This document shows positions 1 to 64,000 of a DNA stretch of 64,000 nucleotides, piece after piece. Every line of letters begins with the position of its first letter. Position 1 is the stretch's first letter. The stretch is from Candidatus Poriferisodalaceae bacterium (GTDB taxonomy: Bacteria; Actinomycetota; Acidimicrobiia; Acidimicrobiales; Poriferisodalaceae), in assembly GCA_965205925.1 (NCBI GenBank), contig OZ242183.1, positions 1,148,641-1,212,640 of the forward strand, in the 5' to 3' direction. The position numbers and the translations under genes were made by a program. The notes under the pieces were generated by a model. That model worked only from the letters and a program-made list of their open reading frames with translations, was not told the DNA's origin and did no database searches.

Positions 1-536
1 GACAGGCCGGTGCGACCTATCTCACGCCGAAAGTGATCCAAGTCGTCGTCATCTAGGCGCCCTTCTAGGTAAGCACGGGCGTAGATGCCCGGGGCGGCGT
101 GACCCTGGATATAAATGTGGTCACCGGGGTTGCCGTTGTCTTTACCGCGCCAGAAATGATTGAAGCCAACGTCATAAAGCGCAGCCGAACTTGCAAAGGT
201 GCTCAAGTGGCCGCCGATGCCGTTAGCCCAAGTGTTTGCTTGAGTAACCATTGCAGCGGAGTTCCAGCGAATAAACGCACGCAGACGTCGTTCAACGTCT
301 TCGTCACCAGGGAACCATGGCTCGTCTTCAGGTGCGATGGTGTTGATGTACGGAGAGGAAACCATCGCAGGGACATCAACGCTCAACTGATGTGCGGTCA
401 TCATCATCCGCTGAATCAAAAATCGTGCACGATGCTTGCCATGTCGTTCAACAACCGCGGCGAATGATTGCAGCCATTCCTCGGTTTCCTCCGGGTTGGA
501 GTCGGGCATTTGATTGTGCAAGCCGTCAATCAACAT
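1..536 (-). CDS. aceE: Pyruvate dehydrogenase E1 component (homodimeric AceE type), N-terminal part; the gene runs off the window start
   Basis: Absent from the ORF track because it is edge-truncated. Hand translation of the minus strand from ATG 536 gives MLIDGLHNQMPDSNPEETEEWLQSFAAVVERHGKHRARFLIQRMM..SSPYINTIAPEDEPWFPGDEDVERRLRAFIRWNSAAMV..GGHLSTFASSAALYDVGFNHFWRG..HIYIQGHAAPGIYARAYLEGRL, the conserved AceE N-terminus. The + strand ORF 99-467 is its shadow. Confidence 0.85.
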   Translation of the reverse strand, partial: MLIDGLHNQMPDSNPEETEEWLQSFAAVVERHGKHRARFLIQRMMMTAHQLSVDVPAMVSSPYINTIAPEDEPWFPGDEDVERRLRAFIRWNSAAMVTQANTWANGIGGHLSTFASSAALYDVGFNHFWRGKDNGNPGDHIYIQGHAAPGIYARAYLEGRLDDDDLDHFRREIGRTGL

Positions 537-637
537 GGCTCTATTGTCGCACTAAGTAAGACGTTTCAAAACACGACCAGCATGAAGCCGTGGCTTGTCC
601 CGGAAAGTCGACATCAATGTGCCAACCTAACGGAGCA

Positions 638-1108
638 ATGCGTGAGGTTTATACAGACGGTTCTTCATTGGGTAATCCCGGGCCTGGTGGTTGGGCCTAT
701 GTGGTTGATGATGGCCCATGGGCGTGCGGAGCTGAATCCGAGACCACCAACCAACGCATGGAACTTACCGCTGCTGCAAAAGCAGTTGCTGCACTTGACG
801 GACCACTGCTAGTTGTGAGCGACTCGAAGTATGTGGTGGATTGCTTCGCTCAGGGATGGTGGAAAAACTGGTTAAAGAAAGGCTGGGTCAATGCTAAGAA
901 ACAGCCGGTTGCAAACCGCGATCTGTGGGAACCATTTATCGAGCTTGTTCACGGCCGCGACGATGTTGAATTCAAGTGGGTCAAAGGCCACAGTGACAAT
1001 CGAATGAACGACGCAGCAGATCTACTGGCCACCAGTGCTGCGATGACACAAACCGAACGCAGCGGGGATCAATATCCGAAAGGGACGCCCTCACCGCCAG
1101 TTAGCTAA
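638..1108 (+). CDS. rnhA: Ribonuclease HI
   Basis: RNase H core motifs VYTDGSSLGNPGPGGWAYV, TNQRMELTAAAKAV, VVSDSKYVVDC and KGHSDNRMNDAADLLA. Start moved from 590 to ATG 638, which follows GGAG at 632-635. Confidence 0.85.
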   Translation: MREVYTDGSSLGNPGPGGWAYVVDDGPWACGAESETTNQRMELTAAAKAVAALDGPLLVVSDSKYVVDCFAQGWWKNWLKKGWVNAKKQPVANRDLWEPFIELVHGRDDVEFKWVKGHSDNRMNDAADLLATSAAMTQTERSGDQYPKGTPSPPVS

Positions 1109-2066
1109 ACCGGCCGGCTAAGAACGACTTAATAGAAGCGGCTGCCTTTGCGCCGTCTTCCATTGGTCCAAAATGGTTGAGATTGCTAAATGTCACAAGC
1201 TCAGCGTTCGGTAGCTCAGCGATAATCGGCTCTGCAATCTGCGGTGGATACTCGTTGTATTCATCTGGTGAGCCTCCGCGTGCAACCATTGTTGGACACA
1301 GCACCGTTTTGAGTAGGCCGAAATCCATTGGTTTGATGGCCTCGTAGCCACTTATTTCAGTTTCAATCGAACACGACAAGACAACGCCACCGGTGTCAAC
1401 TGGATAGGTACCTAGATCTATATAGGCGCGCACGGCTGCTGGGTCGCAATTTGAGAACGGTGGTTTTGAAATGAGGCGGTCGAAGGCGTCTTGCGTCGAA
1501 TCGAAGTGAATACGACGGCGTCTTGTTGCTTCGATAAGAGGAGTCGGACTTTCTGGGCGTTCAATGTCGAGCGGAAACAAAACAGGTTCGTAAAGCCATA
1601 AAGCCGAAAATGTGCCCGGGGTTGCTATCTCGGCCATAAGCATGCACGCAGCTCCGAGTGAATGACCGATACCGACGACCGGTGCGGTGCTGGTTCCGTT
1701 GCCTACACCACCGTCAGTTCTGCCGCAGGTAGTTGCAGGCTGATCATGCGAACGTAGGTATTCAACGGCTGCGGAGATTTCAGTAGCTAACACGGATCGC
1801 TCTACGTCGATTTCTGGGTTGGTTGTCCTGGCCGCACCGTGTCCACGAAAATCAAGACCCCAACAGTGAAATTCGTTTTGTAGGTGTGCGGTAGTCGCGG
1901 CCCATATGCCTGAGTTGAGTCCGTTGCCGTGAGTCATTAACAGTTGCGTTTGGGCAGTTTTGATGGGCAAGTTTTGTCGCGCAGCTTGGCCGAAATCCGC
2001 TAAATCCGTCTCGATCAAGTCATGAAGAGCGGCGTGTTCTCCATCAGAACCGACAAGGCGTTGCAT
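1101..2066 (-). CDS. Alpha/beta-fold hydrolase
   Basis: HG oxyanion motif (LLMTHGNGLNSG), nucleophile elbow GHSLGA, and a C-terminal HFGPMED His region. Paralogous to the ORF at 5830-6738. Confidence 0.75.
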   Translation of the reverse strand: MQRLVGSDGEHAALHDLIETDLADFGQAARQNLPIKTAQTQLLMTHGNGLNSGIWAATTAHLQNEFHCWGLDFRGHGAARTTNPEIDVERSVLATEISAAVEYLRSHDQPATTCGRTDGGVGNGTSTAPVVGIGHSLGAACMLMAEIATPGTFSALWLYEPVLFPLDIERPESPTPLIEATRRRRIHFDSTQDAFDRLISKPPFSNCDPAAVRAYIDLGTYPVDTGGVVLSCSIETEISGYEAIKPMDFGLLKTVLCPTMVARGGSPDEYNEYPPQIAEPIIAELPNAELVTFSNLNHFGPMEDGAKAAASIKSFLAGRFS

Positions 2067-2119
2067 AGTTGAGGCAGAGTATGCGCAAAACGCGTCCCGC
2101 GACTGGGCAAACTACACAA

Positions 2120-2839
2120 ATGTCAAATTTTGTACGTGAAAATATCGATATCCATTACACCGAAGCGGGCAGTGGTTTTCCAATTCTGCTGATAGCCCCG
2201 GGCGGAATGCGTTCGGCTGCTTCGTATTGGCAAGACACGCCTTGGAATCCCATCACCGAGCTATCAGATAAGTATCGAGTGATCGCTATGGATCAACGCA
2301 ATGCGGGAAGATCAACAGCACCTGTTACCGCCAATGACAGTTGGAGCGACTACACCGCTGATCAGTTAGCGCTGATGGATCATCTCGGCTGTGAGCAGTT
2401 TCACGTGATGGGAATGTGTATCGGTGGCCCGTACATCATGGGATTGATTCAAGCTGCACCAAATCGTGTTGCTTCGGCAATAATCACGCAATCCATTGGA
2501 CTGGATGGAAACCGCCAGGTCTTCTACGCCATGTTTGAAGAATGGGCTGAGGATCTCAAGGCGAGTCATCCCGACATGTCTAAGGACGACTGGGATGCGT
2601 TCCGTTCAAGCATGTACGACGGAGATTTCTTGTTCAACGTGGATCGTGAGTTTGTAACAGGCGTACAGACACCACTGCTGGTATTGCTAGGCGACGACAT
2701 CTATCACCCGCAGTCAATCTCGCGTGAGATTGCTGAACTAGCACCAAATGCAGAACTGGTCGAAGACTGGAAGCAAGGCGAGGCTCGCACCGCGGCCATC
2801 GCACGTACTGCGAGCTTCTTTGCGCAGCACACCTCGTAA
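2120..2839 (+). CDS. Alpha/beta-fold hydrolase
   Basis: ILLIAPGGMRS, nucleophile-elbow-like MGMCIGG, and a late YHP histidine region. Start placed at ATG 2120 (MSNFVRENIDIHY) because ORF start 2069 would abut the divergent gene. Confidence 0.65.
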   Translation: MSNFVRENIDIHYTEAGSGFPILLIAPGGMRSAASYWQDTPWNPITELSDKYRVIAMDQRNAGRSTAPVTANDSWSDYTADQLALMDHLGCEQFHVMGMCIGGPYIMGLIQAAPNRVASAIITQSIGLDGNRQVFYAMFEEWAEDLKASHPDMSKDDWDAFRSSMYDGDFLFNVDREFVTGVQTPLLVLLGDDIYHPQSISREIAELAPNAELVEDWKQGEARTAAIARTASFFAQHTS

Positions 2840-2877
2840 CCAGTGTTGGCGCACGGCGTAATCAGTTAGGGCTAACC

Positions 2878-3552
2878 ATGGAACTTGAAGAGGTAATGCG
2901 GACCACGTTTTCGTGCCGTGAGTGGACTGACCAGCCAGTCAGTGACGAGACCGTCTACAAGATCCTGGAGCAAGCACGTTTCGCCCCGAATGGTGGAAAT
3001 CGTCAAGGTTGGCACGTGATCGTTGTGCGAGACCGAGCTATTCGTGAGGCGTTCATTCCGATTATCTCACCAACCACGTCTGTCTATATGGCTCAGGTGG
3101 CCGCGGGAGAAGCTCCGTGGAACACCATCAACCCCACCTCGGTAAATATTGAAATCGAAGCTAAATCGGAGCGGTTGTTTCCAGGGCTGGCAGAAATGGT
3201 GGATGCCCCGGTTGTGTTGGTCGTCAGCGTTGATTTGTCGGTGGTTGCCAGTTTTGACTCGATGCTCAATCGCGTGGGAGTGATCAGCGGTGGATCTATC
3301 TATCCGTTTGTGTGGAACATTTTGCTAGCAGCCAGAAGCAAAGGGCTTGGCGGAGTTCTCACTACCTATCTGGCTGGTCGTGAAGAAGAAGCGCAAAAGC
3401 TGCTAGGCCTGCCCTCATATCACGCAATAGCAGCGATGGTGCCGCTTGGCTATCCCGTCAAGCAGTTAACCAAGCTCAAGCGGCTGGAAGTCGAAGAGTT
3501 TGCGACTGTCGATCGTTTTGACGGCTCGGTCTTTACGGGTGCCGCAAACTAG
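2878..3552 (+). CDS. Nitroreductase-family protein
   Basis: The N-terminal RFAPNGGNRQGWHVIVV motif and overall size are typical of the nitroreductase fold. Confidence 0.7.
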   Translation: MELEEVMRTTFSCREWTDQPVSDETVYKILEQARFAPNGGNRQGWHVIVVRDRAIREAFIPIISPTTSVYMAQVAAGEAPWNTINPTSVNIEIEAKSERLFPGLAEMVDAPVVLVVSVDLSVVASFDSMLNRVGVISGGSIYPFVWNILLAARSKGLGGVLTTYLAGREEEAQKLLGLPSYHAIAAMVPLGYPVKQLTKLKRLEVEEFATVDRFDGSVFTGAAN

Positions 3553-3637
3553 CTCCAACAAGCAGAAACAGACAGAAACAGGCAAAGCTATTTTGAACGC
3601 AAGCAACAACAGTCGCGCGAGTGCAAGACCTGAAAGC

Positions 3638-4456
3638 TTGGAGCCCGCTGCGGCTAGTGAGCGCCTGGGTGACCTAACGGGTCGTGTAGCGGTAGTTACC
3701 GGTGCCAGCCGAGGAATCGGCGAGGCCTCTGCAAAAGCCTTGGACGGTGCCGGAGCACAAGTGGTGCTAACCGGACGTACCGTCGCCGATCTTGAACGGG
3801 TGGCGGGTGAGTTAAAGAACTCACCGGTCGTGCTGCCGAGCGATTTAGTTCCGTCGGGGTCAGGTACGGAACTAGCCGAGACCGTGCTGAGAGAGGTAAC
3901 TGGAGTCGACATATTGGTAAACAACGCAGGCATACCGATGCGCCGCACACCAGATCAGCTAACCGAAGAAGATCTTGACCAGGTGTTTGCGATCAACGTG
4001 CGCTCGCTAACAATGCTGTCGCTGGGCTTAGCTCCCTCAATGATCGAGAGAGGCGGAGGATCGATCATCAACGTCAGTTCTATCGCGGGCGTGCGCGGTC
4101 CTCTGGGACGAGTTGCGTATGCCGGCACGAAAGGCGCGGTCGATGCCATGACGAGGGCGTTGGCAGCCGATTGGGGCCCATCCGGGATTCGTGTGAACTC
4201 AATTGCGCCAGGGCTTATTGCTACGGCCATCTGGGAAGAGGCTCGCACCAATGTGCCGGGCCTCATAGAAAAACTCGAGGGCCAAGTAGCTCTCAAACGA
4301 TGGGGTTACAGCTCTGACATCGGCGACGTGGTTTTGTTCTTCGCCAGCGATGCTGCGCGCTACATAACCGGTGAGACCCTCGTGGTTGATGGCGGACTAG
4401 CCAAGGTCACCGCTGATGCCAACCCTGAGTCTTTGCCTGAACTCACAGACGATTAA
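3638..4456 (+). CDS. Short-chain dehydrogenase/reductase (SDR)
   Basis: Cofactor motif VVTGASRGIG, NNAG, and the catalytic YAGTKGAV (YxxxK). ORF start 3500 overlaps the nitroreductase gene and encodes low-complexity sequence. The in-frame TTG at 3638 is a guess for the true start. Confidence 0.75.
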   Translation: MEPAAASERLGDLTGRVAVVTGASRGIGEASAKALDGAGAQVVLTGRTVADLERVAGELKNSPVVLPSDLVPSGSGTELAETVLREVTGVDILVNNAGIPMRRTPDQLTEEDLDQVFAINVRSLTMLSLGLAPSMIERGGGSIINVSSIAGVRGPLGRVAYAGTKGAVDAMTRALAADWGPSGIRVNSIAPGLIATAIWEEARTNVPGLIEKLEGQVALKRWGYSSDIGDVVLFFASDAARYITGETLVVDGGLAKVTADANPESLPELTDD

Positions 4457-4499
4457 GCACCTAGCGGCTGATAAGCGGCAAGCACTTGGCTCGCAAAAA

Positions 4500-4552
4500 C
4501 CAGCAAGGCTCCAACCGGGGCCGGTAAAGGGCCTCAGTCGGAGCCTTGCTGG
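4500..4552. terminator. Bidirectional stem-loop between convergent genes
   Basis: Perfect 13-bp inverted repeat CCAGCAAGGCTCC (4500-4512) / GGAGCCTTGCTGG (4540-4552), lying between the stop of the SDR gene (4456) and the stop of the minus-strand lipoprotein gene (4590). Confidence 0.6.
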
Positions 4553-4589
4553 CTAGTACTTATTCGTACTTATTTATGATTGCCAGTAG

Positions 4590-5684
4590 TTAGGCAGCGG
4601 CTCTAGCCGTGTCCAACCATTCGTCGACAACGTCGCGATTATCCGCTATCCATTGGACAGCTATATCTTTCGGATCTCCACCTTCTGTTTGTTCAACATT
4701 TGCAAGCGAAACGTCAAACACCGGCAGCACGACGGCATTAAGCAGAGCCTCAGCAACTGGGTTTTCATCCAGGAAATCACCGTTGGCGGTTATCTGAATG
4801 TCGTTCGATATGAATGCGATTTGGCATAAGCCGTCAGGGTGATTAGCAGCTCCTGGGCACACTTCTGGGCCTAGCGCGATAATCCCTGGACGCATGTCTG
4901 GTGGACCTGGATCACGTCCCAATGGATTGGAGTCATCCAGCACTGTGTCCTGGGTGAGCCAGTAGACGTCTTCGCCCGGAATCAGCTGCGTGATGTAAGC
5001 CGAAGGGCCCCAGGTGTAAATGATGAACGGAGTATCGCTTGCAGCCTTGTCGATGGCTTCGGCAATCATGGCCTCGTACCCGGCAATGACCTGGTCAACA
5101 TTTTCCCAACCGCTGAAGGCGATCTGTGAGGCGATGATGTCGTCGCAAACCCAAGATTCTTGACAGCCATAAATATCAGCTAGTCCGTTACCGGGGAGAG
5201 GGTCGACAGCGTCGTATGCCGCAATGGCATCCGCGTTGCTGTTGAAATCATCCATAGAGGTAATACCGAACTCGTCAGCAAAGTTCTTCTCGATCATCAG
5301 GCCTTGTATGGATCCGCCGAGGAGCAGCTCACCGACGATTTCGATGTTGTCGCCAATAGTTGATCCATCAGATGTTTCCGCATTCCAGTACTGGAGGTGG
5401 CCAGGTATCCAGCTGTTAGCCCAGAAATCAACCTCACGTTCAGCGATCGCTAGAAAGCCAGTAGTGGCGTTGAGCTCTCGCTCAGACGGCTCACCTACGT
5501 CGTAACCCAACTCGCGCAACAGTTCAGCAATAACCTCATTTTGGAAGTAACCGGTCTGCCAGTCAGCACGCGCAGGCGTGATCTCCACACCTTCCACGTC
5601 ATCATCGTCGCTACTGCATGATGCCGCTAGCAGCGAAAAGGCCGCTATGACCAGCAATAGTTTTCGAAACTTTCGTCTAGACAT
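4590..5684 (-). CDS. Lipoprotein, glycine-betaine/osmoprotectant-type ABC substrate-binding protein (ProX/OpuAC-like), orphan
   Basis: Signal peptide plus lipobox (LLAASC). ADWQTGYFQNEVIAELLRELGYDV and FWANSWIPGHLQYW resemble the ProX-type aromatic-box region. No permease or ATPase gene lies adjacent. Confidence 0.6.
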   Translation of the reverse strand: MSRRKFRKLLLVIAAFSLLAASCSSDDDDVEGVEITPARADWQTGYFQNEVIAELLRELGYDVGEPSERELNATTGFLAIAEREVDFWANSWIPGHLQYWNAETSDGSTIGDNIEIVGELLLGGSIQGLMIEKNFADEFGITSMDDFNSNADAIAAYDAVDPLPGNGLADIYGCQESWVCDDIIASQIAFSGWENVDQVIAGYEAMIAEAIDKAASDTPFIIYTWGPSAYITQLIPGEDVYWLTQDTVLDDSNPLGRDPGPPDMRPGIIALGPEVCPGAANHPDGLCQIAFISNDIQITANGDFLDENPVAEALLNAVVLPVFDVSLANVEQTEGGDPKDIAVQWIADNRDVVDEWLDTARAAA

Positions 5685-5829
5685 TTTTCAAATTTTCCTT
5701 TCAGCGGGGACTTCCCCACAAATAGTCAGCGGTTCAAGGTACTAGGGCAACGGCCAAATTAAAGGCACCCATAGATCTGCAGTACCAGTACGACACATAA
5801 CGGCAACAAAATCGGCAGACTAAGCACTC

Positions 5830-6738
5830 ATGTCTGTGCCCGAAGATGCAGTACCAAAAGATGATCAAGCTCCGGTGTATGTGTCAGTAACCAACGCTGC
5901 CAAACTGGCTCTGCACTGTCTTACCCCAAAGTCGGAACGTCACAACAAGCCGCCGGTGATTTTTGTGCATGCAACAGGGTTTGGTGCTCGCACATACGAA
6001 CCTTTTACGCAACAACTTGTCGAACACTTCACCGTCTGGGCACCCGACCTGCGTGGTCACGGCTGGAGCGAAACACCCAGCGATGGCGACTATCTATGGA
6101 CAACAACCGCTACTGACATATTGGCGATTGTTGATTATCTAGCGGATCGCAATGAGATCGACCGCACCCAGATCAATTGTGTAGGACACTCGATTGGCGC
6201 TGCAGTCCTGCTTTTGGCGGAGATTCAAAGGCCTGGTCTGATAGCGAATATCTACGGTTATGAGCCGGTGGTGTGGCGGATCAAAGATATGTCGGAGCGT
6301 GAAGAAAATCCGCTGATCGCCGGTGCGATAAAGCGGCGTGAAACTTTCGATTCACGTGCCGAAGCAATGCATCGGTTTGCATCTCGTCCACCATTTTCTC
6401 TGCTGCGAGCCGACGCATTACACAGCTACGTGCAAAACGGGTTTGAAGATTTGCCCGACGGCACCGTTCGTTTGAGATGTCGATCAACCGATGAAGCCGG
6501 TACGTACCGGGACGATTATGTATCAACCGACGACAGGATTGCAGGCTGTGAAGTGTCAGCGGTGATTGGCAAAGGTGATGCGTATTTCAACGAAGAGCAA
6601 GCTCACGATATTGGCTTACCGGCGCATGAAGCGCTTGTTAACTCGCGACTTATTACCTATTCAGGGCTTGGACATTTCGGACCGATGCAAGATCCTGAAC
6701 GGATTGCCGCAGATGCCATCGCTGCTCTAAAGCAGTAG
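5830..6738 (+). CDS. Alpha/beta-fold hydrolase (paralog of 1101-2066)
   Basis: VIFVHATGFG, PDLRGHGWS, GHSIGAAVLLLAE, GLGHFGPMQDP. Collinear by eye with the 1101-2066 protein. Confidence 0.75.
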   Translation: MSVPEDAVPKDDQAPVYVSVTNAAKLALHCLTPKSERHNKPPVIFVHATGFGARTYEPFTQQLVEHFTVWAPDLRGHGWSETPSDGDYLWTTTATDILAIVDYLADRNEIDRTQINCVGHSIGAAVLLLAEIQRPGLIANIYGYEPVVWRIKDMSEREENPLIAGAIKRRETFDSRAEAMHRFASRPPFSLLRADALHSYVQNGFEDLPDGTVRLRCRSTDEAGTYRDDYVSTDDRIAGCEVSAVIGKGDAYFNEEQAHDIGLPAHEALVNSRLITYSGLGHFGPMQDPERIAADAIAALKQ

Positions 6739-6764
6739 CTCTCGCTGGCTCTACCTGGTTTTGT

Positions 6765-8372
6765 TTAGCCCCATGCGCGAGCGAGAGCTCGCGGTAGCTC
6801 CTCAATCCACTGAATCAGATCGTGACCGCACACTCGTTCGGTCCAGTGATGCGGTGATTTTGCAAAATGCAGCCACGCGGCCCATGCATGAGTGGCGTCA
6901 AAAAATGCACCCTCTAAGGTGCCCGCACACAGATGCACAAATGGAGCCTTGTCCGCTTCCCAGCCCATCTGGTCGTTCGGCGGCAAGCCAGTGGAGTATG
7001 CGATGCAATGCCCGTATCGTTCGCGGTTCATGTGCCCGGTCGCCAATGCATGTCCGCCACCGTCGGAGCAGCCAAACACGGCTCGTTTGCCTCGTTCGTC
7101 TGATACGCCGAAACTGTCTTGCGCCCATTGCGCTAGCTCGTTCACAAAGAACTGTTGATGGCGGTCGAAACGTTTGTTATCGAAGCCCGGTAGGTATTCC
7201 AAGGCGCGTTCATTGCTGTAGGCGCTCATTGGTGCGGCATGCGCGGCTACCAACACAAATCGCGGAACACTTTGATCGACAATGCCGGCGTCGATGCGAC
7301 GGATATATGGTCTAACTCCGTTTCCGTCGGTTGCGTAAAGCACCGGAAGTTTTTCGCTGGGTTGATGTTCGGGCGGCAAATAGACCGTTACCAGACGGTT
7401 TTCACGCAGTTCAGTGCTTGACAGTGCCTCGGTGATGACCGTTCCGCGAAGCTGGTTGTCTGGCGTGGAATTGAGCTCGACCGGTGCATCTGGGCCACGG
7501 AAGCGATGATCAACGGGGCCTCGCATACCACCACCAGCTAACCCACCAAATTCGTCAATCTCCCAAAACCCGTAACCAATGACAGCTTCACTAAGTCGTT
7601 CTACTTGCACAGTTAGTGCCCACAACTGCTCTCCACCATCTGGATTTGTAAGGCGGTTTGTATTGGTGGAGTTATTGGTGGAGTCAGACACTCTCCACAA
7701 CGGCAGCTCAAACACCGGTCCCGCAATCAATCCATAACGGCTGTTTGCTTTACAGGCAAACGTCAGCTCGTCGCCATCGGCCCAGGCTCCTTGCGGATGT
7801 TCGGCCAGTTTGCCTTGGAGCCAATCCGGGCTGGGATCGTGCCACACACGCGCAAAGCGTTGCCCCGTAGGCAACTTGCCTTCGTTTGTACTGGTTCCGT
7901 TCACAACCCCTGCGCGTTTGCGAGCTGCATCTTCATTGCGCTGTTGAATTTGTGCTTGCAGTTGATCCAGCGTCGGCACACCCAACTGTGCGCGCATGTC
8001 GTCGTTTATGGATTTATCAATTGGCGCCAACATCTGATCGCCTTGATGCTGAGTAGTTACGGTGCCAAAGCTTTGAGGTTGACCGCTCATGAGGTTCACG
8101 CGGTCTACACACTCGGCAAACAACACACCCGCGCCTGAAATCGACTCCCGATGCGCCTTCGCAGCTAGCTCAGCGGCCTTGGGCAGGGTTTGCGCGGGAC
8201 CATGAACTGCTAACGCACGTGCGGCTCGCAACGCAGTTGCGCCTGTCGTGGCGTCCAGACCGTCCGCTACAGCAAGTTGCCTTGCCAGCAGTGCGACCGT
8301 GTGAGGTTCTTCGTCACTGTCCGGTGAAGCAGCGGATTCCAATGCTGTCAACAGCTGATTTATCTCACTCAT
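6765..8372 (-). CDS. Esterase-family protein (enterochelin-esterase/esterase-D-like C-terminal domain) with about 170 aa of unassigned N-terminal sequence
   Basis: C-terminal LPVLYATDGNG...RAVFGCSDGGGHAL (GxSxG-like) and a preceding Ig-like esterase N-domain region (DELTFACKAN...LWALTVQVERL). The N-terminal part has no motif I recognise. Confidence 0.6.
   Translation of the reverse strand: MSEINQLLTALESAASPDSDEEPHTVALLARQLAVADGLDATTGATALRAARALAVHGPAQTLPKAAELAAKAHRESISGAGVLFAECVDRVNLMSGQPQSFGTVTTQHQGDQMLAPIDKSINDDMRAQLGVPTLDQLQAQIQQRNEDAARKRAGVVNGTSTNEGKLPTGQRFARVWHDPSPDWLQGKLAEHPQGAWADGDELTFACKANSRYGLIAGPVFELPLWRVSDSTNNSTNTNRLTNPDGGEQLWALTVQVERLSEAVIGYGFWEIDEFGGLAGGGMRGPVDHRFRGPDAPVELNSTPDNQLRGTVITEALSSTELRENRLVTVYLPPEHQPSEKLPVLYATDGNGVRPYIRRIDAGIVDQSVPRFVLVAAHAAPMSAYSNERALEYLPGFDNKRFDRHQQFFVNELAQWAQDSFGVSDERGKRAVFGCSDGGGHALATGHMNRERYGHCIAYSTGLPPNDQMGWEADKAPFVHLCAGTLEGAFFDATHAWAAWLHFAKSPHHWTERVCGHDLIQWIEELPRALARAWG
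7662..7685. repeat. 12-nt tandem duplication inside the esterase gene
   Basis: ATTGGTGGAGTT / ATTGGTGGAGTC are adjacent and encode STNNSTNT on the minus strand. Confidence 0.8.
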
Positions 8373-8425
8373 GGTTTCGACCAGCTTCCTGTGACGGCAC
8401 TAGAAAGTAAGGCTAATCTGGACTA

Positions 8426-9208
8426 ATGACAGATTCTGAACCTCTTGTACTTACCGAGCAGCGCGATTACGTCCAAATCATCACGCTAAATCGACCAGAC
8501 GCGATGAACGCTTTCAACACCGATCTCTCTACGGCTCTAGCAAAGACCTTGGAAGATTTTGACTCCGACAGTTCTGTGCGGGTGGGAGTGCTGACCGGCG
8601 CCGGACGAGCATTTAGCGCGGGTATGGATTTGAAACAGTTCGTCGATGGTGGAGTTGAAGGTATGCCCAACGTTAGTGATCGCGGCTTTGGCGGTATCAC
8701 CGAAAAGGCTTGCGCAAAACCGATCATCGCGGCGGTGGAAGGCGTAGCGCTTGCCGGTGGATTAGAGGTAGCGCTGGCATGCGATCTGATCGTTGCTGGA
8801 GAGGGTGCCCGCCTAGGGATTCCCGAGGTGGGTGTAGGACTGTTTGCAGGAGCTGGTGCGCTGCTGCGTTTGCCGCGTCAGTTGCCATACAGCTTGGCGA
8901 TGGAGATGGCTCTAACTGCAGAACCAATAACCGCTGAGATAGCTCACCAGCACGGCATGGTGAACCGAGTGGCTCCGAAAGGTAAGGCAGTAGAGGTTGC
9001 GATCGAACTAGCTGAGCGCATAGCTCGTAACGCACCACTGGGGGTACGAGCCTCAAAGAAGCTAATGAAAGACGTGCTGGGCGTGTCTGAAGATGACTTC
9101 TGGAGCTTTCAAAAGCCAGTACTAGACGATGTGTTTGGGTCCGCTGACGCACTTGAGGGTGCAACCGCTTTTGCTGAGAAGCGTGCCCCTAACTGGCAGG
9201 ACAAGTAA
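8426..9208 (+). CDS. Enoyl-CoA hydratase/isomerase (crotonase family)
   Basis: ITLNRPDAMNAF, GAGRAFSAGMDL and AAVEGVALAGGLEVALACDL are typical crotonase oxyanion-hole segments. Confidence 0.85.
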   Translation: MTDSEPLVLTEQRDYVQIITLNRPDAMNAFNTDLSTALAKTLEDFDSDSSVRVGVLTGAGRAFSAGMDLKQFVDGGVEGMPNVSDRGFGGITEKACAKPIIAAVEGVALAGGLEVALACDLIVAGEGARLGIPEVGVGLFAGAGALLRLPRQLPYSLAMEMALTAEPITAEIAHQHGMVNRVAPKGKAVEVAIELAERIARNAPLGVRASKKLMKDVLGVSEDDFWSFQKPVLDDVFGSADALEGATAFAEKRAPNWQDK

Positions 9209-9212
9209 GTAG

Positions 9213-9512
9213 CTAGTCCGCTGAGATACGAGCCAGTAGTTCGATTTTGCGTTCTTCGTACTCGTCGAATGTGATCTCTTCGTTGTCAAACGCCCGCTGA
9301 AGTTCTTCAACTAACCGAAGCAGATCGGCCGGTGAGATTTCCTTGTCCAGGTCACCGTCAAGCTGAGCGGCGTCGGGATCATCTACTTCTGTCCCAGGTA
9401 ACGGACTGCCGTCAGGTGCACGCCCTAAGCGCTTAGAGCGCTTGGCCTCAGCCTTGGCTTTTTTGGCACGATCTCTTTGAAGTTTTTCAAACGTAGTTCG
9501 ACTTGCAGCCAT
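9213..9512 (-). CDS. Small charged protein with a SHOCT-like C-terminus
   Basis: Lys/Arg-rich N-terminus. The C-terminal EEITFDEYEERKIELLARI resembles the SHOCT short C-terminal motif. An AAGGAG Shine-Dalgarno sequence precedes the ATG. Confidence 0.5.
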   Translation of the reverse strand: MAASRTTFEKLQRDRAKKAKAEAKRSKRLGRAPDGSPLPGTEVDDPDAAQLDGDLDKEISPADLLRLVEELQRAFDNEEITFDEYEERKIELLARISAD

Positions 9513-9750
9513 GTTGAACTCCTTTTCTTCGCAGAGGCTCCACCGCAGTCGTCATTAAGGCAACGACTAATCAGTTATTCCTGACCGGTGGCAACGTTGA
9601 CAAGCAAGACCGGTTTGCGCATCAACTTTGCATATCAGCGCGTAGTCAAGCCCGATCTCAAACGCCAGGTGGTACGGCTCAGAGGGTACTCGCCTCACTC
9701 GCGTTTCGGTGTGCGCCTTGTTTCTGAGCAGCTTGTAGCGATGTCTAGTC

Positions 9751-10902
9751 TTAACGGAGCTCCGCGAAAAACGCTCGCACATCTTCAACAAATAGCTCGG
9801 GTTGCTCAAACGCTGCGAAGTGTCCGCCACGCGGCATTTCCGTCCAACGTCGAATGTCGCTGTAGATCGATTCGGACCAAGATCGCACCGGGGGAATGAT
9901 CTCTTTTGGAAATTTCGCTACCCCAGTAGGCACCGACACCGGGTCAGAACCTATTCTTCTGAAGCTCTCCCAATACAAGCGTCCGGAAGATCCCGCTGTT
10001 GCGTTCAACCAATACAGCATGATGTTGTCGAGCATTTCGTCCCGGCTTAGAGCGTTTTCGGGGTGACCGTCGCAGTCAGTCCACGCACAGAACTTTTCAA
10101 GTATCCAAGCCGCTTGCCCCGCGGGTGAGTCGGTTAGTCCGTAGGCAAGGGTTTGTGGCCGGGTTGCTTGCTGAGTGGAGTAGCCCGAATCCCACTTGAG
10201 ATAGTGGTTAAACGCCTTTATAGCTTCTTCTTCATCAGGTGTGAGATCGCCTGCATCTTTTGGACGACCACCACCCATCACCATGTTGAGATGAATGCCT
10301 AGGCATTCATCGCGATGATGAGCACCGATGGCAGTGGTTACGCCCGCACCCCAGTCGCCGCCCTGCGCACCAAAACGGTCATAGCCCAAACCTGTCATCA
10401 GTTGCGTCCAGGCGTCGGCTATGCGTTCTACGCGCCAGCCAGTCTCACTTGGCTTGCCGCTAAAGCCATAGCCAGGCAGCGATGGGCAGACCACGTGAAA
10501 GGCATCGGCATCGTCGCCACCATGAGCAGCAGGGTTGGTGAGCGGTTCAATGACCTTGTGAAATTCGACGATCGAACCGGGCCAGCCATGCGTGAGCACC
10601 AACGGTATGGCGTCTTCGTTGGTGGAGCGAGCGTGGATGAAGTGAATGTCAAGGCCGTCAATGGGAGCGGTGAACTGAGGGAAGCGGTTAAGTCTCGCCT
10701 CTTGAGCGCGCCAGTCGTAGGTGTTTGCCCAGTAATCGCAGACTTCTTGAACGTAGGAAAGTGGGGCACCCTGCGACCAGTCATCAACTGGCTCGGCATT
10801 AGGCCAACGCGTGTTGTTGAGCCGAGCGGTGAGGTCAGCTAGGTCGGCATCGGACACATCAATACGAAACGGTGTGCTTGTGAAGTTGGGTTGAGTAGTC
10901 AT
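9751..10902 (-). CDS. Epoxide hydrolase (EHN N-terminal domain + alpha/beta fold)
   Basis: FRIDVSDADLADLTARLNNTRWP (EH N-domain), LVLTHGWPGS, GGDWGA nucleophile region, and a C-terminal GGHFAAFEQPELF. Confidence 0.8.
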   Translation of the reverse strand: MTTQPNFTSTPFRIDVSDADLADLTARLNNTRWPNAEPVDDWSQGAPLSYVQEVCDYWANTYDWRAQEARLNRFPQFTAPIDGLDIHFIHARSTNEDAIPLVLTHGWPGSIVEFHKVIEPLTNPAAHGGDDADAFHVVCPSLPGYGFSGKPSETGWRVERIADAWTQLMTGLGYDRFGAQGGDWGAGVTTAIGAHHRDECLGIHLNMVMGGGRPKDAGDLTPDEEEAIKAFNHYLKWDSGYSTQQATRPQTLAYGLTDSPAGQAAWILEKFCAWTDCDGHPENALSRDEMLDNIMLYWLNATAGSSGRLYWESFRRIGSDPVSVPTGVAKFPKEIIPPVRSWSESIYSDIRRWTEMPRGGHFAAFEQPELFVEDVRAFFAELR

Positions 10903-10953
10903 TTGTTCAGTCTGTCAGTTGGAATACGATCAAGGCAAAGTCTGGGAGATTAG

Positions 10954-12075
10954 GTGAGCGTTAGACCACGAGCAGTAATTGATGGGCTGCCGGTGTACAA
11001 GCCAGGCAAATCAGCCGCTCAAGCAGAAGTGGGTTCCAACGCTGCATCGAGCACAACCACCGAACAGCTGCCACCCATCAAGCTGGCTTCCAACGAAACG
11101 CCCTACACGCCGCTGCCATCGGTGCAAAAAGCATTGACCACCGCAGCGAATGACATCAACCGTTATCCCGACCATCGCTGCATGGAACTGCGCCAAACAC
11201 TGGCCGACAAGCTCGCGGTGAGCAACGCCAACGTAACGATTGGCGGTGGGTCTGTCGGATTGTTGCAGCAACTGTTCTTGGCGTATGTGGACCCAGGCGA
11301 CCAAGTGGTCTATCCCTGGCGCTCGTTTGAGATACATCCGGTTTACAGCGCCATAGCGCAGGCCGAGGCCATTGCCTTGCCGCTAGTGGATGAGGCGTTT
11401 GATTTGGAGGCGGTAGCCAAAGCCGTGACCGGCCGCACCAAGCTCGTGCTGCTATCAAGCCCGAACAACCCCACGGGCACGGTCTGCACCACTGAGCAGC
11501 TGCTGAAGTTTCTTGGATTAGTACCAGATGATGTGTTGGTGGTAATCGACGAGGCTTATCGGGAGTTTGTGACCGATCTAGCGGTGACAGATCCAGTTAC
11601 CGAAATCCTTCCGCGCCATCAAAACGCGCTGGTGTTGCGAACCTTTTCCAAGGCTTACGGGTTGGCAAACCTGCGAGTTGGCTATGCCATTGGTGATGAG
11701 CAAGTCATCGCGACGCTGGACAAGGTGTGTGCGCCGTTTCTTGTTAGCGGCGTAGCGCAGGCGGCTGCGATTGCTTCGCTGCAACCAACCGCCGAGGCTG
11801 AGCTAGCCCAACGAGCGGCAGAGGTAATCGCCCAACGTGAGGCGGTGATGACTGCGCTGGTCAGTGCCGGGTGGCCAGTTACACCAAGTCAAGCGAACTT
11901 CATCTGGATGCGATTAGGTGAAGATGCGATGCCGACTTATAACCGTCTTGAGCAGTCTGGTGTGATTACGCGTCCGTTTGAGGGTGAGGGCGTGCGAGTA
12001 ACGATCGGATCGCCCGCTGAGAACGAACGCTTCCTTGCCGCACTGGGCTCCTTTGAGCGCAATAAAGCCGAGTAG
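10954..12075 (+). CDS. Class I/II aminotransferase, HisC/Pat-like (histidinol-phosphate/aromatic aminotransferase)
   Basis: KLASNETPY, SPNNPTG, IDEAYREF, and FSKAYGLANLRVGY (PLP lysine). Confidence 0.8.
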   Translation: MSVRPRAVIDGLPVYKPGKSAAQAEVGSNAASSTTTEQLPPIKLASNETPYTPLPSVQKALTTAANDINRYPDHRCMELRQTLADKLAVSNANVTIGGGSVGLLQQLFLAYVDPGDQVVYPWRSFEIHPVYSAIAQAEAIALPLVDEAFDLEAVAKAVTGRTKLVLLSSPNNPTGTVCTTEQLLKFLGLVPDDVLVVIDEAYREFVTDLAVTDPVTEILPRHQNALVLRTFSKAYGLANLRVGYAIGDEQVIATLDKVCAPFLVSGVAQAAAIASLQPTAEAELAQRAAEVIAQREAVMTALVSAGWPVTPSQANFIWMRLGEDAMPTYNRLEQSGVITRPFEGEGVRVTIGSPAENERFLAALGSFERNKAE

Positions 12076-12151
12076 CAGTCTTGCTGGTTTGCGCATTTTG
12101 GCGCGCATAGTGTGAGAGCCGTGAGAGATTTTGTGGTAGCAAATTTGAAGG

Positions 12152-13231
12152 GTGCGGATGTCTGACCGACTAATAGACACCGAAGGCATGCAGATAGTCG
12201 GCTACGAGGTTGAAGCGGTGGAGGAGTGGATCGGCACCAACACTGATGCGATAACGCCACCATGCGATTGGACACGTCTTGAAGGTGGGCACAGCAACCT
12301 CACCTACAAGCTCACCGACAAAGACGCTCGCACCGCTGTTGTGCGGCGCCCACCCATGGGTGAACTGTTGCCAAAGGCTCACGACATGGGGCGCGAGTTC
12401 ACGATCATCAGTGGGCTGCGAGACACAGAGGTGCCGGTGCCTGTAGCGCACGGCTACTGCGAAGATCCAGCAGTTACCGGAGCGCACTTTTATGTGATGA
12501 GCCATGTTGAGGGTCGTCCAATGTTTAGTCAAGAAGACGCGCAGGAGCACTTAAGTGAGCAAGCCCGTGCGAACGTTGCCGGGTCGTTTATGGACGTGCT
12601 GGCAGCACTGCACAGTGTTGATCCTGATGAGGTCGGCTTGGGAGATCTGGGCAAGCGTGAGGATTATGTAGGGCGTCAGCTTCGCACCTGGTATCGCAGC
12701 TGGACCGCTTCGGCAGATGCTGCAAAATATGACGATCCGGCCTTGCACGAGCTTCATGCGATGCTTACCGAACGCAAGCCTGAGCAGGGTCCGGCTCGCG
12801 TGGTGCACGGTGACTACGGTCTGCATAACTGTCTGCTCAGTTCTGTTGGTGAGATAACCGCGGTGCTGGATTGGGAGATCTCCACGCTGGGCGATCCGCT
12901 GGCCGACTTTGCATATGCCCTAAACGGTTGGACTGAACAGGGCGATGATGTCGTCAACCCGGAAAAGGCCCCCACATTGCAACCCGGGTTTGGTACACGT
13001 CAAGAGTTGGTGCAGCGCTATGGCGAGCGCACCGGTGCGGATCTAAGCCAGCTCGATTATTACGTTTGCTTTAACTATTGGAAGTCGGCTTGCATTATCC
13101 ACGGTGTCTATGCCCGCTACATGAACGATCAGAAACCGACTGACGGTGTGGATCTTGACGAATACCGCGCACGGATCGGTTTAGGCATAAACAAAAGCAA
13201 AGAAGCAGCTAACGCCGTTCCTGCTGCGTGA
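12152..13231 (+). CDS. Phosphotransferase-family (APH/choline-kinase-like) protein
   Basis: LEGGHSNLTY, catalytic HGDYGLHNCL, and DWEISTLGDPLADF. Confidence 0.75.
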   Translation: MRMSDRLIDTEGMQIVGYEVEAVEEWIGTNTDAITPPCDWTRLEGGHSNLTYKLTDKDARTAVVRRPPMGELLPKAHDMGREFTIISGLRDTEVPVPVAHGYCEDPAVTGAHFYVMSHVEGRPMFSQEDAQEHLSEQARANVAGSFMDVLAALHSVDPDEVGLGDLGKREDYVGRQLRTWYRSWTASADAAKYDDPALHELHAMLTERKPEQGPARVVHGDYGLHNCLLSSVGEITAVLDWEISTLGDPLADFAYALNGWTEQGDDVVNPEKAPTLQPGFGTRQELVQRYGERTGADLSQLDYYVCFNYWKSACIIHGVYARYMNDQKPTDGVDLDEYRARIGLGINKSKEAANAVPAA

Positions 13232-13238
13232 GTAGCGC

Positions 13239-13919
13239 GTGAGCACCTCGGGCGAGCGCACCGATTGGAACCCGCTGCTGCGTGGCGAGTTCGACAAGCC
13301 GTACTGGCCGCTGCTGCAACGTTTCGTTGCAGATGAGCGTCAGCAAGGCGAGGTGTACCCACCGCAAGATCAAGTATTTACAGCGCTGCATCTCACCGCT
13401 CACTCTCAGGTGAAGGTGGTGATTCTTGGGCAAGACCCGTATCACCAGCCAGGCCAGGCTCACGGGCTGTGTTTTTCGGTGAATCGAGGTGTGCGTACTC
13501 CGCCGTCGTTGGTGAATATCTACCAAGAGCTAGCTAGCGATCTTGGTTTAACTGCACCGAAGCATGGTTGTTTGGAGTCGTGGGCGCAGCAAGGCGTGCT
13601 GTTGTTGAATTCGGTGTTGACGGTGCGTGCTCGTCAGGCTGGTTCGCATAGAGGTAAGGGCTGGGAGCAGTTCACAGACGAGGTGATACTTGCTGTCAAT
13701 GAGAAATCCGAACGGGTGGTGTTTATCTTGTGGGGAGCTTTTGCGAAATCAAAGGCGCCACTAGTGAACACCGACAGACATGTGGTGATTGAGTCGTCTC
13801 ACCCATCTCCGTTTAGCGCAGATAGAGGATTTTTTGGTAGCCGACCGTTTAGTCGAGCGAACGAAGCGCTAGTCGCCGCCGGTCGTGAGCCGGTGGATTG
13901 GGGTCTGCCGCAGAACTAG
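13239..13919 (+). CDS. ung: Uracil-DNA glycosylase, family 1
   Basis: GQDPYH water-activating motif, LLLNSVLTV, and the HPSPFSA His motif. Confidence 0.9.
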   Translation: MSTSGERTDWNPLLRGEFDKPYWPLLQRFVADERQQGEVYPPQDQVFTALHLTAHSQVKVVILGQDPYHQPGQAHGLCFSVNRGVRTPPSLVNIYQELASDLGLTAPKHGCLESWAQQGVLLLNSVLTVRARQAGSHRGKGWEQFTDEVILAVNEKSERVVFILWGAFAKSKAPLVNTDRHVVIESSHPSPFSADRGFFGSRPFSRANEALVAAGREPVDWGLPQN

Positions 13920-13929
13920 CTGCTAGTAG

Positions 13930-14562
13930 CTAGCGCAGTTCGACTCGGCCGTTTGGGCACTCAAACACTGCGGAGATCTCGTCCGGTCCTTCATCTACGT
14001 CTATCGAAAGCCCGATCGCCGAATGCATCTGTCGCACAGTCGCCGGGTCAGCTGTCGAACCATTTAGCGTGATCAGCGTTGCCCCAGTGGGTGTGACCTT
14101 GGACGGGTGAGTAGTGGCGCCCCAGTCGATCACGAACGGCTCTAAGCAAGTGTTAGCCGCAGCGTTGCGAGATAGCCGCCAGTGAATCTGCTCACCGTCG
14201 GGTTTGACCCTGCTCATGGCAGAAATCGGACCTGGATCGAAACCATGTGAAGCCATTGCTGTTGTGACCTCGTCAATGGTTTGCGGTGGTGTGGCGTGGA
14301 TGCAAAAGCTAGCTAGGCGACCTTCTCCGGCCGCTAGATCGTCGACGCCAAATGGGCGTGGCACGTCGGGATCTGGTTGGTTTGGGTCGGGTGCGATTAT
14401 CTCTAGATAGACGTTTTCGCCAAGCGACAGCAGCGCGTTGTAGGTACCTACACCTGGATGCGGCCCGCCCGGAGTTGCTTTTACGCCGGTGAGATCTTCA
14501 ATGTGAGAGACGCCAGTAGCGAGATCGGTACAAGCAAAAACTAGATGATCAATATCAGCCAT
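13930..14562 (-). CDS. VOC/glyoxalase-like domain protein
   Basis: IDHLVFACTDL...GGPHPGVGTYNALLSLGENVYLEIIAPDP resembles the glyoxalase-like fold. Confidence 0.6.
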   Translation of the reverse strand: MADIDHLVFACTDLATGVSHIEDLTGVKATPGGPHPGVGTYNALLSLGENVYLEIIAPDPNQPDPDVPRPFGVDDLAAGEGRLASFCIHATPPQTIDEVTTAMASHGFDPGPISAMSRVKPDGEQIHWRLSRNAAANTCLEPFVIDWGATTHPSKVTPTGATLITLNGSTADPATVRQMHSAIGLSIDVDEGPDEISAVFECPNGRVELR

Positions 14563-14628
14563 TTGGCAATGCTACTTGTGCGGATAACCGCTTGGTCTGT
14601 TGGATACTGATGCAAGCTGGAGTATTCG

Positions 14629-17600
14629 TTAGTAGTTTTCCCTGATGTAGGCGTAAGCACGGTCGAACAACTCTCCAGTTACTGGAAGTTCGTATTTCTT
14701 TAGCAACAGGCGTACTTCGCGTCTTACTCCTTGATCGCCAGGAGTAGATGATTGCCAGCCTGTTCCGCGTGAAGGATCCACGATCGCATCAACATCCATA
14801 ACAATCCGTTCCAAGATTTCCGGCCGTTTATCTGGCGCGTACTCCAAGAAGATTTGTGTGAGAGCTCCTTGTCGAGGGTTAAGCACTTTGAATTCATCTA
14901 AGCGTCCCTCATCATCAGCACGCTCCGCTCGCACGACTTCACTAGCAACTTCCATCAGGTGTTTTAGAAAATCCACAGATGCCTCGGCATCGGCGATTTT
15001 TTTGGCTCGCAAGGCTTCCAGCCGCTCAGACAAAGTGCGCCACACACGATGCGGGTCTGTGCCTTCTGTGCGGCGACGAATACGTTCTTCTAGTCGGTCC
15101 AACACTTCCACTGCAGATGGAGGCGGTTTTTGGATGTCGGTTTCGGGAATGAGTGTTAGATCATGCTCTCGCAGGAAATCCAGAGTTTCAGCGTCAAGAG
15201 CAATCTGATCCAAAGCGGTGCCGTCAATAGTTACGCCAGTGAGGTTCTCGTGAACTAGCGCCATGGTTTTGGCCCCTAGGCGGTGCCATAGCAGCATGTT
15301 CCCAACATTTGACGGAGCGATCGATGCGTAGACCTTTGCAAGAAAGTTGTAGCGACTCTCATGCTCATTGAAACGCTCGTCGGGTGAAAGGAACTCGTAG
15401 AGGCCCTGACACTGCATGAATTCTTTAGCGAACTGTTGCCTGCTCTCGTCTCCTTTAAGGATCTCCTGAGCGTTGGATATCCGAGCAAAAGTGGGTTGTG
15501 TGCGGTCGATCTTCTCGAACCGTTCCCAAGCGATATTGGTTGCATCTATAAGTTCGGTCAGTAGTACTTGTATGTCGCCTTCGTTTCTCTTTGGGAGAGC
15601 GGTGTGCTTGACTGCAACCGCACGGGCGAGATCCTCACCCATACCGACGTAGTCGACAACAAGCCCGAACTGCTTCTCTTGCCCAGTGCGCTGGTTTGTC
15701 CAACGCCGGTTAGTACGACAAACCGCTTGAAAGAGCGTGTGCGCTCTCAGAGGCTTATCTAGATACATCACACCCTCAATTGGTGCGTCAAAACCAGTGA
15801 GCAGCTTGGCAGTCACGATGAGGAATTTCAACGGGTCATCTAGATCGCGGAAACGATTCTTGACGGCGGCTTCTTGATCTCGGTCAAGATCCCAACCGCT
15901 CCATTCCTGAGGATCACCTTTGTCAGTGGTCATGACTACTGTGGCTAGCTCGCCAGGCTTAAGAAGTTCTTTCAGTTCCTCGTAGTAGGCAACGCAGGTT
16001 GCGCGGTCGTACGCAACGATTTGAGCTTTCAGCCCTAGCGGAGCGATGCGTTCTCGATAGTGCGTGACGATGTCTTGGCACACGGCCCGTACTCGCTTCG
16101 GGTTCTGCACTACTACAGACTGATGCCCAGCCTTGCGGCTGATGAACTCTTTTTCCTCATCGTCTAGATCTTCTTCTTCGGCGAGGCTGTCGAATGCTTG
16201 CTGAAGCACATCACCGTCAAAGTGAAAATTGACCAAACGGGTCTCAACGTGCACTGGCAATGTGGCTCCGTCGTAGATCGATCGCTCAACTGAGTAGTGA
16301 TTTAGTGCACCATCAGGATCATCGGGGTCGCCAAACATTGCCCACGTGTTGCGATCTTCTGATGAAATTGGTGTGCCTGTGAGCCCAATGAACTTGGCGT
16401 TTGGCACCGCAGCGCGCATGTTCTGTCCGAGCCGACCTTCTTGTGTGCGATGGGCTTCATCCACCATCACCACGATGTTGTCGCGCTCGTTGAGCAGCCC
16501 AGCATCTTTGAAGCGGTAAATCGTGGTGATAATCACCCCGCGTGAATCTTCCGACAACAATCGCCGCAAATCTTCTCTTGTTTGCGCCACCCTCATAGTG
16601 GGGATGCCTACCGACTCAAACTCTGAAGCGGTTTGTTCAATCAAGTCCAATCGATCCAGTACCACAACGATCGTGGGAGCGTCTAGCTCCGTGTAGTGCC
16701 GTAGTTTCGCTGCTGCATATGCCATTGCAAACGTTTTGCCCGAACCTTGGTGGTGCCAGACCAAGCCCTGCTGTTTGTTTGGATCAAGGCAGCGTTTCAC
16801 GATGGCATCCACCGCCTCCACCTGGGGATAGCGCGGAATAATTTTCTGCCTTACGGCTCCCTGCGATGTGGGTCGAGACGAGTAGAGCGTGTAGTGCCGC
16901 AAAATATCCAACACCATTTCAGGGGTTAGCAGCAGCTCGGTGGAGCGCATCACAGCCGGGATACCTTCCGGCAGCATGCTGTCCGTGGTCTTGGACCAGT
17001 TCAGCCACATCTCAGGTGGCTGTCGTACTGCCCCATAGCGAAAATCACGACCATCGGTCGCAAACGACAACACGTTCGGCACAAAGAAGGCAGGGGTCTT
17101 CATCTCATAGCCGTTGTGGATGTCCGTTGCTGCATTCAGCCACGAATTGTTTGTCATCGGTGCTTTGGTCTCTCCAACCACCAACGGAATGCCATTTACC
17201 CACAGCACAATGTCGTAACGGCGATGCTCTCTACCAGCATGGAAAGTTGCCTCAGCGCTTACACGCAAGATGTTTGCACGAGGGTTATCGAAATCGATCA
17301 GTTGAACCTGAGAGTGCTGATCCATCCCTATGTATTTGCAGGCACGGCGGCCGCATAGCCACGCCACGAATTCTTCATTGGCAGCCAAAAGCCCATCGTT
17401 TGGTGCTGACAGCAATACTGCAAGCAGCTTTGGAAGAACCTCTCCTGCGCGTGACGGTTCTTCAGCGATTTCGGGGTTCAGTTGAACCATTGCTGCTTGC
17501 AACTCATCGAAGCGGACTACTTCGTCGTACCGGCGACCAAGTTCCTCGTCGTCCAGTGCTAAATCCCAGCCAAGTTCCGCAAGTTTTTCGCACAGTCCGT

Positions 17601-17631
17601 TTTGGACGGTGCGTTCCACAAGATCGGTCAT
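14629..17631 (-). CDS. hsdR: Type I restriction enzyme, R subunit (HsdR)
   Basis: 1000 aa. N-terminal nuclease region (DIVLWVNGIPLVVGETK), SF2 helicase motifs (HHQGSGKTF, VMVDEAHRTQ, GLTGTP, QAVCRTNR). Its ATG overlaps the hsdS stop (ATGA). Confidence 0.92.
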   Translation of the reverse strand: MTDLVERTVQNGLCEKLAELGWDLALDDEELGRRYDEVVRFDELQAAMVQLNPEIAEEPSRAGEVLPKLLAVLLSAPNDGLLAANEEFVAWLCGRRACKYIGMDQHSQVQLIDFDNPRANILRVSAEATFHAGREHRRYDIVLWVNGIPLVVGETKAPMTNNSWLNAATDIHNGYEMKTPAFFVPNVLSFATDGRDFRYGAVRQPPEMWLNWSKTTDSMLPEGIPAVMRSTELLLTPEMVLDILRHYTLYSSRPTSQGAVRQKIIPRYPQVEAVDAIVKRCLDPNKQQGLVWHHQGSGKTFAMAYAAAKLRHYTELDAPTIVVVLDRLDLIEQTASEFESVGIPTMRVAQTREDLRRLLSEDSRGVIITTIYRFKDAGLLNERDNIVVMVDEAHRTQEGRLGQNMRAAVPNAKFIGLTGTPISSEDRNTWAMFGDPDDPDGALNHYSVERSIYDGATLPVHVETRLVNFHFDGDVLQQAFDSLAEEEDLDDEEKEFISRKAGHQSVVVQNPKRVRAVCQDIVTHYRERIAPLGLKAQIVAYDRATCVAYYEELKELLKPGELATVVMTTDKGDPQEWSGWDLDRDQEAAVKNRFRDLDDPLKFLIVTAKLLTGFDAPIEGVMYLDKPLRAHTLFQAVCRTNRRWTNQRTGQEKQFGLVVDYVGMGEDLARAVAVKHTALPKRNEGDIQVLLTELIDATNIAWERFEKIDRTQPTFARISNAQEILKGDESRQQFAKEFMQCQGLYEFLSPDERFNEHESRYNFLAKVYASIAPSNVGNMLLWHRLGAKTMALVHENLTGVTIDGTALDQIALDAETLDFLREHDLTLIPETDIQKPPPSAVEVLDRLEERIRRRTEGTDPHRVWRTLSERLEALRAKKIADAEASVDFLKHLMEVASEVVRAERADDEGRLDEFKVLNPRQGALTQIFLEYAPDKRPEILERIVMDVDAIVDPSRGTGWQSSTPGDQGVRREVRLLLKKYELPVTGELFDRAYAYIRENY

Positions 17632-18203
17632 ACGGCTTCCAGCAAGGCGTCGTATGAGTCGGGTATTTCGTGTTCGCCTGACAGCAGGTTGATGAGCACA
17701 CCATCTCGCAATGAGCGTGTGTGAACGATCGCCTTTTCGGTTGCTTGCAGCATCTGATCCGCCCCGCTGATGATTTCAATGATCCGCTGCTGTTCTTCAA
17801 GTGGCGGGAGATTCATCTGTATGGCTGCGACGTTTTTTCGAGAGATTTCACGGAAAGTATTGCCAGTGGATCGAATTATGAATTCGCGAGTGTTTGCCTG
17901 ACACCAATACATAGCGAATCGCGGCAGAAGATCTGACCCACATATCAACGATGTGAAGCCTTGATTGGTTGCTAAGGGCACGCCTGACAGCGCAACTGCT
18001 CCAATCGTGGCGCGTGAGGTAAGAAGCACGGTGTCAACCGGCAACATCTTTGCCGATGAGTTGGCAAGACCTTCTCTAGTGATTTTTCGAGCAGAGTCGT
18101 TGATGTAGTCGCCTTGGTTAGCGACAACTTCGGCTGGTGTTATCCAAATGATGTCGCCATTCCAGTACTCAGGAGTCTTTGTTGATGGAGTTCCGCCTAA
18201 CAC
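17628..18203 (-). CDS. hsdS: HsdS fragment 3: TRD3 plus C-terminal conserved coiled-coil region (half-size S subunit as sequenced)
   Basis: GGTPSTKTPEYWNGDIIWITPAEV and TNQGF are typical TRD motifs. The C-terminal LPPLEEQQRIIEII... is the conserved helix. In-frame sequence continues upstream (EKEWRQVALGDVVEI) to the G9 tract. Confidence 0.8.
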   Translation of the reverse strand: MLGGTPSTKTPEYWNGDIIWITPAEVVANQGDYINDSARKITREGLANSSAKMLPVDTVLLTSRATIGAVALSGVPLATNQGFTSLICGSDLLPRFAMYWCQANTREFIIRSTGNTFREISRKNVAAIQMNLPPLEEQQRIIEIISGADQMLQATEKAIVHTRSLRDGVLINLLSGEHEIPDSYDALLEAV

Positions 18204-18258
18204 AATCTCAACGACGTCACCGAGCGCTACCTGACGCCATTCTTTCTCTGCTTGCTCT

Positions 18259-18267
18259 GGGGGGGGG
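18259..18267. repeat. G9 homopolymer (C9 on the coding strand) at the CR2|TRD3 junction of hsdS
   Basis: Counted directly. It encodes ..LTPP(P).. and one extra base would fuse CR2 to TRD3. Confidence 0.95.
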
Positions 18268-18972
18268 TCAGTAGTTCTGTGAGGAGCGCTTCACGAGAGA
18301 TTTCGGCTTTGATGGCAGATTGGCCTTGTGCCTCGATGTAGGCGTCGACCGAATCAAGGAGTTCCACGATGCGTCTCTGCTCCTTGAGAGGGGTATTAGG
18401 ACTTCAGTTTCCAAGTAATTGCCCAGATCCAGATTGCGAATATTGGTGCCACGCTGGTGTTCAAATGCCTTCCCTTGACGATGTAACGACCAAAGCTCAT
18501 AGAAAAGAAATTTCGGTACCACTTCGTCTCTGTCTGCCCTGAGCAGGGTCAAGAAGTTTGAGAACGAAGAAGGCTCTTGGCCAATTTCACTCACATACAC
18601 GACCCGCCCCGGCAATGTTGGAGTGCCAGCACTCTTTTGAATCAGGATGTCTCCTTCTTCAAGTGTGCGGCTTGCTAACTGTTTCTTAGTCAGAGAACGA
18701 GTTGCCCCAGCAGGCTTAATCAAGACACCATCGTTTGTGAACTCAGTCTGTCTGAATACTTGAACATCGATCTCGCTTTCCCCGAAGTTCTTGCCCCATA
18801 CACCACCTAGTTTCTTTGAAAGCAAAGCTGAGAGCGTTACCTGACGCCATTCTTTACGCATGTCAGGCGGTCTTAGGAGCTCGACGAGCAACGCTTGGCG
18901 GGCTGTCTGGCCAGTTGTGAGTTGCTGTTCGAGAGCGTCGAGGTAGGTGTCGATTGATTCGATGAGATCCAC
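18268..18972 (-). CDS. hsdS: HsdS fragment 2: CR1 plus TRD2, frameshifted before CR2
   Basis: DLIESIDTYLDALEQQL...RKEWRQVTLSALLSKKLGGVWG...NIRNLDLGNYLETEVLIP, then an out-of-frame tail. CR2 (LKEQRRIVELLDSVDAYIEAQGQ...) is readable in the next frame. Confidence 0.8.
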   Translation of the reverse strand: MDLIESIDTYLDALEQQLTTGQTARQALLVELLRPPDMRKEWRQVTLSALLSKKLGGVWGKNFGESEIDVQVFRQTEFTNDGVLIKPAGATRSLTKKQLASRTLEEGDILIQKSAGTPTLPGRVVYVSEIGQEPSSFSNFLTLLRADRDEVVPKFLFYELWSLHRQGKAFEHQRGTNIRNLDLGNYLETEVLIPLSRSRDASWNSLIRSTPTSRHKANLPSKPKSLVKRSSQNY

Positions 18973-19412
18973 GATCCGGCGTTGCTCCTGGGGGGGGGTA
19001 TTAGGATTGGGAATTCAACCAAACGTTTCTTGGTTATGTGCTTCATGGTTGTTCCATGCGCTTGTTTCTCTAAGTCTTTGATGGCATTTTGTAATACCCA
19101 AGCAAGCCACCCAATTTGGACTTTTTTCGAGGGAATGACCTTAAAAAGGTGCTGATTTAGAAGAGCGGGACCACGATCCCAGAAGCGCACAGCCAATGTG
19201 GCAGACCAAGAGAAGACTAGGTCGCCGTCATCAATCTGAAATCGATCTGGGATCTCTACTTCAGATCGGTCAGGGATTTCTTGAGGATTCAATAGCTGTT
19301 TGATTCGGATGACAGGTTTCCCGGTTGTTCCAAGTTCAGATGGCTTAAAGGGGTAGCCGTTGTTGAATACCGCGATATCGCCAAGTTTTGATTCACGCCA
19401 GCCGTCATTCAT
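18873..19412 (-). CDS. hsdS: HsdS fragment 1: TRD1, frameshifted at a G9 tract
   Basis: MNDGWRESKLGDIAVFNNGYPFKPSE...LVEFPILIPPP, then an out-of-frame tail of about 38 aa. ATG 19412 overlaps the hsdM stop (ATGAATGA). Confidence 0.8.
   Translation of the reverse strand: MNDGWRESKLGDIAVFNNGYPFKPSELGTTGKPVIRIKQLLNPQEIPDRSEVEIPDRFQIDDGDLVFSWSATLAVRFWDRGPALLNQHLFKVIPSKKVQIGWLAWVLQNAIKDLEKQAHGTTMKHITKKRLVEFPILIPPPRSNAGSWISSNQSTPTSTLSNSNSQLARQPAKRCSSSS
18990..18998. repeat. G9 homopolymer at the TRD1|CR1 junction of hsdS
   Basis: Counted directly. With one extra base the reading is ..FPILIPPPQEQRRIVDLIESIDTYL.. Confidence 0.95.
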
Positions 19413-20918
19413 AGCCAGCGGCCTTGAGTCGCTTGTCCATCGCCAACTGAGCTTCTGCAAGCTGTTTCTGGGCTTGGCGTAGGTCGGTAAGAGCTTCGCC
19501 TACGTCGATGATTTCATCGGCGTCTTGTTGTATGTAGCGACCGATGTTGAGATCCCAGCCGTTGGTTTCTATTTCGCTGATATCTACGGTCGATTGCTTG
19601 ATCCCGTCTGCCTCTACATCGGGATCTAGGTATGCCTCAAGTAGCGCTGCCACGTCGCCATCGCCAAGTGTGTTCTGGCTGCGGCCGGACTCGTATCGCT
19701 GAGAGCCGTCGATGATGCGAACTTTGCCCTTAGATGCCTTGTCTTTACTATTTCGCAAGATCAGCAGGCACGCAGGGATAGAAGTGCCGTAGAAAAGATT
19801 TGGCCCAAGACCGATGAGGGCTTCAAGCAAATCTGTCTCAAGAATGTACTGTCGTATACGTCCCTCAGCACCTGATCGAAACAGGGCGCCGTGAGGCATT
19901 ACGACCCCGACCTTGCCGGTGTTGGGTTTAGCAGAAGCGAGCATGTGCTGAATCCAGGCGAAGTCAGCGTTGTTTTTTGGTGGAACGCCTCCTAGTTCGG
20001 AACGGTTGTGTGGGTCATCTGCCCAGACTTCTCGCCCCCACTCTTTAAGTGAAAACGGTGGGTTGGCGATGACTACGTCAAACTGGCTGAGCTTTCCTTT
20101 GTTGTCGACAAAGAGTGGGTTGCGAAGCGTGTCACCTCTGCGAATGGTTGTGTCTTCCACATCTTGGATGTAGAGGTTCATTCGACCTATTGCCGATGAG
20201 GTTTGGTTTACCTCTTGGCCAAAGAATCGCATCCGAGCGGTGGATCTGCCCGAAGTCTTGATTTCTTTGGCGACTTCGATCAGCATGCCCGCAGAGCCGC
20301 ATGCCGGGTCATAGACCGTGTCGGTTTCAGTGGCTGCAAGAATCTTGACTAGGAGGTGTACGACTCCTCGAGGGGTGAAAAACTGCCCAGCGTTGGCAGC
20401 GTTTTCGTCTGAGAACTGCTTGAGCAAGTACTCGTACCCATCACCCAACATGTCGTGGGGCACTTGGCTAGGCGAGATGTTGTAACGGTTGAAGTGATCA
20501 ACCAGCCGTTGGAGACGTTCAGGCGGCATTCGATTTGAATCAGCCCAGGAGGCGTTGCCAAAGATCCCCGCGAGTCGATCTGGGTTGGCTTGTTCAATCT
20601 TTTGCGTTATCGCTTGGATTGCTACACCGTGGTTTTCAGTGACACGGCGTAAATCCTCCCAATGGCACCCATCCGGGATGGCGAACTTGTGAAAATCGGA
20701 TTTGGCAATCTCTTGAGTGAGTTCGTCACCCCACTCAGCTTCTGCTTCAGCCTGCTTTTCATCCCAAGTGTCCGACAGCAGTTTTAGGAAGAGAATCGGG
20801 AAAATGAAATCCCGCAGGTTGACTGGATCTACCGGACCTCGGAGGATGTCGGCGGCTCCCCAGAGCCAAGATTCAAGCTCTTGCTGAGATAGTGCTGGGG
20901 GAGGGGGGGGGTCGTCAT
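19405..20918 (-). CDS. hsdM: Type I R-M N6-adenine DNA methyltransferase (HsdM), start codon out of frame in this sequence
   Basis: Motif I DPACGSAGML, motif IV NPPF, and FFTPR. The conserved HsdM N-domain (LSQQELESWLWGAADILRGPVDPVNLRDFIFPILFLKLLSD...) is in frame with the 19405-20529 ORF. It has no ATG/GTG/TTG upstream of 20529. The only plausible ATG (20918-20916) is displaced by one base across the G9 tract. Confidence 0.85.
20903..20911. repeat. G9 homopolymer (in the context GGGGG-A-GGGGGGGGG) four nt downstream of the hsdM ATG
   Basis: Counted directly. G10 would give MTTPPPPPALSQQELESW... Confidence 0.95.
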
Positions 20919-20960
20919 CCGCCGGTCATCATTTGACCTAGTGACGGCGCGTTAGTTGAG

Positions 20961-21033
20961 TGGAGCTAAGGGGAATCGAACCCCTGACCTCTTCCATGCC
21001 ATGGAAGCGCTCTACCAACTGAGCTATAGCCCC
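20961..21033 (-). tRNA. tRNA-Ala (anticodon GGC)
   Basis: Minus strand reads GGGGCUAUAGCUCAGUUGGUAGAGCGCUUCCAUGGCAUGGAAGAGGUCAGGGGUUCGAUUCCCCUUAGCUCCA. It folds as a cloverleaf with a G3:U70 pair, anticodon loop AUGGCAU and a GGUUCGAUUCC T-arm. CCA is not encoded. Confidence 0.9.
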
Positions 21034-21045
21034 GCACTTGTGCAT

Positions 21046-21083
21046 GAGCGCAGAAGCCTACTAAGAGCGCAGTGGTCTACTAA
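21046..21083. repeat. Imperfect 19-nt tandem direct repeat just 5' of tRNA-Ala
   Basis: GAGCGCAGAAGCCTACTAA / GAGCGCAGTGGTCTACTAA, 15 of 19 identical. Confidence 0.7.
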
Positions 21084-21126
21084 TCCTGATGTGCTGGCAC
21101 CTGATACACAGCAAAGTGATGGTTGT

Positions 21127-21558
21127 CTAAGAAATCCGCACTCGCACGTAGGTGCGGTCGTCGAAGCTGATGTTGTCAGGAGATGCGACTTTTGTCCCTG
21201 GTGGATGCTCAAGCCGAAGGGGGTCGCGTTCTATCGCTGCAGCGAGCAGCTTTTCACTTTCTTCAAGAGTGCTTTGCGGCGTGGTGTAGCCGTCGGAGGC
21301 CAGCACAAGTTCGCTTGCTTGAGCGAAGTCGAAGACATCCACTATTTCTTTGGGAGTGCTCGTTCCATCGAAGACAGCGAAACCCAACTCGTGTTTACAG
21401 AGATTGTTGAAGCGTTTGGCTTCTTGCAATAGCGGCAAGATCAGTGCCCATCGGCGAGCAGCAGAGCGTTTGCGCCACAAGAATCCCATCAGCGTCAGGA
21501 ATCCAGTACCCGCTAGCCCGACCACCACTCCTAGGAGGTTATTGAGAACATTTAGCAC
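21127..21558 (-). CDS. Hypothetical membrane-anchored protein
   Basis: One N-terminal TM segment (LLGVVVGLAGTGFLTLMGFLW) followed by a soluble domain of about 100 aa with no motif I can assign. Confidence 0.45.
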   Translation of the reverse strand: MLNVLNNLLGVVVGLAGTGFLTLMGFLWRKRSAARRWALILPLLQEAKRFNNLCKHELGFAVFDGTSTPKEIVDVFDFAQASELVLASDGYTTPQSTLEESEKLLAAAIERDPLRLEHPPGTKVASPDNISFDDRTYVRVRIS

Positions 21559-21610
21559 AGGGCGATACTATTTCTTGACCGCGTAACAACCCTGATGATT
21601 TTTTGAACCA

Positions 21611-21952
21611 ATGAGTATTGCTGTAGAAGTAGAGAAGCTGGGTGAAGAAATAAAGCGCTTCGGTCAGCAGGCGTATCTGCTAAGCGTCAGCGATGACTCC
21701 ACCGCACACATCGCACATCTCACTTTCAGCTTCACCGATGGTGAACTGCGATGTGGTGCTAGCCGAACTGCGGCTGCAAACATTTCCGCACGACCAAGAG
21801 TGTCGGTGCTATGGCCGCCGTTTGAAGCTGGCGGCTATTCAATGATCGTTGATGGCGATTGCCAGGTGTCAAAAGGCACCGCAGCCGACGATGGTGACGA
21901 GCTAGCGATCAGACCAGTCACCGGCGTGCTTCACAGGCCAGCGGCTGGTTAG
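21611..21952 (+). CDS. Small PPOX-like (pyridoxamine 5'-phosphate oxidase / FMN-binding split-barrel) family protein, tentative
   Basis: The size and the pattern AYLLSVSDD..AHIAHL...ARPRVSVLWPP...GYSMIVDG resemble split-barrel flavin/F420-binding proteins. The call is weak. Confidence 0.4.
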   Translation: MSIAVEVEKLGEEIKRFGQQAYLLSVSDDSTAHIAHLTFSFTDGELRCGASRTAAANISARPRVSVLWPPFEAGGYSMIVDGDCQVSKGTAADDGDELAIRPVTGVLHRPAAG

Positions 21953-21956
21953 TAAC

Positions 21957-22982
21957 TTAAGCAGCCTTCAAGTCGTTGAAGATAGTGCTCCAGCGGTCAG
22001 ATTCTCCCTCATAGGGCGCATAAAAGCTAACCCTGTCCACTACGTCGCTGTAGCGACCCTTCAACGCTGTTGCCACCTTCTCAGGTTCAGCCACTACTGC
22101 AAACGCGCTCAAGATGTCGTCGGTGATCAGATTGCCCATCTCCACCCACTTGCCTTCTTTAGACATTCCGTTTAGCTCGGTTTGCAGATCACCCCAACCG
22201 TGGCAGTCCAACACCGGTCGATAAGCAGGGGTAGAACCATAAAACGCAATCTGCTGCTTGACGCCCTGTGTGGCTTTGTCCATTTGCTCTTCGTTGTTGC
22301 CGGTAACAATGAATGAAGGCCCGGAGATGGTGATGTCGTTAAGCGACCGACCAGCTTTGGCAGCCCCACGCTCTAGCGCAGGGATGGTTTCTTCACGCAG
22401 ATATTTCTCAGTGGTAAACCCGTGGCACATAAACAGATCACAGGTCTCACCAGCGACCTCAGTCATCAATGGCCCAACACCAGCCAACGCCACTTTGGGA
22501 GCGCCATACGGATTTTCGCCCGGATGAAAGAACGGACTCATCAACGTGTGCTGATAAAAGTCACCTTGAAAATTCAGCTTCTCGCCAGTATTCCAGCTAT
22601 TCCAAATGGCCTTGACGGCGAGAATCATCTCACGCATGCGAGCCGCAGGTTTTGACCATTCCATTGAAAAACGCTTAGTGATGTGCGGCTTGATCTGGCT
22701 ACCTAACCCCAGAATGAACCGGCCACCTGAGAGTAGTTGTATGTCGTTGGCGCTGTAAGCCAACGACATCGGATTACGAGCAAACCCCACCACGATGCTG
22801 GTGCCAAGCTCAACACTGTCGGTCGCATGCGCCATCAGAGGCAGCATCGTGAACGGGTCGTGGCTGGTTTCGGGCACCCACAATCCGTCGTAGCCAAGTT
22901 CTTCTTGTTTGCGGGAGGACTCCATGAGCCCGTCAAATCCGCTAGTTACACCAATACCGCCATCTACCTTCATGACTGCCAC
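21957..22982 (-). CDS. LLM-class (luciferase-like) F420-dependent oxidoreductase
   Basis: EELGYDGLWVPETSHDPF, GGRFILGLGSQ and the length of about 340 aa are typical of actinobacterial LLM F420 enzymes. Confidence 0.75.
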   Translation of the reverse strand: MAVMKVDGGIGVTSGFDGLMESSRKQEELGYDGLWVPETSHDPFTMLPLMAHATDSVELGTSIVVGFARNPMSLAYSANDIQLLSGGRFILGLGSQIKPHITKRFSMEWSKPAARMREMILAVKAIWNSWNTGEKLNFQGDFYQHTLMSPFFHPGENPYGAPKVALAGVGPLMTEVAGETCDLFMCHGFTTEKYLREETIPALERGAAKAGRSLNDITISGPSFIVTGNNEEQMDKATQGVKQQIAFYGSTPAYRPVLDCHGWGDLQTELNGMSKEGKWVEMGNLITDDILSAFAVVAEPEKVATALKGRYSDVVDRVSFYAPYEGESDRWSTIFNDLKAA

Positions 22983-23065
22983 GCTAGTAGGGACAGCATT
23001 TGGTTACAGGTTGACGAGCCGTTTCAGCGTGCGGCTAGTGACGTGGCTAGCGATACTGGGAACTC

Positions 23066-23656
23066 ATGATTGATGTAACCGATGCAACGTTTAACGATGA
23101 GGTAGTCGCAGCCAGCCATAACCAGCCCGTGGTGGTGGATCTATGGGCACCTTGGTGTGGCCCTTGTAAATCGTTAGCACCCATTTTGGAAAAAGTGATT
23201 GCAGATACTGATGGTGCTGTGGCGGGCGCCAAGGTGAACATCGACGAAAACCCCGAGGTTGCTCGCGCTATGCAAGCGCAGTCGATTCCTCTGGTGGTGG
23301 CATTCAAAGATGGACAGCCCGTTGACGGGTTTTTGGGAGCCCAAGGTGAACCAATGGTGCGGGATTTTGTCGCGAAATTGTTACCCGAACCGTCTTCATT
23401 GATTGCAGAAGCGCAAACCGATGACGCAACAGCAGAAATCGCAGCGGAGGATGTCGAGGAAACTACGACCGCCTCAGCCGAACCCAAGCCCGAGTTTGAC
23501 CTAGCCGAAGTTGAAACTGAACTAGAGGCACTACTAACCACAGTCAAAACAAGCGATACAGATCGGCAAAAGTTTGTAGAGCTACTGGAACTGTTGGGTG
23601 CCGAGCATCCAGCGACCGCCTCATGGCGTAAGCAGCTTTCAGCCATGCTGTACTGA
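23066..23656 (+). CDS. Thioredoxin-domain protein with acidic C-terminal extension
   Basis: Active site WAPWCGPCK within a canonical Trx fold (VVVDLWAPWCGPCKSLAPILEKV), followed by an extension of about 90 aa. Confidence 0.8.
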   Translation: MIDVTDATFNDEVVAASHNQPVVVDLWAPWCGPCKSLAPILEKVIADTDGAVAGAKVNIDENPEVARAMQAQSIPLVVAFKDGQPVDGFLGAQGEPMVRDFVAKLLPEPSSLIAEAQTDDATAEIAAEDVEETTTASAEPKPEFDLAEVETELEALLTTVKTSDTDRQKFVELLELLGAEHPATASWRKQLSAMLY

Positions 23657-23663
23657 CGCCGTC

Positions 23664-24803
23664 TTGAAGCTGTTCTCAGTCACTGCGTACTTCACGCAGT
23701 TCGCGGTTGCCGCTGGTCTAGGAGTCGTGTTCGGCTACTTGGCCGACCTGCAAGAGCGTTACGACCTGTCGGACATGTCGCTTGGCATAATCGCCGCCTC
23801 TGGTTTTGCAGCAGCGCTATTTACACAGTTAGCAATTTCACCGTTTGTAGACCGCGGGTTTGCTGGAGCGATAGCAGCGATCGCCATAGCTTCCTCAGCG
23901 TTTGGTTGTTTCGGGTTTGTATTTGCAGAACAAACCTGGACGTTGGCGGCTAGTCGAGGCCTGTCGGGCGTGGGTTTTGGGCTGTACTCCATCGTTGCTC
24001 GTAAGGCACTGATAGGTGTTGATGTAACTGGAGGCGCGCGGAAAGTGGGCTTTTTGGTGTCGTTCGGGGTGGCAGGTTTCATTAGTGGTCCAGCTATCGC
24101 ATCGTCATTGGGAACGATCACATTTGAGATGCCGTTCATCGTGCTGGGGGTGGTGCTGGTCGCGTCCGGCTCACTTATCGCCACGCTTATCGGCCGAACA
24201 CCTATAGCCACAACCCACGTTGACCACTCCCAGATCGGCGAGCTGCTCCGACGACCTCGCGTTCAGGCAGCTATCGGCGGCAATGTTGCGTTGTGGGGCT
24301 TCATAGGTCTGTTCGATTCCACTGTTGACCGCTACCTCACCGACCTGGGCTTGTCCGACCTAGAGATTGCGGTTGGACTGATAGCGGTTGGCATTCCGCT
24401 GGTAACCCTTTCGCCCAGTGCGGGTGCGTTGGGTGAAAGAATTGGCGCCCGCAAGGTGTTTGCTCCGGCCTACATAGCACTGGTTCCAGCTATTTGGATT
24501 TACGGATTCGTCAACGGGCTAGCGGTATTCATTGTGATCGGGATAATTGAAGCTGTGATCGAGTCGTATGCAGCCATGAGCGCGCAAGTGCTTGTATTGG
24601 AGGCCACTGGCGCTGAGCGGGTTGCGACCGGTGCGGCTGTGCTTGAATCGGTCGGCTTCAGTGCTGCTCTAGTGACTGCGCTAATAGGCCCGGTGGGTTA
24701 TGGCGCTTTAGGTCAACACAAGTTGTTCTTGTTTTGGGCGATCGGCACTGCTGTGCCAGTTGCGTTCGCTTTACAAAGATTGAGAAAGGTAAAGCAGACA
24801 TAA
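23664..24803 (+). CDS. MFS transporter
   Basis: About 12 predicted hydrophobic segments. Start moved to the in-frame TTG at 23664 to remove overlap with the thioredoxin gene. Confidence 0.7.
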   Translation: MKLFSVTAYFTQFAVAAGLGVVFGYLADLQERYDLSDMSLGIIAASGFAAALFTQLAISPFVDRGFAGAIAAIAIASSAFGCFGFVFAEQTWTLAASRGLSGVGFGLYSIVARKALIGVDVTGGARKVGFLVSFGVAGFISGPAIASSLGTITFEMPFIVLGVVLVASGSLIATLIGRTPIATTHVDHSQIGELLRRPRVQAAIGGNVALWGFIGLFDSTVDRYLTDLGLSDLEIAVGLIAVGIPLVTLSPSAGALGERIGARKVFAPAYIALVPAIWIYGFVNGLAVFIVIGIIEAVIESYAAMSAQVLVLEATGAERVATGAAVLESVGFSAALVTALIGPVGYGALGQHKLFLFWAIGTAVPVAFALQRLRKVKQT

Positions 24804-24828
24804 CCAGGTTTAGCTCGTTAGCTGAGCG

Positions 24829-25560
24829 GTGCAAACCTGTGCCGCAAAATCCCCACTAGAAATCGCCAGAAGCCGTACTACGGTCGGCAAGCGAGTGGAT
24901 TCAAATATTCCCGTCAATTGGCGTTTGGTAGCCAAAGAGATACGAGATGTCGGTCTGCGGTTGGGTTGGCGACCTGTTCTAGGCATCTTTGCAGCACTCG
25001 GTGCCTTAGGCATAGCGGTGTACCTGCTAGGAGTACGAACAGGAGCGCCACCCCCAATCGACCTGCCGTTAGCTGGCAGCAATACTGTGGCTCTGCCGCA
25101 AGCAGCTGCCAGTCAAGCGCCGACGGATCTGCTGCTGGTGCAAATAGATGGTGAAGTTGTTACACCTGGTTTGTACGAAATCGCTATCACAGCGCGGCTA
25201 GATGATCTGGTCAGAAGTGCTGGCGGACTAACGCCCAGGGCCGACACATCGCGGATCAATCTGGCGCAACCGTTAAGCGATTCTGATTGGCTATTCGTAC
25301 CGGCTATTGGTGAACCATTACCGGCGGGTATAGATGGCGCAGGAGCGGTTTCGTCGGGCAGCAATGGCGGCCTGGTCAACATCAATACCGCTAACGAGAG
25401 TGAGCTAACGGCTCTGGCTGGTATCGGTCCAGTGTTGGCAGAGCGGATCGTTAAGCATCGTGAAACATACGGCCCCTTTGCGTCGATCGATGCGCTAACG
25501 GCTGTCTCTGACATTGGCTCCAAAACTGTCGCCGGTTTTCGCGATCAAGCCAAGATCTGA
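24829..25560 (+). CDS. comEA: Competence protein ComEA (membrane-anchored DNA receptor, HhH)
   Basis: N-terminal TM segment, a SLBB-like region (LLLVQIDGEVVTPGLYEI), and a C-terminal VNINTANESELTALAGIGPVLAERIVKHRETYGPFASIDAL helix-hairpin-helix. Confidence 0.85.
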   Translation: MQTCAAKSPLEIARSRTTVGKRVDSNIPVNWRLVAKEIRDVGLRLGWRPVLGIFAALGALGIAVYLLGVRTGAPPPIDLPLAGSNTVALPQAAASQAPTDLLLVQIDGEVVTPGLYEIAITARLDDLVRSAGGLTPRADTSRINLAQPLSDSDWLFVPAIGEPLPAGIDGAGAVSSGSNGGLVNINTANESELTALAGIGPVLAERIVKHRETYGPFASIDALTAVSDIGSKTVAGFRDQAKI

Positions 25561-25564
25561 CTAG

Positions 25565-27448
25565 TTGCACGAGATAGTTCTCCCGCCCGCTCGACGTTAT
25601 GGCGGCTTGGCAGTAGTAGGTGATTATTGGATTGTCGGTTGCGCCATTGCAGCTTTTGTTGGCGCTTGGTTTGCATGGGATTTATCAAGATGGCTGCCGT
25701 GGTGGCTGGCCGCGTTGGCATTGGTGTTTGCGCTTGTAGCTCGCTTGCCGGCTGTGCTTGTTGTTGTTGTGTTTGTGCTGGCGGCTGGTAGTACAAGCCA
25801 TGAGCTCGCCCGACTAACGCAGCCCGAATCTGGCTTTATTGACGAAGAGGTCGTGGTAGTGGCCGATCCGGAGTGGCGACGCGGAGCACTGAGCTTGCAG
25901 GTGCGAATAGCAAGCACCGGTTACCGCTATCAGGCCTACGCACGTGGTCCGACCGCTTACCGTCTAGAGGACGCTCTACTGGGCGAACGTTGGCATGTGA
26001 CCGGCGAGACAGAAGTAGCCGATGAAGACAGCGGGCGTTACTTGTGGCCTCGCCATTTGGTCGGGCATATAGAAATCAACGAGGCGCATTTTGTTGATGC
26101 CGGTTCGGCACCGTTTCGGTTTGCAAATTCGATCAGAAATCTCGTAAGTAGCTCGTCGAAATCTTTGTCACAGCGAGATCAAGCGTTGCTTACCGGGTTT
26201 GTTTATGGCGACGATCGTGAACAGTTACCTGAAGTGCTGCATGATTTTCGTGCCACGTCACTTACGCATCTATTGGCAGTCTCCGGCTCCAATGTGGCTT
26301 TCGTGTTGTTGTTGGTGGCACCTTTGCTGCTGCGGTTGAATTTGTGGTGGCGTCTGGTCGCTGTGGTGGTTTTGCTAGCTGAATTTGCTTTGATCACTCG
26401 TGCTGAACCGTCGGTGCTTCGTGCCTGCGTGCTCGCTGCTTTAGCCGTCGGAGCTCAAGCTGTTGGCCGCAGTGCCTCAAGCACTCGACTGTTGGCTTTA
26501 GCGGTAACGGTGTTGGTAGTGGCTGATCCATTGCTGGTGCATGCGGCCGGGTTTCAGTTATCGGTCGCTGCGGCGGGTGGCATCGTGTTAGGTGCAAGTT
26601 CTATTGAACGCCGCTTACGTGGACCGCGCTGGTTGCGCTTGGCGTTGTCGGTAACTCTGGCCGCTCAGTTAGGAGTGCTACCAGTACAGCTTTGGTTGTT
26701 TGGGTCGTTGCCATTGGTTTCAATCCCGGCCAACGTGTTAGCTGGACCGATGGCAGGACCAGCCATGATTTGGGGTTTAGTAGCTGGTGTGCTTGGTGGG
26801 TTGGCTGGTGACGCAGTAGCGGCTGTGTTGCATTTGCCAACCCAGTTCATGGTTGGCTGGGTCGCCGCGGTAGCTCGCTATGCGGCAGCCTTGCACTGGC
26901 CCGCGATTGAACCAAGCGAACTGGTGTTGCTTGCAGTCGTGGCGACTGCGGCCATTACGGCTAGGCACTTTGCTCATAGAGCGTTGCGCCTTGCGATTAT
27001 TCCGACCGCTTTGCTAGGGGTGTGGCTAGCGGCTAGCACGCACGAGCCGGAACCTGTGATCACGAAGCATCTAGAAGTAACCGGTGGAGTAACAGTGGGA
27101 GCAGCAGCTTCGATCGTAGTAGTGGATCGGCCAGATCCGGCATGGGCATTAGATCGCTTGGCGGCTGTCAAAGTGGAAGATATCGATCTGCTCGTGGCGC
27201 TTTCGTCTAGCCGAGCGGGTCGTGAGGTGGTGCGAGCAATCCAGTCGCGCCATCAAATAGATGAGTTGTGGACTCCGCAGGGATTTGGAACGCTTGATAA
27301 CAGCAGCATCACGAGTGCTCGTGTCATCACTGAGGCAACACAATTGCCAACGCTGTTAACTAGCCCAACGCTGCTAGCTAGCAATGTTGCTAGCAGCACC
27401 CGGGTGGTTGAACCCAGCGGCGATAACCGACTGGCGCTATCTACCTAG
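25565..27448 (+). CDS. comEC: ComEC/Rec2 DNA internalisation channel (no intact metallo-beta-lactamase motif seen)
   Basis: Competence-domain motifs SLTHLLAVSGSNVAF and GFQLSVAAAGGIVL. The protein is polytopic. No HxHxDH motif is seen in the C-terminal region. Confidence 0.8.
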   Translation: MHEIVLPPARRYGGLAVVGDYWIVGCAIAAFVGAWFAWDLSRWLPWWLAALALVFALVARLPAVLVVVVFVLAAGSTSHELARLTQPESGFIDEEVVVVADPEWRRGALSLQVRIASTGYRYQAYARGPTAYRLEDALLGERWHVTGETEVADEDSGRYLWPRHLVGHIEINEAHFVDAGSAPFRFANSIRNLVSSSSKSLSQRDQALLTGFVYGDDREQLPEVLHDFRATSLTHLLAVSGSNVAFVLLLVAPLLLRLNLWWRLVAVVVLLAEFALITRAEPSVLRACVLAALAVGAQAVGRSASSTRLLALAVTVLVVADPLLVHAAGFQLSVAAAGGIVLGASSIERRLRGPRWLRLALSVTLAAQLGVLPVQLWLFGSLPLVSIPANVLAGPMAGPAMIWGLVAGVLGGLAGDAVAAVLHLPTQFMVGWVAAVARYAAALHWPAIEPSELVLLAVVATAAITARHFAHRALRLAIIPTALLGVWLAASTHEPEPVITKHLEVTGGVTVGAAASIVVVDRPDPAWALDRLAAVKVEDIDLLVALSSSRAGREVVRAIQSRHQIDELWTPQGFGTLDNSSITSARVITEATQLPTLLTSPTLLASNVASSTRVVEPSGDNRLALST

Positions 27449-27498
27449 CAATACCTATCTAACACGTCTCAGTTAGCTCTGCGGCTAGTTTCTTTGGC

Positions 27499-28503
27499 GT
27501 GCCGGACGTAGCTACAACGAGTAGTGAGATTCATCTGCTGACAGGTAACGATCCAACTCTTCTCGCCGACGCTGTCAAAGGCACGGTTGAACAACTGGCG
27601 GGCGACATCGACCGTTCAACCGATGTGCATGAGTTCTTCGGCGAGGAATATTTGATCGGCGAGCTAGTACTTGCGGCATCCACACAGCCGTTGTTTTCCA
27701 GCCATCGAGTGGTCGTCGCACGCGAGTTAAGTCGTTTTAATAGCACCGACCTTGCACCGCTAATCGATTACCTGTCAGCACCAACACCAACTACGAGCCT
27801 GATCTTGGAATGGGGTTCGGGGCGAGTACCCAAGACACTGAACGATGCTTTAAAAGTCGCGGGTGCAAAGAAGACCTCCGCCGCTGCACCCACGCGCAAA
27901 CCAGACCGCCAAAAATGGCTAAACGAAAAGCTCAGCGATACCGGCGTAAGCCTTGATGCACAGGCGACTCAGCTACTCCTGGCTCATTTGGGAGATGAGA
28001 TAGCGCGTCTCAGTGGCTTACTTGAGACGCTGGAGTCGATTTTTGGTGCTGGGGTCACGCTAAGCGTGCAAGACATCGAGCCGTATCTGGGTGCGGCCGG
28101 TCGAGTGCCACCTTGGGATCTCACCGACGCCATAGACGCCGGTAATGTTTCCCATTCGTTGAATGTTCTCCAACGAATGTGGCAAGCCGGTATGGCTCCC
28201 ATGCAGGTGATGACGTCGCTTGCAAGTCACTACAACCGAATACTTCGCCTTGATGGCGTAGCGGTCAACAGCAACGAGCAAGCCGCTGAACTGCTCGGTC
28301 AAAACCCAAGCAACAGGGGCAGTGTTTTTTCGGCAGGTAAGGCTTTGAAGATTTCACGCAAGATGGGACATGCCAGCATCACGCGAGCGATTGAGTTGCT
28401 GGCACGAGCTGATTCTGAACTTCGCGGCGTGTCAGGGTTGGACGACCGCTGCGTAATGGAGATATTGGTCGGCCGGCTCACCGCTATGGGCCGCCGCCGT
28501 TAG
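27499..28503 (+). CDS. holA: DNA polymerase III delta subunit
   Basis: Its position after comEC and before rpsT/lepA, the length of about 330 aa, and the LLTGNDP..L N-terminus and delta C-domain pattern support the call. Confidence 0.75.
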   Translation: MPDVATTSSEIHLLTGNDPTLLADAVKGTVEQLAGDIDRSTDVHEFFGEEYLIGELVLAASTQPLFSSHRVVVARELSRFNSTDLAPLIDYLSAPTPTTSLILEWGSGRVPKTLNDALKVAGAKKTSAAAPTRKPDRQKWLNEKLSDTGVSLDAQATQLLLAHLGDEIARLSGLLETLESIFGAGVTLSVQDIEPYLGAAGRVPPWDLTDAIDAGNVSHSLNVLQRMWQAGMAPMQVMTSLASHYNRILRLDGVAVNSNEQAAELLGQNPSNRGSVFSAGKALKISRKMGHASITRAIELLARADSELRGVSGLDDRCVMEILVGRLTAMGRRR

Positions 28504-28531
28504 CACCAAGTTGTTAGATCAGCTAAACGAG

Positions 28532-28795
28532 CTAGCTCTGAGAAATGCGTCGCACTGCGTCAGCTAGGCGTGATTTGCGTCTGGCAGCCTCGTTGCGGTG
28601 AATAACGCGCTTCGTGGCGGCCATGTCAAACCGCTTTTGCGCTTCGCGAGTTAGCTCTTCGGTTGGCTCTCCGGCTTCGGCCGCGGCAAGCACTGCTTTT
28701 TCGCGAGTGCTCAACTCTGAACGCACTCCGCGGTTACGAATACGGCGCTTCTCATTCTGGCGATTCCGCTTGATTTGACTCTTGATGTTGGCCAC
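28532..28795 (-). CDS. rpsT: 30S ribosomal protein S20
   Basis: [28 protein letters not shown]. Confidence 0.92.
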
Positions 28796-28825
28796 GAGGT
28801 CTTAGAGGCTACCTTGCGAGGCGGG

Positions 28826-30634
28826 ATGAACCACCAATCAGCGAAGCCAGCTGATCCGGCCAGTATTCGGAATTTTTCGATCATTGCTCACATCGATCAC
28901 GGCAAATCAACACTGTCTGACCGCATTCTGGAGTTAACGAACGCTGTTGAAGAACGCTCTATGCGAAATCAGTTTCTCGATTCGATGGATCTCGAGCGTG
29001 AGCGAGGCATAACGATCAAGGCGCAAAACGTGAGAGTCGGTTGGAAAGGGCACACGCTTCATCTCATTGACACGCCCGGTCACGTTGATTTTGGCTACGA
29101 GGTCAGCCGGTCTTTAGCTGCTTGTGAGGGAGTGCTGCTACTAGTTGATGCCGCACAAGGCATAGAAGCGCAAACTCTGGCTAACTGCTATCTGGCCTTG
29201 CAACACGATTTGAAGATCGTGCCGGTGCTCAACAAGATTGATTTGCCTTCGGCCGACCCTGATCTTTATGCCCAAGAAATCGAAACCGTGCTGGGTATTG
29301 ACGCCAGCGAGGTACTGGCCATTTCCGCCAAAACCGGTGAGGGAGTGCCAGAGCTTCTCGACGCCATAGTGGAGCGAATCCCAGCTCCTAGCGGTAATCC
29401 GGCAGGACCGCTGCGTGCTTTGATATTTGATTCACATTTTGATCAATACCGCGGCGTGGTGTCTTCGATTCGAGTAGTTGACGGCTGCATGAACTCGGGC
29501 GATCGGGTGAAGTTCATGCAAACTGGTGACACCCACACGGTGGAAGAGGTGGGCGTGCGAGCACCTGAGCCGATGTCAACTGACCAGCTAGGGATAGGCG
29601 AGGTTGGTTATCTGATTGCTGGCATCAAGAACGTGGGTCAAGCTAAGTCCGGTGAAACCGTCACTATCGCAGTAGCAGGCGCGAGCGAACCGTTAGAGGG
29701 CTATGACGAACCCAAACCAATGGTGTTTTGCGGGCTATACCCGATAGACGGAGATGACTATGCCGAACTGCGCGATGCTTTGGGCAAACTCCAGTTAAAC
29801 GACGCTTCGGTTACTTTTGAACCGGAGACTTCATCGGCACTGGGCTTTGGTTTTCGCTGCGGTTTCTTAGGACTGCTGCACTTGGAAATAGTGCGCGAGC
29901 GCTTAGAGCGTGAGTTTGACCTGTCGCTGATAGCGACCGCACCTTCGGTGGCTTATCGCGTAACCACCGACGACGGCAAAATAAGTCAGGTGCAAAACCC
30001 CTCTGATATGGCTGCGGCTGGCTCCATTACGGTGATCGAAGAGCCGATGCTGCAGATCAGCGTGCTGACGCCAGCGAGCTATACGGGTCCGGTAATGGAA
30101 CTATGCCAACAGCGGCGAGCCGTGCAGTCAGGGATGGAGTATTTGTCTCCTGAGCGAGTTGAGCTGCGCTATGAAATTCCGCTTGCGGAAGTTGTGACCG
30201 ACTTTTTTGATCAGTTGAAGAGCCGCACCCAGGGCTACGCCAGCTTGGACTACGAATACTCGCAATATCGCCCCAGCAATTTGGTACGTGTTGACGTGCT
30301 GCTAAACGGAGAGCCGGTAGATGCGTTTTCCACGATCGTGCACCGCGATGATGCTTACACCTACGGCAAAGCGATGACCGAAAAGCTGTACAAGCTGATT
30401 CCGCGACAGATGTTTGATATTCCAATCCAAGCTGCCATAGGTGGCCGGATAATTGCGCGTGAAACCGTCAAAGCCAAACGTAAAGACGTGCTCAGTAAGT
30501 GCTATGGAGGCGACATCACTCGCAAGCGCAAGTTGTTGGAGCGTCAAAAAGCAGGCAAGCGCCGTATGAAGTCCATCGGCCGGGTAGAGGTGCCAAACGA
30601 GGCTTTCGTTTCGGCCCTGACGTTAGACAACTGA
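28826..30634 (+). CDS. lepA: Elongation factor 4 (LepA)
   Basis: [33 protein letters not shown], and a conserved LepA C-terminal domain. Start set at ATG 28826. Confidence 0.95.
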
Positions 30635-30720
30635 AGCTAGCTAGTTGAGCGGGATTACTACTTTACGCCGGTCGGCGATCGCTAGCGTTGTACTAGTTGG
30701 AAGCGAGCTAGGAGGCGCCC

Positions 30721-31734
30721 ATGGATGAACGCCGTGCGGCGGTGCTGCGTGCCGTCGTTGAGAGCTTCATCGACAACGCTCAACCGGTTGGTTCCCAAAC
30801 CGCTCTGCAAATGTCAGGCCTTGACGTGTCAGCGGCCACGATCCGAAACGACCTTGTGGCGCTTGAGGCAGAAGGATTCCTGGCGAAGCCACACACCAGC
30901 GCAGGGCGCGTACCAACCGAGGCTGGCTATCGCTGCTTTGTGGATCACCTTGAACCAAGCCAGCTGAACGCTGCTGATAAGCGTCAGGTAAAGGCCTTTT
31001 TTAGGCATGCGCAAGGACAGATCGAAGAACGTTTGGCGGACACCAGCAAACTGCTGTCAGACCTGACTGCCTATACAGCTGTGGTTGTGGCACCGTCACA
31101 TGAGCGAGAGATCATTCGGTCGGCCACTTTGGTGGATCTGGGTGGTGGACGATTGATGTTTGTGGTTTTGACTTCTTCTGGCGCGGTGAAGCGCTGTCAG
31201 ATCGCACAATCGCACGAGCAAGCAAGCACTCCCGTCGACCCTTCTGTGCTCGAAGAGGCTTCAAAACGTCTGTCTGAATGCCTGGTGGGCACGGCACGCA
31301 CAGACGTGTTAGAGATTTTGCCGTCGAGCAATACAGCCGTTAACGCTTTGATGACTGCCGCCGTTGATTCTTGGCGATACAACGAAACCGGTGAGCAAGA
31401 GCTGTACGTTGGCGGAGCCGCAGACGTAGCTGAACAGTTTGAAGCCATGTCGACCGTCAAATCTGTCCTGAAGGTTTTAGAGGAACAGTTGCTAGTGGTG
31501 CAGTTGCTGCGCGATCTTGTTGATCGCGGTCTCAGCGTGGCGATCGGCTCTGAGACAGGAGTTTTACCTCTGGCCGAGTGTGCGATCGTGGCCTCGCCTT
31601 ATGAGGTCGATGGTGAACCGGTAGGCAGTATTGGTGTAGTGGGACCGACTCGAATGGATTATCCAAAGGCTTTAGCCACGGTAAACCTGGTTGGTGAACG
31701 GCTGGGTGATTCCTTGGCCTCCGACGCAAGCTAA
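30721..31734 (+). CDS. hrcA: Heat-inducible transcription repressor HrcA
   Basis: MDERRAAVLRAVVESFIDNAQPVGSQ...SAATIRNDLVALEAEGFLAKPHTSAGRVPT. Confidence 0.9.
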   Translation: MDERRAAVLRAVVESFIDNAQPVGSQTALQMSGLDVSAATIRNDLVALEAEGFLAKPHTSAGRVPTEAGYRCFVDHLEPSQLNAADKRQVKAFFRHAQGQIEERLADTSKLLSDLTAYTAVVVAPSHEREIIRSATLVDLGGGRLMFVVLTSSGAVKRCQIAQSHEQASTPVDPSVLEEASKRLSECLVGTARTDVLEILPSSNTAVNALMTAAVDSWRYNETGEQELYVGGAADVAEQFEAMSTVKSVLKVLEEQLLVVQLLRDLVDRGLSVAIGSETGVLPLAECAIVASPYEVDGEPVGSIGVVGPTRMDYPKALATVNLVGERLGDSLASDAS

Positions 31735-31755
31735 ACAGAGCAACACGAGTAGCAG

Positions 31756-32871
31756 ATGCCATCCGATTATTACGAACTGCTTGGAGTGAAGCGCAATGCC
31801 ACTGCCGCAGAGCTAAAGACCGCTTACCGCCGCCTAGCGCGTGAACATCATCCTGATGCAAACAATGGCGATGCCAGCTCCGAAGCGATCTTTAAAGAGG
31901 TCAGCGAGGCTTATGCGGTGCTGTCTGACACGCAAGCGCGTGAGCGTTACGACCGTTTCGGCCATGACGGGCTAAAAGCGGGAGCAGGGGGAGCTGGATT
32001 TGACTTTGATCTTGGCTCGATCTTTGACAGCTTCTTTGGACAAGATCCGTTTGGGGGTTCGAGTCGCCGGAACTCATCTGGCCCACCGCGCGGTGAAGAC
32101 CAAGAGGTGTCGTTACGCCTGAAATTTGCCGATGCAATATTTGGAACTGAGGCCACGGTCAATTTACGTTCAGCGGTTCACTGTGAAGAGTGCGATGGTG
32201 AGGGCACGGCGCCGGGAACGACTCGCTCACGTTGCGGCGTCTGTGGTGGAGCTGGTCAGGTGCGTCAGGTGCGCAACAGCGTGTTCGGTCAGATGGTTAC
32301 CGCAGCTCCCTGTGGCCATTGCAGAGGACTGGGAGAGCAGATTGACAACCCGTGCAAGAGTTGCCGTGGAGGTGGTGTGCGAACCGAAAAGGTGTCTCAC
32401 AATCTGAACGTTCCGCCAGGGGTTGAGACAGGTTCGGTTTTACGAGCGGTTGGCCGAGGTCACGCTGGAACGCATGGCGGAGCAACTGGTGATCTGTTTG
32501 TTCACTTGGAGGTGGAGCAAAGTAAGACGTTTGCTCGTGATGGGCAGAACTTGATAGCGGAGCTAAACATCACGATGCTGCAGGCCGCTCTTGGAGCGAA
32601 CGTCAGTTTTGAAACACTGGACGGGCGAGACGGAGTAGAAGATTTGGTCATCAAGCCCGGAACGCAACCTGGCGACATGCTGCGGCTACGAGGCCTTGGG
32701 GTGCCCCGCTCAAATGGTCGCGGGCGAGGCGATCTGCATTTGTTTGTGAAGGTTGAAATCCCTCGCAAGTTGACTTCTAAGCAGACCAATCTGTTAACGA
32801 AAGCTGCACAAGAGCTTGGCGAAAAAGATCTAGCCGGCGCAGAGGCTGAGGTCGGCGCAATACCGGCCTAG
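31756..32871 (+). CDS. dnaJ: Chaperone DnaJ
   Basis: J-domain DYYELLGV...HPD, a G/F region, and four CxxCxGxG zinc-finger repeats. Confidence 0.95.
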   Translation: MPSDYYELLGVKRNATAAELKTAYRRLAREHHPDANNGDASSEAIFKEVSEAYAVLSDTQARERYDRFGHDGLKAGAGGAGFDFDLGSIFDSFFGQDPFGGSSRRNSSGPPRGEDQEVSLRLKFADAIFGTEATVNLRSAVHCEECDGEGTAPGTTRSRCGVCGGAGQVRQVRNSVFGQMVTAAPCGHCRGLGEQIDNPCKSCRGGGVRTEKVSHNLNVPPGVETGSVLRAVGRGHAGTHGGATGDLFVHLEVEQSKTFARDGQNLIAELNITMLQAALGANVSFETLDGRDGVEDLVIKPGTQPGDMLRLRGLGVPRSNGRGRGDLHLFVKVEIPRKLTSKQTNLLTKAAQELGEKDLAGAEAEVGAIPA

Positions 32872-32900
32872 CTGACCAAAAATTAGCGAAACTGCTTTTT

Positions 32901-34031
32901 ATGTTCGGCGTCTATCTTCATGTGCCGTTCTGCACATCTCGTTGTGATTACTGCGCTTTTGCGACCTGGACCGATCGGGAGCATCTCGTTCATGAGTACA
33001 TGGCGGCTTGCAAGCAACATGCCGCAGCACTAACGGATTCGCTACCTCAGATCACTTCCGTGTTTGTCGGAGGGGGCACACCAAATTTGGTTCCGCCTGC
33101 CGCGGTGCTGGACGTGCTGCGTGAGTTCAAGCTCACCTCAAACGCTGAGACGACGGTGGAGTGCAATCCGGATTTGGTTACCACTGAACAGATGAACGAG
33201 TTTGCAGCTGGAGGGGTAAATCGCATCAGCTTGGGAGTTCAGTCGATGGTGCCCGAAGTGTTGCAGGCCTTGGGGCGTGAGCATGATCCAGCAATGGTTT
33301 ACAAATCAGTCGAGAGTGTGCGATCGGCAGGCATTGCGCAACTGAACTTGGATCTCATTTTTGGAGGTAGCGGTGAATCAATGGACGATTGGTTGCAGAC
33401 TCTGTCGAAGACTGTTGAGCTGAGCCCTGATCACATCAGCACCTATGGTCTGACCGTTGAGCCTGGAACTCTCTTGGCAGATGATGCAGCGCGCCATCCC
33501 GACGACGATGATCAGGCCGAAAAATACCTAGCAGCCGACGAGGTGCTTAGCAGTGCTGGCTATGAGAACTATGAGATTTCCAACTGGGCTAAGCCTGGTA
33601 GCCGTTGCCAGCACAATCTGCTGTATTGGACACAGAGCGAGTACATCGGAATAGGTGCAGCCGCTCACAGCCATCGTGGTGGTTGTCGTTGGTGGAATGT
33701 GCGCACTCCGGAGCGCTACATCGAGGCGGTCGCTAGCGAAGCACCTGGTGGAGTAATCGGGGGAGTAATTGGTGGAGTAATCGGTGAGGCATCTGGTGGA
33801 GTTATCGGTGGAGTAATCGTGGCTGGTAGTGAGCAACTAAATGAAACTGAGCGACGTGTTGAGAGGCTTCAGTTGGAGATTCGCACTTGCGAAGGGATAG
33901 CGACCCAAGACACTCCGTGCAACCTTGCACCCGAAGTTGCCGAGCTGTTGGAGGCTGGCGTTGATGGCCGTACTCGGCTGACAAAACGTGGCAGATTGTT
34001 AGCCAATGAGGTAGCACTGCATTTTGAGTGA
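32901..34031 (+). CDS. hemW: Radical SAM heme chaperone HemW (HemN-like, oxygen-independent coproporphyrinogen oxidase family)
   Basis: YLHVPFCTSRCDYCAF (CxxxCxxC), GGGTP, and an HemN_C-like tail. It contains a (GGVI)n insertion. Confidence 0.85.
   Translation: MFGVYLHVPFCTSRCDYCAFATWTDREHLVHEYMAACKQHAAALTDSLPQITSVFVGGGTPNLVPPAAVLDVLREFKLTSNAETTVECNPDLVTTEQMNEFAAGGVNRISLGVQSMVPEVLQALGREHDPAMVYKSVESVRSAGIAQLNLDLIFGGSGESMDDWLQTLSKTVELSPDHISTYGLTVEPGTLLADDAARHPDDDDQAEKYLAADEVLSSAGYENYEISNWAKPGSRCQHNLLYWTQSEYIGIGAAAHSHRGGCRWWNVRTPERYIEAVASEAPGGVIGGVIGGVIGEASGGVIGGVIVAGSEQLNETERRVERLQLEIRTCEGIATQDTPCNLAPEVAELLEAGVDGRTRLTKRGRLLANEVALHFE
33747..33819. repeat. In-frame 12-nt tandem repeat (GGTGGAGTAATC-like, 3 + 2 copies) inside hemW
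   Basis: Encodes GGVIGGVIGGVIGEASGGVIGGVIV. Confidence 0.85.
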
Positions 34032-34049
34032 TGCTTGCCGTTAGCCGAG

Positions 34050-35585
34050 TCAGCCAGAAAAATGCGATAGCACTGCATCTGACCAGTAGCGGTTAGGGCT
34101 CAACGTGAGTGACAACCCATCAAACCAGACGACCAAATGATGGCAGTGTCTATTTGTTGTCTTGCCAAGGGCGACTCCGGCAGAGTTGACGTCAGCGGTA
34201 TTTACCGATGAGCTAACTCCTGTCGCACCGATTGGTACAGATGCCCTAGCGGTCGGCTGTGCTGGGGGAGAGTCGTGTGGCCAAACGGCAAAAAAGAACA
34301 CCTCACCGCTGGTGGGACGTAGCACGACTGGTGTTGCAATGCCGTCGCAGTTCCAGTCACCGACGGTGACGTGGTCTCCACTTTGACCGATCAGCCAACG
34401 TCGCGTAGGTGTAGCAATGGCGGGTTGTGCCGCGCCCTCATCGGCACCTGTGCTGGCAATGGTGCCGATGAAGATTTTCTCGGTACAGCCGTCGGCGTTG
34501 ATGTTTAGATCACTGGCAGCTGTGATGGTGCTTAAACCCGTCGCTGCTGCATCGCTAACAAAATCGGCAGGGCTAGCAGAATCGTTTGTAGCAGCATTAG
34601 AAGCGTCGTCTAAGCAGCGCTCTGGGGTAAGACCGGTTACCAACACGCCTGTTGGTCGATTATCAGTCGTTAGGTAGTTGACGTCGGTTCCAGCAGCAAT
34701 GCCATCTTTATCTTGAGTGTTTACACCTTGAGTATTTGCCTGTTGTGCAGGGGAGTACCCATCTGCTGCGCGAGTGGGTGAGGCAGGAATTGTGGGAGAA
34801 GATTGCGAGAACCCAAGCTGCCAAAGCACAACTACTACTGCTAAACCAAGCATTGTCAACGTCACATGACGGACCGAGATCCGTTGTGATAGCCAGCGTC
34901 GCGGTTGGTTCGAAGATTTTCTAGACCCGGCACTTTCACCTGAGCGAGTAAGCCCAGTATGTGCAAGTTCCATCAGGTGGGCTAGCCATCTTCGTAAGTC
35001 GGGGTTCGTACTTAGCTCCGGATTGCTATGTGTCGGTTCATTTTGAGCAAGTAAGCGAATGCTTGCTTGCAGGGCGGCGGTTTCGCGGCGTTGCAAGGTA
35101 GTCAGCCCGGCGTCTTCGCTGCGGGCAAGCTCCGATGACAACAAATCTGCCAACGCCAAAATGTCGCTGTTGACATCTTCTGTTTCTTCGGCGTTGCCAA
35201 ATCCGCACAACAACACTCGGCCGTTCTGATTAATCAGCAAATGTTCTGCGGTTACAGCTCCATGCCTTATTCCGAGCTCGTGGAGTTCAACGAGCGTGTC
35301 GCCTAGCTGCAGCGCAACATCAAGTAAGGCGTCAAACGTCAATGGAGGATGCTCAGCCAGCGAAGCACCCGATACATAGGTCAACATCAGTTCGGACCGG
35401 TCTTCCAGCTCCAACAAGCCTCGCAACCTGACCACGTTCAGGTGGGCTGCGGCTTCTAAAACCTTGGCCTCACGACGTAACAGGTGTCTGTCGTCACCGG
35501 CGGCGTGCTTTACCAAGATCGGCGACCCGTCAACATCGTCTCGAATGGTGGGAGGACTAAACATCGTCTTAGCTCGATACCGCAA
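34050..35585 (-). CDS. Membrane-spanning Ser/Thr-kinase-like pseudokinase with extracellular domain, last gene of the tad operon
   Basis: Kinase-fold landmarks are present (ILVKH, REAKVLE, LMLTYVSGASLAE). The catalytic loop reads IRHGAVTAEHLL instead of HRDxKxxN, DFG reads GFG, and there is no Gly-rich loop. One TM segment (VTLTMLGLAVVVVLWQLGF). The extracellular region of about 230 aa contains GDWNCDGIATP (FG-GAP/VCBS-like). Confidence 0.65.
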   Translation of the reverse strand: MRYRAKTMFSPPTIRDDVDGSPILVKHAAGDDRHLLRREAKVLEAAAHLNVVRLRGLLELEDRSELMLTYVSGASLAEHPPLTFDALLDVALQLGDTLVELHELGIRHGAVTAEHLLINQNGRVLLCGFGNAEETEDVNSDILALADLLSSELARSEDAGLTTLQRRETAALQASIRLLAQNEPTHSNPELSTNPDLRRWLAHLMELAHTGLTRSGESAGSRKSSNQPRRWLSQRISVRHVTLTMLGLAVVVVLWQLGFSQSSPTIPASPTRAADGYSPAQQANTQGVNTQDKDGIAAGTDVNYLTTDNRPTGVLVTGLTPERCLDDASNAATNDSASPADFVSDAAATGLSTITAASDLNINADGCTEKIFIGTIASTGADEGAAQPAIATPTRRWLIGQSGDHVTVGDWNCDGIATPVVLRPTSGEVFFFAVWPHDSPPAQPTARASVPIGATGVSSSVNTADVNSAGVALGKTTNRHCHHLVVWFDGLSLTLSPNRYWSDAVLSHFSG

Positions 35586-36021
35586 CGCGAGCCACCGCGG
35601 TTGCGGCGACTGGATAGGTCGGTGAAAGTGTCGTCCAACTAAACGGACCGATGATCCGACGAGCTTGGCCGGAGACGGTCACGCTCACTTCGGTTGGACT
35701 GGTAACAGCTACATCAACTATGGCACTGCCTGGCGCAAACACTGCCGAAAGCTGCTGCTCGGCCGTTTCAGCGATCTTGTCTTGGATGGCATTCACGCGA
35801 CGTGGCGCAATCCGATAGACACCAGTCTTTCTTAAGAACACCTCATCAATGGTCGTGGTAGCAATGTCGTTGGCTAGACCAGCAGCAGTTGCTTCGGCTT
35901 CGCGCTCAGCCAAGAAGGCGGCTGCGCTGTCGACCATTAACGCTCCCAGGATCACCACGATCAACACACCTGCTGGCACTAACAACAACACGCTGCCGGC
36001 TTCACAGTTTGTGCGAGACAT
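35569..36021 (-). CDS. TadE/TadG-like pseudopilin/pilus assembly protein
   Basis: N-terminal hydrophobic segment (GSVLLLVPAGVLIVVILGALMV), size, and position in the tad operon. Start set at ATG 36021. Confidence 0.5.
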   Translation of the reverse strand: MSRTNCEAGSVLLLVPAGVLIVVILGALMVDSAAAFLAEREAEATAAGLANDIATTTIDEVFLRKTGVYRIAPRRVNAIQDKIAETAEQQLSAVFAPGSAIVDVAVTSPTEVSVTVSGQARRIIGPFSWTTLSPTYPVAATAVARVAVSS

Positions 36022-36037
36022 TATTAGGCACTGCTGC

Positions 36038-36493
36038 CTAACGCACACAGGTTGCCTGACCTTTTAAGCCGCTGCGGAATGGATCTACTATCTCGCTGTG
36101 TTGTGAGCGCACCACTATCGGCGAAGGGTTTGACCGCAATGGCAAACGTAAGGCGGGGATTTTTTGTGTGGCAGCAAAGGTCACGCGCTGGCAGCGCTGC
36201 AAGCTCAGCACGCCTATAGGTGTTATCGAGCTTTCACCCGGCAAGCTGTGCGCGGTGATGGCGGTTTCACCTGCTTGCACAGCACGTTTGCTCGCATTAG
36301 AGGACGACTTACCTGATTGTTCCACGTAGGTGCGAGTTGCCTGGCGTGCACCCGAAGTGGTGGCCATTTTTGCGTCTAGCACCGCCCATGACTGAGCAAA
36401 CATCAGTGAACCCACCATGAACACGAGCACCAGAAAGGGCAGCACCTCAAACCCGACTACGCCAAGTTCGTCGGCTACTAGTTCGTCTTGCAC
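36038..36493 (-). CDS. TadE-like protein
   Basis: N-terminal FEVLPFLVLVFMVGSLMFAQ segment typical of the TadE N-terminus. The GTG start overlaps the upstream stop by 1 nt. Confidence 0.55.
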   Translation of the reverse strand: MQDELVADELGVVGFEVLPFLVLVFMVGSLMFAQSWAVLDAKMATTSGARQATRTYVEQSGKSSSNASKRAVQAGETAITAHSLPGESSITPIGVLSLQRCQRVTFAATQKIPALRLPLRSNPSPIVVRSQHSEIVDPFRSGLKGQATCVR

Positions 36494-36918
36494 TAGCCAG
36501 GCTCACTGGGTCTGGTGCTGCGCCCGATCACCTGTTCGGTGCGAACCTCGAACTGACGCTTGATGCGACGATTGCCTATGGAGCTGTTGGAGTCGATCAA
36601 CAAGTTGGGTGGTTGCACGTCCACATTTAGGCGCACCACACCTCCATGCGTTTGCCAGGTGATGTCGTTGACCTCTAACGAAGAGCCCAGCCGGGCGCGC
36701 AGCCATGTCTCCGCTTCACTGGTCGCCGTACGAGTTCCGCCGCTTGATGCGGCGCGTCTTGCTGCGTCATATCCCAGTGCGCTAACGGTTGACGTGGAAT
36801 AAAGATTCACGCCAATCTGGACTGCCAAAAACATGAACATAAAAAACGCCAAGACGCTCCATGTTGAAGCCAGTAGCCCTGTTCCTGTTTCGTCGCGCTG
36901 TCTAAGCGGTTTACTCAC
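36493..36918 (-). CDS. TadE-like protein
   Basis: RDETGTGLLASTWSVLAFFMFMFLAVQIG (TadE-like N-terminus). Start set at GTG 36918, which overlaps the pilin stop (GTGA). Confidence 0.55.
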   Translation of the reverse strand: MSKPLRQRDETGTGLLASTWSVLAFFMFMFLAVQIGVNLYSTSTVSALGYDAARRAASSGGTRTATSEAETWLRARLGSSLEVNDITWQTHGGVVRLNVDVQPPNLLIDSNSSIGNRRIKRQFEVRTEQVIGRSTRPSEPG

Positions 36919-37172
36919 TGTCCGATCTTTGCGATCTCTGAGTTGGTGGTGGCTTCCGCGTTTTCCCAAAGTGATTTGAAGCCCACCCACATCAAAGCGC
37001 CCAACGAGGCAATGATCAAAACCGCTATGGCGGCCGAGATGACTCCTTCACCATGCTGATCAAGCTTCACAAGTTTGGGTTTCTTTACTCGAGCACCCGT
37101 GGCTACCAGCGCCACTGTGATTAAAGCGAATGCGCTTGCAAACGCTCCTACGATTAGCAAAATCAGATTCAT
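36915..37172 (-). CDS. Putative Flp-type pilin (atypical) / small membrane protein
   Basis: It sits in the pilin position between tadC and the tadE-like genes, behind a strong purine-rich Shine-Dalgarno sequence. ..KLDQHGEG|VISAAIAVLIIASLGALMW.. resembles an Flp leader plus hydrophobic core but lacks the usual E/Y. An internal GTG would give a 51-aa form. Confidence 0.45.
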   Translation of the reverse strand: MNLILLIVGAFASAFALITVALVATGARVKKPKLVKLDQHGEGVISAAIAVLIIASLGALMWVGFKSLWENAEATTNSEIAKIGQ

Positions 37173-37258
37173 TTCACACTTCTTTCTCTTGTCTGAAATT
37201 TTCGAGAGAAGCGATTAAGAGAAGTGATTGGTAGCGAAGAGAGAAAAATGAAGGTGCA

Positions 37259-38200
37259 TTAGAGAGCACCGAACTCCTTCAAGGTGTCTGTAAACGGGAT
37301 CGCTAAAAAAATCATCCCTGGCACCAAAGTGGCGACAGTCACTGGTATCCACACTTGCTCGTTTCGTCGCTCGATTCGTTCAACCAAACGCCGTTGCGAT
37401 TCGCGCCGAATTGATCGTGCTTCGGCTGAAATCAATGCTCCTAAGTCGGCCGTCTGCTGGTGCAACAGCAAGATTGCGACCAAGCGATGCACGACAGTTG
37501 ATTCCATCGCATTAGCCCACTCGCTCAAAGCGCGTTCCGAACCAGTGCCTTGAGAGATGCGCGCACACACTCGACGCAGGTCGCGCGCACAAGCACCATT
37601 GCTGCGGGTTGCGGCACGCTGTAAGGCGCCTGTCAACGACATTCCGGCTGAGAAAAACATCCCTAGCTGTTCGGCTACTACTGGCAGCTCTTCAAACACG
37701 CGCTGCTGGTGTTGAGCCGATGTTTTCTGCAACCGCTGCTCAATCACCAGAAATACAAGCAACGGCATGCCCAATCCAACTGGCAATGCGATTGCGATAG
37801 ATGGAGCCAAGATGAGAAGCACAATGCCAGCAAGCACAGCTGTCAGCATCACAAGACCAAGCTGACGCGTTCGGAACTGGGTCGATGTCAGTGGGGAGCT
37901 GATTCGCTCTAGCCGGATTGTCAGGTCTTCCCCGATTCCAAAGGTGCGTGACAAGCGTGCACCCAGATCGGTAGCCATCGGGCCCAGGACACCTCGAAAT
38001 GATCTACTGATGTCCCCGTGCTGGTGTGAGGCACTTGCTGTGGGGGTGCCACCAAATAACGAGCCGCTTGTCCTGGTGCGCGGTAAGAACGGTGCTAATC
38101 GTTCTTCTAACGGAAGTTGGCGAAACCAACGTAGTTCCGATAGCACGAAAGTGACGCCAACCAGCATTCCGAGTAAGCCAAGTGCGGTGATGCGCGTCAT
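37259..38200 (-). CDS. tadC: Tad pilus inner-membrane platform protein (TadC-like, T2SS-F family)
   Basis: Polytopic with a T2SS-F-like cytoplasmic domain, and its operon position fits. Confidence 0.65.
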   Translation of the reverse strand: MTRITALGLLGMLVGVTFVLSELRWFRQLPLEERLAPFLPRTRTSGSLFGGTPTASASHQHGDISRSFRGVLGPMATDLGARLSRTFGIGEDLTIRLERISSPLTSTQFRTRQLGLVMLTAVLAGIVLLILAPSIAIALPVGLGMPLLVFLVIEQRLQKTSAQHQQRVFEELPVVAEQLGMFFSAGMSLTGALQRAATRSNGACARDLRRVCARISQGTGSERALSEWANAMESTVVHRLVAILLLHQQTADLGALISAEARSIRRESQRRLVERIERRNEQVWIPVTVATLVPGMIFLAIPFTDTLKEFGAL

Positions 38201-39129
38201 TGACTGAACACGCGCCGCTCGGTCGGCAAGGCCATGATGCTGCTAGCCCAGTACCAGCAAGAAATCACGACTAACACACCGATGGCTACCAAAATCTGCC
38301 CGGTGGTGGTTTGATAAGACGCTCGGCCGCGACCAATGCCTAAGCCCATAAGAGCCATACCAACTGGCACTGCCAATACAAACACGCGCGCGAAGCGTGC
38401 TCCGGCTTGCTTGGATCTTGCATCCTTGCGAGCAGTGAGATCTGCAACTCGGTCGTTGGACAAATCTCTCAGCCGACTTTCAAGGTCAACGCCACCAACT
38501 GCATAAGCACCTAGCAAGGTTTCTGCGATGGTGTCGCCGGTGGGATGTGCGAGAGCGTTTTTAAGCACGCTGATAGCGCGTTCAAAGTCGGTTGTTAGCT
38601 GCCACTCACGCTCAGCGGCTTCAAATCCAAAACGCAGAGATGCGGGTGCTCTAGCACCGGCGGTAAACAATGCAGCCGGAATGGATTTACCGGAGTTGGT
38701 TACTAGCAGCCTGATTTCTTCGATGATGCGCGGCCATGCCTCTTGAGCCTCTTGCAGTCGTTTGTGGCGCCGTTTACGGTAAAGCGCAACAGGGGTTCCG
38801 GAAACACCCAACGCTGTAAGCAGAGCGGGCAACACTCCACCAAACAATGCCAACGTGCCAAGAAAAGCACCAAGACAGAGCGTGGAGCATGCCAACGCAA
38901 AATCTCGCAAACGTGCGCCAGCTAAACCGGCTTCGTTTAACCAGCGCTCGGCACGGGCTTGAGGGTTCTGTGTCCCAGCGGAGCTTTGTTCTGTTTTGTC
39001 TGAATGCGTAATGACGCGCTCACCCAGACTCATGCCGAGGCGTCTTACTCGTTTTGAACCAAGCAACAGAGCAATGCCTGCAAGACCGAGTACTAGTGCA
39101 GACACAACACCTAGCAACGTCGTGGTCAT
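38197..39129 (-). CDS. tadB: Tad pilus inner-membrane platform protein (TadB-like, T2SS-F family)
   Basis: Polytopic T2SS-F-like protein with overlapping start and stop codons with both neighbours. Confidence 0.65.
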   Translation of the reverse strand: MTTTLLGVVSALVLGLAGIALLLGSKRVRRLGMSLGERVITHSDKTEQSSAGTQNPQARAERWLNEAGLAGARLRDFALACSTLCLGAFLGTLALFGGVLPALLTALGVSGTPVALYRKRRHKRLQEAQEAWPRIIEEIRLLVTNSGKSIPAALFTAGARAPASLRFGFEAAEREWQLTTDFERAISVLKNALAHPTGDTIAETLLGAYAVGGVDLESRLRDLSNDRVADLTARKDARSKQAGARFARVFVLAVPVGMALMGLGIGRGRASYQTTTGQILVAIGVLVVISCWYWASSIMALPTERRVFSQ

Positions 39130-40490
39130 GAATCTGAGCCGCTGAGTAGCTCTGCCAGGTCATAACCCGCGGCCGCCATCTTGGTGCAGACACGTGTAGG
39201 TAGTTGTCCCGTCCACACCGATTGGATTCCAGATGCTGTAGTTGCGGTGTCGAAAAGGTCTGTGGCAGTGAATTGCACGCTGTCAATACCGCCTGCAGGT
39301 TCTTCCACGGCCAGTATCGCGCCTACCGAAACACCGGTTTCGTTGCGTTGTAGATGCACTACTAAATCGATGGATTCGGATACCAAATGGTTCAATGCGC
39401 TAAGCGGAACTTCGCTGGCGGTGTCGGCAAGTTGACACATGAAGCGCAGTCGTGTGAGTGCCTGACGTGTCGATCCAGCGTGAATGGTGGCGTATCCGGT
39501 GACACCGCTAGACAGCGTGAGCAACAGAGGCACGGCTTCTCGGTCACGCACCTCACCCACGATCGCTACGTCGGGAGCCATGCGCAAAAATCCCGACACC
39601 AGCTTTCGCAGATCTACTGCGGGGCGTTCAGCGCGCGCAGCTCGGGTTTGCATCCCGGCCACATTCGGCAATGGAATGTCCACCTCAAACACCTCTTCGG
39701 CGGTAACAACTCGCAACGAGTGGTCAAGTTCGGCAGCACAGCAAGACAGCAACGTGGTCTTGCCGGTGCCAGGTGAACCAGCAATCAACAGCGACAACTG
39801 CGAGCGCACAGCGGCCCGCAAAAATGTTGCGATCTTTGAGGAGATGGTGCCTACTTCGGCCAGTTCGTCTAGCGATCTGTATGCAACACCGGTGAATTTG
39901 CGGACGTTGAACATCAGGTGTCCGCCACGGCTGATGTCCTCGTGCACGATGTGCAGACGTGCTCCGTTGTCAAGCTGAGCGTCTTGAAGCCCTTCGCCCG
40001 GATTCAGAGTGCGGTGCGCATCCGATGCGTCATCTAAGATTTTAGTGAGCGTGCGACGAACATGATCATCATCGTGAAAGACATCATGGTGATAACCGCT
40101 TGGTCCGCGATGGCGCTTGACGAAAATCTCTGCCGGAGCATTCACCATGATTTCCCAAACGTCTTCGTCGTCCAGCAGTATTTCGAGCGGTCCGTAACCA
40201 AGCAAGTTTCGACGGATCCGTTCAACAACTAGAGCGGTATCGGTTAACTCAAACTCACGCCGACCTCTTTTGAACTCGAGATTCCAGCGTCGCACTTCTT
40301 CGACTACTAGTTCGGTTAGGTGTGCGTCTGCTTGTGCCAGAGAGGGATCGAGTGCTAGCTGTTTGGCTCGCTCGTGAACGTCGGCCTCTATCTGCATCAA
40401 TGGTGAAACTTGGGCAGATACAGTCGGATCAGCCACAGTCGATTGAAGCACAGCTGTTGCAGGCGCCGAAACAGCTGTTGCGCCGGTCAT
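39126..40490 (-). CDS. tadA: Tad pilus secretion ATPase (TadA/CpaF)
   Basis: Walker A GSPGTGKTTLL, Asp box and Walker B (VIVGEVRD), and a His box (ATIHAGS). Confidence 0.9.
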   Translation of the reverse strand: MTGATAVSAPATAVLQSTVADPTVSAQVSPLMQIEADVHERAKQLALDPSLAQADAHLTELVVEEVRRWNLEFKRGRREFELTDTALVVERIRRNLLGYGPLEILLDDEDVWEIMVNAPAEIFVKRHRGPSGYHHDVFHDDDHVRRTLTKILDDASDAHRTLNPGEGLQDAQLDNGARLHIVHEDISRGGHLMFNVRKFTGVAYRSLDELAEVGTISSKIATFLRAAVRSQLSLLIAGSPGTGKTTLLSCCAAELDHSLRVVTAEEVFEVDIPLPNVAGMQTRAARAERPAVDLRKLVSGFLRMAPDVAIVGEVRDREAVPLLLTLSSGVTGYATIHAGSTRQALTRLRFMCQLADTASEVPLSALNHLVSESIDLVVHLQRNETGVSVGAILAVEEPAGGIDSVQFTATDLFDTATTASGIQSVWTGQLPTRVCTKMAAAGYDLAELLSGSDS

Positions 40491-41869
40491 GCCGTTTGCC
40501 TTAGATCCATGCTGCTTAGATCCATGCTGTGCGAGGTAATTTCGAGTGTTCCGAGCAAATCATCAACGGCTGCCAGCGCAGGAGTAACTAGCTGGTTTGG
40601 TAGTCGAGTGCCGTTGCGATGAGCGTCATCAACATGGCGTAAATAGGGACTATGACTGGCTTGACCAAGGTGATTGTTGTGAGATAACAGGCGCGACACC
40701 GAACGGTGGTGCTGACGCGCATTACTACGAGAGCGCAGGTGAGTGATGAGTGGTTGAACTCGGTGAGGGGCAACTCCGAGGGAGTGCAGATCGTCGATTA
40801 TCTGCAACATTGACCGGGCACCGACCAGCGACGCCGTCCCGATCACCAGCACAGCGTCAGCGATTTGGACCACATGTCGGGTAGCCAGGTTGCGTGCTTC
40901 AATATCAGCGCTTCCGGTTTCTGACTTCCCCTCGAGGTCGTCGTCTAGGTCGGCGATGACTATGCGGTAATCGCGGCGCATGGCGGTTATCGCTTCTTGA
41001 AACGGCTTAGAACGCAGGCTGGCCCAATCGCGTCGACGACGCATACCTAACAGCAGGTCGTAGCCGCGTTCGGCTACCTCATAGGTCAGGTGGTGAATGC
41101 CTGAAGTTGTGTCTTCGCTTATTAGCTCTTGGATACCGGGCACAACATCGGGTGAGTCGTGCAACAAGGCTTGATCGCCATAGCGCGAAAGATCGGCCAG
41201 TAACACCGCCCCAGCTCCGAGTCGGTCGCCAAGACCTTGCGCGAGTGCTATGGCTGTGGTTGAGGTGCCGCTACCAGGACGACCCAACACGGCGACAAGA
41301 TGACCGCTTTCACCGTCCATGTGATTGTGCACTGTGTTTGTAGGAGGAGGGTTTATAGGAGGAGATCCCTGAGTGGTGTTGTTGGTGCGCTTGAAGGTTT
41401 GCTGACTGTTTGCCTGTGTCTTTGTCTGAGTACCTCGGCGCAACACTGGTGTTTGTAGAGCTTCGGCTAATTCTCGGTGATCAAAATCCGGTGATAGGTA
41501 AATCACGTTGGCATCTCCAGCAACTTCTCCATTGCCAGTAGTTGGCCCAATCGCTATTAGCACCGCTTGGACAGCTATTGCGGCACGTGTTAACTCAATG
41601 TGGAACTGCAAAAAGGAAGCGTCAACAATCAACGCAACAGGTGTGCGGGGTTCTTCTTGTGCGTTGGCGGTTGCAGTCGCCGTTAGTCGATCTATTACTT
41701 CTTCGAACGATACGCATTTGATGAAATCCAGCCGAATTGCGCCGGATACCGACCACTCAGTAACTCGCCTGAGCCAAGCCGCACGCGGAGAGCCAAACCC
41801 CAGTGCCATCCATCGGTCACCACTCAGCATCCCGGTCTCAAAGTGCGTGCTGTTGAGTGGTGCCGCCAT
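40487..41869 (-). CDS. TadZ/CpaE/Ssd-like ParA-MinD family ATPase with N-terminal receiver-like domain
   Basis: Deviant Walker A VAVLGRPGSGTSTTAIALA in the C-terminal half, a pseudo-receiver-like N-terminal half, and position upstream of tadA. Confidence 0.7.
   Translation of the reverse strand: MAAPLNSTHFETGMLSGDRWMALGFGSPRAAWLRRVTEWSVSGAIRLDFIKCVSFEEVIDRLTATATANAQEEPRTPVALIVDASFLQFHIELTRAAIAVQAVLIAIGPTTGNGEVAGDANVIYLSPDFDHRELAEALQTPVLRRGTQTKTQANSQQTFKRTNNTTQGSPPINPPPTNTVHNHMDGESGHLVAVLGRPGSGTSTTAIALAQGLGDRLGAGAVLLADLSRYGDQALLHDSPDVVPGIQELISEDTTSGIHHLTYEVAERGYDLLLGMRRRRDWASLRSKPFQEAITAMRRDYRIVIADLDDDLEGKSETGSADIEARNLATRHVVQIADAVLVIGTASLVGARSMLQIIDDLHSLGVAPHRVQPLITHLRSRSNARQHHRSVSRLLSHNNHLGQASHSPYLRHVDDAHRNGTRLPNQLVTPALAAVDDLLGTLEITSHSMDLSSMDLRQTA
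40500..40529. repeat. Perfect 15-nt tandem duplication at the 3' end of the tadZ-like gene
   Basis: CTTAGATCCATGCTG occurs twice and encodes ..SMDLSSMDL.. on the minus strand. Confidence 0.9.
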
Positions 41870-42722
41870 CCGTGCTGCTTTCTGTGCTTGTTATGTCCTC
41901 AATTCGCACTAATGGAGCTCTTACCAATGTCACCACGCCCTGGTCAGCGGCTGCGACGATCTCTAGAACGGCCTTATCGGATGCCAAAGCCAGAGTTACA
42001 GCAACGGTGCCAAAGCCCAAGCCACCTTCACCTATCTCCGCCAACGACAACACCTGAGCGTCGGTTGTAATACGTCTGGTTGCAGCGCTCGCGCCGGTGC
42101 CGTTGGTTGCGATGATGTCAACTAGTTCGCCTGGTTGCAGCAGACCGTTTAGTGCTCTTGCAAGTTCGATCTCAAATGACAATTCGTAGCGCGATGCCAC
42201 GCCAGCTACGGCAGTGCCGTTAGCACCGTCGCTGGTAAACGCAGGTCTGACATCCGAAACTGAGACCAACTCACCCGCACTAACAAAATTGATGGCGATC
42301 GATCCCAACACCTCAACGTCATCGGATGAGTCGAATACTTGGGTGACTACACCGGTAGGCAGATCGATCGCCTGCAGGCCGACATGATCAGAGGTAATGA
42401 CGGTGCCGGGGGTGATATCTGAGACAGCGACGATGTACTGCGTCGAGGGTGTTGCTGTGCTGAGCGTGTAAGACCACCAAAGCCCGGCAACGGCCAGAGT
42501 GATTAGCACGCCACCGAGCAACGCACGCATGCCGGGCCAAACACGGCGGGGACGAATTTTGCCGGCGTTTTCGTGTCCGGCTCTGCGAGCTGGGCGGCCT
42601 AGCCCGGTCCATGTTCGGTTCGTGTCAGACAGCCTCGACCGAGCTTGTCCTAAGCGCCTACCCTGCTCCGATTGAGCAGCTGACGCCTGGTACCGATGGT
42701 CTTTTAGAACCTCTGCATCCAC
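41838..42722 (-). CDS. CpaB/RcpC-like Flp pilus assembly protein (SAF domain)
   Basis: A TM anchor (LLGGVLITLAVAGLWW) followed by a SAF-like segment (YIVAVSDITPGTVITSDHV). The start is uncertain; I chose GTG 42722, and the ORF extends to 42758. Confidence 0.6.
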   Translation of the reverse strand: MDAEVLKDHRYQASAAQSEQGRRLGQARSRLSDTNRTWTGLGRPARRAGHENAGKIRPRRVWPGMRALLGGVLITLAVAGLWWSYTLSTATPSTQYIVAVSDITPGTVITSDHVGLQAIDLPTGVVTQVFDSSDDVEVLGSIAINFVSAGELVSVSDVRPAFTSDGANGTAVAGVASRYELSFEIELARALNGLLQPGELVDIIATNGTGASAATRRITTDAQVLSLAEIGEGGLGFGTVAVTLALASDKAVLEIVAAADQGVVTLVRAPLVRIEDITSTESSTDGGTTQQHAL

Positions 42723-42779
42723 GTTGGTGATCCTTAGGCAGAAGCTAAAAATAATCAAGCGGAATTAACTGGAGGATGC

Positions 42780-43466
42780 TTGAGCGAATCACTGTGGACT
42801 GCTATATCGCCCAGCTACTTGTTCTCACCTGACTGGCGCAAAGCTCATGACCAACGTCGAGTAGTGCCCGCGATAGCGGTACTGCTGGGGATCGGGTTGG
42901 CAGGCGCGTTCGCAGTCAGCTTGTTAGGTCCGATTGCAAACAGGGCGGGTTTTGAAAGCACTCTGACTGATGATCTAGATGATCTCAGCTTGGCGCTGCA
43001 AGCACTGACAGTGGTGCTGCTAGCGCCTGTGGTTGAAGAGTTTTTGTATCGCCTAGTGCTTAGTGCACGCCTGCATTTAGGGCTGCTTACTTTGGCTAGC
43101 GCACTGGTTGCTTTGCTGTATACGCCGTTTTTGCTAGTGGTCGTTGTGCCGTTTGTGATTCTCTGGGGGACGCAACTGTCGTCTGCACCGAGCCTGGGTG
43201 ACAGGTTTGTGGGCTGGTGGGAGCGGCATCCGCGCGTTCCGGTGTATGTATCCGTAGCTACTTTTGCTGGAGCTCACCTGTCGAACTTCGATGTGAGTTG
43301 GTCGCCGGTGGCGGTTGTGGTGATTCCTGTGGCGGTTGCGCCGCAACTTTGGCTTGGGCTGACATTCACCATTGCCAGGGTTCGTTACGGCTGGCTAAGC
43401 GCGGTGGCCTTGCACGCCGTTCATAACTTGATTATTTGGACGATCGCTTCAGCTCTACCAGAATAA
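42780..43466 (+). CDS. CPBP-family intramembrane protease (CAAX/Abi)
   Basis: VVEEFLYRL (EExxxR motif 1), FAGAHL, and the HAVHNLI His motif. Polytopic. Confidence 0.7.
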   Translation: MSESLWTAISPSYLFSPDWRKAHDQRRVVPAIAVLLGIGLAGAFAVSLLGPIANRAGFESTLTDDLDDLSLALQALTVVLLAPVVEEFLYRLVLSARLHLGLLTLASALVALLYTPFLLVVVVPFVILWGTQLSSAPSLGDRFVGWWERHPRVPVYVSVATFAGAHLSNFDVSWSPVAVVVIPVAVAPQLWLGLTFTIARVRYGWLSAVALHAVHNLIIWTIASALPE

Positions 43467-43480
43467 TCTCAGAGGCTGTT

Positions 43481-45778
43481 TTAGTCGACTGGAACCTCTT
43501 CGGGCTTAAGCACATTTATTGCGTTGGCTGTTTCTAGTTCTGTTAGATCGGTGTCGACGTATATGCGAGGAGGTAAAGCTATTTCACCTTCAAGGTCAAT
43601 GCGTGGCAGCTTGCGCAACGATTTTGGGAACCACCAGTTGGTGTTGCCCATCAGATGCATCCATGCAGGAACCAGCACAACCCTCACAAAGAAGGCATCG
43701 ATGAAAATTGCGGTGGCTAAACCCAAACCCATCATCTTCAGTACCGGCTCCGGGTTGGTAACGAAACCTCCGAACACTGTGATCATGATCAAGGCTGCCG
43801 AGGTGATAACGCGAGCGGTAGTAGAGATGCCAATGATGACGCTGGTGTTGCTGTCGTTGGTGTGTAGGTATTCCTCACGCACACGGCTTAGTAAGAACAC
43901 TTCGTAGTCCATAGAGAGTCCGAACAAGACCGCAAACATCATCATCGGGACGAACGACACGATCGGCACTGGCTCGGACACTCCTATGAGCGATAGACCC
44001 CAACCCCATTGGAACACCATTACCAGCACGCCATAGGCCGCACCGATCGACAACAGGTTCAAGATGGCGGCCTTGATGGGCACCAAGATCGAGCGAAACA
44101 CGAGCAGTAGCAGGATAAAACTCAGCAAAATCACCCCGCCTATGAACCACGGAAGGCGATCTTGAACGCGTTTTCCCAGATCAGAGAAGCTGGCGGTAGC
44201 ACCGCCAATGTGCGCTGCGTCAGGGTTTGACAGTTCTTGTGCAAACACTTCGCTGCGTATTCGCGCAAGCGTGTCGATTGTTTCAGATGACTGTGGAGAG
44301 GTAGTTGGAAACGCTTGCAAAACAGCGGCTCGGCCATTAGGCGAAAATCTTGGCTCACTAACGTTCGTGATACCTGCATCGGAACGGATCGCTTCGGCCA
44401 GGCGAGAGATCTCGTTAGTGCCGCCAGAGAGTTCTTCGGTGTTTATGGCGATCAGTAACGGTCCGTTGAAACCTGCACCAAACGCTTCTGCCAACAGGTC
44501 GTATGCCTGTCGTTCAGTGTCCTGCTCTGGTTGATTACCCAGATCCGGGAAGCCCAGCTCAAGCTTCAGCACGGGTGCTGTCAACGCTAAGAGAACGATC
44601 ACTCCACCTATCAGGTACCAAACCGCTTTCCGCGAAACATGGTTGCCCCAACGCTCCCAAGCTTTGGAGATCTGTGGTGTCAGCTTTAGATCTGATCCCA
44701 ATTCCAAAGCCGTGCTAGCGGCTTGAATAGCAGCGCTCTTTGCGGTACTGCGCTGCTTACGAGAGATAACTCGATAACCAGCCCAACTCATTAGCGCGGG
44801 TAGAACGGTGATCGTCGCTAGCACCATCATCAACACGATGATCGATACTGAAACACCGGCTGCGGTCAGAAACGGCAGACCGGCTATCGCCAGACCCAAG
44901 ATCGCAATAACAACGGTGCCGCCTGCAAAAACCACTGCCAACCCTGCGGTTGCGTTGGCGCGCCCAACCGCTTCGACAACGGTCAGTCCTTCACGCAGTC
45001 CTTCGCGGTAGCGCGTAACTACAAACAGCGCATAGTCAATGCCTACGCCAAGACCGATCATTCCCGCAAGCTGAGGCGCCCAAGACGGTACATCGAGCGG
45101 TATTGCAACCAACCCCATGATGCCAACAATGCCAATTGACAGGCCAAAAATTGCGATGCCTATAGGCATTCCCATAGCAGTGAGGCTGCCAAAGGCAACC
45201 AGCAGAATGATTATCGCTGCGATTATTCCTGCGAGCTCGCCAACACCGGTTTCGGGCTCTTGAGCAGTGCTATAAATCTCACCGCCGTATTCGACGCGCA
45301 AAGCTTCTTCACCAAAGCTAGCTATGGCGGAGTCTCCCGCTTGCGTCAGCTCTTGCGCCAATGACACGGTCGGCTCTAGGGCGGGATCGAACGCCAACGC
45401 GATCAGACCGATGGTGCCGTCGTCACTGATGGTTTGCCCTGCTTGTGGAGCATTAACCGACACGACCGACTCGGTGCTACGCAGAGCTGCTACCAACGTA
45501 TTTACAGCATTGATCTGATCCGAGTCGTTAAGTGTGGTGCCAGTGGGTGATTGCACCACCACCTGCGCCGTTATGCCAGAGGCATTTGGAAACTCTTGCT
45601 CTAAGAGATCGTAGGCATCTTGGCTGTCCACTCCGGGAACTTCAAACGAATCGCTTAGCTCATTCCCGAAGATGCTGGCACTGGCAATTAGCACTACTGC
45701 AGCAAGCAACCATGCCAGCAGTGTTCGAGTTCTGTGGGTGGCGCACCAACGACCCAACCGGTAAAGAGCAAGAGTCAT
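43481..45778 (-). CDS. MMPL-family (RND superfamily) membrane transporter
   Basis: 765 aa with two 6-TM bundles and two extracytoplasmic loops, and GIDYALF/SMDYEVFL motifs. Confidence 0.85.
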   Translation of the reverse strand: MTLALYRLGRWCATHRTRTLLAWLLAAVVLIASASIFGNELSDSFEVPGVDSQDAYDLLEQEFPNASGITAQVVVQSPTGTTLNDSDQINAVNTLVAALRSTESVVSVNAPQAGQTISDDGTIGLIALAFDPALEPTVSLAQELTQAGDSAIASFGEEALRVEYGGEIYSTAQEPETGVGELAGIIAAIIILLVAFGSLTAMGMPIGIAIFGLSIGIVGIMGLVAIPLDVPSWAPQLAGMIGLGVGIDYALFVVTRYREGLREGLTVVEAVGRANATAGLAVVFAGGTVVIAILGLAIAGLPFLTAAGVSVSIIVLMMVLATITVLPALMSWAGYRVISRKQRSTAKSAAIQAASTALELGSDLKLTPQISKAWERWGNHVSRKAVWYLIGGVIVLLALTAPVLKLELGFPDLGNQPEQDTERQAYDLLAEAFGAGFNGPLLIAINTEELSGGTNEISRLAEAIRSDAGITNVSEPRFSPNGRAAVLQAFPTTSPQSSETIDTLARIRSEVFAQELSNPDAAHIGGATASFSDLGKRVQDRLPWFIGGVILLSFILLLLVFRSILVPIKAAILNLLSIGAAYGVLVMVFQWGWGLSLIGVSEPVPIVSFVPMMMFAVLFGLSMDYEVFLLSRVREEYLHTNDSNTSVIIGISTTARVITSAALIMITVFGGFVTNPEPVLKMMGLGLATAIFIDAFFVRVVLVPAWMHLMGNTNWWFPKSLRKLPRIDLEGEIALPPRIYVDTDLTELETANAINVLKPEEVPVD

Positions 45779-45820
45779 GGCACTCTAACCTACCGAGGAA
45801 TATGGCGGCCATCGCTTAAC

Positions 45821-47248
45821 GTGACACTCAATATTCATAACACTGCTACACGCACGAAAGTGGCGTTTGAACCGCGGGTAACCGGGGAAGTGTCAATGTA
45901 TGTGTGCGGTCCGACGGTCTATGACGTGCCGCATTTGGGCCACGGACGCACCGCACTGACTTATGACGTCATCCGGCGTTATTTGACCTGGCGCGGGTTC
46001 AAGGTGACGCTGGCTTCAAACATCACCGACATCGACGACAAGATCATTGCACGTGCCATAAAAGAAGGCCGTAGCGAACCGGAAGTAGCCACCGAATTCA
46101 CAGCAACCTATGACCGAGAGATGCAACGACTGGAGGTGTTAGCACCTGACAGCCGTCCGCATGCCACGCAGTTCATCGCGCAGATGTTGGAAGTGATAGG
46201 CCAGCTGATTGAACAGGGCGTGGCCTATGCGGTTCCTGAACGTGGTGTGTACATGTCTGTTGAAACGGTGCGTGACTACGGCCAGTTAGCTGGTCGTAGC
46301 ACTGACCAGTTACTGGAAGACGCGGGCAGTCGAGTGGAGATTGATCCGCACAAGCGCTCCCCCCTGGACTTTGCTTTGTGGAGAGCAGCTCAAGAGAGTG
46401 AACCAGCGTGGGAGACACCGTGGGGGAGAGGCAGGCCGGGTTGGCACACCGAATGTGTGGCTATGTCATTGGCGGCGCTCGGTGAGGGTTTCGATATTCA
46501 CGGTGGTGGTGACGATCTTGTGTTTCCACATCATCAAAATGAATGGGCACAAGTGCAGGCACTCGGGCAAGAGTTCGCGCGCTACTGGGTACATAGCGCG
46601 ATGGTGAACGTTGGTGGGAAGAAGATGGCAAAGTCCGTGGGTAATTTCACCAACCTGTCCGAAGCGATCGACGAGGTGGGCCCGCGAGCGGTGCGAATGG
46701 CAGTGCTGCAAACGCATTACCGCAAAGCCATGGAGATGGATACCACTTCTTTGAGGGCGGCCGCGGCAGCCGTTGAACGACTAGATGCGTTTGCCCGTCG
46801 TGTAGCCACCGCAGCAGGGTTTGATGCGCTAGGTGACGCTGACCCAACTCAACTTGACTATGCCGAGCTAATGAAGCGTTTTACAGCAGCTATGGACGAT
46901 GATTTCGCCACTCCCACAGCGGTTGACATTGCCTTTAGCGCCATACGTAAGGTGAACGCCGACTTAGATCTCAGTGCTCAAACCGGCAATGCTCTTGACG
47001 CTGCTAGTAGCACGGTGCAAGCAGCACAGGCTGTGATCGACATTTTCTCGGTGCTTGGACTAACGGCGGCAACCAATGCTGGGCAAGATGGCTTAGCCGG
47101 ATCTGAAATTGAGCGTCTTATCTCAGATCGCGAACAAGCACGGGCCGATAAAGATTTCGCCAAAGCTGATGACATTCGTGACGAGCTGGCTGCGGTCGGA
47201 GTTGTGATTGAGGACACACCTGCTGGTACAAGCTGGAGGCACGCATGA
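45821..47248 (+). CDS. cysS: Cysteine--tRNA ligase
   Basis: HLGHGRT (HIGH), KMAKS (KMSKS), and the WHTEC zinc site. Start placed at GTG 45821. Confidence 0.9.
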   Translation: MTLNIHNTATRTKVAFEPRVTGEVSMYVCGPTVYDVPHLGHGRTALTYDVIRRYLTWRGFKVTLASNITDIDDKIIARAIKEGRSEPEVATEFTATYDREMQRLEVLAPDSRPHATQFIAQMLEVIGQLIEQGVAYAVPERGVYMSVETVRDYGQLAGRSTDQLLEDAGSRVEIDPHKRSPLDFALWRAAQESEPAWETPWGRGRPGWHTECVAMSLAALGEGFDIHGGGDDLVFPHHQNEWAQVQALGQEFARYWVHSAMVNVGGKKMAKSVGNFTNLSEAIDEVGPRAVRMAVLQTHYRKAMEMDTTSLRAAAAAVERLDAFARRVATAAGFDALGDADPTQLDYAELMKRFTAAMDDDFATPTAVDIAFSAIRKVNADLDLSAQTGNALDAASSTVQAAQAVIDIFSVLGLTAATNAGQDGLAGSEIERLISDREQARADKDFAKADDIRDELAAVGVVIEDTPAGTSWRHA

Positions 47249-48069
47249 CCAGATCAACCAGCACTGGATCAAAAACCTCCGGTTTCTTGGAGCTTGAAGA
47301 GCACGGAGCCGACACGTACTTGGGTGAGAGTCCGCAATATGAGTGGGGTCGTATCTATGGCGGGTTAGTAGTTGCGCAGGCACTGCGGGCGGCCATGAAC
47401 ACCGTCGACAGCGTGGGTCACATCGTGCATTCCCTGCACGCATATTTCATCCTTGGCGGCGACCCCAACGAACCAGTTCGCTACGAGGTAGCGCGCCTGC
47501 GAAATGGCCGCAGCTTCAGTACGCGTCAAGTTGTGGCGCGCCAAAGCAGCGGAGCCATCTTGAACTTGTCTGCTTCATTTCAGCGCCCCGAACAAGGACC
47601 TGACATCTCCACTAGCGCCTTAGCGACTGCTGTTAAAACACCCGAAGAGCTTGAACCAATCGACTGGGGTTTAGGCATGGATGCCCGCACAGAGCTTGAA
47701 AGCACGGATCCACCACGACATCGGTCATGGGTGCGCTACACCGAACCCATCTCAGATGATCCGGCCGATCATTACGCGGCTTTGGCCTATTTATCGGACG
47801 TCAACGCAATGGATTCCGTGATTACTGCACACCCGGTACAGCGAGGTGATCGCCATTGGGATGACGTCTACATGTCGGCGTCATTGGATCATTCCATTTG
47901 GTTCCACCGCGAGGTTCGCGCTGATGAATGGTTACTGTTTGATATGCGGCCGAATCAAATCATCGGCACGCGAGGGCTGGCAACCGGTGATGCGTTTACG
48001 CAATCGGGTGCGCTGGTGGCGACAATCGCTCAGCAAGGTCTGGTACGTCTTCGACCTTCGGCTAGCTAG
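47245..48069 (+). CDS. tesB: Acyl-CoA thioesterase II (TesB-like double hotdog)
   Basis: RIYGGLVVAQALRAA, LHAYFILGGDP, RNGRSFSTR, and DHSIWFH. Confidence 0.8.
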   Translation: MTRSTSTGSKTSGFLELEEHGADTYLGESPQYEWGRIYGGLVVAQALRAAMNTVDSVGHIVHSLHAYFILGGDPNEPVRYEVARLRNGRSFSTRQVVARQSSGAILNLSASFQRPEQGPDISTSALATAVKTPEELEPIDWGLGMDARTELESTDPPRHRSWVRYTEPISDDPADHYAALAYLSDVNAMDSVITAHPVQRGDRHWDDVYMSASLDHSIWFHREVRADEWLLFDMRPNQIIGTRGLATGDAFTQSGALVATIAQQGLVRLRPSAS

Positions 48070-48911
48070 CTATCACCAGCGCCGCGGCGTTTGATCCAAT
48101 CGTCAATTAGCCAGCCTGCTATGGACATTCCACCACGTGGACACGGCGGCAGGTTGTCGACGGTGAACCAATCGGCTTCAACTATTTCCTCTTCAGCGAT
48201 AACTATTTCGCCGCTCACCCAATCGCACTTAAACCCGCACATGAGCGAGTGCGGGAACGGCCAAGGCTGGCTGCCGAAGTAGCTGATGTTGGTTACTTCA
48301 ACACAAACCTCTTCCATTACCTCGCGTGCGACGGCGTCTTCCAGGCTTTCACCTGGTTCAACGAACCCAGCCAATGCGCTGTAAAAGCGTCCAGGAAATT
48401 GCCTACCCCATGCCAGCAATGCTTGCTCGCCCCGCTCAACTAAAACAATCATTGCAGGACTAAGTCGCGGGAAAGCCAAATGCTGGCAGTTGCTGCAGAG
48501 TTTGCCCCGGTCTGAAGGGTTTGTCTGTGTGGGTGCTCCACATCGGCCGCAGAATTGATGCGTCCGTTCGTAGTGAACGATTTGTTCGGCGCGACCTGCG
48601 ATTTGCCACTCTTCATCGACGATGCGTCCGTAAAGCTCTCGCAATCGAATTGGCTCAAGGTCGCTAGCATCTAACAGGTCTTTGGCACTGCTTGCGTTAG
48701 CGGAGTCGATCGGATCCGCGAGGTCAAGAGCCCAAACACCAATTCCGTCAAGCACTCCGAGAAAGATGGGTGTCGCTTCGGGAGCTGGTGATTTAGCACT
48801 GCGAAGCAAACCGTTACCCGATTCGACATACACGACGCCCTCTTGCACTGGAATCCACACGCTGTTGCTACGGTCAAGGTTGTCGGCTGGTTGGGTTTGA
48901 AGTGTGAACAC
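48066..48911 (-). CDS. nudC: NADH pyrophosphatase (NudC, Nudix + zinc ribbon)
   Basis: CGRCGAPT...CSNC zinc ribbon and a Nudix box GFVEPGESLEDAVAREVMEEVCV. Confidence 0.85.
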   Translation of the reverse strand: MFTLQTQPADNLDRSNSVWIPVQEGVVYVESGNGLLRSAKSPAPEATPIFLGVLDGIGVWALDLADPIDSANASSAKDLLDASDLEPIRLRELYGRIVDEEWQIAGRAEQIVHYERTHQFCGRCGAPTQTNPSDRGKLCSNCQHLAFPRLSPAMIVLVERGEQALLAWGRQFPGRFYSALAGFVEPGESLEDAVAREVMEEVCVEVTNISYFGSQPWPFPHSLMCGFKCDWVSGEIVIAEEEIVEADWFTVDNLPPCPRGGMSIAGWLIDDWIKRRGAGDS

Positions 48912-48922
48912 TGTTGAGAGTT

Positions 48923-49624
48923 CTAGCGCTTGGCGGGTTGCACCTGCCGAACAACGGTGACAACACGTCCGTAAATGTTGACTTCGGATCGTTTGTGCTT
49001 GGTTGATTCAAAGGCGGGGTTTGCCGCTTCAAGCCAGACGGTATTACCGCGTGATCTATAACGCCGCACTACTGGTTCAGAGCCTGCAACTACCAGATCG
49101 CCGTTGGCTATTAGCTTGCCGTTAGCAATTTTGACAGTGCCGGTGGAGGTTGTTGAAGTCACTACCAAGTAGTCACCGTCCAAGATGCCTGCATCGATCA
49201 TTGAGTCATCGTTCATTCGCAGCATTATGAGTTCACCATCGCCAGTGAGGTCGGCTGGCAGCGGATACAGGGCTTCGACGGCGGCCGTGTTCGCTTTGTT
49301 CTTGCCTGCTTTGTTTTTGGTGATGCTGGCAAGGTCAGTTGTGTCACTGACAAAAGGCACATGACGCGTCGGTCTGCGCTCGCCACGCATTCCTGACTGC
49401 CAGTCGAAGTTAACTCGCAGTGCGCGCAGTGAAGTTTTGTCTCGTTGTAGCCATCCGTTTTCTTGCAGCCGTTTCAGGTGGTAGTGCGCGCTGGAAGGTG
49501 ACTTGAGGTTTACGGCCTTGCAGATCTCGCGCACAGAAGGTGGGTAGCCGCGACGACGTGTTTCAGCATCTATGTATTGCAGAATCTTCCGCTGCTGCTT
49601 GGTGATCTGGGTGTGCTCAGACAT
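48923..49624 (-). CDS. lexA: LexA-family repressor (S24 peptidase domain; Arg at the catalytic Lys position)
   Basis: The wHTH N-domain reads QQRKILQYIDAETRRRGYPPSVREICKAVNLKSPSSAHYHLKRLQENGWL. The S24 domain reads LRMNDDSMIDAGILDGDYLVV...VVRRYRSRGNTVWLEAANPAF. Confidence 0.85.
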   Translation of the reverse strand: MSEHTQITKQQRKILQYIDAETRRRGYPPSVREICKAVNLKSPSSAHYHLKRLQENGWLQRDKTSLRALRVNFDWQSGMRGERRPTRHVPFVSDTTDLASITKNKAGKNKANTAAVEALYPLPADLTGDGELIMLRMNDDSMIDAGILDGDYLVVTSTTSTGTVKIANGKLIANGDLVVAGSEPVVRRYRSRGNTVWLEAANPAFESTKHKRSEVNIYGRVVTVVRQVQPAKR

Positions 49625-49679
49625 GGCGTGTTCTCAGTGTTTACGGTGTTTTCATGTGGCGGTACGGGGATGTCTGTTC

Positions 49680-50405
49680 TCAGGGTCTCACATAGCGCAG
49701 ATAGAGGTAGTCATCTTCGGTGGCCAGCTGAGTTAGCTGAAACGCGTGTGGTACGAGATTCATCGGTGGAGTACTTGGTGGAGTAGTAGCTGGAGTAGTA
49801 ACCACCGTTTTGGCAAATATCGGTGACACAGTCAGGTTGATTTCGTCTACTAGATCATGAGCAAGTAGCTGAGCGCTCAACGAGGGGCCACCTTCGCACA
49901 GCACGGTCTCGACACCCATCTGGCCAAGTTCATCCAAGGCGAAAGCAAGATCAACGGCTGTGTTGGCTTTACTTGTGCTGACCTCACTTGTTGAGCTATC
50001 TGCGTAACCGGCGTTCAAGATCGCTGGCGCTGGATCACCCAATGAGGTCAAAGAGCGAAACGGTACGAACGGCGGGGTTATCTCGCTTTGCAGCCCTGCT
50101 CTCGTAGAGGTTCCATTAGAGCTAGATCTGTTTGAGCCAGTGACAACGATTGGCAGCCGATCTTGCGATCCGCGCAAGGGCTCGAACAAAGCAGTACCAA
50201 CAAGACGCTGCGGCGATGAACTAACCAGCGCTAAACGCGGTCCATTTTCGGGCCGGTTGTAGCTCTCAGCTTCGGCGGTTTTGCGACCAACCAACAAAAC
50301 ATCAGCATGTTGACGTAAGGCAAGCAGCAGAGATTTATCCACAGAGTTTCCCAGAGGTCCTGATACACCGTCAATGCTGAAGCCTCCTCCGAAGCTCATG
50401 ATCAT
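49680..50405 (-). CDS. RibD C-terminal domain / dihydrofolate-reductase-like reductase family protein
   Basis: DVLLVGRKT and LCEGGPSLSAQLLAHDLVDEINLTVSPI. Start set at ATG 50405 (MIMSFGGG); the upstream 69 codons of the ORF look non-coding. Confidence 0.6.
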   Translation of the reverse strand: MIMSFGGGFSIDGVSGPLGNSVDKSLLLALRQHADVLLVGRKTAEAESYNRPENGPRLALVSSSPQRLVGTALFEPLRGSQDRLPIVVTGSNRSSSNGTSTRAGLQSEITPPFVPFRSLTSLGDPAPAILNAGYADSSTSEVSTSKANTAVDLAFALDELGQMGVETVLCEGGPSLSAQLLAHDLVDEINLTVSPIFAKTVVTTPATTPPSTPPMNLVPHAFQLTQLATEDDYLYLRYVRP

Positions 50406-50581
50406 GTTCGTAAACAGCCACGGACGGCGCCCACCGCGATGACTATCTGAGTGACGTTTCCGCGATCCTGGCGGGCCGGCTTGCTGTGGCAACGGTTCCC
50501 AGCTAGCAAAGGACTCCACGTCAATCTCGCATGGTGGCCCAGGCAATAAGCGCTGCACGCAACAAGCTTGCCAGCAACGTT

Positions 50582-50603
50582 CTGTGCACAAAACTATGCA
50601 CAG
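50582..50603. promoter_or_regulatory. Perfect 7-bp inverted repeat in the nrdJ leader (candidate operator)
   Basis: CTGTGCA-N8-TGCACAG, immediately upstream of a possible -35 TTGCGC (50605-50610), a 17-nt spacer and a -10 TATGAA (50628-50633). Confidence 0.25.
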
Positions 50604-50683
50604 CTTGCGCATAAGTTTCTCGTACCTTATGAAGCAACAGCGACTTGCTTGAAGCGCACACGCAACCCCTAATGTGACACGAC

Positions 50684-53662
50684 ATGGTTACTACTTCACC
50701 TGCCAGCGTTTCCGTTGAAACCGCGCTTGGTTCCCTAGGGCTAAAGCACCACTTCACGCGCCCAGGGAAAGATCCTTACGACTCCGTTCGTTGGGGTTTG
50801 CGAGACGCAAAAATCACTAACCATCAGGACGGCTCGATTGTCTTTCATCAAGAAGACGTCGAGTTCCCACAGAGTTGGAGCGTCACCGCGGCCAACATCG
50901 TGACGCAGAAATATTTTCGCGGAACGCTCGGCACACCTGAACGCGAACACTCCCTACGACAAGTGATCGACCGTGTCGTCAACACCATTAAGCAGTGGGG
51001 GATTGACGATGGCTACTTCGACGAAGACGAGAGCGTGATCTTTGCCGCCGAATTGCGATGGCTGCTACTACACCAGCGAGTTGCGTTCAACAGTCCGGTT
51101 TGGTTCAACATTGGTGTGCCCGATGTGTCTCAACAAGCTTCGGCTTGTTTCATCTTGGCAGTCGAAGATCGCATGGAGTCGATCCTCAACTGGTACGTAG
51201 AAGAGGGTCGTATCTTCAAGGGTGGATCGGGGGCGGGCATCAACCTGTCGGACATCCGTGGCTCTCAGGAAAAAATAGAGGGCGGTGGTGAAGCCAGCGG
51301 CCCTGTCAGTTTCATGCGAGGAGCTGATGCATCAGCAGGCACCATTCGCAGTGGAGGAAAAACTCGTCGTGCCGCCAAGATGGTTTTGCTGGACATTGAT
51401 CATCCCGATGTTGAGGCGTTCATCTGGTGTAAGGCGCGCGAGGAGCGTAAGGCTCGCTCGCTAGCACAGGCAGGGTTTGACATGAGCCTCGACGGCGAGG
51501 ACATCTTCTCAGTGCAGTACCAAAACGCAAACAACTCGGTGCGTTTATCTGACGAATTCATGGCCAGCGTGGAAGCTGGCGACACTTGGGATTTGAAGGC
51601 ACGCACTACTGGCCTACCTCTCAAGACCTTGCCTGCGCGCGATCTGTTCAGTCAGATTGCAGCGGCGGCCTGGGAATGTGCTGATCCTGGTGTTCATTTC
51701 TCTAGCACCATTAACAGCTGGCACACCGCCCCCAACACCGGGCCTATCACTGCTAGCAACCCATGCAGCGAATACCTGCATCTAGACAACTCAGCTTGCA
51801 ACCTGGCCAGCATCAACCTATTGCCGTTTGCAGGCAAGCCAGCCGACCCCGAGTCGGCTAGTACAGCGCCGATCTTCGACGTCGCAGGTTTTGAATCTGC
51901 GGTACGCGTTACGTTTGTGGCGCAAGACATTCTTGTTGGTCGAGCGGACTATCCAACACCGAAGATTGCTGAAACCTCCCATCGTTTTCGACAGCTCGGG
52001 TTGGGTTACACCAACTTGGGAGCGTTACTGATGTCGTTTGGCGTCCCATATGACTCCGCACAGGGGCGCAACCTGGCTGCAGCTGTGACGGCTTCTCTGT
52101 GCGGTCAGGCCTACGCAACTTCGGCTGATCTAGCGGCCCGTTTAGGGCCGTTCGAAGGTCTGGCTGAAAACGACGAACCAATGGTTGCCGTTCTACGGCA
52201 ACATCAAGCTGCGCTGGGTCGCATTGACACCAAACAGCTCGACTTAGCGCAGGCTGGTGTTGATCAGACCGATACAGCGGTAACTACTGATCTACTGGAT
52301 TCGGCTAAGCGAAGCTGGCAGCATGCAGTAGAAGGATGTGTAAGCCACGGAGTTCGTAACTCTCAAGCAACCGTTATCGCACCTACCGGCACAATCTCGT
52401 TCATGATGGATTGCGATACCACCGGCATCGAGCCAGACCTTGGTCTGGTGAAGTACAAGAAGCTGGTGGGTGGTGGCGACCTCACGATCATTAACCAAAC
52501 ACTGGTTTCAGCGCTAGCGCGCTTGGGTTATGACTCACAGCAAATAACAGACATCGAAGCGCACGTGCTTGAGCACGGCAGCATCATCAACGCACCAGAT
52601 CTGTCGCCTGAGCATCTACCAGTGTTTGCATGCGCCATAGGCGAAGGTGCGATTAGCCCAGAGGGACACATTCAGATGATGGCAGTCTGTCAGCCGTTCA
52701 TTTCTGGAGCCATTTCAAAAACTGTAAATCTGCCGGAATCAACCTCGGTAGCCGACATAGAAGATCTGCTGATGCTGTCCTGGCGCAGAGGTCTGAAATC
52801 GGTTGCGATCTATCGCGATAACTGCAAAGTGGCCCAGCCGCTATCGACTGGCGCAACTACTTCAACCACTTCAACTACTTCAACCACTTCAGCCGGTTCG
52901 GCCGAAGCATTAGAGCCGGTTGTCGAAGCAGGCTCATCTGTGGTGTCCACCATTGCCGCACGCGTTAGCGCTGCCAGCGCTACGCCTTCGCGTGAGCGAA
53001 TGCCTCGCACACGTACGTCACGCACCTTGTCGTTTCGAGTTGCCGACTGTCATGGCTATATGACCGTGGGTGAATTCGCCGATGGCCGCCCTGGGGAAAT
53101 ATTTCTCACTGTTGCTAAACAGGGCTCCACGTTGGCCGGAATAATGGATTCTTTGGCTATTTCTGTTAGCCACGGCTTGCAATATGGGGTGCCATTACGT
53201 TCTTACGTTGAAGCATTTGTGAATGCGCGTTTCGAACCAGCCGGCATAACCGATGATCCGCAAATTCGTATAGCGAGCAGTCTCGTTGACTACATATTCA
53301 GGCGGTTAGCTCTTGAGTACCTGCCTTTTGATGAGCGCCGCGACCTTGGGGTGCTTTCAGTGGATGAACGTTCCGAACCAAACCTGCCAGGCTTGGAGAC
53401 AGCGATGGTGGAGACATCGATTGGTGCTGAGATAGCACTAGATCCACTGCAAGACGTTGGATTGGCATACGGAAATGGCGGCCAAAACGGCACGACAAAT
53501 GAATACAAGTCAACGGTCGTGCAACAGGCTTTGCCGGTGAGAGCTCCGGCGAGCTTGGTTAGCTCTGACGCACCCTTGTGTATGAGCTGCGGGGATCAGA
53601 TGTTGCGAGCGGGCTCATGCTTTGCTTGCCCTTCCTGTGGAACTACTAGCGGTTGCGGTTAA
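50684..53662 (+). CDS. nrdJ: Adenosylcobalamin-dependent ribonucleotide reductase, class II
   Basis: 992 aa with NPCSEY (active-site Cys/Glu region), TISFMMDCDTTGIEP, and a C-terminal CxxC...CxxC zinc finger (CMSCGDQ..CFACPSCG). Confidence 0.9.
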   Translation: MVTTSPASVSVETALGSLGLKHHFTRPGKDPYDSVRWGLRDAKITNHQDGSIVFHQEDVEFPQSWSVTAANIVTQKYFRGTLGTPEREHSLRQVIDRVVNTIKQWGIDDGYFDEDESVIFAAELRWLLLHQRVAFNSPVWFNIGVPDVSQQASACFILAVEDRMESILNWYVEEGRIFKGGSGAGINLSDIRGSQEKIEGGGEASGPVSFMRGADASAGTIRSGGKTRRAAKMVLLDIDHPDVEAFIWCKAREERKARSLAQAGFDMSLDGEDIFSVQYQNANNSVRLSDEFMASVEAGDTWDLKARTTGLPLKTLPARDLFSQIAAAAWECADPGVHFSSTINSWHTAPNTGPITASNPCSEYLHLDNSACNLASINLLPFAGKPADPESASTAPIFDVAGFESAVRVTFVAQDILVGRADYPTPKIAETSHRFRQLGLGYTNLGALLMSFGVPYDSAQGRNLAAAVTASLCGQAYATSADLAARLGPFEGLAENDEPMVAVLRQHQAALGRIDTKQLDLAQAGVDQTDTAVTTDLLDSAKRSWQHAVEGCVSHGVRNSQATVIAPTGTISFMMDCDTTGIEPDLGLVKYKKLVGGGDLTIINQTLVSALARLGYDSQQITDIEAHVLEHGSIINAPDLSPEHLPVFACAIGEGAISPEGHIQMMAVCQPFISGAISKTVNLPESTSVADIEDLLMLSWRRGLKSVAIYRDNCKVAQPLSTGATTSTTSTTSTTSAGSAEALEPVVEAGSSVVSTIAARVSAASATPSRERMPRTRTSRTLSFRVADCHGYMTVGEFADGRPGEIFLTVAKQGSTLAGIMDSLAISVSHGLQYGVPLRSYVEAFVNARFEPAGITDDPQIRIASSLVDYIFRRLALEYLPFDERRDLGVLSVDERSEPNLPGLETAMVETSIGAEIALDPLQDVGLAYGNGGQNGTTNEYKSTVVQQALPVRAPASLVSSDAPLCMSCGDQMLRAGSCFACPSCGTTSGCG
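52856..52891. repeat. In-frame 9-nt tandem repeat (A[C/A]... ACTACTTCA/ACCACTTCA x4) inside nrdJ
   Basis: Encodes TTSTTSTTSTTS in the linker before the C-terminal domain. Confidence 0.85.
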
Positions 53663-55900
53663 CCCGATTGGACAACAACCAGAATCGCATTGGTCTGGTC
53701 GCGCGCCAAGCTCTCCCATAGCGGGGCGATCGTTTCGCAGGCTGGCTGCCTCTTCGATTAGGTCAACCAGACCACCCACAAACAATGGATGAGTGCCGAC
53801 GGTTTTTGCTCGAACCATCGTTAGGTGATTGCGTGCAGCGATCGTGCGAGCCACTGTGTCGAGGTCGTGCACTACCTCCATGTGGTCGGCTACGAATCCC
53901 AATGGCACGACCAAGACGCCGGTATTGACGATTGCTTCCTTGTCTGCACCGATGGCTAGCTGAACGAGCCGGTCTCCGATATCGGGTTCAAGCCAAGGAG
54001 TGGATGCATGACCACTGCGGCTTTGGTAGGCAACCTCATATGGTCCGGTTAGTTCGGCTAGTTCTGCCACCGCTTTGGCCGCGTCTTGTAGCTGTCTCTC
54101 GTAGTCGCATTCCGCAGCCATCGATAAAGGCAGACTGTGGGCGGTGAAGATCGTGGGAGCATCTGATGACAGCTCCGCGCCACGGCGAGCTTCAACCACT
54201 CGTTGCGCCATAGCGCCGATAAAGCCTGGATGATTGTGGAACACTCGAACTCGCGTAACAGCTGGAGCGACATTGAGTTCTGCGCTGGCTATTGCTATGT
54301 CTTCGTGGTATTGCCGGCAGCCTGAGTAGGAGCTAAATGCGGAAGTAACAATGCAAACAGCGTTGGTGTGCTGGTTGGCAGCCATTTCAGTCATGGTCTT
54401 AGCCAGGAATGGGTACCAGTTGCGATTACCCAGATAAACCGGCACGTCATAGCCGCGCTGGTTGAGCGTTTCGCGTAAGGCTTCAACTAGTGCGCGATTG
54501 TGTCGTCCGATTGGGCTAACCCCGCCGTGGCGCAAATATTGTGCTGCAACCTTGGCCAGTCGTTGTGCGGGCACGTCTCGACCTTGAGTGACATTTTCTA
54601 AGAAAGGTGTTACATCATCGGGACCTTCGGGACCACCGAACGAGAGCAGTAAGACCGAGTCGAAGTCACCGATTTTGGTAATTGGTGCCGTGCCGCTACC
54701 GACTATTGCCGCGGGCTTATGGCGTCGACTCAATATCTCTGCCAGTAACAAAACTGGCAGAGTTGCTACCGAGATCCACAAGGCTGTCTCGATTACCGTG
54801 TTGTAGCCGCGTTGATCAATCAATTCGCCCGCTATTGGCGGACCGATTAATCCACCAAAAGCTGCTGCGGTATATAGAGCACCTAAGACTCCGCCTAAGC
54901 CGACCGGCCCAAACATTTGCGCTGCTACGGCCGGAGATAAGGCAATAAAGCCGCCGTAACCCACTCCGATAACCATCGTAAATATCACCAGTTGCCCAAA
55001 GTTGCCGTCGGCATATAGCCAGATCAAAAAGCTGCCAGCGAGGATGGCGAACGCAAGCTGGTACAGGCGCATCAATGAAAGCTGCGCTCCGAGTGCACCG
55101 AACCCCAGCCGCCCGACGATGCTCGCAGCACCAATAAGACCGATCAATAACGCTCCCCGTTCGGATCCGTATCCCTCCAGGTAGTCGTCCAAGTAAACGA
55201 ACGGGACGAACAGAGAAAGAGTCAGCAAAAAGGCTGCGACATACAACATAAAGAAGCGGCCATTGGAGATGAGTTTCCAAAGAGTTGGCAGAGGCCCAGG
55301 GTTTGCTGAGGCTGGTGGCCGTTTTGCACCGAAGCTTGCGATCACTAACAATGCGCCAGCGACTATGGCGATTATCACGTAGCCGGTGCGCCAGCCGTAT
55401 GCGTTGATTAGTGCTTTAGAGCTTGGCGCTCCGATCAGGGTTCCTAGTCCAATGCCTGCTACCGCTACACCTAAGGCGGATGAACGGTGTTTCTCAAACC
55501 AGGCGCCAACCACTGCAACCATCGGCACGTAAGCACATGCCACACCAATGCCTACTCCCGTGCCGTAGGTGATGTAGCCGATCCAAATCTCGGTAACCCG
55601 AGAGGTGATTAACAAGGAAGCCACCAGCACTGCGGCCCCAAACAGCAGTACCGGTCGCGGTCCAAAACGGTCGGCCAACCGTCCGGTGATTACACCGAGC
55701 ATGAAATAAACGAATGTGGTGATGGCAAACAGCAGTGCTACTTCGCTGTTGCTTACCCCAAATTCTTCACGTATTGCCGTGAAAAAAGCTCCAAAGCTGT
55801 AAGTCACGCCAAATACGGCGAAAGTTGACAGCATGGTGGCGAACACCACTACCCATCCGGCCGCGCTGTCGACACGATGCGATGCTGGTGAACTATTCAC
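53615..55900 (-). CDS. hemH: Fusion protein: N-terminal 12-TM MFS transporter (OFA/MCT-like) + C-terminal ferrochelatase (HemH/CpfC type with Cys-rich tail)
   Basis: Residues 1 to about 400 are MFS (GRLADRFGPRP, about 12 TM). From ..DFDSVLLLSFGGPEGPDDVTPFLENV.. onward the sequence is ferrochelatase (TAHSLP, PWLEPD, C-terminal CDSGCCP). No stop and no ATG/GTG/TTG occurs in the 30-codon junction. Confidence 0.8.
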   Translation of the reverse strand: MNSSPASHRVDSAAGWVVVFATMLSTFAVFGVTYSFGAFFTAIREEFGVSNSEVALLFAITTFVYFMLGVITGRLADRFGPRPVLLFGAAVLVASLLITSRVTEIWIGYITYGTGVGIGVACAYVPMVAVVGAWFEKHRSSALGVAVAGIGLGTLIGAPSSKALINAYGWRTGYVIIAIVAGALLVIASFGAKRPPASANPGPLPTLWKLISNGRFFMLYVAAFLLTLSLFVPFVYLDDYLEGYGSERGALLIGLIGAASIVGRLGFGALGAQLSLMRLYQLAFAILAGSFLIWLYADGNFGQLVIFTMVIGVGYGGFIALSPAVAAQMFGPVGLGGVLGALYTAAAFGGLIGPPIAGELIDQRGYNTVIETALWISVATLPVLLLAEILSRRHKPAAIVGSGTAPITKIGDFDSVLLLSFGGPEGPDDVTPFLENVTQGRDVPAQRLAKVAAQYLRHGGVSPIGRHNRALVEALRETLNQRGYDVPVYLGNRNWYPFLAKTMTEMAANQHTNAVCIVTSAFSSYSGCRQYHEDIAIASAELNVAPAVTRVRVFHNHPGFIGAMAQRVVEARRGAELSSDAPTIFTAHSLPLSMAAECDYERQLQDAAKAVAELAELTGPYEVAYQSRSGHASTPWLEPDIGDRLVQLAIGADKEAIVNTGVLVVPLGFVADHMEVVHDLDTVARTIAARNHLTMVRAKTVGTHPLFVGGLVDLIEEAASLRNDRPAMGELGARPDQCDSGCCPIGLTATASSSTGRASKA

Positions 55901-55969
55901 AACGCTCCGCAGGGTAGTACTGGCCTAAAATCTTGACGGGTTCAGCTACAAAATTGAATAAAGGTAAAC

Positions 55970-56251
55970 ATGCGAGCCACTCTGAATAAGCAAACTGTGC
56001 AGACCCTTTCGACGGGCACGCAAGTCGACGAGAGAGTTGATAAATCCGAGAAGACCGTCAGCACCGGCGATGGTAGTGGTGACCACGACCGGTTTGCCCA
56101 CTACGTCAACAAGGTGGCACTAACCAAGTCGGCGCTAACGGGTAAGGCAGTGATTGCTCTTTGTGGCAAGAAGTGGGTACCAACGCGTGATGCTCAGAGG
56201 TATCCGGTGTGTCCGTCCTGTCGCGAAATCTACGAAAAGCTAGAGGCTTAG
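55970..56251 (+). CDS. DUF3039-like small actinobacterial protein
   Basis: DHDRFAHYV...AVIALCGKKWVPTRDAQRYPVCPSCREIYE matches my recollection of the DUF3039 pattern. Confidence 0.55.
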   Translation: MRATLNKQTVQTLSTGTQVDERVDKSEKTVSTGDGSGDHDRFAHYVNKVALTKSALTGKAVIALCGKKWVPTRDAQRYPVCPSCREIYEKLEA

Positions 56252-56706
56252 CTGGTTTTGCTGCCCGAAACCTTGAAGGTCAGGGTGGCTTTGGCAATGG
56301 TGTCGCCGAGCGCAGTCGTTACCGCAGCTTCGCAAAACACTATTGAGCGTCCTCGCTTAGTTACCCAGCCAGCCGCTAGCAGGTCGCCTTCGGTAGCGGC
56401 ACCTAGATATTGCACGTTCATGTTGATGGTGCTGTAAGGCTGAGATTGGGTAAAAGCACTACCGACCGCGGGCACGCAGGCGGTATCTAGCAAGGTAGCC
56501 AGCACGCCGCCATGCACCACTCCACCGGCTTGCTTTAGCTCTGGTGCGATTGAGAGCTCGAGTCGGCAGTAATCCAGTCGCACCTCGGCGACGGTGATGC
56601 CCACAAGGTTTACAAACAGTTTTTGTGATGCTCGCCCATATCGCCTCCAACGTTGCGCAACTTCACCTTGCAAAGGTTGAAACTGATTTGGGTCAGGCAG
56701 AGCCAC
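56248..56706 (-). CDS. PaaI-family hotdog thioesterase
   Basis: GGVVHGGVLATLLDTA and the size of about 150 aa. Confidence 0.75.
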   Translation of the reverse strand: MALPDPNQFQPLQGEVAQRWRRYGRASQKLFVNLVGITVAEVRLDYCRLELSIAPELKQAGGVVHGGVLATLLDTACVPAVGSAFTQSQPYSTINMNVQYLGAATEGDLLAAGWVTKRGRSIVFCEAAVTTALGDTIAKATLTFKVSGSKTS

Positions 56707-56796
56707 TCGTCTGAGGCTAGGCGCGAAGGTTTTGGTGTGTGATTGAGTTGCTGGCGTCGGTTAAGTCGACAACGGCAAGCATTACCGTCAAACCCG

Positions 56797-59130
56797 GTGT
56801 CTAGGCAAAACGATTTTCCGCAGCTAAGCGCACGCACACAGCGCTTCACGTTGGGAGTGCCTCGCAATTTCACGATTACCGAAGACGGTCGTCACGTTAT
56901 TTTTTTACGTAGCAAAGGACACATAGATCCGATTAACTGCCTCTGGCAGATTGAGGTAGACACCGGCATAGAGCGATTGCTAGTTGATCCGCAAGAGCTG
57001 TGGCTAGCCGAAGAGGGCGGCGGCTCTGTGGTTGCGAGCGCTGAGCTTGCTCGTCGTGAGCGTGCGCGAGAATCCGCGCGAGGCATTGTTGCTTACAGCA
57101 CGGACAGTTCAGGTCGTGTATTGACTTTTACCTTGGGTGGTGAGCTGTTTGTCGCTGACGCAACCAACGCTGGTGAGATTCGACGGATTGACCTGACCTC
57201 GTTAGGTGACGGAGAAGACAACGCACTCGAAGCCGGTGTCTTTGATCCCCGCCTGTCGCCGGATGCGCGTCATGTCAGTTTTGTGGTGGGCAACTCTTTG
57301 TGGGTAGCGCCTGCTGCTGGCCAAGGCTTGGGCTGGCAGTTGTTACCGGTTACTAGTAAGTCGATTACTAGTAAGCCGATTACTAGTAAGCAAGGCATGC
57401 AAACCGTCTCGTGGGGTAGTGCGGAGTTCATAGCGGCCGAAGAAATGGGTCGCAACCGCGGTCACTGGTGGAGCCCTGATAGCGACGCTTTGGCGGTGGC
57501 ACGAGTTGATGTTTCGTCCGTCCAGCAATGGCACATCGCCGATCCGGCTAACCCAGACAAAGCGCCGCGGGTAATCAGATATCCCGCCGCGGGCACAACC
57601 AACGCTCTAGTTGAGCTTTATGTGGTGAAAATGACTACTCAGCAGACACCTCTAAAGGTGAACTGGGACACGGAGGCTTTCCCGTATCTTTGTGATGTCA
57701 ACTGGTCAGGCGCTTTTGGACTGACTCTGGTGCTACAGAGTCGAGATCAACGTGAAATGCGAATCCTGCTTGCCGATCCAGACACGGGTGAAACAAGCAT
57801 GATTGCAATGATCACCGATCCAGATTGGGTTGAAATAGTGCCTGGAGCACCCGCACACAGCCCCATCGGCTTACTTACCGTTGGCGAACATCACGTCACA
57901 AACAGTTACGGCGGTACTCGTGCCATCGCTCTAAATGGCGAGCCCATCACTTCGCCTGATGAATGGGTGCGGGCAATAGTGGGTGTCAGTTGGTCGGATA
58001 CGAATGGTCCCAAACCAGACGGAACCTCGCGAGAGGTTTCGAATCGAGTTGAAGTTGCCTATCTGTCTTCAGAGACTCAAGACAATGCCGGTTTATGCAG
58101 CATTGCCTTACGCAGTGTGACAATAAGCGCGGACGATCCGCCAGTAACGCTCACTCAGCGCACAGAGCTGAGCCAGCCAAACGGTGCGGCAGTTACAACA
58201 GCATTTACCAAAGCCGGGATCTGTGTTGTTGGCGAAGCATCTTTAGAAGATCTCACAAGGTTCACACTTCGTGACGGTCAAGGCGCCGAGCAGACAATCA
58301 CCTCATACGGAGCGGACCCGTTCGAAGCTTTGGGTTACGACAACATGAGCAAACCTTGGCAAGTTGAGATGTGCGTTGCTGGCGACACGGAAGTGCCCGT
58401 CGCTATTCTTTGGCCGCAACAGCCTTCAAACATGCCACTGCCTATCTTGCTCGACCCATACGGTGGTCCGGGCGCACAGCGAGTGCTGAATGCGCGCAAT
58501 ATGTACGCGCAATCCCAATGGTTCGCGAATCAGGGATATTGCGTAGTGATTGCTGATGGGCGTGGCACTCCCGCGCGCGGCGGCAGTTGGAGAAAGGTCA
58601 TCAAAGGCGACCTCGCTCGGTGCGCTTTGCAAGACCAGCTCACCGCCTTAGATTTCGTTCTCAAGAAGCACGCCAAACGAGTAGATCACGAGGCCGTAGC
58701 CATCAGAGGGTGGTCGTTTGGCGGTTACCTGGCAGCACTAGCCGTATTGCGTTGCCCCGAGCGTTTTCATGCAGCCATCGCGGGAGCGCCGGTCACAGAT
58801 TGGGCGCTCTACGACACGCATTACACCGAGCGTTATCTCGGCGAACCGAAAAAGAAGCCGGAAAACTATCGTCGTTCATCACTGTTAGAAGATCGTCCGG
58901 AAATTCAACGGCCAATCATGCTTATCCATGGCATGGCCGATGACAACGTGGTTGCAGCGCATACGTTGCAACTATCCAGCGTCTTGCTAGCAGCAGGCCA
59001 CCCTCATGAAGTGTTGCCCCTGACAGGCGTAACGCACATGACTCCGCAGCCGGTAGTGGCAGAAAATTTGTTGCTTGCTCAGTCAAAGTTCTTACGTCGC
59101 CAACTAGCCTTGAGGTTAGATGGGAGTTAG
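56797..59130 (+). CDS. S9-family dipeptidyl aminopeptidase / prolyl oligopeptidase (DPP IV N-terminal propeller + peptidase domain)
   Basis: Propeller region (WSPDSDALAV, YPAAGTTNA), catalytic GWSFGGY, and late D and H residues (HGMADDNV, GVTHM). The start is uncertain; the ORF begins at TTG 56743 and I prefer GTG 56797. Confidence 0.8.
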   Translation: MSRQNDFPQLSARTQRFTLGVPRNFTITEDGRHVIFLRSKGHIDPINCLWQIEVDTGIERLLVDPQELWLAEEGGGSVVASAELARRERARESARGIVAYSTDSSGRVLTFTLGGELFVADATNAGEIRRIDLTSLGDGEDNALEAGVFDPRLSPDARHVSFVVGNSLWVAPAAGQGLGWQLLPVTSKSITSKPITSKQGMQTVSWGSAEFIAAEEMGRNRGHWWSPDSDALAVARVDVSSVQQWHIADPANPDKAPRVIRYPAAGTTNALVELYVVKMTTQQTPLKVNWDTEAFPYLCDVNWSGAFGLTLVLQSRDQREMRILLADPDTGETSMIAMITDPDWVEIVPGAPAHSPIGLLTVGEHHVTNSYGGTRAIALNGEPITSPDEWVRAIVGVSWSDTNGPKPDGTSREVSNRVEVAYLSSETQDNAGLCSIALRSVTISADDPPVTLTQRTELSQPNGAAVTTAFTKAGICVVGEASLEDLTRFTLRDGQGAEQTITSYGADPFEALGYDNMSKPWQVEMCVAGDTEVPVAILWPQQPSNMPLPILLDPYGGPGAQRVLNARNMYAQSQWFANQGYCVVIADGRGTPARGGSWRKVIKGDLARCALQDQLTALDFVLKKHAKRVDHEAVAIRGWSFGGYLAALAVLRCPERFHAAIAGAPVTDWALYDTHYTERYLGEPKKKPENYRRSSLLEDRPEIQRPIMLIHGMADDNVVAAHTLQLSSVLLAAGHPHEVLPLTGVTHMTPQPVVAENLLLAQSKFLRRQLALRLDGS
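57346..57390. repeat. In-frame 15-nt tandem repeat x3 inside the S9 peptidase gene
   Basis: CCGGTTACTAGTAAG / TCGATTACTAGTAAG / CCGATTACTAGTAAG, encoding PVTSKSITSKPITSK. Confidence 0.9.
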
Positions 59131-60141
59131 GTGACCGCTACTCAAGTGAGGGTTCACGTTCCAGGCAATCACTTGATGGTGGGCGTTCTGGGTCAACGAG
59201 ATGAACATCTCAGAACGGTTGAGAGCCATTTTGCTGACTCCAAGATCCACGTTCGCGGCAACGAAATTTCTGTTACGGGAGAGCAAGCAGACGTTATTGG
59301 CCGAGTGTTTGAAGAAATCGTGCATGTTCTTGAGGCAGGGCAGCAACTTGATTCTGCGGTTGTGTCGAAGGTAATCGACATGGTTGAAGCGGACGAAAAC
59401 CCAAGTGAGATTTTGTCAAATCCAGTTCTGCGAGCCCCAAATGGGAGGCTGGTGCGCGCCAAGAGTGCTGGACAAATGAGCTATGTCGAAACCGTAAGGA
59501 GCAACGTCGTTACCTTTGCAATCGGTCCTGCCGGCACAGGCAAAACTTGGCTAGCGGTGGCGTTAGCAGTGGAAGCACTGGCAGCAAAACAGGTTCGCCG
59601 CATTGTGCTGACTCGGCCAGCGGTCGAAGCTGGAGAGCGCTTAGGGTTTTTACCGGGCGACCTGATGGCCAAGATTGATCCCTATCTAGCACCTCTTTAC
59701 GACGCGCTGTTTGACCTGCTCGACCAAGAGGTCGCTGAAAAGTACCTGGAACGCAAAGCCATAGAGGTAGCACCACTCGCGTTCATGCGCGGCCGCACTT
59801 TGCGAGACAGCTTCATAATCTTGGACGAAGGACAAAACACCACCCCAGAGCAGATGAAAATGTTTTTGACACGCATCGGCTCGGATTCCAAGGCAGTTAT
59901 TACCGGTGACCGAACACAGATAGATGTCGGTGGCAGTGCGAGTGGATTGCTTGATGCAGAACGATCGCTAAAAGGCATTGACGGAGTGGCGTTTGCAACA
60001 CTCACCGGCCGCGACATCACAAGGCATCGAGTAGTTAGAGACATCGTGGCCGCTTATGACCGCCGAGACGGCGCTCGAGAACGCACCAAAATGCGAAAAC
60101 GCGTCAAAGTAGATAACGAGCAAGGTGAGCGCGATCGCTAA
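59131..60141 (+). CDS. phoH: PhoH-like ATPase
   Basis: Walker A GPAGTGKT, ILDEGQNTT, and position before ybeY. Confidence 0.9.
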   Translation: MTATQVRVHVPGNHLMVGVLGQRDEHLRTVESHFADSKIHVRGNEISVTGEQADVIGRVFEEIVHVLEAGQQLDSAVVSKVIDMVEADENPSEILSNPVLRAPNGRLVRAKSAGQMSYVETVRSNVVTFAIGPAGTGKTWLAVALAVEALAAKQVRRIVLTRPAVEAGERLGFLPGDLMAKIDPYLAPLYDALFDLLDQEVAEKYLERKAIEVAPLAFMRGRTLRDSFIILDEGQNTTPEQMKMFLTRIGSDSKAVITGDRTQIDVGGSASGLLDAERSLKGIDGVAFATLTGRDITRHRVVRDIVAAYDRRDGARERTKMRKRVKVDNEQGERDR

Positions 60142-60703
60142 AGCAGATCGAACAGATCTAAAGGTGTTTGTAGAAAATCGACAAACCGATCTTGAGATTG
60201 ATCAAGACCGCTGTCAAAGGCTTTGCCAGGTGGCCTTACAAGAGCTACGTGCGAACTCTCAAGACTCGCATTCGAGCTCGCAAATCGAGGTCAACATCAC
60301 CTTCCTTGATCGCTCAGAGATGGCAGAGCTAAATCGTGAACATATGGGCTCTGAAGGAGCCACCGATGTTCTGGCATTTCCTTTATTACTTGGTGAAACA
60401 CCTGGCGAGATACTCGCCGATAAGCCCAATGAGGCAGCAAGCGTGCTGGCGGACGATCATCGTCACGTGCAACAAGAAGAACAAGTGTTGTTAGAAGACA
60501 TATTGCTAGGAGACATAGTGGTGTGCCCAAGCGTGGCACGAGATAACGCAACCGGCAGCGACCAGATAAAAACGGAAATAGATACCCTGATCGTTCATGG
60601 CCTGCTGCACCTGTTGGGCATGGATCATGCCCAACCCCTCGACGCAAAAGCGATGTTCAACCGCCAAGCCACCTTGCTAGATGCTTTTTGGAAGTGTGAA
60701 TGA
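60125..60703 (+). CDS. ybeY: rRNA maturation endoribonuclease YbeY
   Basis: HGLLHLLGMDH zinc motif. Confidence 0.9.
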   Translation: MSAIAKADRTDLKVFVENRQTDLEIDQDRCQRLCQVALQELRANSQDSHSSSQIEVNITFLDRSEMAELNREHMGSEGATDVLAFPLLLGETPGEILADKPNEAASVLADDHRHVQQEEQVLLEDILLGDIVVCPSVARDNATGSDQIKTEIDTLIVHGLLHLLGMDHAQPLDAKAMFNRQATLLDAFWKCE

Positions 60704-61962
60704 TCTGGGTGTTTAGCGCCATCGGACTGGCTGTCTTGCTGACAATCGCAACGCTGGCGCGGCTAACCGAAACCACCTTTGTGCGTCTCGGCCGCGCACG
60801 CGCGGCCGGACTTGATGATGCCGATGGAACAGCTGACACCAAGCACAGCCTCTCCAAGCTTGTTGACAATCGTGACGTAGTGCTCGGACCTGCCGCGGCT
60901 CTAAGCATTGGCGCCCAGGTAACAGCGGTAGCTGGAGTGGCGGTCGTCGTTGCTAACCGCAATGGGCGAGCCGCTTCGCTGTTGGCAACAGTAGGCATTG
61001 CGCTGTTGCTGTTGCTGGGTGAAGGGGTAGCACGTAGATGGGGAGTTGAAGCCAACGATCGCATAGCCCGCAGTCTTGCCAAACCTGCCCGAGCACTCCA
61101 ACGGTTATGGCCGCTAAGCCTTATGACGCGGTTGCTGTCATGGTTGGTTGGATTTTTTGGGCCACGCGCTCAAGCCGTGAGCACTTCTGACGTAGTCGAA
61201 CCTGAGTTGGTAGCGCTTGCAGAAGCTGCTGCTGAGGCACGCTTAATCGAAGATCACGAAGCCAATCTGATTGGCTCAATCATTGGGTTGGGCGACACTT
61301 TGGTGCGCGGTGTGATGGTGCCTCGCCCGGACATGAAAACAGTTTCACGTTCTGCGACGGTCGCGCAGGCACTTGAGTTTGTAGTTGAGACTGGCTATAC
61401 GCGTCTGCCTGTAACCGGTGAGGACACAGACGACATTATTGGTATTGCGCATGCCAAGGATCTGATCTCCGCACAACTACAGGGCGAATCGGAACGCCTG
61501 TGCTCTGAGGTAATGCGCGTAGCCACATTTGTGCCAGAGACCAAGCATGTGACACAACTAATGCATGAGATGCAAGACACCCAAACACATTTGGCGGTAG
61601 CGGTCGACGAATACGGTGGAACGGCAGGCTTGGTCAGCCTTGAAGACATCATCGAAGAACTGGTCGGTGAAATAATCGACGAGTTTGACTATGCCGACCC
61701 GTTGGTGCAAGAGCACAGTGATGGTTCCCTGCATTTATCTGCGCGCATGCCGGTAGCGCAGGTAGCCGAAGTGCTCAACATCGAGGTGCCAGAAGGCGAC
61801 TGGGAAACTCTCGGCGGACTAGTTCTTGATCTAGCGGGACACGTGCCTAAACCAGGGGACATTGTTGACTTGAATGGCACAGAACTGGTAACCGCAGAGG
61901 TTGACGGGCACCGTGTGCGTTCAGTGAAGGTAACCGCATCGGCACGCAAGCAAACCGACTAA
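60700..61962 (+). CDS. Hemolysin-family/CorC-type membrane protein (DUF21 + CBS pair + CorC_HlyC)
   Basis: N-terminal TM domain, CBS pair (VMVPRPDM...GYTRLPV..., HLAVAVDEYGGTAGLVSLEDIIEELVGEI), and the conserved operon context. Confidence 0.85.
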   Translation: MIWVFSAIGLAVLLTIATLARLTETTFVRLGRARAAGLDDADGTADTKHSLSKLVDNRDVVLGPAAALSIGAQVTAVAGVAVVVANRNGRAASLLATVGIALLLLLGEGVARRWGVEANDRIARSLAKPARALQRLWPLSLMTRLLSWLVGFFGPRAQAVSTSDVVEPELVALAEAAAEARLIEDHEANLIGSIIGLGDTLVRGVMVPRPDMKTVSRSATVAQALEFVVETGYTRLPVTGEDTDDIIGIAHAKDLISAQLQGESERLCSEVMRVATFVPETKHVTQLMHEMQDTQTHLAVAVDEYGGTAGLVSLEDIIEELVGEIIDEFDYADPLVQEHSDGSLHLSARMPVAQVAEVLNIEVPEGDWETLGGLVLDLAGHVPKPGDIVDLNGTELVTAEVDGHRVRSVKVTASARKQTD

Positions 61963-61990
61963 CCGTGATAACCAGACCAAATCTGAACCG

Positions 61991-62860
61991 GTGAAATCAG
62001 GCTTCGTAGCTCTTATGGGGCGACCCAATGCAGGCAAATCAACGCTGCTGAACTGCATCGTTGGTGAGAAGATCAGCATTGTCTCCAACAAGCCTCAAAC
62101 CACGCGCCGTCGGATAATGGGTGTGCTGCATAGGCCAGACATGCAGTTGGTGTTTGTAGACACACCCGGCATTCACAAACCCGTTACGACGCTGGGTGAA
62201 CGACTGAACCAAACCGCGCGCAGTGCACTAACTGACCTAGACGAGGTGGATGTGGCTTGTTTGGTGGTAAACGCACGCGCCCCGGTAGGTAACGGTGATC
62301 GTCAAGTTTGGGAAGCACTACCACCCAGCAGTGCAGTGGTGCTAACACAGTGCGACAAAGCGAAGCCACACGTCATAGCTGAGCAACTAAAAGCGCTAGC
62401 CGAATTTGATGCTGATACCTACTTTGCTGTATCAGGAGTTACCGGCGAAGGTGTTGAAGACCTGATCGGCTACCTAATGGCTCGCTTACCAGAGGGTCCG
62501 CCGTATTTTCCATCTGATCAACTAACCGATTTACCACCGGCTTGGCAGGTGGCAGAAGCGGTGCGCGAGGAGCTATTGCAGAGAGCTCGGCAGGAGTTGC
62601 CCTACAGCATTGCCACACGCATAACACATTGGGAGGGCAAGCACATTCGCTGTGAAATATTGGTGGAGAGAGATTCGCAGAAGGCAATGGTGATCGGCCA
62701 TAAGGGTGAAACACTGAAACAAGTGGGAATCGCCACACGCGAGAAACTAGGGCTGGACGACAGCTACCTGGAGCTAGTTGTGAGCGTCGAGCGAAATTGG
62801 CAACGCCGTGGTGAAATCATCGACCGCGTGCTGGATGTGAGTGGCCCAGACAGCGACTAG
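61991..62860 (+). CDS. era: GTPase Era
   Basis: GRPNAGKST, DTPG, TQCD (NKxD variant), and a KH domain (VIGHKGETLKQVG). Confidence 0.93.
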   Translation: MKSGFVALMGRPNAGKSTLLNCIVGEKISIVSNKPQTTRRRIMGVLHRPDMQLVFVDTPGIHKPVTTLGERLNQTARSALTDLDEVDVACLVVNARAPVGNGDRQVWEALPPSSAVVLTQCDKAKPHVIAEQLKALAEFDADTYFAVSGVTGEGVEDLIGYLMARLPEGPPYFPSDQLTDLPPAWQVAEAVREELLQRARQELPYSIATRITHWEGKHIRCEILVERDSQKAMVIGHKGETLKQVGIATREKLGLDDSYLELVVSVERNWQRRGEIIDRVLDVSGPDSD

Positions 62861-64000
62861 CTCCCGCACCATCTACGTAAGTGGTCGGTCGCTTCACTTA
62901 ACTCAAAACTACGTTTCATCGGCGGCACCGATTTCAGCAGTTGCTGTTTAGTCGCCTTGGTCCATTTAGTTACTAACCGTGAGTCCATCACCGCCACAAC
63001 TCCGTGATCATTTGCTGTGCGAATCAGTCGGCCTACACCCTGCGCGAACAAGATCGCAGCGCTCGCAACCTGAACGGTTGAAAAAGCATTTTGCCCAGCA
63101 GCTTTTGCGGCATCAAAGCGAGCGGAGACAACTGGGTCATTGGGTGGAGCGAAGGGCATTTTGTCAATCGTTACCAACGAAAGCGCTGGACCGGGAATAT
63201 CTATTCCTTGCCAGAAACTTTTTGTGGCACAGATAACGGTCGCAGGATCTTCCATGAGAGCGTCAAGCAGTTGCACCTTTGTGTACTCGTCACCTTGCTG
63301 CAAGACCCTGATCGAATCACTCAACTGAGCACGCAAAGCAGGCACTGTTTCCCGCAGTGCCTTCCAGCTAGCGAACAAGGACAACGTCCGGCCACCTGCG
63401 GCATTGATCAAATCAAGCATTACCGCTACAGCTGCCTCGCGAAAGCCGTCGTCGTTTGGGTCCGGCAGGTGATTTGCGCAATACAGCAAAGCGTTTTCTT
63501 TGTAATCAAACGGGCTAGCCACCTGGAGATACTCGTGCCTTGGCAGATCAGGGTCAGATGAGTCAGGGTCAGGCATGCCGAGCTTGTGAGTGAGGTACAA
63601 GGGGAGGGTGGCGCTAGTCAAAAATGCCGTTCGGTTAGCCCACAACTTCTCTCTTAATAGCGTCCTCACCGCTAGTGGGGACACGCGCAAAATTAGAGAA
63701 TCAGCTTTTCCATCGGACTGATGTTGCGCATCGACGTAGACAATGGACCCGTCGTCCGCACCAGCGAAATGGCGAACATCCGCTAGCAGTGCGTTCATCT
63801 CGTTGGTGAGCATCGATTTGGGAATTTCATCGAGCAAGCTTCTGTCTGCTTGTTCAGGGGGTCGGGTTGAATCGCCGTGGTGTCCATCGTTTAGAGAGGA
63901 GATCAATTTCTCTAGTAGGCCGTCAATTCGCAGCAAGACCTCAGCGACATCTTTCGCCGCATTGTTCGCCAAAGGCTTCAGCGATATCCGTTTTCCAACG
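62857..64000 (-). CDS. DinG/Rad3-like ATP-dependent DNA helicase, C-terminal part (continues beyond the window end)
   Basis: Helicase C-terminal motifs: TSATL, FWQGIDIPG, and QGVGRLIRTANDHGVVAVMDSR. The reading frame stays open to position 64000. Confidence 0.7.
   Translation of the reverse strand, partial: VGKRISLKPLANNAAKDVAEVLLRIDGLLEKLISSLNDGHHGDSTRPPEQADRSLLDEIPKSMLTNEMNALLADVRHFAGADDGSIVYVDAQHQSDGKADSLILRVSPLAVRTLLREKLWANRTAFLTSATLPLYLTHKLGMPDPDSSDPDLPRHEYLQVASPFDYKENALLYCANHLPDPNDDGFREAAVAVMLDLINAAGGRTLSLFASWKALRETVPALRAQLSDSIRVLQQGDEYTKVQLLDALMEDPATVICATKSFWQGIDIPGPALSLVTIDKMPFAPPNDPVVSARFDAAKAAGQNAFSTVQVASAAILFAQGVGRLIRTANDHGVVAVMDSRLVTKWTKATKQQLLKSVPPMKRSFELSEATDHLRRWCGS

What the first reader, a model, noticed from the sequence alone, without database searches (positions are those of the whole stretch)
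17628..19412. hsdS encodes three TRD+coiled-coil modules, and every module junction but the last carries a one-base frame break in a G run
A usual S subunit is TRD1-CR1-TRD2-CR2. Hand translation of the minus strand here gives three modules.
- TRD1 is MNDGWRESKLGDIAVFNNGYPF...LVEFPILIPPP, and CR1 is QEQRRIVDLIESIDTYLDALEQQL...RKEWRQVTL.
- TRD2 is SALLSKKLGGVWG...NYLETEVLIP, and CR2 is PLKEQRRIVELLDSVDAYIEAQGQ...LLTELLTPPPEQAEKEWRQVAL.
- TRD3 is GDVVEIVLGGTPSTKTPEYWNGDI..., and CR3 is LPPLEEQQRIIEIISGADQML....

The frame breaks sit at the module borders: G9 at 18990-18998 (TRD1|CR1), GGGG at 18390-18393 (TRD2|CR2) and G9 at 18259-18267 (CR2|TRD3). I checked the frames codon by codon, and each site needs exactly +1 nt to continue the protein. 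The CR1 and CR2 DNA share CTAATACCCC...AGGAGCA...ATCGTGGA and AAAGAATGGCGTCAGGTA, so they are also recombination substrates.

As sequenced, only TRD3+CR3 (from GTG 18203) keeps both a TRD and a dimerisation helix, giving a half-size S subunit. Homopolymer-controlled truncation of hsdS that changes specificity is established for NgoAV of Neisseria gonorrhoeae. A three-module S gene with slippery tracts at the module borders could, in principle, produce several alternative S proteins (TRD1+2, TRD2+3, TRD3 alone and so on). I do not know of this architecture being described, particularly in Actinomycetota.
Basis: partly seen in the sequence, partly recalled or inferred. Interest (0 to 1): 0.75.

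Follow-up and report, generated by a model that had tools for sequence, protein, structure and literature searches.

The report
Repeat-switched three-module restriction specificity gene
A bacterial DNA-defence (type I restriction-modification) operon, probably from a sponge-associated actinobacterium, carries runs of nine C's at the start of its methylase gene and at two domain borders of an unusual three-domain specificity gene. The same runs sit at the same places with different lengths in four related genomes, so this is most likely a slippage-driven on/off and specificity switch of a partly known kind, caught here in the off state.

Summary
The minus-strand hsdS (19412-17628) encodes three TRD+coiled-coil modules, giving three Pfam Methylase_S hits. 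It is broken at C9 (18998-18990), C4 (18393-18390) and C9 (18267-18259). Each break needs +1 nt.

A third C9 (20911-20903) in codons 3-6 of hsdM puts the methylase out of frame, so the whole system is OFF as sequenced.

These three runs are the only G/C runs of 7 or more in the 64 kb. Four related genomes (Acidimicrobiia, Ca. Poriferisodalaceae-like) carry the same operon downstream of tRNA-Ala(GGC). Their tracts lie at the same three positions but with other lengths (C9, C10, C11, C15, C16). At the CR2|TRD3 border two of them have (AG)4 or (AG)15 instead. Their frame states run from a canonical two-module S protein to an intact 587-aa three-module ORF.

An ATG at the start of TRD2 is present in all five loci. 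Off-frame stop codons lie 4 and 14 nt upstream of it, which suggests reinitiation when TRD1 is disconnected.

Three-TRD "extended" hsdS genes with a repeat before the last TRD are already published (Mannheimia haemolytica, Fusobacterium nucleatum). The new elements are three repeats in one operon, the restart site and the host lineage. Tract lengths come from long-read metagenome consensus and could not be checked against reads.

The parts
20960..21033 (-). tRNA-Ala(GGC), directly upstream of hsdM. It is a conserved landmark of the locus.
   Evidence: ARAGORN finds it in the window. The same tRNA lies directly upstream of hsdM in L001, L151, L144 and L145.
19405..20918 (-). hsdM (type I methylase subunit), 504 aa if the tract is C10. 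[quoted passage not shown]
   Evidence: Translations. Pfam gives N6_Mtase at 2.1e-91 and HsdM_N at 5.9e-22 on the corrected protein. The source record also annotates only 374 aa (P0243).
20903..20911 (-). hsdM tract: C9 on the coding strand, in codons 3-6. C10 gives MTTPPPPPALSQQELESW (ON). C9 is OFF.
   Evidence: The homologous tract is C10 in frame in L001 and L144, C10 out of frame in L151, and C16 in L145.
17628..19412 (-). hsdS with three TRD+CR modules (595 aa when frame-corrected).
   Evidence: three Methylase_S stretches.
18999..19412 (-). TRD1 (MNDGWRESKLGDI...LVEFPILI).
   Evidence: Methylase_S at 1.1e-21 on the TRD1+CR1 module. The as-sequenced ORF still hits at 3.6e-15.
18990..18998 (-). 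Tract 1 (TRD1|CR1): C9, OFF. C10 gives LIPPPQEQRRIV.
   Evidence: The homologous tract is C9 in L001, C10 in L151 and L144, and C15 in L145.
18873..18875 (-). TAA that ends the frame-shifted TRD1 ORF, 11 nt (14 nt start to start) upstream of the internal ATG.
   Evidence: A stop occupies the same position (TAA, TGA or TAG) in all five loci.
18859..18861 (-). Internal ATG (PPDM|RKEWRQVTL) at the first residue of TRD2. It is a candidate reinitiation start.
   Evidence: Conserved in 5 of 5 three-module loci, with a TGA at -4 in the other off frame. Absent in 24 of 26 junctions scored in other hits. A gene call in L001 starts there (P0153, 409 aa).
18862..18989 (-). CR1 (coiled-coil helix 1).
   Evidence: Translation. 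The CRs cluster by slot across genomes.
18394..18858 (-). TRD2 (RKEWRQVTLSALLSKKLGGVWG...ETEVLI).
   Evidence: Methylase_S at 1.8e-07 on the TRD2+CR2 module. It is 47% identical to TRD1 of L001.
18390..18393 (-). Site 2 (TRD2|CR2): C4 where C5 would give the canonical LIPPLKEQRRIV. This is a one-base loss in a short run, not a long tract.
   Evidence: The junction is in frame and has no long tract in L001, L151, L144 and L145.
18268..18389 (-). CR2 (coiled-coil helix 2).
   Evidence: The 72-nt direct repeat with the CR1 junction is 78% identical.
18259..18267 (-). Tract 3 (CR2|TRD3): C9, OFF. C10 gives LLTPPPEQAEKEWRQVALGD.
   Evidence: The homologous site is C10 in frame in L001, C11 in frame in L151, (AG)15 in L145 and (AG)4 in L144.
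17628..18258 (-). TRD3 + CR3 (EKEWRQVALGDVVEIVLGGTPSTK ... EIPDSYDALLEAV*). The only ATG/GTG/TTG start as sequenced is GTG 18203.
   Evidence: Methylase_S at 1.1e-27. TRD3 is 72-76% identical to L001 TRD3, L145 TRD3 and L151 TRD2.
14629..17631 (-). hsdR, an intact 1000-aa ORF whose start overlaps the hsdS stop (ATGA).
   Evidence: Pfam gives HSDR_N, SWI2_SNF2, ResIII and T1R_D3-like. There is no long homopolymer inside it.

Best explanation
This is a type I restriction-modification operon (tRNA-Ala, then hsdM, hsdS, hsdR) whose expression and specificity are set by slippage-prone repeats. The mechanism below is proposed from sequence; only the anatomy and the length differences between genomes are shown.

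**Three switches**
1. A poly-C tract in codons 3-6 of hsdM turns the whole system ON (C10 here) or OFF.
2. A poly-C tract between TRD1 and CR1 decides whether TRD1 is attached to the rest of HsdS.
3. A repeat between CR2 and TRD3 decides whether TRD3-CR3 is attached. The repeat is poly-C here and (AG)n in some relatives.

**Expected products**
- Tract 1 in frame, tract 3 out: the product is a canonical TRD1-CR1-TRD2-CR2 subunit.
- Tract 1 out of frame: ribosomes stop 4 or 14 nt before a conserved ATG at the first residue of TRD2 and can reinitiate. That gives TRD2-CR2-TRD3-CR3 if tract 3 is in frame, or a TRD2-CR2 half-subunit if it is not.
- Both tracts in frame: the product is a three-TRD 'extended' subunit of the kind described in Mannheimia haemolytica.

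Each product would direct the same M and R subunits to a different DNA motif.

**State of the window**
In the window genome all three long tracts are one base short of their in-frame length. In addition, a C5 run at TRD2|CR2 has lost a base. As sequenced, the locus is therefore phase-OFF and its TRD2-CR2 link is damaged.

**Shown versus inferred**
- Shown: the anatomy, the conservation of the tract positions, and the length and frame differences between genomes.
- Inferred: switching within a population, reinitiation at the internal ATG, and the specificities.
For: **Anatomy**
- Three Methylase_S modules are present.
- All four frame breaks lie in C runs.
- No stop codon lies inside any module frame, and hsdR is intact.

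**Non-randomness**
- The three G9 runs are the only G/C runs of 7 or more in 64 kb, against 0.16 expected.
- Long ORFs cover 93.6% of the window, and I saw no other split gene.

**Orthology**
- L001, L151, L144 and L145 have the operon after the same tRNA-Ala(GGC).
- Their flanking genes are 86-95% identical to those of the window at the protein level.

**Same positions, different lengths and states**

| Genome | hsdM tract | Tract 1 | Tract 3 | Result |
|---|---|---|---|---|
| L001 | C10, ON | C9, OFF | C10, ON | 409/450-aa TRD2-CR2-TRD3-CR3 ORF |
| L144 (133x) | C10, ON | C10, ON | (AG)4 | 382-aa two-module S, plus a separate 194-aa TRD3-CR3 gene |
| L151 (71x) | C10, out of frame | C10, in frame | C11, in frame | intact 587-aa three-module ORF |
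| L145 | C16 | C15 | (AG)15 | hsdS tracts out of frame; hsdM start not identified |

**Restriction to this clade**
- Among 143 loci carrying HsdM relatives (1.56 Mb), runs of 8 or more inside hsdM or hsdS occur only in L001 and L002.
- Of the 120 closest HsdM proteins, only three have a Pro or Gly run at the N terminus.

**Restart site**
- The ATG at the TRD2 start is present in 5 of 5 loci.
- A stop lies at -14 in one off frame, in three different codon forms. A TGA lies at -4 in the other off frame.
- The Met is absent in 24 of 26 junctions scored in other hits.

**Precedent in the literature**
- Nine-base mononucleotide tracts phase-vary at about 10^-3.
- hsdM 5' SSRs are predicted to act as ON/OFF switches.
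- Three-TRD hsdS genes switch motif with tract length: CAACN4GT versus CAACN5TC (PMC7383803).
Against: - No reads were available, so tract heterogeneity within one population is not shown. The length differences are between related species or strains.
- All assemblies look like long-read metagenome consensus, where 9-16-nt homopolymer lengths can be off by one. L145 has only 7x coverage.
- In the window all four lesions are -1. That pattern could be a deletion-biased artefact or decay.
- The C4 site is not a fast switch. With it, no canonical S protein containing TRD2-CR2 can be made here even if the long tracts revert.
- I saw no Shine-Dalgarno-like sequence before the internal ATG.
- The hsdM start in L145 could not be identified.
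- Whether a three-TRD protein is functional in this family is unknown.
Confidence: 0.7

Rival explanations
1. Plain decay. In this genome the type I system is a dying pseudogene cluster. The frameshifts are ordinary inactivating mutations that happened to fall in C runs, and the locus does not switch.
For: There are four separate frameshifts in 3.3 kb, including one at a short C4/C5 run that no relative carries as a tract. hsdM lacks its N-terminal domain as sequenced.
Against: hsdR is an uninterrupted 1000-codon ORF, and every hsdS module is stop-free in its own frame. Every lesion is exactly -1 in a C run, and none lies elsewhere. Three of the four sit in tracts that are conserved in position in four orthologous loci where they are often in frame. 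Random decay would not place and conserve 9-16-nt tracts at a gene start and at domain borders.
Confidence: 0.12
2. Consensus artefact. The tracts are real, but their lengths (C9 x3, perhaps C4) are under-called by long-read consensus. The true genes would then be in frame, with no OFF state in this genome.
For: All four breaks need +1 nt, which is the signature of homopolymer under-calling. The relatives' contig names (ctgN_NNx_c/l) suggest a long-read metagenome assembler, though this is my reading of the names and no sequencing metadata were seen. The tracts are the longest homopolymers in the window.
Against: The other G5, C5 and C6 runs and the A/T runs of 5-7 in the window coincide with no other split gene, and ORF coverage is 93.6%. 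An error at a C5 run would therefore be exceptional. In relatives of similar provenance the same tracts are called C10 or C11 and are in frame (L144 at 133x, L151 at 71x), so under-calling is not systematic. This rival touches only the ON/OFF calls, not the existence or conservation of the tracts.
Confidence: 0.18
3. Recoding instead of heritable switching. The C9 tracts are sites of transcriptional slippage or -1 ribosomal frameshifting (C CCC CCC fits the X XXY YYZ slippery pattern). Full-length M and S proteins would then be made at a set low level from one fixed genotype.
For: All sites need a -1 shift. Runs of nine identical bases are known slippage substrates (my own knowledge). 'OFF' SSR frames in a Mycoplasma mod gene remain partly expressed by frameshift suppression (bioRxiv 10.64898/2026.04.01.715767, abstract).
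Against: A recoding site should keep the out-of-frame arrangement across relatives. Here the same sites are in frame in L001, L144 and L151, and the lengths vary from 9 to 16. At tract 3 some relatives have a dinucleotide repeat instead. Leaky expression may add to DNA-level switching but is unlikely to replace it.
Confidence: 0.07

Closest known systems
'Extended' three-TRD phase-variable hsdS of Mannheimia haemolytica (G[n]) and Fusobacterium nucleatum (AAGAC[n]) (Atack et al. 2019, FASEB J, PMC7383803)
   Same: One hsdS gene has three TRDs. An SSR between the second and third TRD gives either a two-TRD or a three-TRD product. In M. haemolytica the tract is a G/C homopolymer of 10-12 nt, and the two forms have different methylation motifs.
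   Different: This locus has a second long tract at TRD1|CR1 and a third in hsdM of the same operon. In M. haemolytica the SSR-bearing hsdM belongs to a different system. This locus also has a conserved internal ATG with flanking off-frame stops. The host is an uncultured Acidimicrobiia lineage rather than a host-adapted pathogen. No methylome data exist for it.
NgoAV of Neisseria gonorrhoeae FA1090 (poly-G in hsdS; PMC9577141, citing Adamczyk-Poplawska 2011)
   Same: Homopolymer length in hsdS decides which TRDs end up in one polypeptide, and so changes specificity: GCAN8TGC versus GCAN7STCA.
   Different: In NgoAV the truncated HsdS1 (208 of 410 aa) is an active specificity subunit. Here tract 1 precedes CR1, so the truncated product is a TRD with a 38-aa out-of-frame tail and no helix. 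The other modules must be expressed by a restart.
hsdM genes with a 5' SSR, e.g. H. influenzae CGAGA[n] and M. haemolytica ACAGC[n] (PMC7383803)
   Same: The SSR lies in the 5' part of hsdM and is predicted to switch the methylase, and hence the whole system, ON or OFF.
   Different: The tract here is a mononucleotide run at codons 3-6. It is combined with two hsdS tracts in the same operon.
Domain movement of TRDs within hsdS of Helicobacter pylori (Furuta et al. 2011, PMC3077401; only the abstract start was seen)
   Same: The same TRD sequence type occupies different slots in related genomes, while the conserved regions stay in place. L001 has types [C,B,A] and L151 has [B,A,new].
   Different: Three slots are involved instead of two. 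This was observed between genomes of metagenome-assembled relatives, and the mechanism was not examined.
Inverting, multi-hsdS type I systems such as SpnD39III and other epigenetic invertons (PMC7394358, PMC7672463)
   Same: Both generate several specificities from one set of M and R subunits.
   Different: No second hsdS copy and no significant inverted repeat lie in or near the gene. No recombinase appears among the syntenic neighbours annotated in the relatives. Switching here would occur by slippage, not inversion.

Membership tests
Type I restriction-modification system | HsdM with HsdM_N and N6_Mtase domains | tested here: met
   N6_Mtase scores 306.9 bits and HsdM_N 79.2 bits on the tract-corrected protein. 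As sequenced, only 374 aa without HsdM_N are in frame.
Type I restriction-modification system | HsdS built from TRDs (Methylase_S) alternating with conserved coiled-coil regions | tested here: met
   Three Methylase_S stretches are found. The AF2 model of the intact L151 orthologue shows three TRD folds and three helices of about 43 residues. Its best PDB match is HsdS 5ybb_D, with a target-normalised TM-score of 0.86.
Type I restriction-modification system | HsdR with an N-terminal nuclease domain and an SF2 motor, in one operon with hsdM and hsdS | tested here: met
   HSDR_N, SWI2_SNF2, ResIII and T1R_D3-like all hit. The gene order is hsdM-hsdS-hsdR with overlapping stop and start codons.
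SSR-driven phase-variable (contingency) locus | A repeat inside the ORF that is long enough to slip (at least 9 nt for mononucleotides; criterion of PMC7383803) and whose unit is not a multiple of 3 | tested here: met
   Three C9 tracts are present. Site 2 (C4) does not meet the criterion.
SSR-driven phase-variable (contingency) locus | Tract length differs between strains or relatives at the same site and changes the reading frame | tested here: met
   Lengths of C9, C10, C11, C15 and C16, and (AG)4 or (AG)15, occur at homologous sites in five orthologous loci, with both in-frame and out-of-frame states. The comparison is between related genomes, not clonal isolates.
SSR-driven phase-variable (contingency) locus | Reversible length heterogeneity within one population | not testable with these tools
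   No reads are available. The exact-sequence look-up of the window's HsdR found no other assembly.
'Extended' three-TRD hsdS (Atack 2019) | Three TRDs in one hsdS reading frame when the tract is in frame | tested here: met
   The corrected 595-aa protein has three Methylase_S stretches. The natural intact example is the 587-aa ORF of L151.
'Extended' three-TRD hsdS (Atack 2019) | SSR located between the second and third TRD | tested here: met
   Tract 3 at 18259-18267 lies between CR2 and TRD3.
'Extended' three-TRD hsdS (Atack 2019) | Two-TRD and three-TRD forms methylate different motifs | not testable with these tools
   This needs methylome data or heterologous expression.
NgoAV-type truncation switch | The truncated product keeps TRD1 plus a conserved helix and works as a half-size S subunit | tested here: not met
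   Tract 1 lies upstream of CR1. The OFF product is TRD1 plus a 38-aa out-of-frame tail that ends at TAA 18875-18873.
Inverting / shufflon-type hsdS | Extra hsdS copies flanked by inverted repeats, plus a nearby recombinase | tested here: not met
   No inverted repeat pair lies within hsdS, only short and probably chance pairs. The window holds a single hsdS. No recombinase appears among the annotated syntenic neighbours of L144, L145 and L151.

The most novel reading that the evidence does not exclude
A single operon acts as a three-repeat combinatorial switch. One tract gates the methylase. Two further tracts, together with a conserved termination-reinitiation site at the TRD2 start, select which neighbouring pair of three interchangeable TRDs (or which single TRD) is assembled. 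The result would be up to four DNA specificities plus OFF from one hsdS gene. The arrangement is maintained in a clade of sponge-associated Acidimicrobiia, and TRD cassettes also migrate between the three slots.
Probability: 0.35. Interest if true: 0.72.

Novelty: new variant of a known kind. Interest (0 to 1): 0.6.

Why it matters
Phase-variable methyltransferases are mostly known from host-adapted pathogens, and hsdS repeat switching has been demonstrated experimentally for very few systems.

This locus puts the three known repeat positions into one operon: the hsdM 5' end, the TRD1/TRD2 region, and the site before a third TRD. It also adds an apparent restart site. If it works as proposed, a reduced-genome (about 2 Mb) uncultured sponge-associated actinobacterium could cycle among several restriction specificities and an unprotected state without extra genes.

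That would bear on three questions:
- phage defence and DNA uptake in dense sponge microbiomes;
- epigenetic heterogeneity in symbionts;
- how a three-TRD S subunit assembles with M2, which the published Mannheimia haemolytica case leaves open.

Practically, it shows that 'pseudogene' calls for hsdM and hsdS in long-read MAGs can hide switchable genes.

Tried and rejected
- **Exact look-up of the window's HsdR.** It found no encoding contig, although a 100% identical protein is in the protein collection (P0001). I therefore obtained no second assembly of the same genome.
- **Metagenome scan with HsdM.** No hit exceeded 64% identity, and none carried tracts.
- **Short-read contigs of close relatives.** L147 and L152 stop before or inside hsdS and were uninformative.
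- **Two-module relatives.** L148, L149, L153 and L154 have two-module hsdS genes. L148 and L149 were checked and have no long tracts; L153 and L154 were not checked for tracts. L150 also has a two-module hsdS but carries a G10 upstream of hsdM and a G9 inside CR1.
- **Cluster look-up.** It gave no organism names.
- **Promoter and terminator scan of the locus.** Promoter-like sites were below the shuffled expectation (3 against 4.8) and none lies between the tRNA and hsdM. Terminator-like matches were more numerous than in shuffles (16 against 7.4) but I did not find any of them informative for the locus.
- **Foldseek on the three-module model.** It confirms a canonical two-TRD core, but the output does not say which two modules form it. 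It cannot decide how a three-TRD subunit assembles.
- **Inverton or recombinase switching.** Rejected, because there are no inverted repeats and no second hsdS.
- **Generalised sequencing error.** Rejected, because long ORFs cover 93.6% of the window and I saw no other split gene.
- **Half-S subunit from GTG 18203.** Considered and set aside. The ORF lacks the first 17 profile positions of the domain, I saw no ribosome-binding site in the upstream sequence, and hsdM is OFF anyway.

Full report
**1. What is in the window**

All features below are on the minus strand.

- A tRNA-Ala(GGC) lies at 21033-20960.
- About 40 nt downstream is an ATG at 20918, followed immediately by a C9 run (20911-20903).
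- The HsdM body (LSQQELESWLWGAADILRG...) continues to 19405 in a frame that this ATG reaches only if the run is C10.
- With C9, the first possible start in the HsdM frame is at 20529. That gives 374 aa without the HsdM_N domain. The source record annotates exactly this truncated protein (P0243).
- hsdS follows at 19412-17628, overlapping the hsdM stop.
- hsdR is an intact 1000-aa ORF at 17631-14629, with HSDR_N, SWI2_SNF2, ResIII and T1R_D3-like domains.

**2. Check of the observation**

- Three-frame translation shows the frame path 0 -> 2 -> 1 -> 0. The switches are at C9 18998-18990, CCCC 18393-18390 and C9 18267-18259.
- One added base at each site gives a 595-aa protein with three Methylase_S stretches.
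- Each module scores above Pfam's cut-off of 22 bits on its own: 78.2, 32.0 and 97.7 bits.
- Every module is free of stop codons in its own frame.
- The three G9 runs (on the + strand) are the only G or C runs of 7 or more in 64 kb. Shuffles predict 0.16.
- Long ORFs cover 93.6% of the window, and I saw no other split gene. The frameshifts are therefore concentrated in this operon and are not a general quality problem.
- The CR1 and CR2 junction DNA is indeed paralogous. One direct repeat is 72 nt at 78% identity, and another is 24 nt at 96%. Both are spaced one module (605-610 nt) apart.

Site 2 needs a correction. Read in both frames, the junction is ...EVLIP / PLKEQRRIV.... A C5 run would give the canonical LIPPLKEQRRIV, so the window has C4 where C5 is expected. 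The 10-nt in-frame form of tract 1 (C10) aligns base for base with CCCCCTCTCA at site 2. Tract 1 therefore looks like the usual Pro-Pro-Leu junction codons converted to all C (and direct reading).

**3. Relatives**

*Searches*
- A scan of species-representative genomes with HsdM found as best hit (76% identity) a complete 2.08-Mb chromosome labelled Ca. Poriferisodalaceae (L001). NCBI taxonomy places this family in Acidimicrobiales, Actinomycetota.
- A protein search with HsdR, followed by contig look-ups, added L144 (2.07 Mb, circular, 133x), L145 (825 kb, 7x) and L151 (31.7 kb, 71x).

*Orthology*
- All four relatives, like the window, have tRNA-Ala(GGC) directly upstream of hsdM.
- Their flanking genes are 86-95% identical to the window's at the protein level. 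HsdM and HsdR are only 69-77% identical.
- These are therefore orthologous chromosomal loci in a small clade, and the R-M genes have diverged faster than their surroundings.
- All four relatives have a three-module hsdS.

*Tract states*

| Genome | hsdM tract | Tract 1 (TRD1\|CR1) | TRD2\|CR2 junction | Tract 3 (CR2\|TRD3) | Outcome |
|---|---|---|---|---|---|
| Window | C9, OFF | C9, OFF | C4, out of frame | C9, OFF | all broken |
| L001 | C10, ON | C9, OFF | in frame | C10, ON | TRD2-CR2-TRD3-CR3 ORF |
| L151 | C10 after a different 5' context; needs C11, OFF | C10, ON | in frame | C11, ON | intact 587-aa three-module ORF with three Methylase_S stretches |
| L144 | C10, ON | C10, ON | in frame (C6) | (AG)4 | 382-aa TRD1-CR1-TRD2-CR2, plus a separate 194-aa TRD3-CR3 gene whose ATG overlaps the stop (TAATGA) |
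| L145 | C16, start not identifiable | C15, OFF | in frame | (AG)15, OFF | hsdS broken at both repeats |

*How restricted the feature is*
- More distant relatives have ordinary two-module hsdS genes of about 370-420 aa.
- Among 143 loci holding HsdM relatives, runs of 8 or more inside hsdM or hsdS occur only in L001 and L002.
- Of the 120 closest HsdM proteins, only those of L001, L144 and L146 have a Pro or Gly run at the N terminus.
- Of the 120 best HsdS hits, only the L151 protein is about 590 aa long.
- The tracts are thus a derived feature maintained in position within this clade. Two different repeat types at the CR2|TRD3 border argue for selection on mutability at that site rather than on a particular sequence.

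**4. A restart site**

- In all five three-module loci the first residue of TRD2 is a Met, in the context (P/S)P(D/E)M-xx-W(R/Q)(E/Q)V.
- One off frame has a stop 14 nt upstream of this ATG. It appears as TAA, TGA, TAA, TGA and TAG in the five genomes, arising from different Leu and Arg/Lys/Val codon pairs.
- The other off frame has a TGA 4 nt upstream.
- Whichever way tract 1 is out of frame, ribosomes translating TRD1 therefore terminate right before that ATG.
- The Met is absent in 24 of the 26 junctions that could be scored in the other hits.
- A gene call in L001 starts at this ATG (409 aa, P0153).
- I infer termination-reinitiation. It has not been shown, and I saw no obvious Shine-Dalgarno sequence.

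**5. Mechanism proposed**

- The hsdM tract gates the whole system.
- Tract 1 attaches or detaches TRD1. Because it lies before CR1, the detached product has no helix. This is unlike NgoAV, where the truncated HsdS1 is an active specificity subunit.
- Tract 3 attaches or detaches TRD3-CR3, as in the published 'extended' hsdS genes.

Expected products:

| Tract 1 | Tract 3 | Product |
|---|---|---|
| ON | OFF | TRD1-CR1-TRD2-CR2 (as in L144) |
| OFF | ON | TRD2-CR2-TRD3-CR3 by restart (as in L001) |
| OFF | OFF | TRD2-CR2 half-subunit |
| ON | ON | three-TRD protein (as in L151) |

- In the two genomes where hsdM is ON, hsdS encodes a canonical two-module protein. With only two cases this is no more than suggestive.
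- An AlphaFold2 model of the L151 protein has mean pLDDT 84.7 and pTM 0.68. It shows three TRD folds and three long helices.
- Its best PDB match is the HsdS chain 5ybb_D, with a TM-score of 0.86 normalised to the 390-residue target. Two modules therefore form a canonical core, but the tool does not report which two.

**6. TRD mobility**

- TRD sequence types occupy different slots in close relatives. L001 has [C,B,A] and L151 has [B,A,new].
- CR1, CR2 and CR3 remain slot-specific, at 80-90% identity between these two genomes.
- The direct repeats at the junctions are plausible substrates for such exchange.

**7. State of the window genome**

- All three long tracts are one base short of ON, and the C5 run at TRD2|CR2 has lost a base.
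- The operon is OFF as sequenced. Even with the long tracts back in frame, TRD2 would remain unlinked to CR2 until the slower C4-to-C5 change occurs.
- This pattern fits a lineage that has stayed phase-OFF, with deletion-biased slippage accumulating under relaxed selection.
- It also fits partial under-calling of homopolymers in a long-read consensus. I cannot separate these without reads.
- Neither reading affects the conservation argument.

**8. Comparison with what is known**

Atack et al. 2019 (PMC7383803) surveyed REBASE. Their points relevant here:
- 7.8% of hsdS genes and 2% of hsdM genes carry SSRs.
- hsdM SSRs lie mostly at the 5' end and are predicted to act as ON/OFF switches.
- hsdS SSRs lie between TRDs.
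- 'Extended' three-TRD hsdS genes occur in M. haemolytica (G10-12; CAACN4GT versus CAACN5TC) and in F. nucleatum (AAGAC[n]).
- In M. haemolytica, the hsdM gene with an SSR belongs to a different system from the G[n]-bearing hsdS.
- My term search of the main text found no mention of a gene with two SSRs or of an operon combining hsdM and hsdS tracts. I did not check the supplementary tables.

NgoAV remains the experimentally characterised hsdS tract.

The present locus is therefore a new variant of a known kind. Its distinguishing points are three repeats in one operon, a tract placed before CR1, an apparent restart site, and a host clade of uncultured sponge-associated Acidimicrobiia.

**9. 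Verdict**

- Novelty is moderate. Interest is 0.6.

Noticed in passing
L002:9294-9305: An Acidimicrobiales MAG (65% GC, HsdM 69% identical) has a C12 tract near the 3' end of hsdM. The reading frame breaks there (called as 456 aa). Its hsdS is an ordinary two-module gene.
   Followed up: partly
L146:3101-3130 and 3175-3183: A 3.2-Mb, 67%-GC relative has a G30 and a G9 run in the 5' end of hsdM (MSVGGGGGGGGGGVV...GGVSQQELESW). This is poly-G (Gly) where the window clade has poly-C (Pro). An IS element (HTH_Tnp_1 + rve) lies just upstream.
   Followed up: partly
L150:788-797 and 2945-2953: A G10 lies about 40 nt upstream of the hsdM ATG. An in-frame G9 lies inside CR1 of a two-module hsdS, in a short-read contig whose HsdR is 70% identical.
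   Followed up: no
L145:5316-5345; L144:5399-5406: The CR2|TRD3 border carries (AG)15 in L145 and (AG)4 in L144, where the window, L001 and L151 have poly-C. In L144, TRD3-CR3 is a separate 194-aa gene with its own ATG overlapping the upstream stop (TAATGA).
   Followed up: yes
L001:9490-11339 vs L151:4241-6004: TRD types sit in different slots in two close relatives ([C,B,A] versus [B,A,new]), while CR1, CR2 and CR3 stay slot-specific. This looks like TRD cassette movement within a three-slot gene.
   Followed up: partly
window 21957-22982 and 13930-14562, compared with L001, L144, L145 and L151: Flanking genes (a luciferase-like oxidoreductase and a Glyoxalase_3-like protein) are 83-95% identical to the relatives at the protein level. 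HsdM and HsdR are only 69-77% identical. The R-M genes have diverged much faster than their conserved chromosomal site.
   Followed up: partly
L052:10997-12586: A Bacteroidaceae MAG (horse faeces) has a 530-aa stop-to-stop ORF with three Methylase_S stretches and no long repeat. Three-TRD S genes also exist without SSRs in unrelated taxa.
   Followed up: no
window 14204-14223 and 18533-18552: A 20-nt inverted repeat is 95% complementary. One arm lies in TRD2 of hsdS and the other in the gene downstream of hsdR, 4.3 kb apart. It is probably a chance match.
   Followed up: no
L145:9743-12499; L144:9377-14997: Further defence-type genes lie next to the operon in relatives. L145 has a 918-aa HsdM_N + N6_Mtase + SLFN_AlbA_2 fusion. 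L144 has a C5 DNA_methylase, an MZB-domain protein and a large helicase.
   Followed up: no

What the first reader, a model, noticed from the sequence alone, without database searches (positions are those of the whole stretch)
20896..20932. hsdM start codon is uncoupled from its ORF by a G9 tract four nt into the gene (a classic ON/OFF position)
About 130 codons of typical HsdM N-domain (LSQQELESWLWGAADILRGPVDPVNLRDFIFPILFLKLLSDTWDEK...) are in frame with the methyltransferase core. They contain no ATG, GTG or TTG, which the ORF track confirms because its ORF only starts at 20529.

The frame closes upstream at a TGA. The only nearby ATG (20918-20916) reads ATG ACG A-C9-T-C5... and is one base out of frame. 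C10 (or C7) would give MTTPPPPPALSQQELESW.... With C9 the ATG frame terminates about 30 codons downstream.

A five-codon mini-ORF (ATGATGACCGGCGGATGA, MMTGG) ends in an ATGA overlap with this ATG. Without HsdM neither modification nor restriction can assemble, so in this sequence state the whole system is predicted to be OFF. A homopolymer at the extreme 5' end of a methyltransferase gene is the standard layout of phase-variable R-M genes (phasevarions) in Neisseria, Haemophilus and Helicobacter. It would be unusual in an actinobacterium.
Basis: partly seen in the sequence, partly recalled or inferred. Interest (0 to 1): 0.7.

Follow-up and report, generated by a model that had tools for sequence, protein, structure and literature searches.

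The report
Repeat-switched restriction system in sponge symbiont
A DNA-defence (type I restriction-modification) operon in an uncultured sponge-associated actinobacterium carries three slippery runs of nine C's at gene and domain junctions, a known kind of random genetic switch, and in this genome they all sit in the "off" frame.

Summary
On the coding (-) strand, ATG 20918-20916 is followed by ACGA, C9 (20911-20903), T and C5. The HsdM N-domain lies in another frame with no start codon until 20529, and C10 or C7 would fuse them.

The window's only three G/C runs of 7 or more are all C9 and all lie in this operon: the hsdM 5' end, the hsdS TRD1/CR1 junction (18990-18998) and the CR2/TRD3 junction (18259-18267) of a three-TRD hsdS array.

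Four orthologous loci beside the same tRNA-Ala, in related Candidatus Poriferisodalaceae-like genomes, carry repeats at the same sites. Lengths are 9-16, with (AG)15 once, and both in-frame and out-of-frame states occur. About 140 more distant relatives have none.

This is therefore a conserved, repeat-driven phase-variable type I R-M system of the kind catalogued by Atack et al. 2019: hsdM ON/OFF plus truncated, full and "extended" HsdS. Here it is captured OFF. hsdS also has a frameshift at a decayed 9-nt tract, so the silencing may not be simply reversible.

The main caveat is that these look like HiFi metagenome assemblies and no reads were available, so a one-base undercall of the tract cannot be excluded.

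I file it as a new member of a known kind, of moderate interest.

The parts
20960..21033 (-). tRNA-Ala(GGC), 41 nt upstream of the hsdM ATG. It is the conserved left border of the R-M island in all five clade loci.
   Evidence: ARAGORN; synteny
20915..20932 (-). Five-codon mini-ORF (MMTGG) that overlaps the hsdM ATG as ATGA. It is not conserved in relatives and is probably chance.
20916..20918 (-). The only start codon upstream of hsdM. [quoted passage not shown]
20903..20911 (-). hsdM 5' poly-C tract (C9, followed by T and C5). C10, C7 or C13 would put the ATG in frame.
   Evidence: orthologous tracts
20829..20918 (-). 29-codon out-of-frame peptide made from the ATG in the C9 state. It ends at TAG 20831-20829.
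19405..20925 (-). hsdM reading frame. It is open from 20925 (HsdM_N then N6_Mtase), but the first start-type codon is ATG 20529, and the public gene call is that 374-aa truncation (P0002).
18873..19412 (-). hsdS part 1: ATG 19412 (which overlaps the hsdM stop as ATGAATGA), then TRD1, then a 38-aa out-of-frame tail after tract A.
18990..18998 (-). Tract A: C9 at the TRD1/CR1 junction (I-P-P-P / EQRRIV). C10 would be in frame. The geometry is the same in four related loci.
18859..18861 (-). In-frame ATG (MRKEWRQV) at the start of TRD2. Its upstream context copies that of the true hsdS start, so it is a candidate internal initiation site.
   Evidence: in L001 the gene caller starts the 409-aa HsdS at the equivalent ATG
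18268..18972 (-). ORF holding most of CR1, then TRD2, then a 43-aa out-of-frame tail.
18385..18393 (-). Decayed tract CCCCTCTCA at the TRD2/CR2 junction. It has the same 9-nt length as tract A in the OFF state, and it puts CR2 out of frame (C5 instead of C4 would restore it).
   Evidence: ungapped 72-nt repeat D1
18259..18267 (-). Tract B: C9 at the CR2/TRD3 junction. With C9 the CR2 frame stops 10 codons later. C10 would fuse TRD3-CR3 onto it ("extended" HsdS).
17628..18203 (-). TRD3-CR3. It has no start codon of its own apart from an internal GTG. Its stop overlaps the hsdR start.
14629..17631 (-). hsdR, intact at 1000 aa (HSDR_N, SWI2_SNF2, ResIII, T1R_D3-like).

Best explanation
The G9/C9 run is one of three hypermutable simple-sequence repeats built into a type I restriction-modification operon (tRNA-Ala, hsdM, three-TRD hsdS, hsdR). 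The host is a Candidatus Poriferisodalaceae-like bacterium (Acidimicrobiales, Actinomycetota).

Proposed mechanism:
- Slipped-strand mispairing during replication changes each tract by one base or so.
- At hsdM this couples or uncouples the only start codon from the methyltransferase frame (ON at C10, C7 or C13; OFF otherwise).
- At hsdS, tract A decides whether TRD1 is joined to CR1-TRD2.
- Tract B decides whether the protein ends after CR2 or runs on into TRD3-CR3.
- An internal ATG, in a copy of the native initiation context, could start a TRD2-first protein when tract A is off.
- The population could therefore switch the system off, or switch its DNA specificity.

State of this sequence: hsdM is OFF, tract A is OFF, tract B is unfused, and a decayed fourth tract keeps CR2 out of frame. 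No methylase or restriction complex is predicted. Silence here is deeper than a single reversible slip.

Shown directly: the tracts, the frames, the domain content, and the conservation and length differences among orthologous loci. Inferred: the slippage rate, reversibility, loss of activity, changes of specificity, and use of the internal start.
For: 1. All three G/C runs of 7 or more in 64 kb are C9 and lie within 2.7 kb of this operon. The expected count is 0.16. CCC is the rarest Pro codon.
2. The tracts sit exactly at the hsdM 5' end and at TRD/CR junctions, the positions reported for repeat-bearing hsd genes (PMC7383803).
3. Orthologous loci beside the same tRNA-Ala, with conserved flanking synteny, keep repeats at the same sites with different lengths and frames.
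   - hsdM: C9 (window, off), C10 (L001, on), C10 (L067, off because the pre-tract is 2 nt longer), C10 (L002, on), C16 (L148).
   - Tract A, identical geometry: C9 off (window, L001), C10 on (L067, L002), C15 off (L148).
   - Tract B: C9 (window), C10 and C11 fused (L001, L067), and (AG)15.5 at the same junction in L148.
   - Sources.
4. L001 and L067 come from one sample and one pipeline, are about 96% identical in their flanks, and differ in tract A (C9 versus C10).
5. Independent cases exist elsewhere. A 68%-GC genome whose HsdM is nested among tract-less proteins outside the clade has ATG-TTC-ACC-G9 at the same hsdM site (L003). An Illumina-assembled Acidimicrobiales MAG has an out-of-frame C12 inside hsdM (L005).
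6. The 80 metagenome relatives at 61-73% HsdM identity (495 kb) have no G/C run of 7 or more. The GTDB relatives at 56% identity or less have none of 9 or more.
7. The rest of the window is tiled by intact ORFs. The frameshifts are confined to this operon.
8. The hsdM frame is free of stops and still scores as HsdM_N plus N6_Mtase, and hsdR is intact. The locus is therefore not old debris.
Against: - No reads were available, so length heterogeneity within a population is not shown.
- The nearest relatives belong to other species (flanks about 82% identical or less), so the length differences are between lineages, not within a clone.
- Relatives' contig names and a genome note on such sponge MAGs point to PacBio HiFi plus metaMDBG, sometimes from PCR-amplified low-input libraries. 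This is not established for the window itself. Most out-of-frame states are exactly one base short of in-frame, which is what an undercall would look like.
- The window's hsdS also has a frameshift at a short C4 run, which fits decay as well as switching.
- No Shine-Dalgarno sequence or promoter was recognised for the ATG.
- L148 has no canonical start codon and only 7x coverage.
Confidence: 0.65

Rival explanations
1. Assembly artefact. The true tract is C10 and the hsdS tracts are likewise one base longer, undercalled by long-read consensus or by PCR stutter in low-input libraries. hsdM would then be intact in this genome. The tracts would still be potential switches, but the OFF call would be wrong.
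For: - Relatives' contig names (ctgN_190x_l and similar) fit metaMDBG HiFi assemblies. A genome note for a sponge carrying Poriferisodalaceae MAGs describes HiFi, ultra-low-input libraries and metaMDBG.
- All three window tracts, and the C4 site, need exactly +1.
- OFF states in L067, L001 and L003 are also one base short of in-frame.
Against: - The same sample and pipeline gave C9 and C10 at tract A in L001 and L067, and C10 and C11 elsewhere, so there is no cap at 9.
- L148 tract A is off by +1 or -2, not -1.
- L005 is an Illumina (k141) assembly with an out-of-frame C12.
- About 55 other genes in the window are unbroken, and they include A7 and T7 runs.
- A C5-to-C4 undercall would be unusual for HiFi consensus.
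Confidence: 0.2
2. Pseudogenisation. The operon is decaying in this genome. The homopolymers are simply the first places to break, with no selected reversible switching.
For: - There are four frameshifts in 2.7 kb. One is at a non-hypermutable C4 within a substituted former tract.
- L148 lacks a canonical hsdM start and has a fragmented hsdS.
Against: - Tracts persist at the same three junctions through roughly 18-30% flank divergence, with different repeat types at one junction. This is not expected without selection.
- There are no stop codons or other lesions in the 1.5-kb hsdM frame, the TRDs or the 3-kb hsdR.
- In-frame states exist in relatives.
Confidence: 0.12
3. Programmed recoding. 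A -1 ribosomal frameshift on the C CCC CCC run, or transcriptional slippage on C9, yields HsdM constitutively at a low level without any DNA change.
For: - The run is a formal X XXY YYZ slippery heptamer.
- The needed shift is -1, by direct reading of the sequence.
Against: - The two closest in-frame relatives (L001, L002) need no recoding, so an out-of-frame layout is not conserved.
- No downstream stimulatory structure was sought or seen.
- It would not explain the tracts in hsdS.
Confidence: 0.03

Closest known systems
Repeat-bearing, potentially phase-variable type I hsdM genes (H. influenzae CGAGA[n], M. haemolytica ACAGC[n]); survey by Atack et al. 2019 (PMC7383803)
   Same: The repeat lies in the 5' part of the hsdM coding sequence, and ON/OFF is predicted through the reading frame. 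The run of 9 meets the survey's mononucleotide criterion.
   Different: - This is a homopolymer four bases after the start codon, not a pentanucleotide repeat.
- The host is an uncultured sponge-associated Acidimicrobiales bacterium, not a host-adapted pathogen.
- The same operon also carries hsdS repeats. In M. haemolytica the hsdM and hsdS repeats are in different systems.
N. gonorrhoeae NgoAV hsdS poly-G tract (full-length versus truncated HsdS with altered specificity), as summarised in PMC7383803
   Same: A homopolymer between TRD1 and the rest of hsdS, where a frame change truncates the protein. Tract A is in the same position.
   Different: Here the tract lies before the central conserved region, so the truncated product lacks CR1 and probably cannot dimerise. 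A downstream in-frame ATG may instead start a TRD2-first protein.
"Extended" three-TRD phase-variable hsdS of Mannheimia haemolytica (G[n]) and Fusobacterium nucleatum (AAGAC[n]) (PMC7383803 section 3.4)
   Same: Three TRDs in series with a repeat between TRD 2a and 2b. Repeat length decides between a two-TRD and a three-TRD protein. A single three-TRD ORF is seen in a relative (L067, 587 aa).
   Different: A second tract after TRD1 and an hsdM tract are combined with it. The TRD cassettes shift position between close relatives. Specificities are unknown.
Homopolymer-tract phase variation in Mycobacterium tuberculosis (glpK and others; PMC10334774)
   Same: Reversible frameshifts at short C/G homopolymers in an actinobacterial genome.
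   Different: Those genes are metabolic or virulence genes, not R-M genes, and the tracts are shorter. This is a precedent for the mechanism in the phylum only.

Membership tests
Type I restriction-modification system | HsdM with an HsdM_N domain and an N6-adenine methylase domain | tested here: met
   on the C10-repaired protein, HsdM_N E 5.9e-22 and N6_Mtase E 2e-91.
Type I restriction-modification system | HsdS with Methylase_S target-recognition domains separated by conserved helices | tested here: met
   three Methylase_S stretches (E 1.6e-60 overall). The conserved EQRRIV...LL helices are read directly.
Type I restriction-modification system | HsdR with HSDR_N nuclease and SF2 motor domains, in one operon with hsdM and hsdS | tested here: met
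   (HSDR_N, SWI2_SNF2, ResIII, T1R_D3-like). The hsdM/hsdS and hsdS/hsdR junctions overlap.
Repeat-mediated phase-variable type I R-M (Atack et al. 2019 criteria) | A simple repeat of at least 9 mononucleotides inside the gene | tested here: met
   Three C9 tracts. The criterion is quoted.
Repeat-mediated phase-variable type I R-M (Atack et al. 2019 criteria) | Repeat in the 5' region of hsdM, or between TRDs in hsdS | tested here: met
   compared.
Repeat-mediated phase-variable type I R-M (Atack et al. 2019 criteria) | Tract length differs among strains or within a population, giving both in-frame and out-of-frame alleles | tested here: inconclusive
   Lengths of 9-16 and both frame states are seen among five orthologous loci, including two roughly 96%-identical populations in one sample. 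No same-species genomes and no reads were available.
Repeat-mediated phase-variable type I R-M (Atack et al. 2019 criteria) | Expression or methylation switches with tract length | not testable with these tools
   Needs reporter fusions or methylome data.
"Extended" three-TRD phase-variable hsdS | Three TRDs in series with a repeat between the second and third | tested here: met
   Tract B lies at the CR2/TRD3 junction. L067 has one 587-aa three-TRD ORF.
"Extended" three-TRD phase-variable hsdS | Two-TRD and three-TRD products have different methylation specificities | not testable with these tools
   No methylome data.
Phasevarion (epigenetic regulon) | Methylase switching changes expression of multiple genes | not testable with these tools
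   Needs transcriptomics of ON and OFF variants. hsdR is intact, so a defence role is equally likely.
Programmed ribosomal frameshift gene | Out-of-frame arrangement conserved in orthologues | tested here: not met
   L001 and L002 hsdM are in frame across the tract.

The most novel reading that the evidence does not exclude
The three repeats form one combinatorial switch that is conserved in a family of sponge symbionts.
- hsdM gates the whole system.
- Tracts A and B, together with an internal start codon that copies the native initiation site, select among TRD1+TRD2, TRD2+TRD3, a TRD2 half-subunit, and a three-TRD protein.
- This gives up to four specificities plus OFF from a single operon.
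- TRD cassettes slide along the array between close relatives.
- Selection acts on hypermutability as such: poly-C or (AG)n occurs at the same junction, and a G-tract was gained independently in a genome whose HsdM lies outside this clade.
Probability: 0.3. Interest if true: 0.65.

Novelty: new member of a known kind. Interest (0 to 1): 0.5.

Why it matters
Phase-variable methyltransferases have been studied almost entirely in host-adapted pathogens. This locus would place the same strategy in an uncultured, sponge-associated actinobacterial lineage, with the repeat sites conserved across several related lineages (flanking DNA down to about 67% identical). It would also combine, in one operon, all three repeat layouts that were previously described separately.

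If the switching is real, it gives a concrete handle on how symbionts in virus-rich sponge tissue diversify defence or methylation within a population. It is directly testable, because HiFi reads give both tract lengths and, where polymerase kinetics were kept, m6A motifs.

There is a practical point too. Gene callers report a 374-aa "HsdM" and three HsdS fragments here, so such loci are easily mis-annotated as broken.

Tried and rejected
- **Exact-sequence look-ups.** Searching for contigs that encode the window's HsdR and its truncated HsdM returned nothing. Same-strain or same-species tract comparison was therefore impossible.
- **Metagenome pattern scan.** A scan for C9 followed within 20 nt by the QQELESWLW codons found nothing in the metagenome contig collection.
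- **Start-codon depletion.** I tested whether the 132-codon start-less stretch reflects selection for a tight OFF state. It is the longest such run in the window (the next is 105; naive expectation about 0.05 per window). However, the HsdM N-domain is poor in start-type codons in all relatives (mean 4 per 118 codons, range from 1), so this was dropped.
- **Promoter and terminator scan** of 20800-21600 found nothing on the - strand. The transcription start is unresolved, and co-transcription with tRNA-Ala is possible.
- **Mini-ORF coupling idea.** The MMTGG mini-ORF is absent from relatives.
- **Poly-proline linker selected at protein level.** Rejected. The other PP and PPP junctions in these same genes use mixed codons, and CCC is the rarest Pro codon.
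- **Not used.** Structure prediction and fold search, because they do not bear on the question.
Full report
**1. The observation.**

On the - strand the sequence reads ...GGTCAAATGATGACCGGCGG ATG ACG A CCCCCCCCC T CCCCC AGC ACT ATC TCA GCA AGA GCT TGA.... The C9 run is at 20911-20903 (G9 on the + strand) and the ATG is at 20918-20916.
- From that ATG the frame gives 29 codons and stops at TAG 20831-20829.
- The frame that encodes LSQQELESWLWGAADILRGPVDP... opens after two TGA codons (20931-20926). It holds no ATG, GTG or TTG until ATG 20529, so the ORF listing reports only 19405..20529 (374 aa).
- Adding one C gives a 504-aa protein. Pfam HsdM_N covers residues 15-143 (E 5.9e-22) and N6_Mtase covers 155-467 (E 2e-91).
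- The public protein collection holds exactly the 374-aa truncation from a 1,795,226-bp contig (P0002).

**2. It is one of three tracts.**

The window (54% G+C) has no G run longer than 5 and no C run longer than 6, apart from three G9 runs: 20903-20911, 18990-18998 and 18259-18267. Dinucleotide shuffles give 0.16 such runs per window. CCC is the least used proline codon (18%), and the three other PPP runs in the window's genes use mixed codons.

All three tracts lie in one operon on the - strand. hsdM is followed by an hsdS region with three Methylase_S domains, then an intact 1000-aa hsdR (14629-17631). The gene junctions overlap (ATGAATGA at hsdM/hsdS, a 4-nt overlap at hsdS/hsdR).
- Tract A (18990-18998) lies between TRD1 and the first conserved helix (…EFPILIPPP / QEQRRIVDLIES…).
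- Tract B (18259-18267) lies between the second conserved helix and TRD3 (…LLTELLTPP / PEQAEKEWRQVALGD…).
- Each tract needs one more C to join the flanking frames.
- With C9 at tract B, the CR2 frame simply stops 10 codons later, as a normal two-TRD HsdS would.

There is a fourth frameshift at the TRD2/CR2 junction (ATA CCCC TCTCA AGGAG, 18385-18393). A 72-nt ungapped repeat (78% identity) aligns this junction with tract A. The 9-nt CCCCTCTCA therefore corresponds base for base to C9. It looks like a former tract that accumulated three substitutions while at the out-of-frame length. CR2 cannot be reached in any state of tracts A and B.

The other roughly 55 ORFs tile the window without breaks.

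**3. Relatives.**

The closest full-length HsdM proteins start with proline runs: P0001 (76% identity, MAAPPPSLSQQ…) and P0011 (70%, MSADITPPPPQLTQQ…). P0021 (68%) starts MSV-G10-…. I fetched their contigs and two more found through a truncated HsdM (P0020) and through HsdR (P0133).

This gave four loci that share the window's layout: rpsT, holA, comEC, comEA, MFS, thioredoxin, a luciferase-like gene, tRNA-Ala(GGC), then hsdMSR. One of them is OZ252012.1, titled "MAG: Candidatus Poriferisodalaceae bacterium". That family belongs to Acidimicrobiales, Actinomycetota, a known sponge-symbiont group. Flanking DNA is about 82% identical between the window and L001. L001 and L067 come from one sample and are about 96% identical in their flanks.

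| Locus | hsdM 5' tract | Tract A (TRD1/CR1) | Tract B (CR2/TRD3) |
|---|---|---|---|
| Window | ATGACGA + C9, off | C9, off | C9, unfused |
| L001 | ATGGCTG + C10, on (501 aa) | C9, off | C10, fused; 409-450-aa TRD2+TRD3 ORF |
| L067 | ATGGCAATA + C10, off (would need C11 or C8) | C10, on | C11, fused; single 587-aa three-TRD ORF |
| L002 | GTG…ATCA + C10, on (505 aa) | C10, on (382-aa HsdS) | no tract; TRD3 is a separate 194-aa gene with its own ATG |
| L148 (7x coverage) | C16, no canonical start codon | C15, off | (AG)15.5 at the same junction |

Sources. Tract A has identical geometry in four of the loci (Ile or Leu codon, Cn, 2 nt, GAGCAR/GAACAA), so 9 versus 10 is a straightforward length difference at an orthologous site.

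In an NJ tree the window, P0001, P0020 and P0011 form one clade. P0021 (L003, 68% G+C, 3.2 Mb) is nested among tract-less proteins, yet it has ATG TTC ACC G9 immediately before SQQELESW, plus a G30 run upstream. That is an independent gain at the same site. An Illumina-assembled Acidimicrobiales MAG (L005) has an out-of-frame C12 in the 3' part of hsdM.

More distant relatives lack such runs. The 80 metagenome loci with 61-73% identical HsdM (495 kb) have no G/C run of 7 or more. The GTDB relatives at 56% identity or less have none of 9 or more.

**4. What the hsdS array looks like.**

TRD cassettes are mosaic and change position between loci.
- L001 TRD2+TRD3 corresponds to L067 TRD1+TRD2 (77% identity over 394 aa).
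- L001 TRD1 is homologous to the window's TRD2.
- The window's TRD3 is homologous to L001 TRD3.

At the CR1/TRD2 junction all four loci examined have an in-frame ATG (PPDMRKEW and similar). Its upstream DNA (CTCCTAAGRCCGCCTGAC-ATG-CGT…TGGCGT) closely copies the real hsdS initiation region (CTCAAGGCCGCYGGNT-ATG-…TGGCGT). In L001, where tract A is off, the gene caller starts a normal-sized 409-aa HsdS at that ATG. TRD3 has no such ATG except in L002, so elsewhere it is reachable only through tract B.

**5. Mechanism.**

The best reading is repeat-mediated phase variation, and I commit to it.
- Slipped-strand mispairing alters tract length.
- hsdM toggles ON and OFF.
- The two hsdS tracts change which TRDs are joined: TRD1+2, TRD2+3 through the internal start, a three-TRD "extended" form, or a TRD2 half-subunit.

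The tracts, frames, domains and cross-locus variation are shown. Slippage rates, reversibility, activity, use of the internal start, and specificities are inferred.

In this window hsdM is off, tract A is off, and CR2 is locked out of frame by the decayed tract. No functional methylase or endonuclease complex is predicted. Because type I restriction needs HsdM and HsdS, this state is safe for the cell. Early termination at 20829 may also reduce translation of the coupled hsdS (inference).

**6. Rivals.**

*(a) One-base undercall.* The relatives' contig names fit metaMDBG HiFi assemblies. A genome note on a sponge with Poriferisodalaceae MAGs describes HiFi, sometimes from PCR-amplified low-input libraries. 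Most off states are exactly one base short of in-frame.

Against this, one sample and pipeline gave C9, C10 and C11. L148 tract A is off by +1 or -2. L005 is an Illumina assembly. No other gene in the window is broken. I put this at about 0.2. Even if it is true, the tracts remain switch candidates.

*(b) Plain decay (about 0.12).* This is favoured by the C4 lesion and by L148. It is disfavoured by conservation of the repeat sites, the replacement of poly-C by (AG)n at one junction, and the otherwise clean hsdM, TRDs and hsdR.

*(c) Programmed -1 frameshifting or transcriptional slippage (about 0.03).* The out-of-frame layout is not conserved in L001 and L002.

**7. Comparison with what is known.**

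Atack et al. 2019 (PMC7383803) surveyed REBASE.
- They found repeats in 2% of hsdM genes (mostly in the 5' region, predicted ON/OFF) and in 7.9% of hsdS genes (always between TRDs).
- They report truncated versus full-length HsdS (NgoAV), and "extended" three-TRD HsdS in M. haemolytica (G[n]) and F. nucleatum (AAGAC[n]). For M. haemolytica the two-TRD and three-TRD forms have different solved specificities.
- Their threshold is at least 9 for mononucleotide runs.

Every element here has a described counterpart, so this is a member of a known kind. Three things are new:
- the host, an uncultured sponge-associated Acidimicrobiales lineage; I found no paper linking sponge symbionts with phase-variable R-M;
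- the three layouts occurring together in one operon, whereas in M. haemolytica the hsdM and hsdS repeats belong to different systems;
- conservation of the repeat sites across five lineages, with cassette shuffling.

Homopolymer phase variation is not unknown in Actinomycetota. It is documented in the M. tuberculosis complex (PMC10334774).

**8. Verdict.**

I file it as a new member of a known kind, with interest about 0.5. Read-level tract lengths and HiFi-kinetics methylomes would settle it.

Noticed in passing
L003 8009-8038 and 8083-8091: A 68%-GC, 3.2-Mb genome has a G30 run about 45 nt upstream of an ATG-TTC-ACC-G9 motif at the hsdM 5' end. The public gene call starts at a GTG before the G30 run and reads through both runs (MSV-G10-...). 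The G30 run may lie in the promoter or leader rather than in the coding sequence.
   Followed up: partly
L005 8294-8305 and 14955-14963: An Illumina-assembled Acidimicrobiales MAG has an out-of-frame C12 in the variable linker near the 3' end of hsdM. It also has an intergenic C9 about 22 nt upstream of an ATG of an unrelated gene.
   Followed up: partly
L148 4316-4346: An (AG)15.5 dinucleotide repeat occupies the CR2/TRD3 junction, where the window, L001 and L067 have poly-C. This locus also has much longer C16 and C15 tracts and no canonical hsdM start codon. Coverage is only 7x.
   Followed up: partly
L001 9499-11348 versus L067 8373-10136: Two populations from one sample, about 96% identical in flanking genes, carry hsdS arrays shifted by one cassette (L001 TRD2+TRD3 matches L067 TRD1+TRD2 at 77% aa identity). 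Their hsdM genes are only 88.6% identical in DNA. The R-M operon therefore diverges much faster than its surroundings.
   Followed up: partly
window 13930-14562; L001 14522-17338; L002 14616-17518; L148 8022-11499: Cargo beyond hsdR differs between loci. There is a Glyoxalase_3 gene in the window and L148, two AAA_14/DUF4143 genes in L001 and L067, a DNA_methylase plus an MZB helicase-type gene in L002, and a 918-aa HsdM_N/N6_Mtase/SLFN_AlbA_2 fusion in L148. The tRNA-Ala site looks like a variable defence island.
   Followed up: no
window 20530-20925: The 132-codon stretch without ATG, GTG or TTG is the longest in the window (the next is 105). However, HsdM N-domains are generally poor in such codons, so this is probably not a special feature.
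   Followed up: yes
window 20919-20959: Only 41 nt separate the tRNA-Ala 3' end from the hsdM ATG, and no promoter-like or terminator-like site was found on the - strand. hsdM may be transcribed together with the tRNA. The spacer is 52, 85 and 295 nt in L001, L067 and L002.
   Followed up: partly
L001 14746-14752 and L067 13533-13539: A C7 run sits at the same position in the AAA_14/DUF4143 gene of both loci. It is the only other C/G run of 7 or more near these operons.
   Followed up: no

Follow-up and report, generated by a model that had tools for sequence, protein, structure and literature searches.

A fused MFS transporter and predicted coproporphyrin ferrochelatase in Candidatus Poriferisodalaceae, apparently derived by deletion between neighbouring genes

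Introduction

Known coproporphyrin ferrochelatases (CpfC) are stand-alone proteins of roughly 310–450 aa and, to our knowledge, have been treated as soluble enzymes acting on their own. Mitochondrial ferrochelatase belongs to a non-covalent complex with mitoferrin, an SLC25 iron carrier, and the ABC protein ABCB10, and there is experimental support for its coupling to the import of iron. The sole ferrochelatase fusion recorded in a 2021 survey of 482 sequences is the 683-aa CpfC-ChdC protein of Cutibacterium acnes, in line with the initial annotation of the locus described here, which named only fusions with HemQ/ChdC, whereas the ferrochelatases of cyanobacteria and plants carry a C-terminal membrane helix, the CAB domain (PMC8529089). 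Among transporters, the bacterial SLC16 protein SfMCT is an L-lactate/H+ transporter of solved structure (PDB 6G9X, 6HCL), in which R280 of TM8 and Y119 of TM4 bind the substrate carboxylate (PMC6573034).

Here we analyse a gene from a 64,000-nucleotide stretch (hereafter, the window) of the genome of a Candidatus Poriferisodalaceae bacterium, in which a 12-TM transporter of the major facilitator superfamily (MFS) and a ferrochelatase share one reading frame. The enzyme resembles actinobacterial CpfC/HemH in its full catalytic domain, its His/Glu pair, its internal Cys and C-terminal Cys-rich tail, and its occurrence in a genome with UroD, CgoX and ChdC but no detected HemF; it differs in forming the C-terminal half of what is predicted to be a 761-aa integral membrane protein. 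Like the C. acnes protein, it is a natural actinobacterial ferrochelatase fusion, but the partner there is the next enzyme of the pathway, attached C-terminally, whereas here it is an N-terminal transporter; there is no Pfam match to ChdC (PF06778) in the 761-aa frame, which thus falls outside the C. acnes type. The CAB-domain ferrochelatases are likewise covalently anchored by an appended transmembrane segment, but theirs is a single C-terminal helix of the chlorophyll-binding type that bears an EXXNXR motif and belongs to a protoporphyrin enzyme, whereas a 12-TM transporter here precedes a CpfC; no CAB domain was matched by Pfam in the frame, which ends in the Cys-rich tail and 16 non-conserved residues. 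With SfMCT and human MCT1/2/8/10, the transporter half shares the 12-TM MFS fold and the carboxylate-site residues, but the identity is only about 25% and the C-terminal enzyme sets it apart. The mitochondrial complex, in which a ferrochelatase likewise sits beside a transporter on the inner side of a membrane, is similar in concept only, the link here being covalent. Literature searches on fusions of this kind and on Poriferisodalis turned up no paper describing it, and the MFS-CpfC fusion is an undescribed form of ferrochelatase.

Results

One reading frame encodes both domains

The fused gene and its parts are as follows.

53615..55900, minus strand: whole fusion frame, 761 aa, GTG start, TAA stop, present in the list of open reading frames, with both domains found
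55905..55908, minus strand: GGAG, a putative Shine-Dalgarno-like sequence 5–8 nt upstream of the GTG start, in the context ...GCGGAGCGTT followed by GTG
54725..55900, minus strand: MFS transporter domain, aa 1–392, 12 TM, motif A between TM2 and TM3, SLC16/SfMCT-like carboxylate site Y124, R264, Y315
54731..54733, minus strand: in-frame TTG at codon 390, encoding the L of EILSRR and preceding the ferrochelatase fold by 23 codons; no other internal start near the enzyme domain is conceivable
54665..54724, minus strand: linker, aa 393–412, basic and disordered, shorter than any other in the family
53666..54664, minus strand: CpfC/HemH domain, aa 413–745, PF00762 and TIGR00109, invariant H588, H673, E675 and C528
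53672..53689, minus strand: C-terminal Cys cluster C738-DSG-C742-C743, with C528 four candidate [2Fe-2S] ligands
53615..53665, minus strand: non-conserved C-terminal tail, aa 746–761, and stop, sharing 48 nt with the 3' end of nrdJ, which is convergent

The initial annotation described a single 761-aa MFS-ferrochelatase fusion, and all the protein strings that it quoted, including CDSGCCP, are present in this frame together with both Pfam domains; the 761-aa frame is confirmed as real and as a single polypeptide-coding frame. The GTG at 55900 is favoured as the start by the N-termini of homologs, which share a conserved R-x-DSAAGW, and by the GGAG ahead of it, whereas the gene as called automatically (P0001) has 739 aa, begins at M23 and thereby cuts into TM1. 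At the other end, the tail (aa 746–761) is modelled with pLDDT below 50, and homologs stop about 5 aa beyond CCP. Production of the fusion as one protein is expected from this gene structure; a scan of the fusion gene, which is weak for an actinobacterium, found no promoter-like site and only chance-level terminator-like matches.

The transporter half resembles monocarboxylate carriers

The N-terminal half matches MFS_1 (PF07690) with 149 bits, and MFS_1_like spans aa 27–366. The superfamily is marked by 12 TM helices in two bundles of six and by motif A (G-x-x-x-D-R/K-x-G-R-R/K) between TM2 and TM3, and the protein has 12 hydrophobic segments and motif A in loop 2. In the structure model, this half consists of 12 long helices with pLDDT of about 90, and its fold matches SfMCT, MCT8 and MCT1 with TM-scores of 0.80–0.88. 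The predicted topology places motif A and an excess of basic residues inside (15 K+R, against 6 outside), and the enzyme would be suspended from the membrane into the cytoplasm because the MFS domain ends on that side, as had been proposed in the initial annotation.

The assignment of the transporter to the OFA/monocarboxylate type is borne out by the SfMCT/MCT fold and carboxylate site, with the score for the OFA family itself (TIGR00890) at 95 bits, below the cutoff of 375, and that for OxlT (TIGR04259) at 83 bits against 335. Residues Y119/R280, Y331 and D378 of SfMCT align with Y124, R264, Y315 and D362 of the fusion, so that the TM4 Tyr and TM8 Arg that characterise the SLC16/SfMCT type are both in place, and these four residues and motif A are invariant in 44 of 44 fusions. 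Other SfMCT residues have changed: N276 is replaced by S260 and H250 by Y240, the position of D257 is variable, and D378 (D362 here) is the one proton-site residue retained; the score for the SfMCT L-lactate equivalog (NF049980) is 158 bits, below its cutoff of 320. By its sequence features, the MFS half is an MCT-type carboxylate carrier by predicted mode and not an SfMCT ortholog. Given that the Tyr and Arg with which SfMCT binds carboxylate are retained, its substrate is most likely a small carboxylic acid, probably carried together with a proton. The same genome encodes two further paralogs of this half (35–37% identity), and stand-alone orthologs unlinked to hemH are common in Acidimicrobiales.

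The enzyme half is the only ferrochelatase of the genome

PF00762 covers aa 415–718 with 243.5 bits (cutoff 27), reaching from profile position 3 to 316 of 317, and TIGR00109 (hemH) scores 132.1 bits against a cutoff of 124.6. The best PDB match is a coproporphyrin III ferrochelatase (28wn_A, E 2.8e-66), and the fold is closer to CpfC (TM-score about 0.86) than to human FECH (about 0.70). H588 (in FTAHSLP) and E675 (in DHMEVV), which align with the matching motifs of solved CpfCs and are invariant in 44 fusions, are presumably the catalytic pair equivalent to H183 and E264 of B. subtilis. Proximity to characterised CpfCs and a genome with CgoX and ChdC, in which HemF was not found, point to the coproporphyrin rather than the protoporphyrin type, and this half is a predicted coproporphyrin ferrochelatase of the actinobacterial type.

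The actinobacterial Cys-rich tail (CDSGCCP) reported in the initial annotation is present, and C528, C738, C742 and C743 are invariant across the 44 fusions. The motif of [2Fe-2S] ferrochelatases is a C-terminal CX(1,11)CX(1,11)C with a distant fourth Cys (PMC8529089). The tail here reads C-X3-C-C, with the last two Cys adjacent, and does not match the strict three-Cys pattern; in enzymes of the insertion type, neighbouring Cys do act as cluster ligands (PMC8529089). The enzyme half may carry a [2Fe-2S] cluster.

A check for a second, stand-alone hemH found none in the genome, leaving the fusion as the sole ferrochelatase. UroD, CgoX and ChdC are encoded elsewhere, ChdC by a separate gene about 0.5 Mb off (genome position 685858–686373), and HemF was not found in this 94%-complete, single-contig genome. 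The window also holds hemW, as initially annotated, at 32901–34031, where TIGR00539 scores 251 bits (cutoff 205).

The linker is hypervariable

In the homologs, the linkers range from 20 to more than 100 aa and are hypervariable, low-complexity and rich in A, P and T; in the AF2 model, pLDDT falls below 50 at residues 396–404, and the pTM of the whole is 0.56. The dN/dS values are 0.11 for the MFS half, 0.09 for hemH and 0.51 for the linker: purifying selection acts on both halves (about 0.1) and not on the linker (about 0.5). The initial annotation held that the junction contains neither a stop nor a possible start; there is indeed no stop and no in-frame ATG or GTG, but TTG does occur, at codon 390 and, within TM12, at codons 374 and 384. 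No Shine-Dalgarno-like sequence precedes these TTG codons, and the residue at codon 390 and the surrounding stretch vary among homologs.

The fusion is confined to one bacterial family

More than 60 distinct homologs (53–84% identity; clusters at 90% identity with PF07690 and PF00762) keep the architecture in frame. All of them fall in Candidatus Poriferisodalaceae (Acidimicrobiales), marine and sponge-associated actinobacteria, and include a full-length, 81% identical copy on a complete chromosome of this family and single open frames of 823–901 aa in four genomes of the genus g179. Among the best 150 matches from 1.84e9 representative proteins, listed down to about 208 bits, only 1 contains both domains, and no independent MFS-ferrochelatase fusion was found. 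The architecture, whose spread the initial annotation had proposed to check, is rare and confined to a single family.

Several apparent fusions were rejected. The long matches among the representatives are CpfC-CgoX (P0186), TIR-MFS (P0210) or plain MFS proteins. Open-frame length around hemH matches was discarded as a proxy for fusion, given that high-GC genomes yield long frames by chance: the sampled hemH loci with long frames (L103–L108) have no MFS of the fusion's family in the surrounding 6 kb, and no ferrochelatase is encoded in the long frames at MFS matches L012–L014.

In the hemH tree, all fusions form one group (support 98/93), the lineages in which the two genes are adjacent but unfused form its sister group (96/90), and genera with unlinked genes lie outside; the MFS data do not reject the fusion clade (AU p = 0.17). 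Identity between hemH domains of the fusions goes down to about 57%. Nested in the fusion clade is one genome (G650) with the two parts in different frames, joined by a GTGA stop/start overlap that is typical of translational coupling. A second apparent split (P0065) was rejected as a natural fission, the contig having 2x coverage and hemH itself being frameshifted and split.

Neighbouring genes and the origin of the fusion

The genes flanking the fusion in the window are the following.

50684..53662, plus strand: nrdJ, B12-dependent ribonucleotide reductase (NF005122, 1329 bits), the convergent downstream neighbour, also found in this role in loci L005, L008, L015 and L095, part of the conserved block
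55970..56251, plus strand: DUF3039-like gene of 93 aa, the divergent upstream neighbour, with PF11238 at the same position in L095 and 52–71% identity in L004, L008, L015 and L095, part of the conserved block
56248..56706, minus strand: hotdog-fold (4HBT) thioesterase (TIGR00369), part of the conserved block
56743..59130, plus strand: S9/DPP-IV-type peptidase (PF00930 and PF00326 in L095; 46–68% identity), part of the conserved block

In the unfused locus L095, inside the same S9-4HBT-DUF3039 block as in the window, the order is MFS, cupin, orf104, hemH, TK and nrdJ, with MFS and hemH on one strand and the other four genes on the opposite one. Cupin, orf104 and TK are missing from the fused genomes; orf104 is still held by the spacer of G615 (E 2e-28) and otherwise persists only near hemH of G711, and no remnants of cupin or orf104 were found in the fusion linkers. 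Judging from this gene order, MFS and hemH before the fusion were neighbours split by opposite-strand genes and not an operon, and would not have been co-transcribed because those genes lay between them. The fusion apparently arose by deletion of the DNA between the two neighbouring genes. Outside this clade, none of 79 hemH loci in other lineages has the fusion's MFS family within 6 kb, and the pairing is also absent in the other Acidimicrobiales families sampled.

Discussion

The account that we consider probable is that of two working halves joined by deletion, with a link that is harmless or mildly useful and halves that act independently, without a fixed channel. The N-terminal half would be an SLC16/monocarboxylate-type 12-TM carrier for a small carboxylic acid, and the C-terminal half, the cell's only CpfC, would be tethered to the inner side of the membrane by a short disordered linker, inserting Fe2+ into the coproporphyrin III that CgoX supplies and handing coproheme on to ChdC. 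The fusion would have a single origin, in an ancestor shared by part of Candidatus Poriferisodalaceae, through loss of the opposite-strand genes between the co-oriented MFS and hemH, with read-through giving rise to the linker, and would have been retained for co-expression or for the placement of the enzyme at the membrane, if not simply as harmless. We infer the absence of channelling from the variable, disordered linker and the pTM of the model. The family-wide retention, with hemH identity as low as that noted above and few or no reversions, could reflect selection for the link itself. In the window's own lineage, the tether has also become shorter, at about 20 aa, and would hold the enzyme near the cytoplasmic face of the transporter, which likewise counts against independent halves.

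On this account, a whole bacterial family is predicted to rely on a CpfC built into the membrane via a complete transporter, which adds to the ferrochelatase architectures so far represented by the CpfC-ChdC fusion and the CAB-helix anchor and provides a natural test case for whether the membrane placement of iron insertion matters and whether an SLC16-like carrier has a part in the traffic of porphyrin or iron. In addition, the locus cleanly illustrates the steps by which a fusion protein can form when genes between neighbours are lost, and cautions against taking every "Rosetta stone" fusion as evidence of shared function.

Functional coupling, which the initial annotation suggested for the transport of a substrate or product such as iron, coproporphyrin or coproheme, would mean that the MFS half transports something belonging to the ferrochelatase reaction, with the enzyme at the transporter mouth and the fluxes matched. 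Examples would be overflow export of coproporphyrin III or coproheme at low iron, or import of iron-carboxylate or heme. We regard it as unlikely, though by no means negligible. The fusion has been kept through a family-level radiation with both halves constrained, the MFS–hemH neighbourhood is older than the fusion in this clade, and the invariant carboxylate-binding Tyr/Arg pair would suit porphyrin substrates, which bear propionate carboxylates; moreover, MCT8 and MCT10, of related fold, carry large aromatic carboxylates. Yet the binding pocket is like that of small-monocarboxylate carriers, the linker length is unconstrained, the genes around the fusion form a block of unrelated housekeeping genes, and MFS orthologs are common in Acidimicrobiales with no link to hemH. 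The lack of co-transcription before the fusion also speaks against coupling, which is unsupported because the MFS family is absent beside hemH in the 79 other lineages. A more specific proposal, that the MFS half is a tetrapyrrole-related transporter, for instance the coproporphyrin III exporter of actinobacteria or a carrier of coproheme, heme or iron-carboxylate, with the link to the sole CpfC balancing porphyrin against iron supply at the membrane, appears decidedly unlikely; if true, the stand-alone MFS orthologs that are widespread in Acidimicrobiales would share this function.

It is also improbable that the gene yields two proteins in practice, with free HemH arising through cleavage of the linker or through a start inside the frame, such as TTG390, and the fusion amounting to a shared promoter. 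TTG390 is in frame and lies shortly ahead of the fold, the linker is predicted to be disordered and protease-accessible, and the frame split in G650, with its GTGA overlap, suggests that the covalent link is dispensable; however, the codon has neither a Shine-Dalgarno-like sequence nor a conserved context, the split in G650 may be no more than an assembly error of 1 nt, P0065 is the low-coverage contig rejected above, and no promoter-like site was found in the region, although this last point is weak evidence.

A role for the MFS half as a transport-dead, 12-helix membrane anchor for the ferrochelatase strikes us as highly improbable. In genus g179, the MFS half does evolve faster than the enzyme (dN/dS 0.23–0.41 versus 0.16–0.18), and the two paralogs encoded in the genome of the window are in keeping with such a role, but these values are well under 1, and a mere anchor would need none of the residues Y124, R264, Y315 and D362 or the motif A that are invariant in all the fusions. 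Lastly, an assembly or sequencing artefact, in which a base missing at the junction joins two genes, might be suspected in a genome that is one long, possibly long-read contig but is very unlikely, indeed close to impossible, because the fusion is conserved in frame across more than 60 independent assemblies, with differing linkers, and neither alternative frame stays open across the junction.

The MFS-ferrochelatase fusion is a single conserved gene

The fusion lies at the following position:

53615-55900, minus strand, MFS transporter-ferrochelatase fusion ORF, 761 aa, GTG start

As initially annotated, one ORF joins the transporter to the enzyme: Pfam detects both domains (MFS_1, 149 bits, with MFS_1_like over aa 27-366; Ferrochelatase, 243.5 bits, aa 415-718, profile positions 3-316 of 317), the C-terminal half passes the NCBIfam hemH cutoff (TIGR00109, 132 vs 124.6), and neither of the other frames stays open through the junction. 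The initial annotation also held the junction to be free of ATG, GTG and TTG codons, which is correct for ATG and GTG but not for TTG, found in frame at codons 374, 384, and 390; TTG390 is located 23 codons ahead of the ferrochelatase fold and lacks a preceding Shine-Dalgarno-like sequence. Homolog N-termini and an upstream GGAG back the GTG at 55900 as the start; the automatic call of the fusion (P0001, 739 aa) begins at the ATG of codon 23 (M23), truncating TM1 (window 55835-55900). The last 16 residues lack conservation and are probably mere read-through to the first stop. The convergent nrdJ and fusion genes share 48 nt at their 3' ends (window 53615-53662), and NrdJ contains a short Thr/Ser repeat in its translation (TTSTTSTTSTTS) ahead of the C-terminal Cys-rich tail (window 52810-53025 region). 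hemW was correctly placed in the same window.

Among 5.8 billion proteins searched, over 60 separate clusters, formed at 90% identity, combine PF07690 with PF00762; their coverage is about 97% and their identity 53-81%, and those bearing a name are called only "ferrochelatase" and come from Candidatus Poriferisodalis, Acidimicrobiales or Acidimicrobiaceae. In four species genomes of one genus (g179), the fusion is an uninterrupted frame of 823-901 aa, and a complete Ca. Poriferisodalaceae chromosome encodes a full-length copy, 81% identical, in identical synteny. The linkers are Ala/Pro/Thr-rich and differ each time, ranging from 20 aa, the window's being the shortest, to more than 100 aa, but are always in frame. 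Given this conservation across genomes and the consistently in-frame linkers, an artefact is very unlikely; the fusion is real and clade-restricted. In a library of 1.84 billion representatives, P0018 is the only one with both domains among the top matches listed, the others containing just one of the two. Ferrochelatases of the class mostly occupy frames of 300-400 aa.

Origin of the fusion

In the tree of the hemH domain, every fusion belongs to one clade (98/93), the sister of which (96/90) consists of two lineages, marine L095 and G615, where MFS and hemH are neighbouring but separate. The same-family genera G227, G579, and G711, in which the genes are unlinked, branch outside this group. 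Resolution is poorer in the MFS tree, but one common clade of fusions is not rejected by an AU test (p = 0.17). The gene orders of L095 and the window are as follows:

L095: S9 peptidase, 4HBT, DUF3039, MFS>, <cupin, <orf104, hemH>, <TK, <nrdJ
Window: S9 peptidase, 4HBT, DUF3039, MFS-hemH, nrdJ

The G615 spacer retains orf104 on the opposite strand (E 2e-28) and lacks the cupin gene; in G711, TK and orf104 are still beside hemH, with no MFS nearby; in the fusions, cupin, orf104, and TK are all gone. Synteny across L095, G615, G711, and the window thus points to deletion of the genes between neighbours: loss of opposite-strand genes separating the co-oriented MFS and hemH would have produced the fusion, an origin well supported by these comparisons. 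The gene orders further indicate that MFS and hemH formed no operon before fusing.

The small orf104-type gene (about 104 aa, without a recorded Pfam match) is conserved next to hemH among the unfused relatives:

L095 7799-8113, orf104-type gene
L004 2831-3070, orf104-type gene
L102 7131-8197, orf104-type gene, present twice

Two loci resembled reversions. P0065, considered as a split fusion, was rejected as an artefact, being encoded on a 2x-coverage contig with hemH itself frameshifted. G650 is nested within the fusion clade in the hemH-domain tree, and its MFS stop and hemH GTG overlap as GTGA, with the parts in different frames (L008 2690-2710); this split may be a genuine secondary fission in which translation of the parts is coupled, or else an assembly error of 1 nt.

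The transporter half

In agreement with the OFA/monocarboxylate type first assigned, the N-terminal half ranks nearest in NCBIfam to the bacterial L-lactate transporter SfMCT, monocarboxylate transporters, and oxalate/formate antiporters, albeit under the cutoff in each case, and structurally it is closest to SfMCT and human MCT8, MCT1, MCT2, and MCT10. It contains 12 hydrophobic segments, with motif A and the linker on the K/R-rich side (K+R 15 vs 6), so that the predicted topology is N-in/C-in and the enzyme domain cytoplasmic and membrane-tethered, as originally proposed. In SfMCT, the substrate carboxylate is bound by Y119 and R280; Y331 and D378, the latter at the proton site, also matter for function (PMC6573034). 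The corresponding residues of the fusion, Y124, R264, Y315, and D362, are all invariant, but SfMCT N276, H250, and D257 are not conserved; this pattern suggests an MCT-type carboxylate carrier that is not an SfMCT ortholog.

Outside the window, the same genome encodes two more stand-alone MCT-like MFS paralogs, 35-37% identical to the fused copy:

G000:C1:426306-427424, MCT-like MFS paralog
G000:C1:864843-866009, MCT-like MFS paralog

P0210 (612 aa), a protein from the representative library and not from the window, joins an N-terminal TIR domain (aa 13-129) to an MFS of this family.

Selection on the two halves and their possible coupling

When the window is compared with its closest relative, the MFS half gives a dN/dS of 0.11, the enzyme half 0.09, and the linker 0.51; within g179, the respective values are 0.23-0.41, 0.16-0.18, and 0.44-0.69. 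Selection maintains both halves but hardly constrains the linker. The AF2 model (mean pLDDT 86.7, residues 396-404 below 50, pTM 0.56) is consistent with this picture.

We consider it probable that the halves are independent and joined by a loose tether. Initially, the fusion was taken as a sign of coupling to transport. Such functional coupling would fit the retention of the fusion through a family-level radiation, the invariant carboxylate site, given that porphyrins bear propionates, and the short tether in the window's lineage, but appears unlikely: the ancestral genes were apparently not co-transcribed, the surrounding block consists of assorted unrelated housekeeping genes, linker length varies freely, MFS orthologs are common in Acidimicrobiales, usually without hemH linkage, and 79 hemH loci sampled in other lineages (0.92 Mb) have no member of this MFS family within a distance of 6 kb. 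That the halves are in practice separate proteins is distinctly improbable, and what little likelihood is left goes to a pure anchor or an artefact.

The enzyme half and the heme pathway

The closest solved relative of the enzyme half is 28wn_A, "Coproporphyrin III ferrochelatase" (E 2.8e-66), and the predicted fold is closer to bacterial coproporphyrin ferrochelatases (CpfC; TM-score about 0.86) than to human ferrochelatase (about 0.70). H588, H673, and E675 are invariant across 44 fusions, as are C528, C738, C742, and C743, the expected candidate ligands of the actinobacterial [2Fe-2S] cluster; the C-X3-C-C arrangement is not a strict match to the CX(1,11)CX(1,11)C pattern in the literature. 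The genome, a single 1.80-Mb contig, was checked for a second stand-alone hemH, and neither another ferrochelatase nor HemF was found, whereas ChdC is present, along with UroD and CgoX, which adjoin each other; this leaves the fusion as the only predicted CpfC in a pathway that is complete and coproporphyrin-dependent.

The only extended forms recorded in a 2021 survey of 482 ferrochelatases are the CpfC-ChdC fusion of C. acnes and the cyanobacterial/plant CAB-domain extension (PMC8529089), and our literature searches found no MFS-ferrochelatase fusion, or anything on Poriferisodalis; the proteins are already in public databases, named simply "ferrochelatase". The enzyme itself is known; its form as a CpfC anchored by a transporter is new.

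Separately, P0186 (835 aa), likewise from the library and not the window, combines a ferrochelatase at aa 4-324, which shares 47% identity with the enzyme half of the fusion, with a HemY/CgoX-type amine oxidase (aa 382-823) and looks like a fusion of two consecutive pathway enzymes, CpfC and CgoX. Acidimicrobiales encode two very unlike ferrochelatase types, about 45-52% and only about 30% identical to the window's enzyme; the latter forms a long separate branch and is found in families f2, f3, and f4 (loci L104-L110 and L112).
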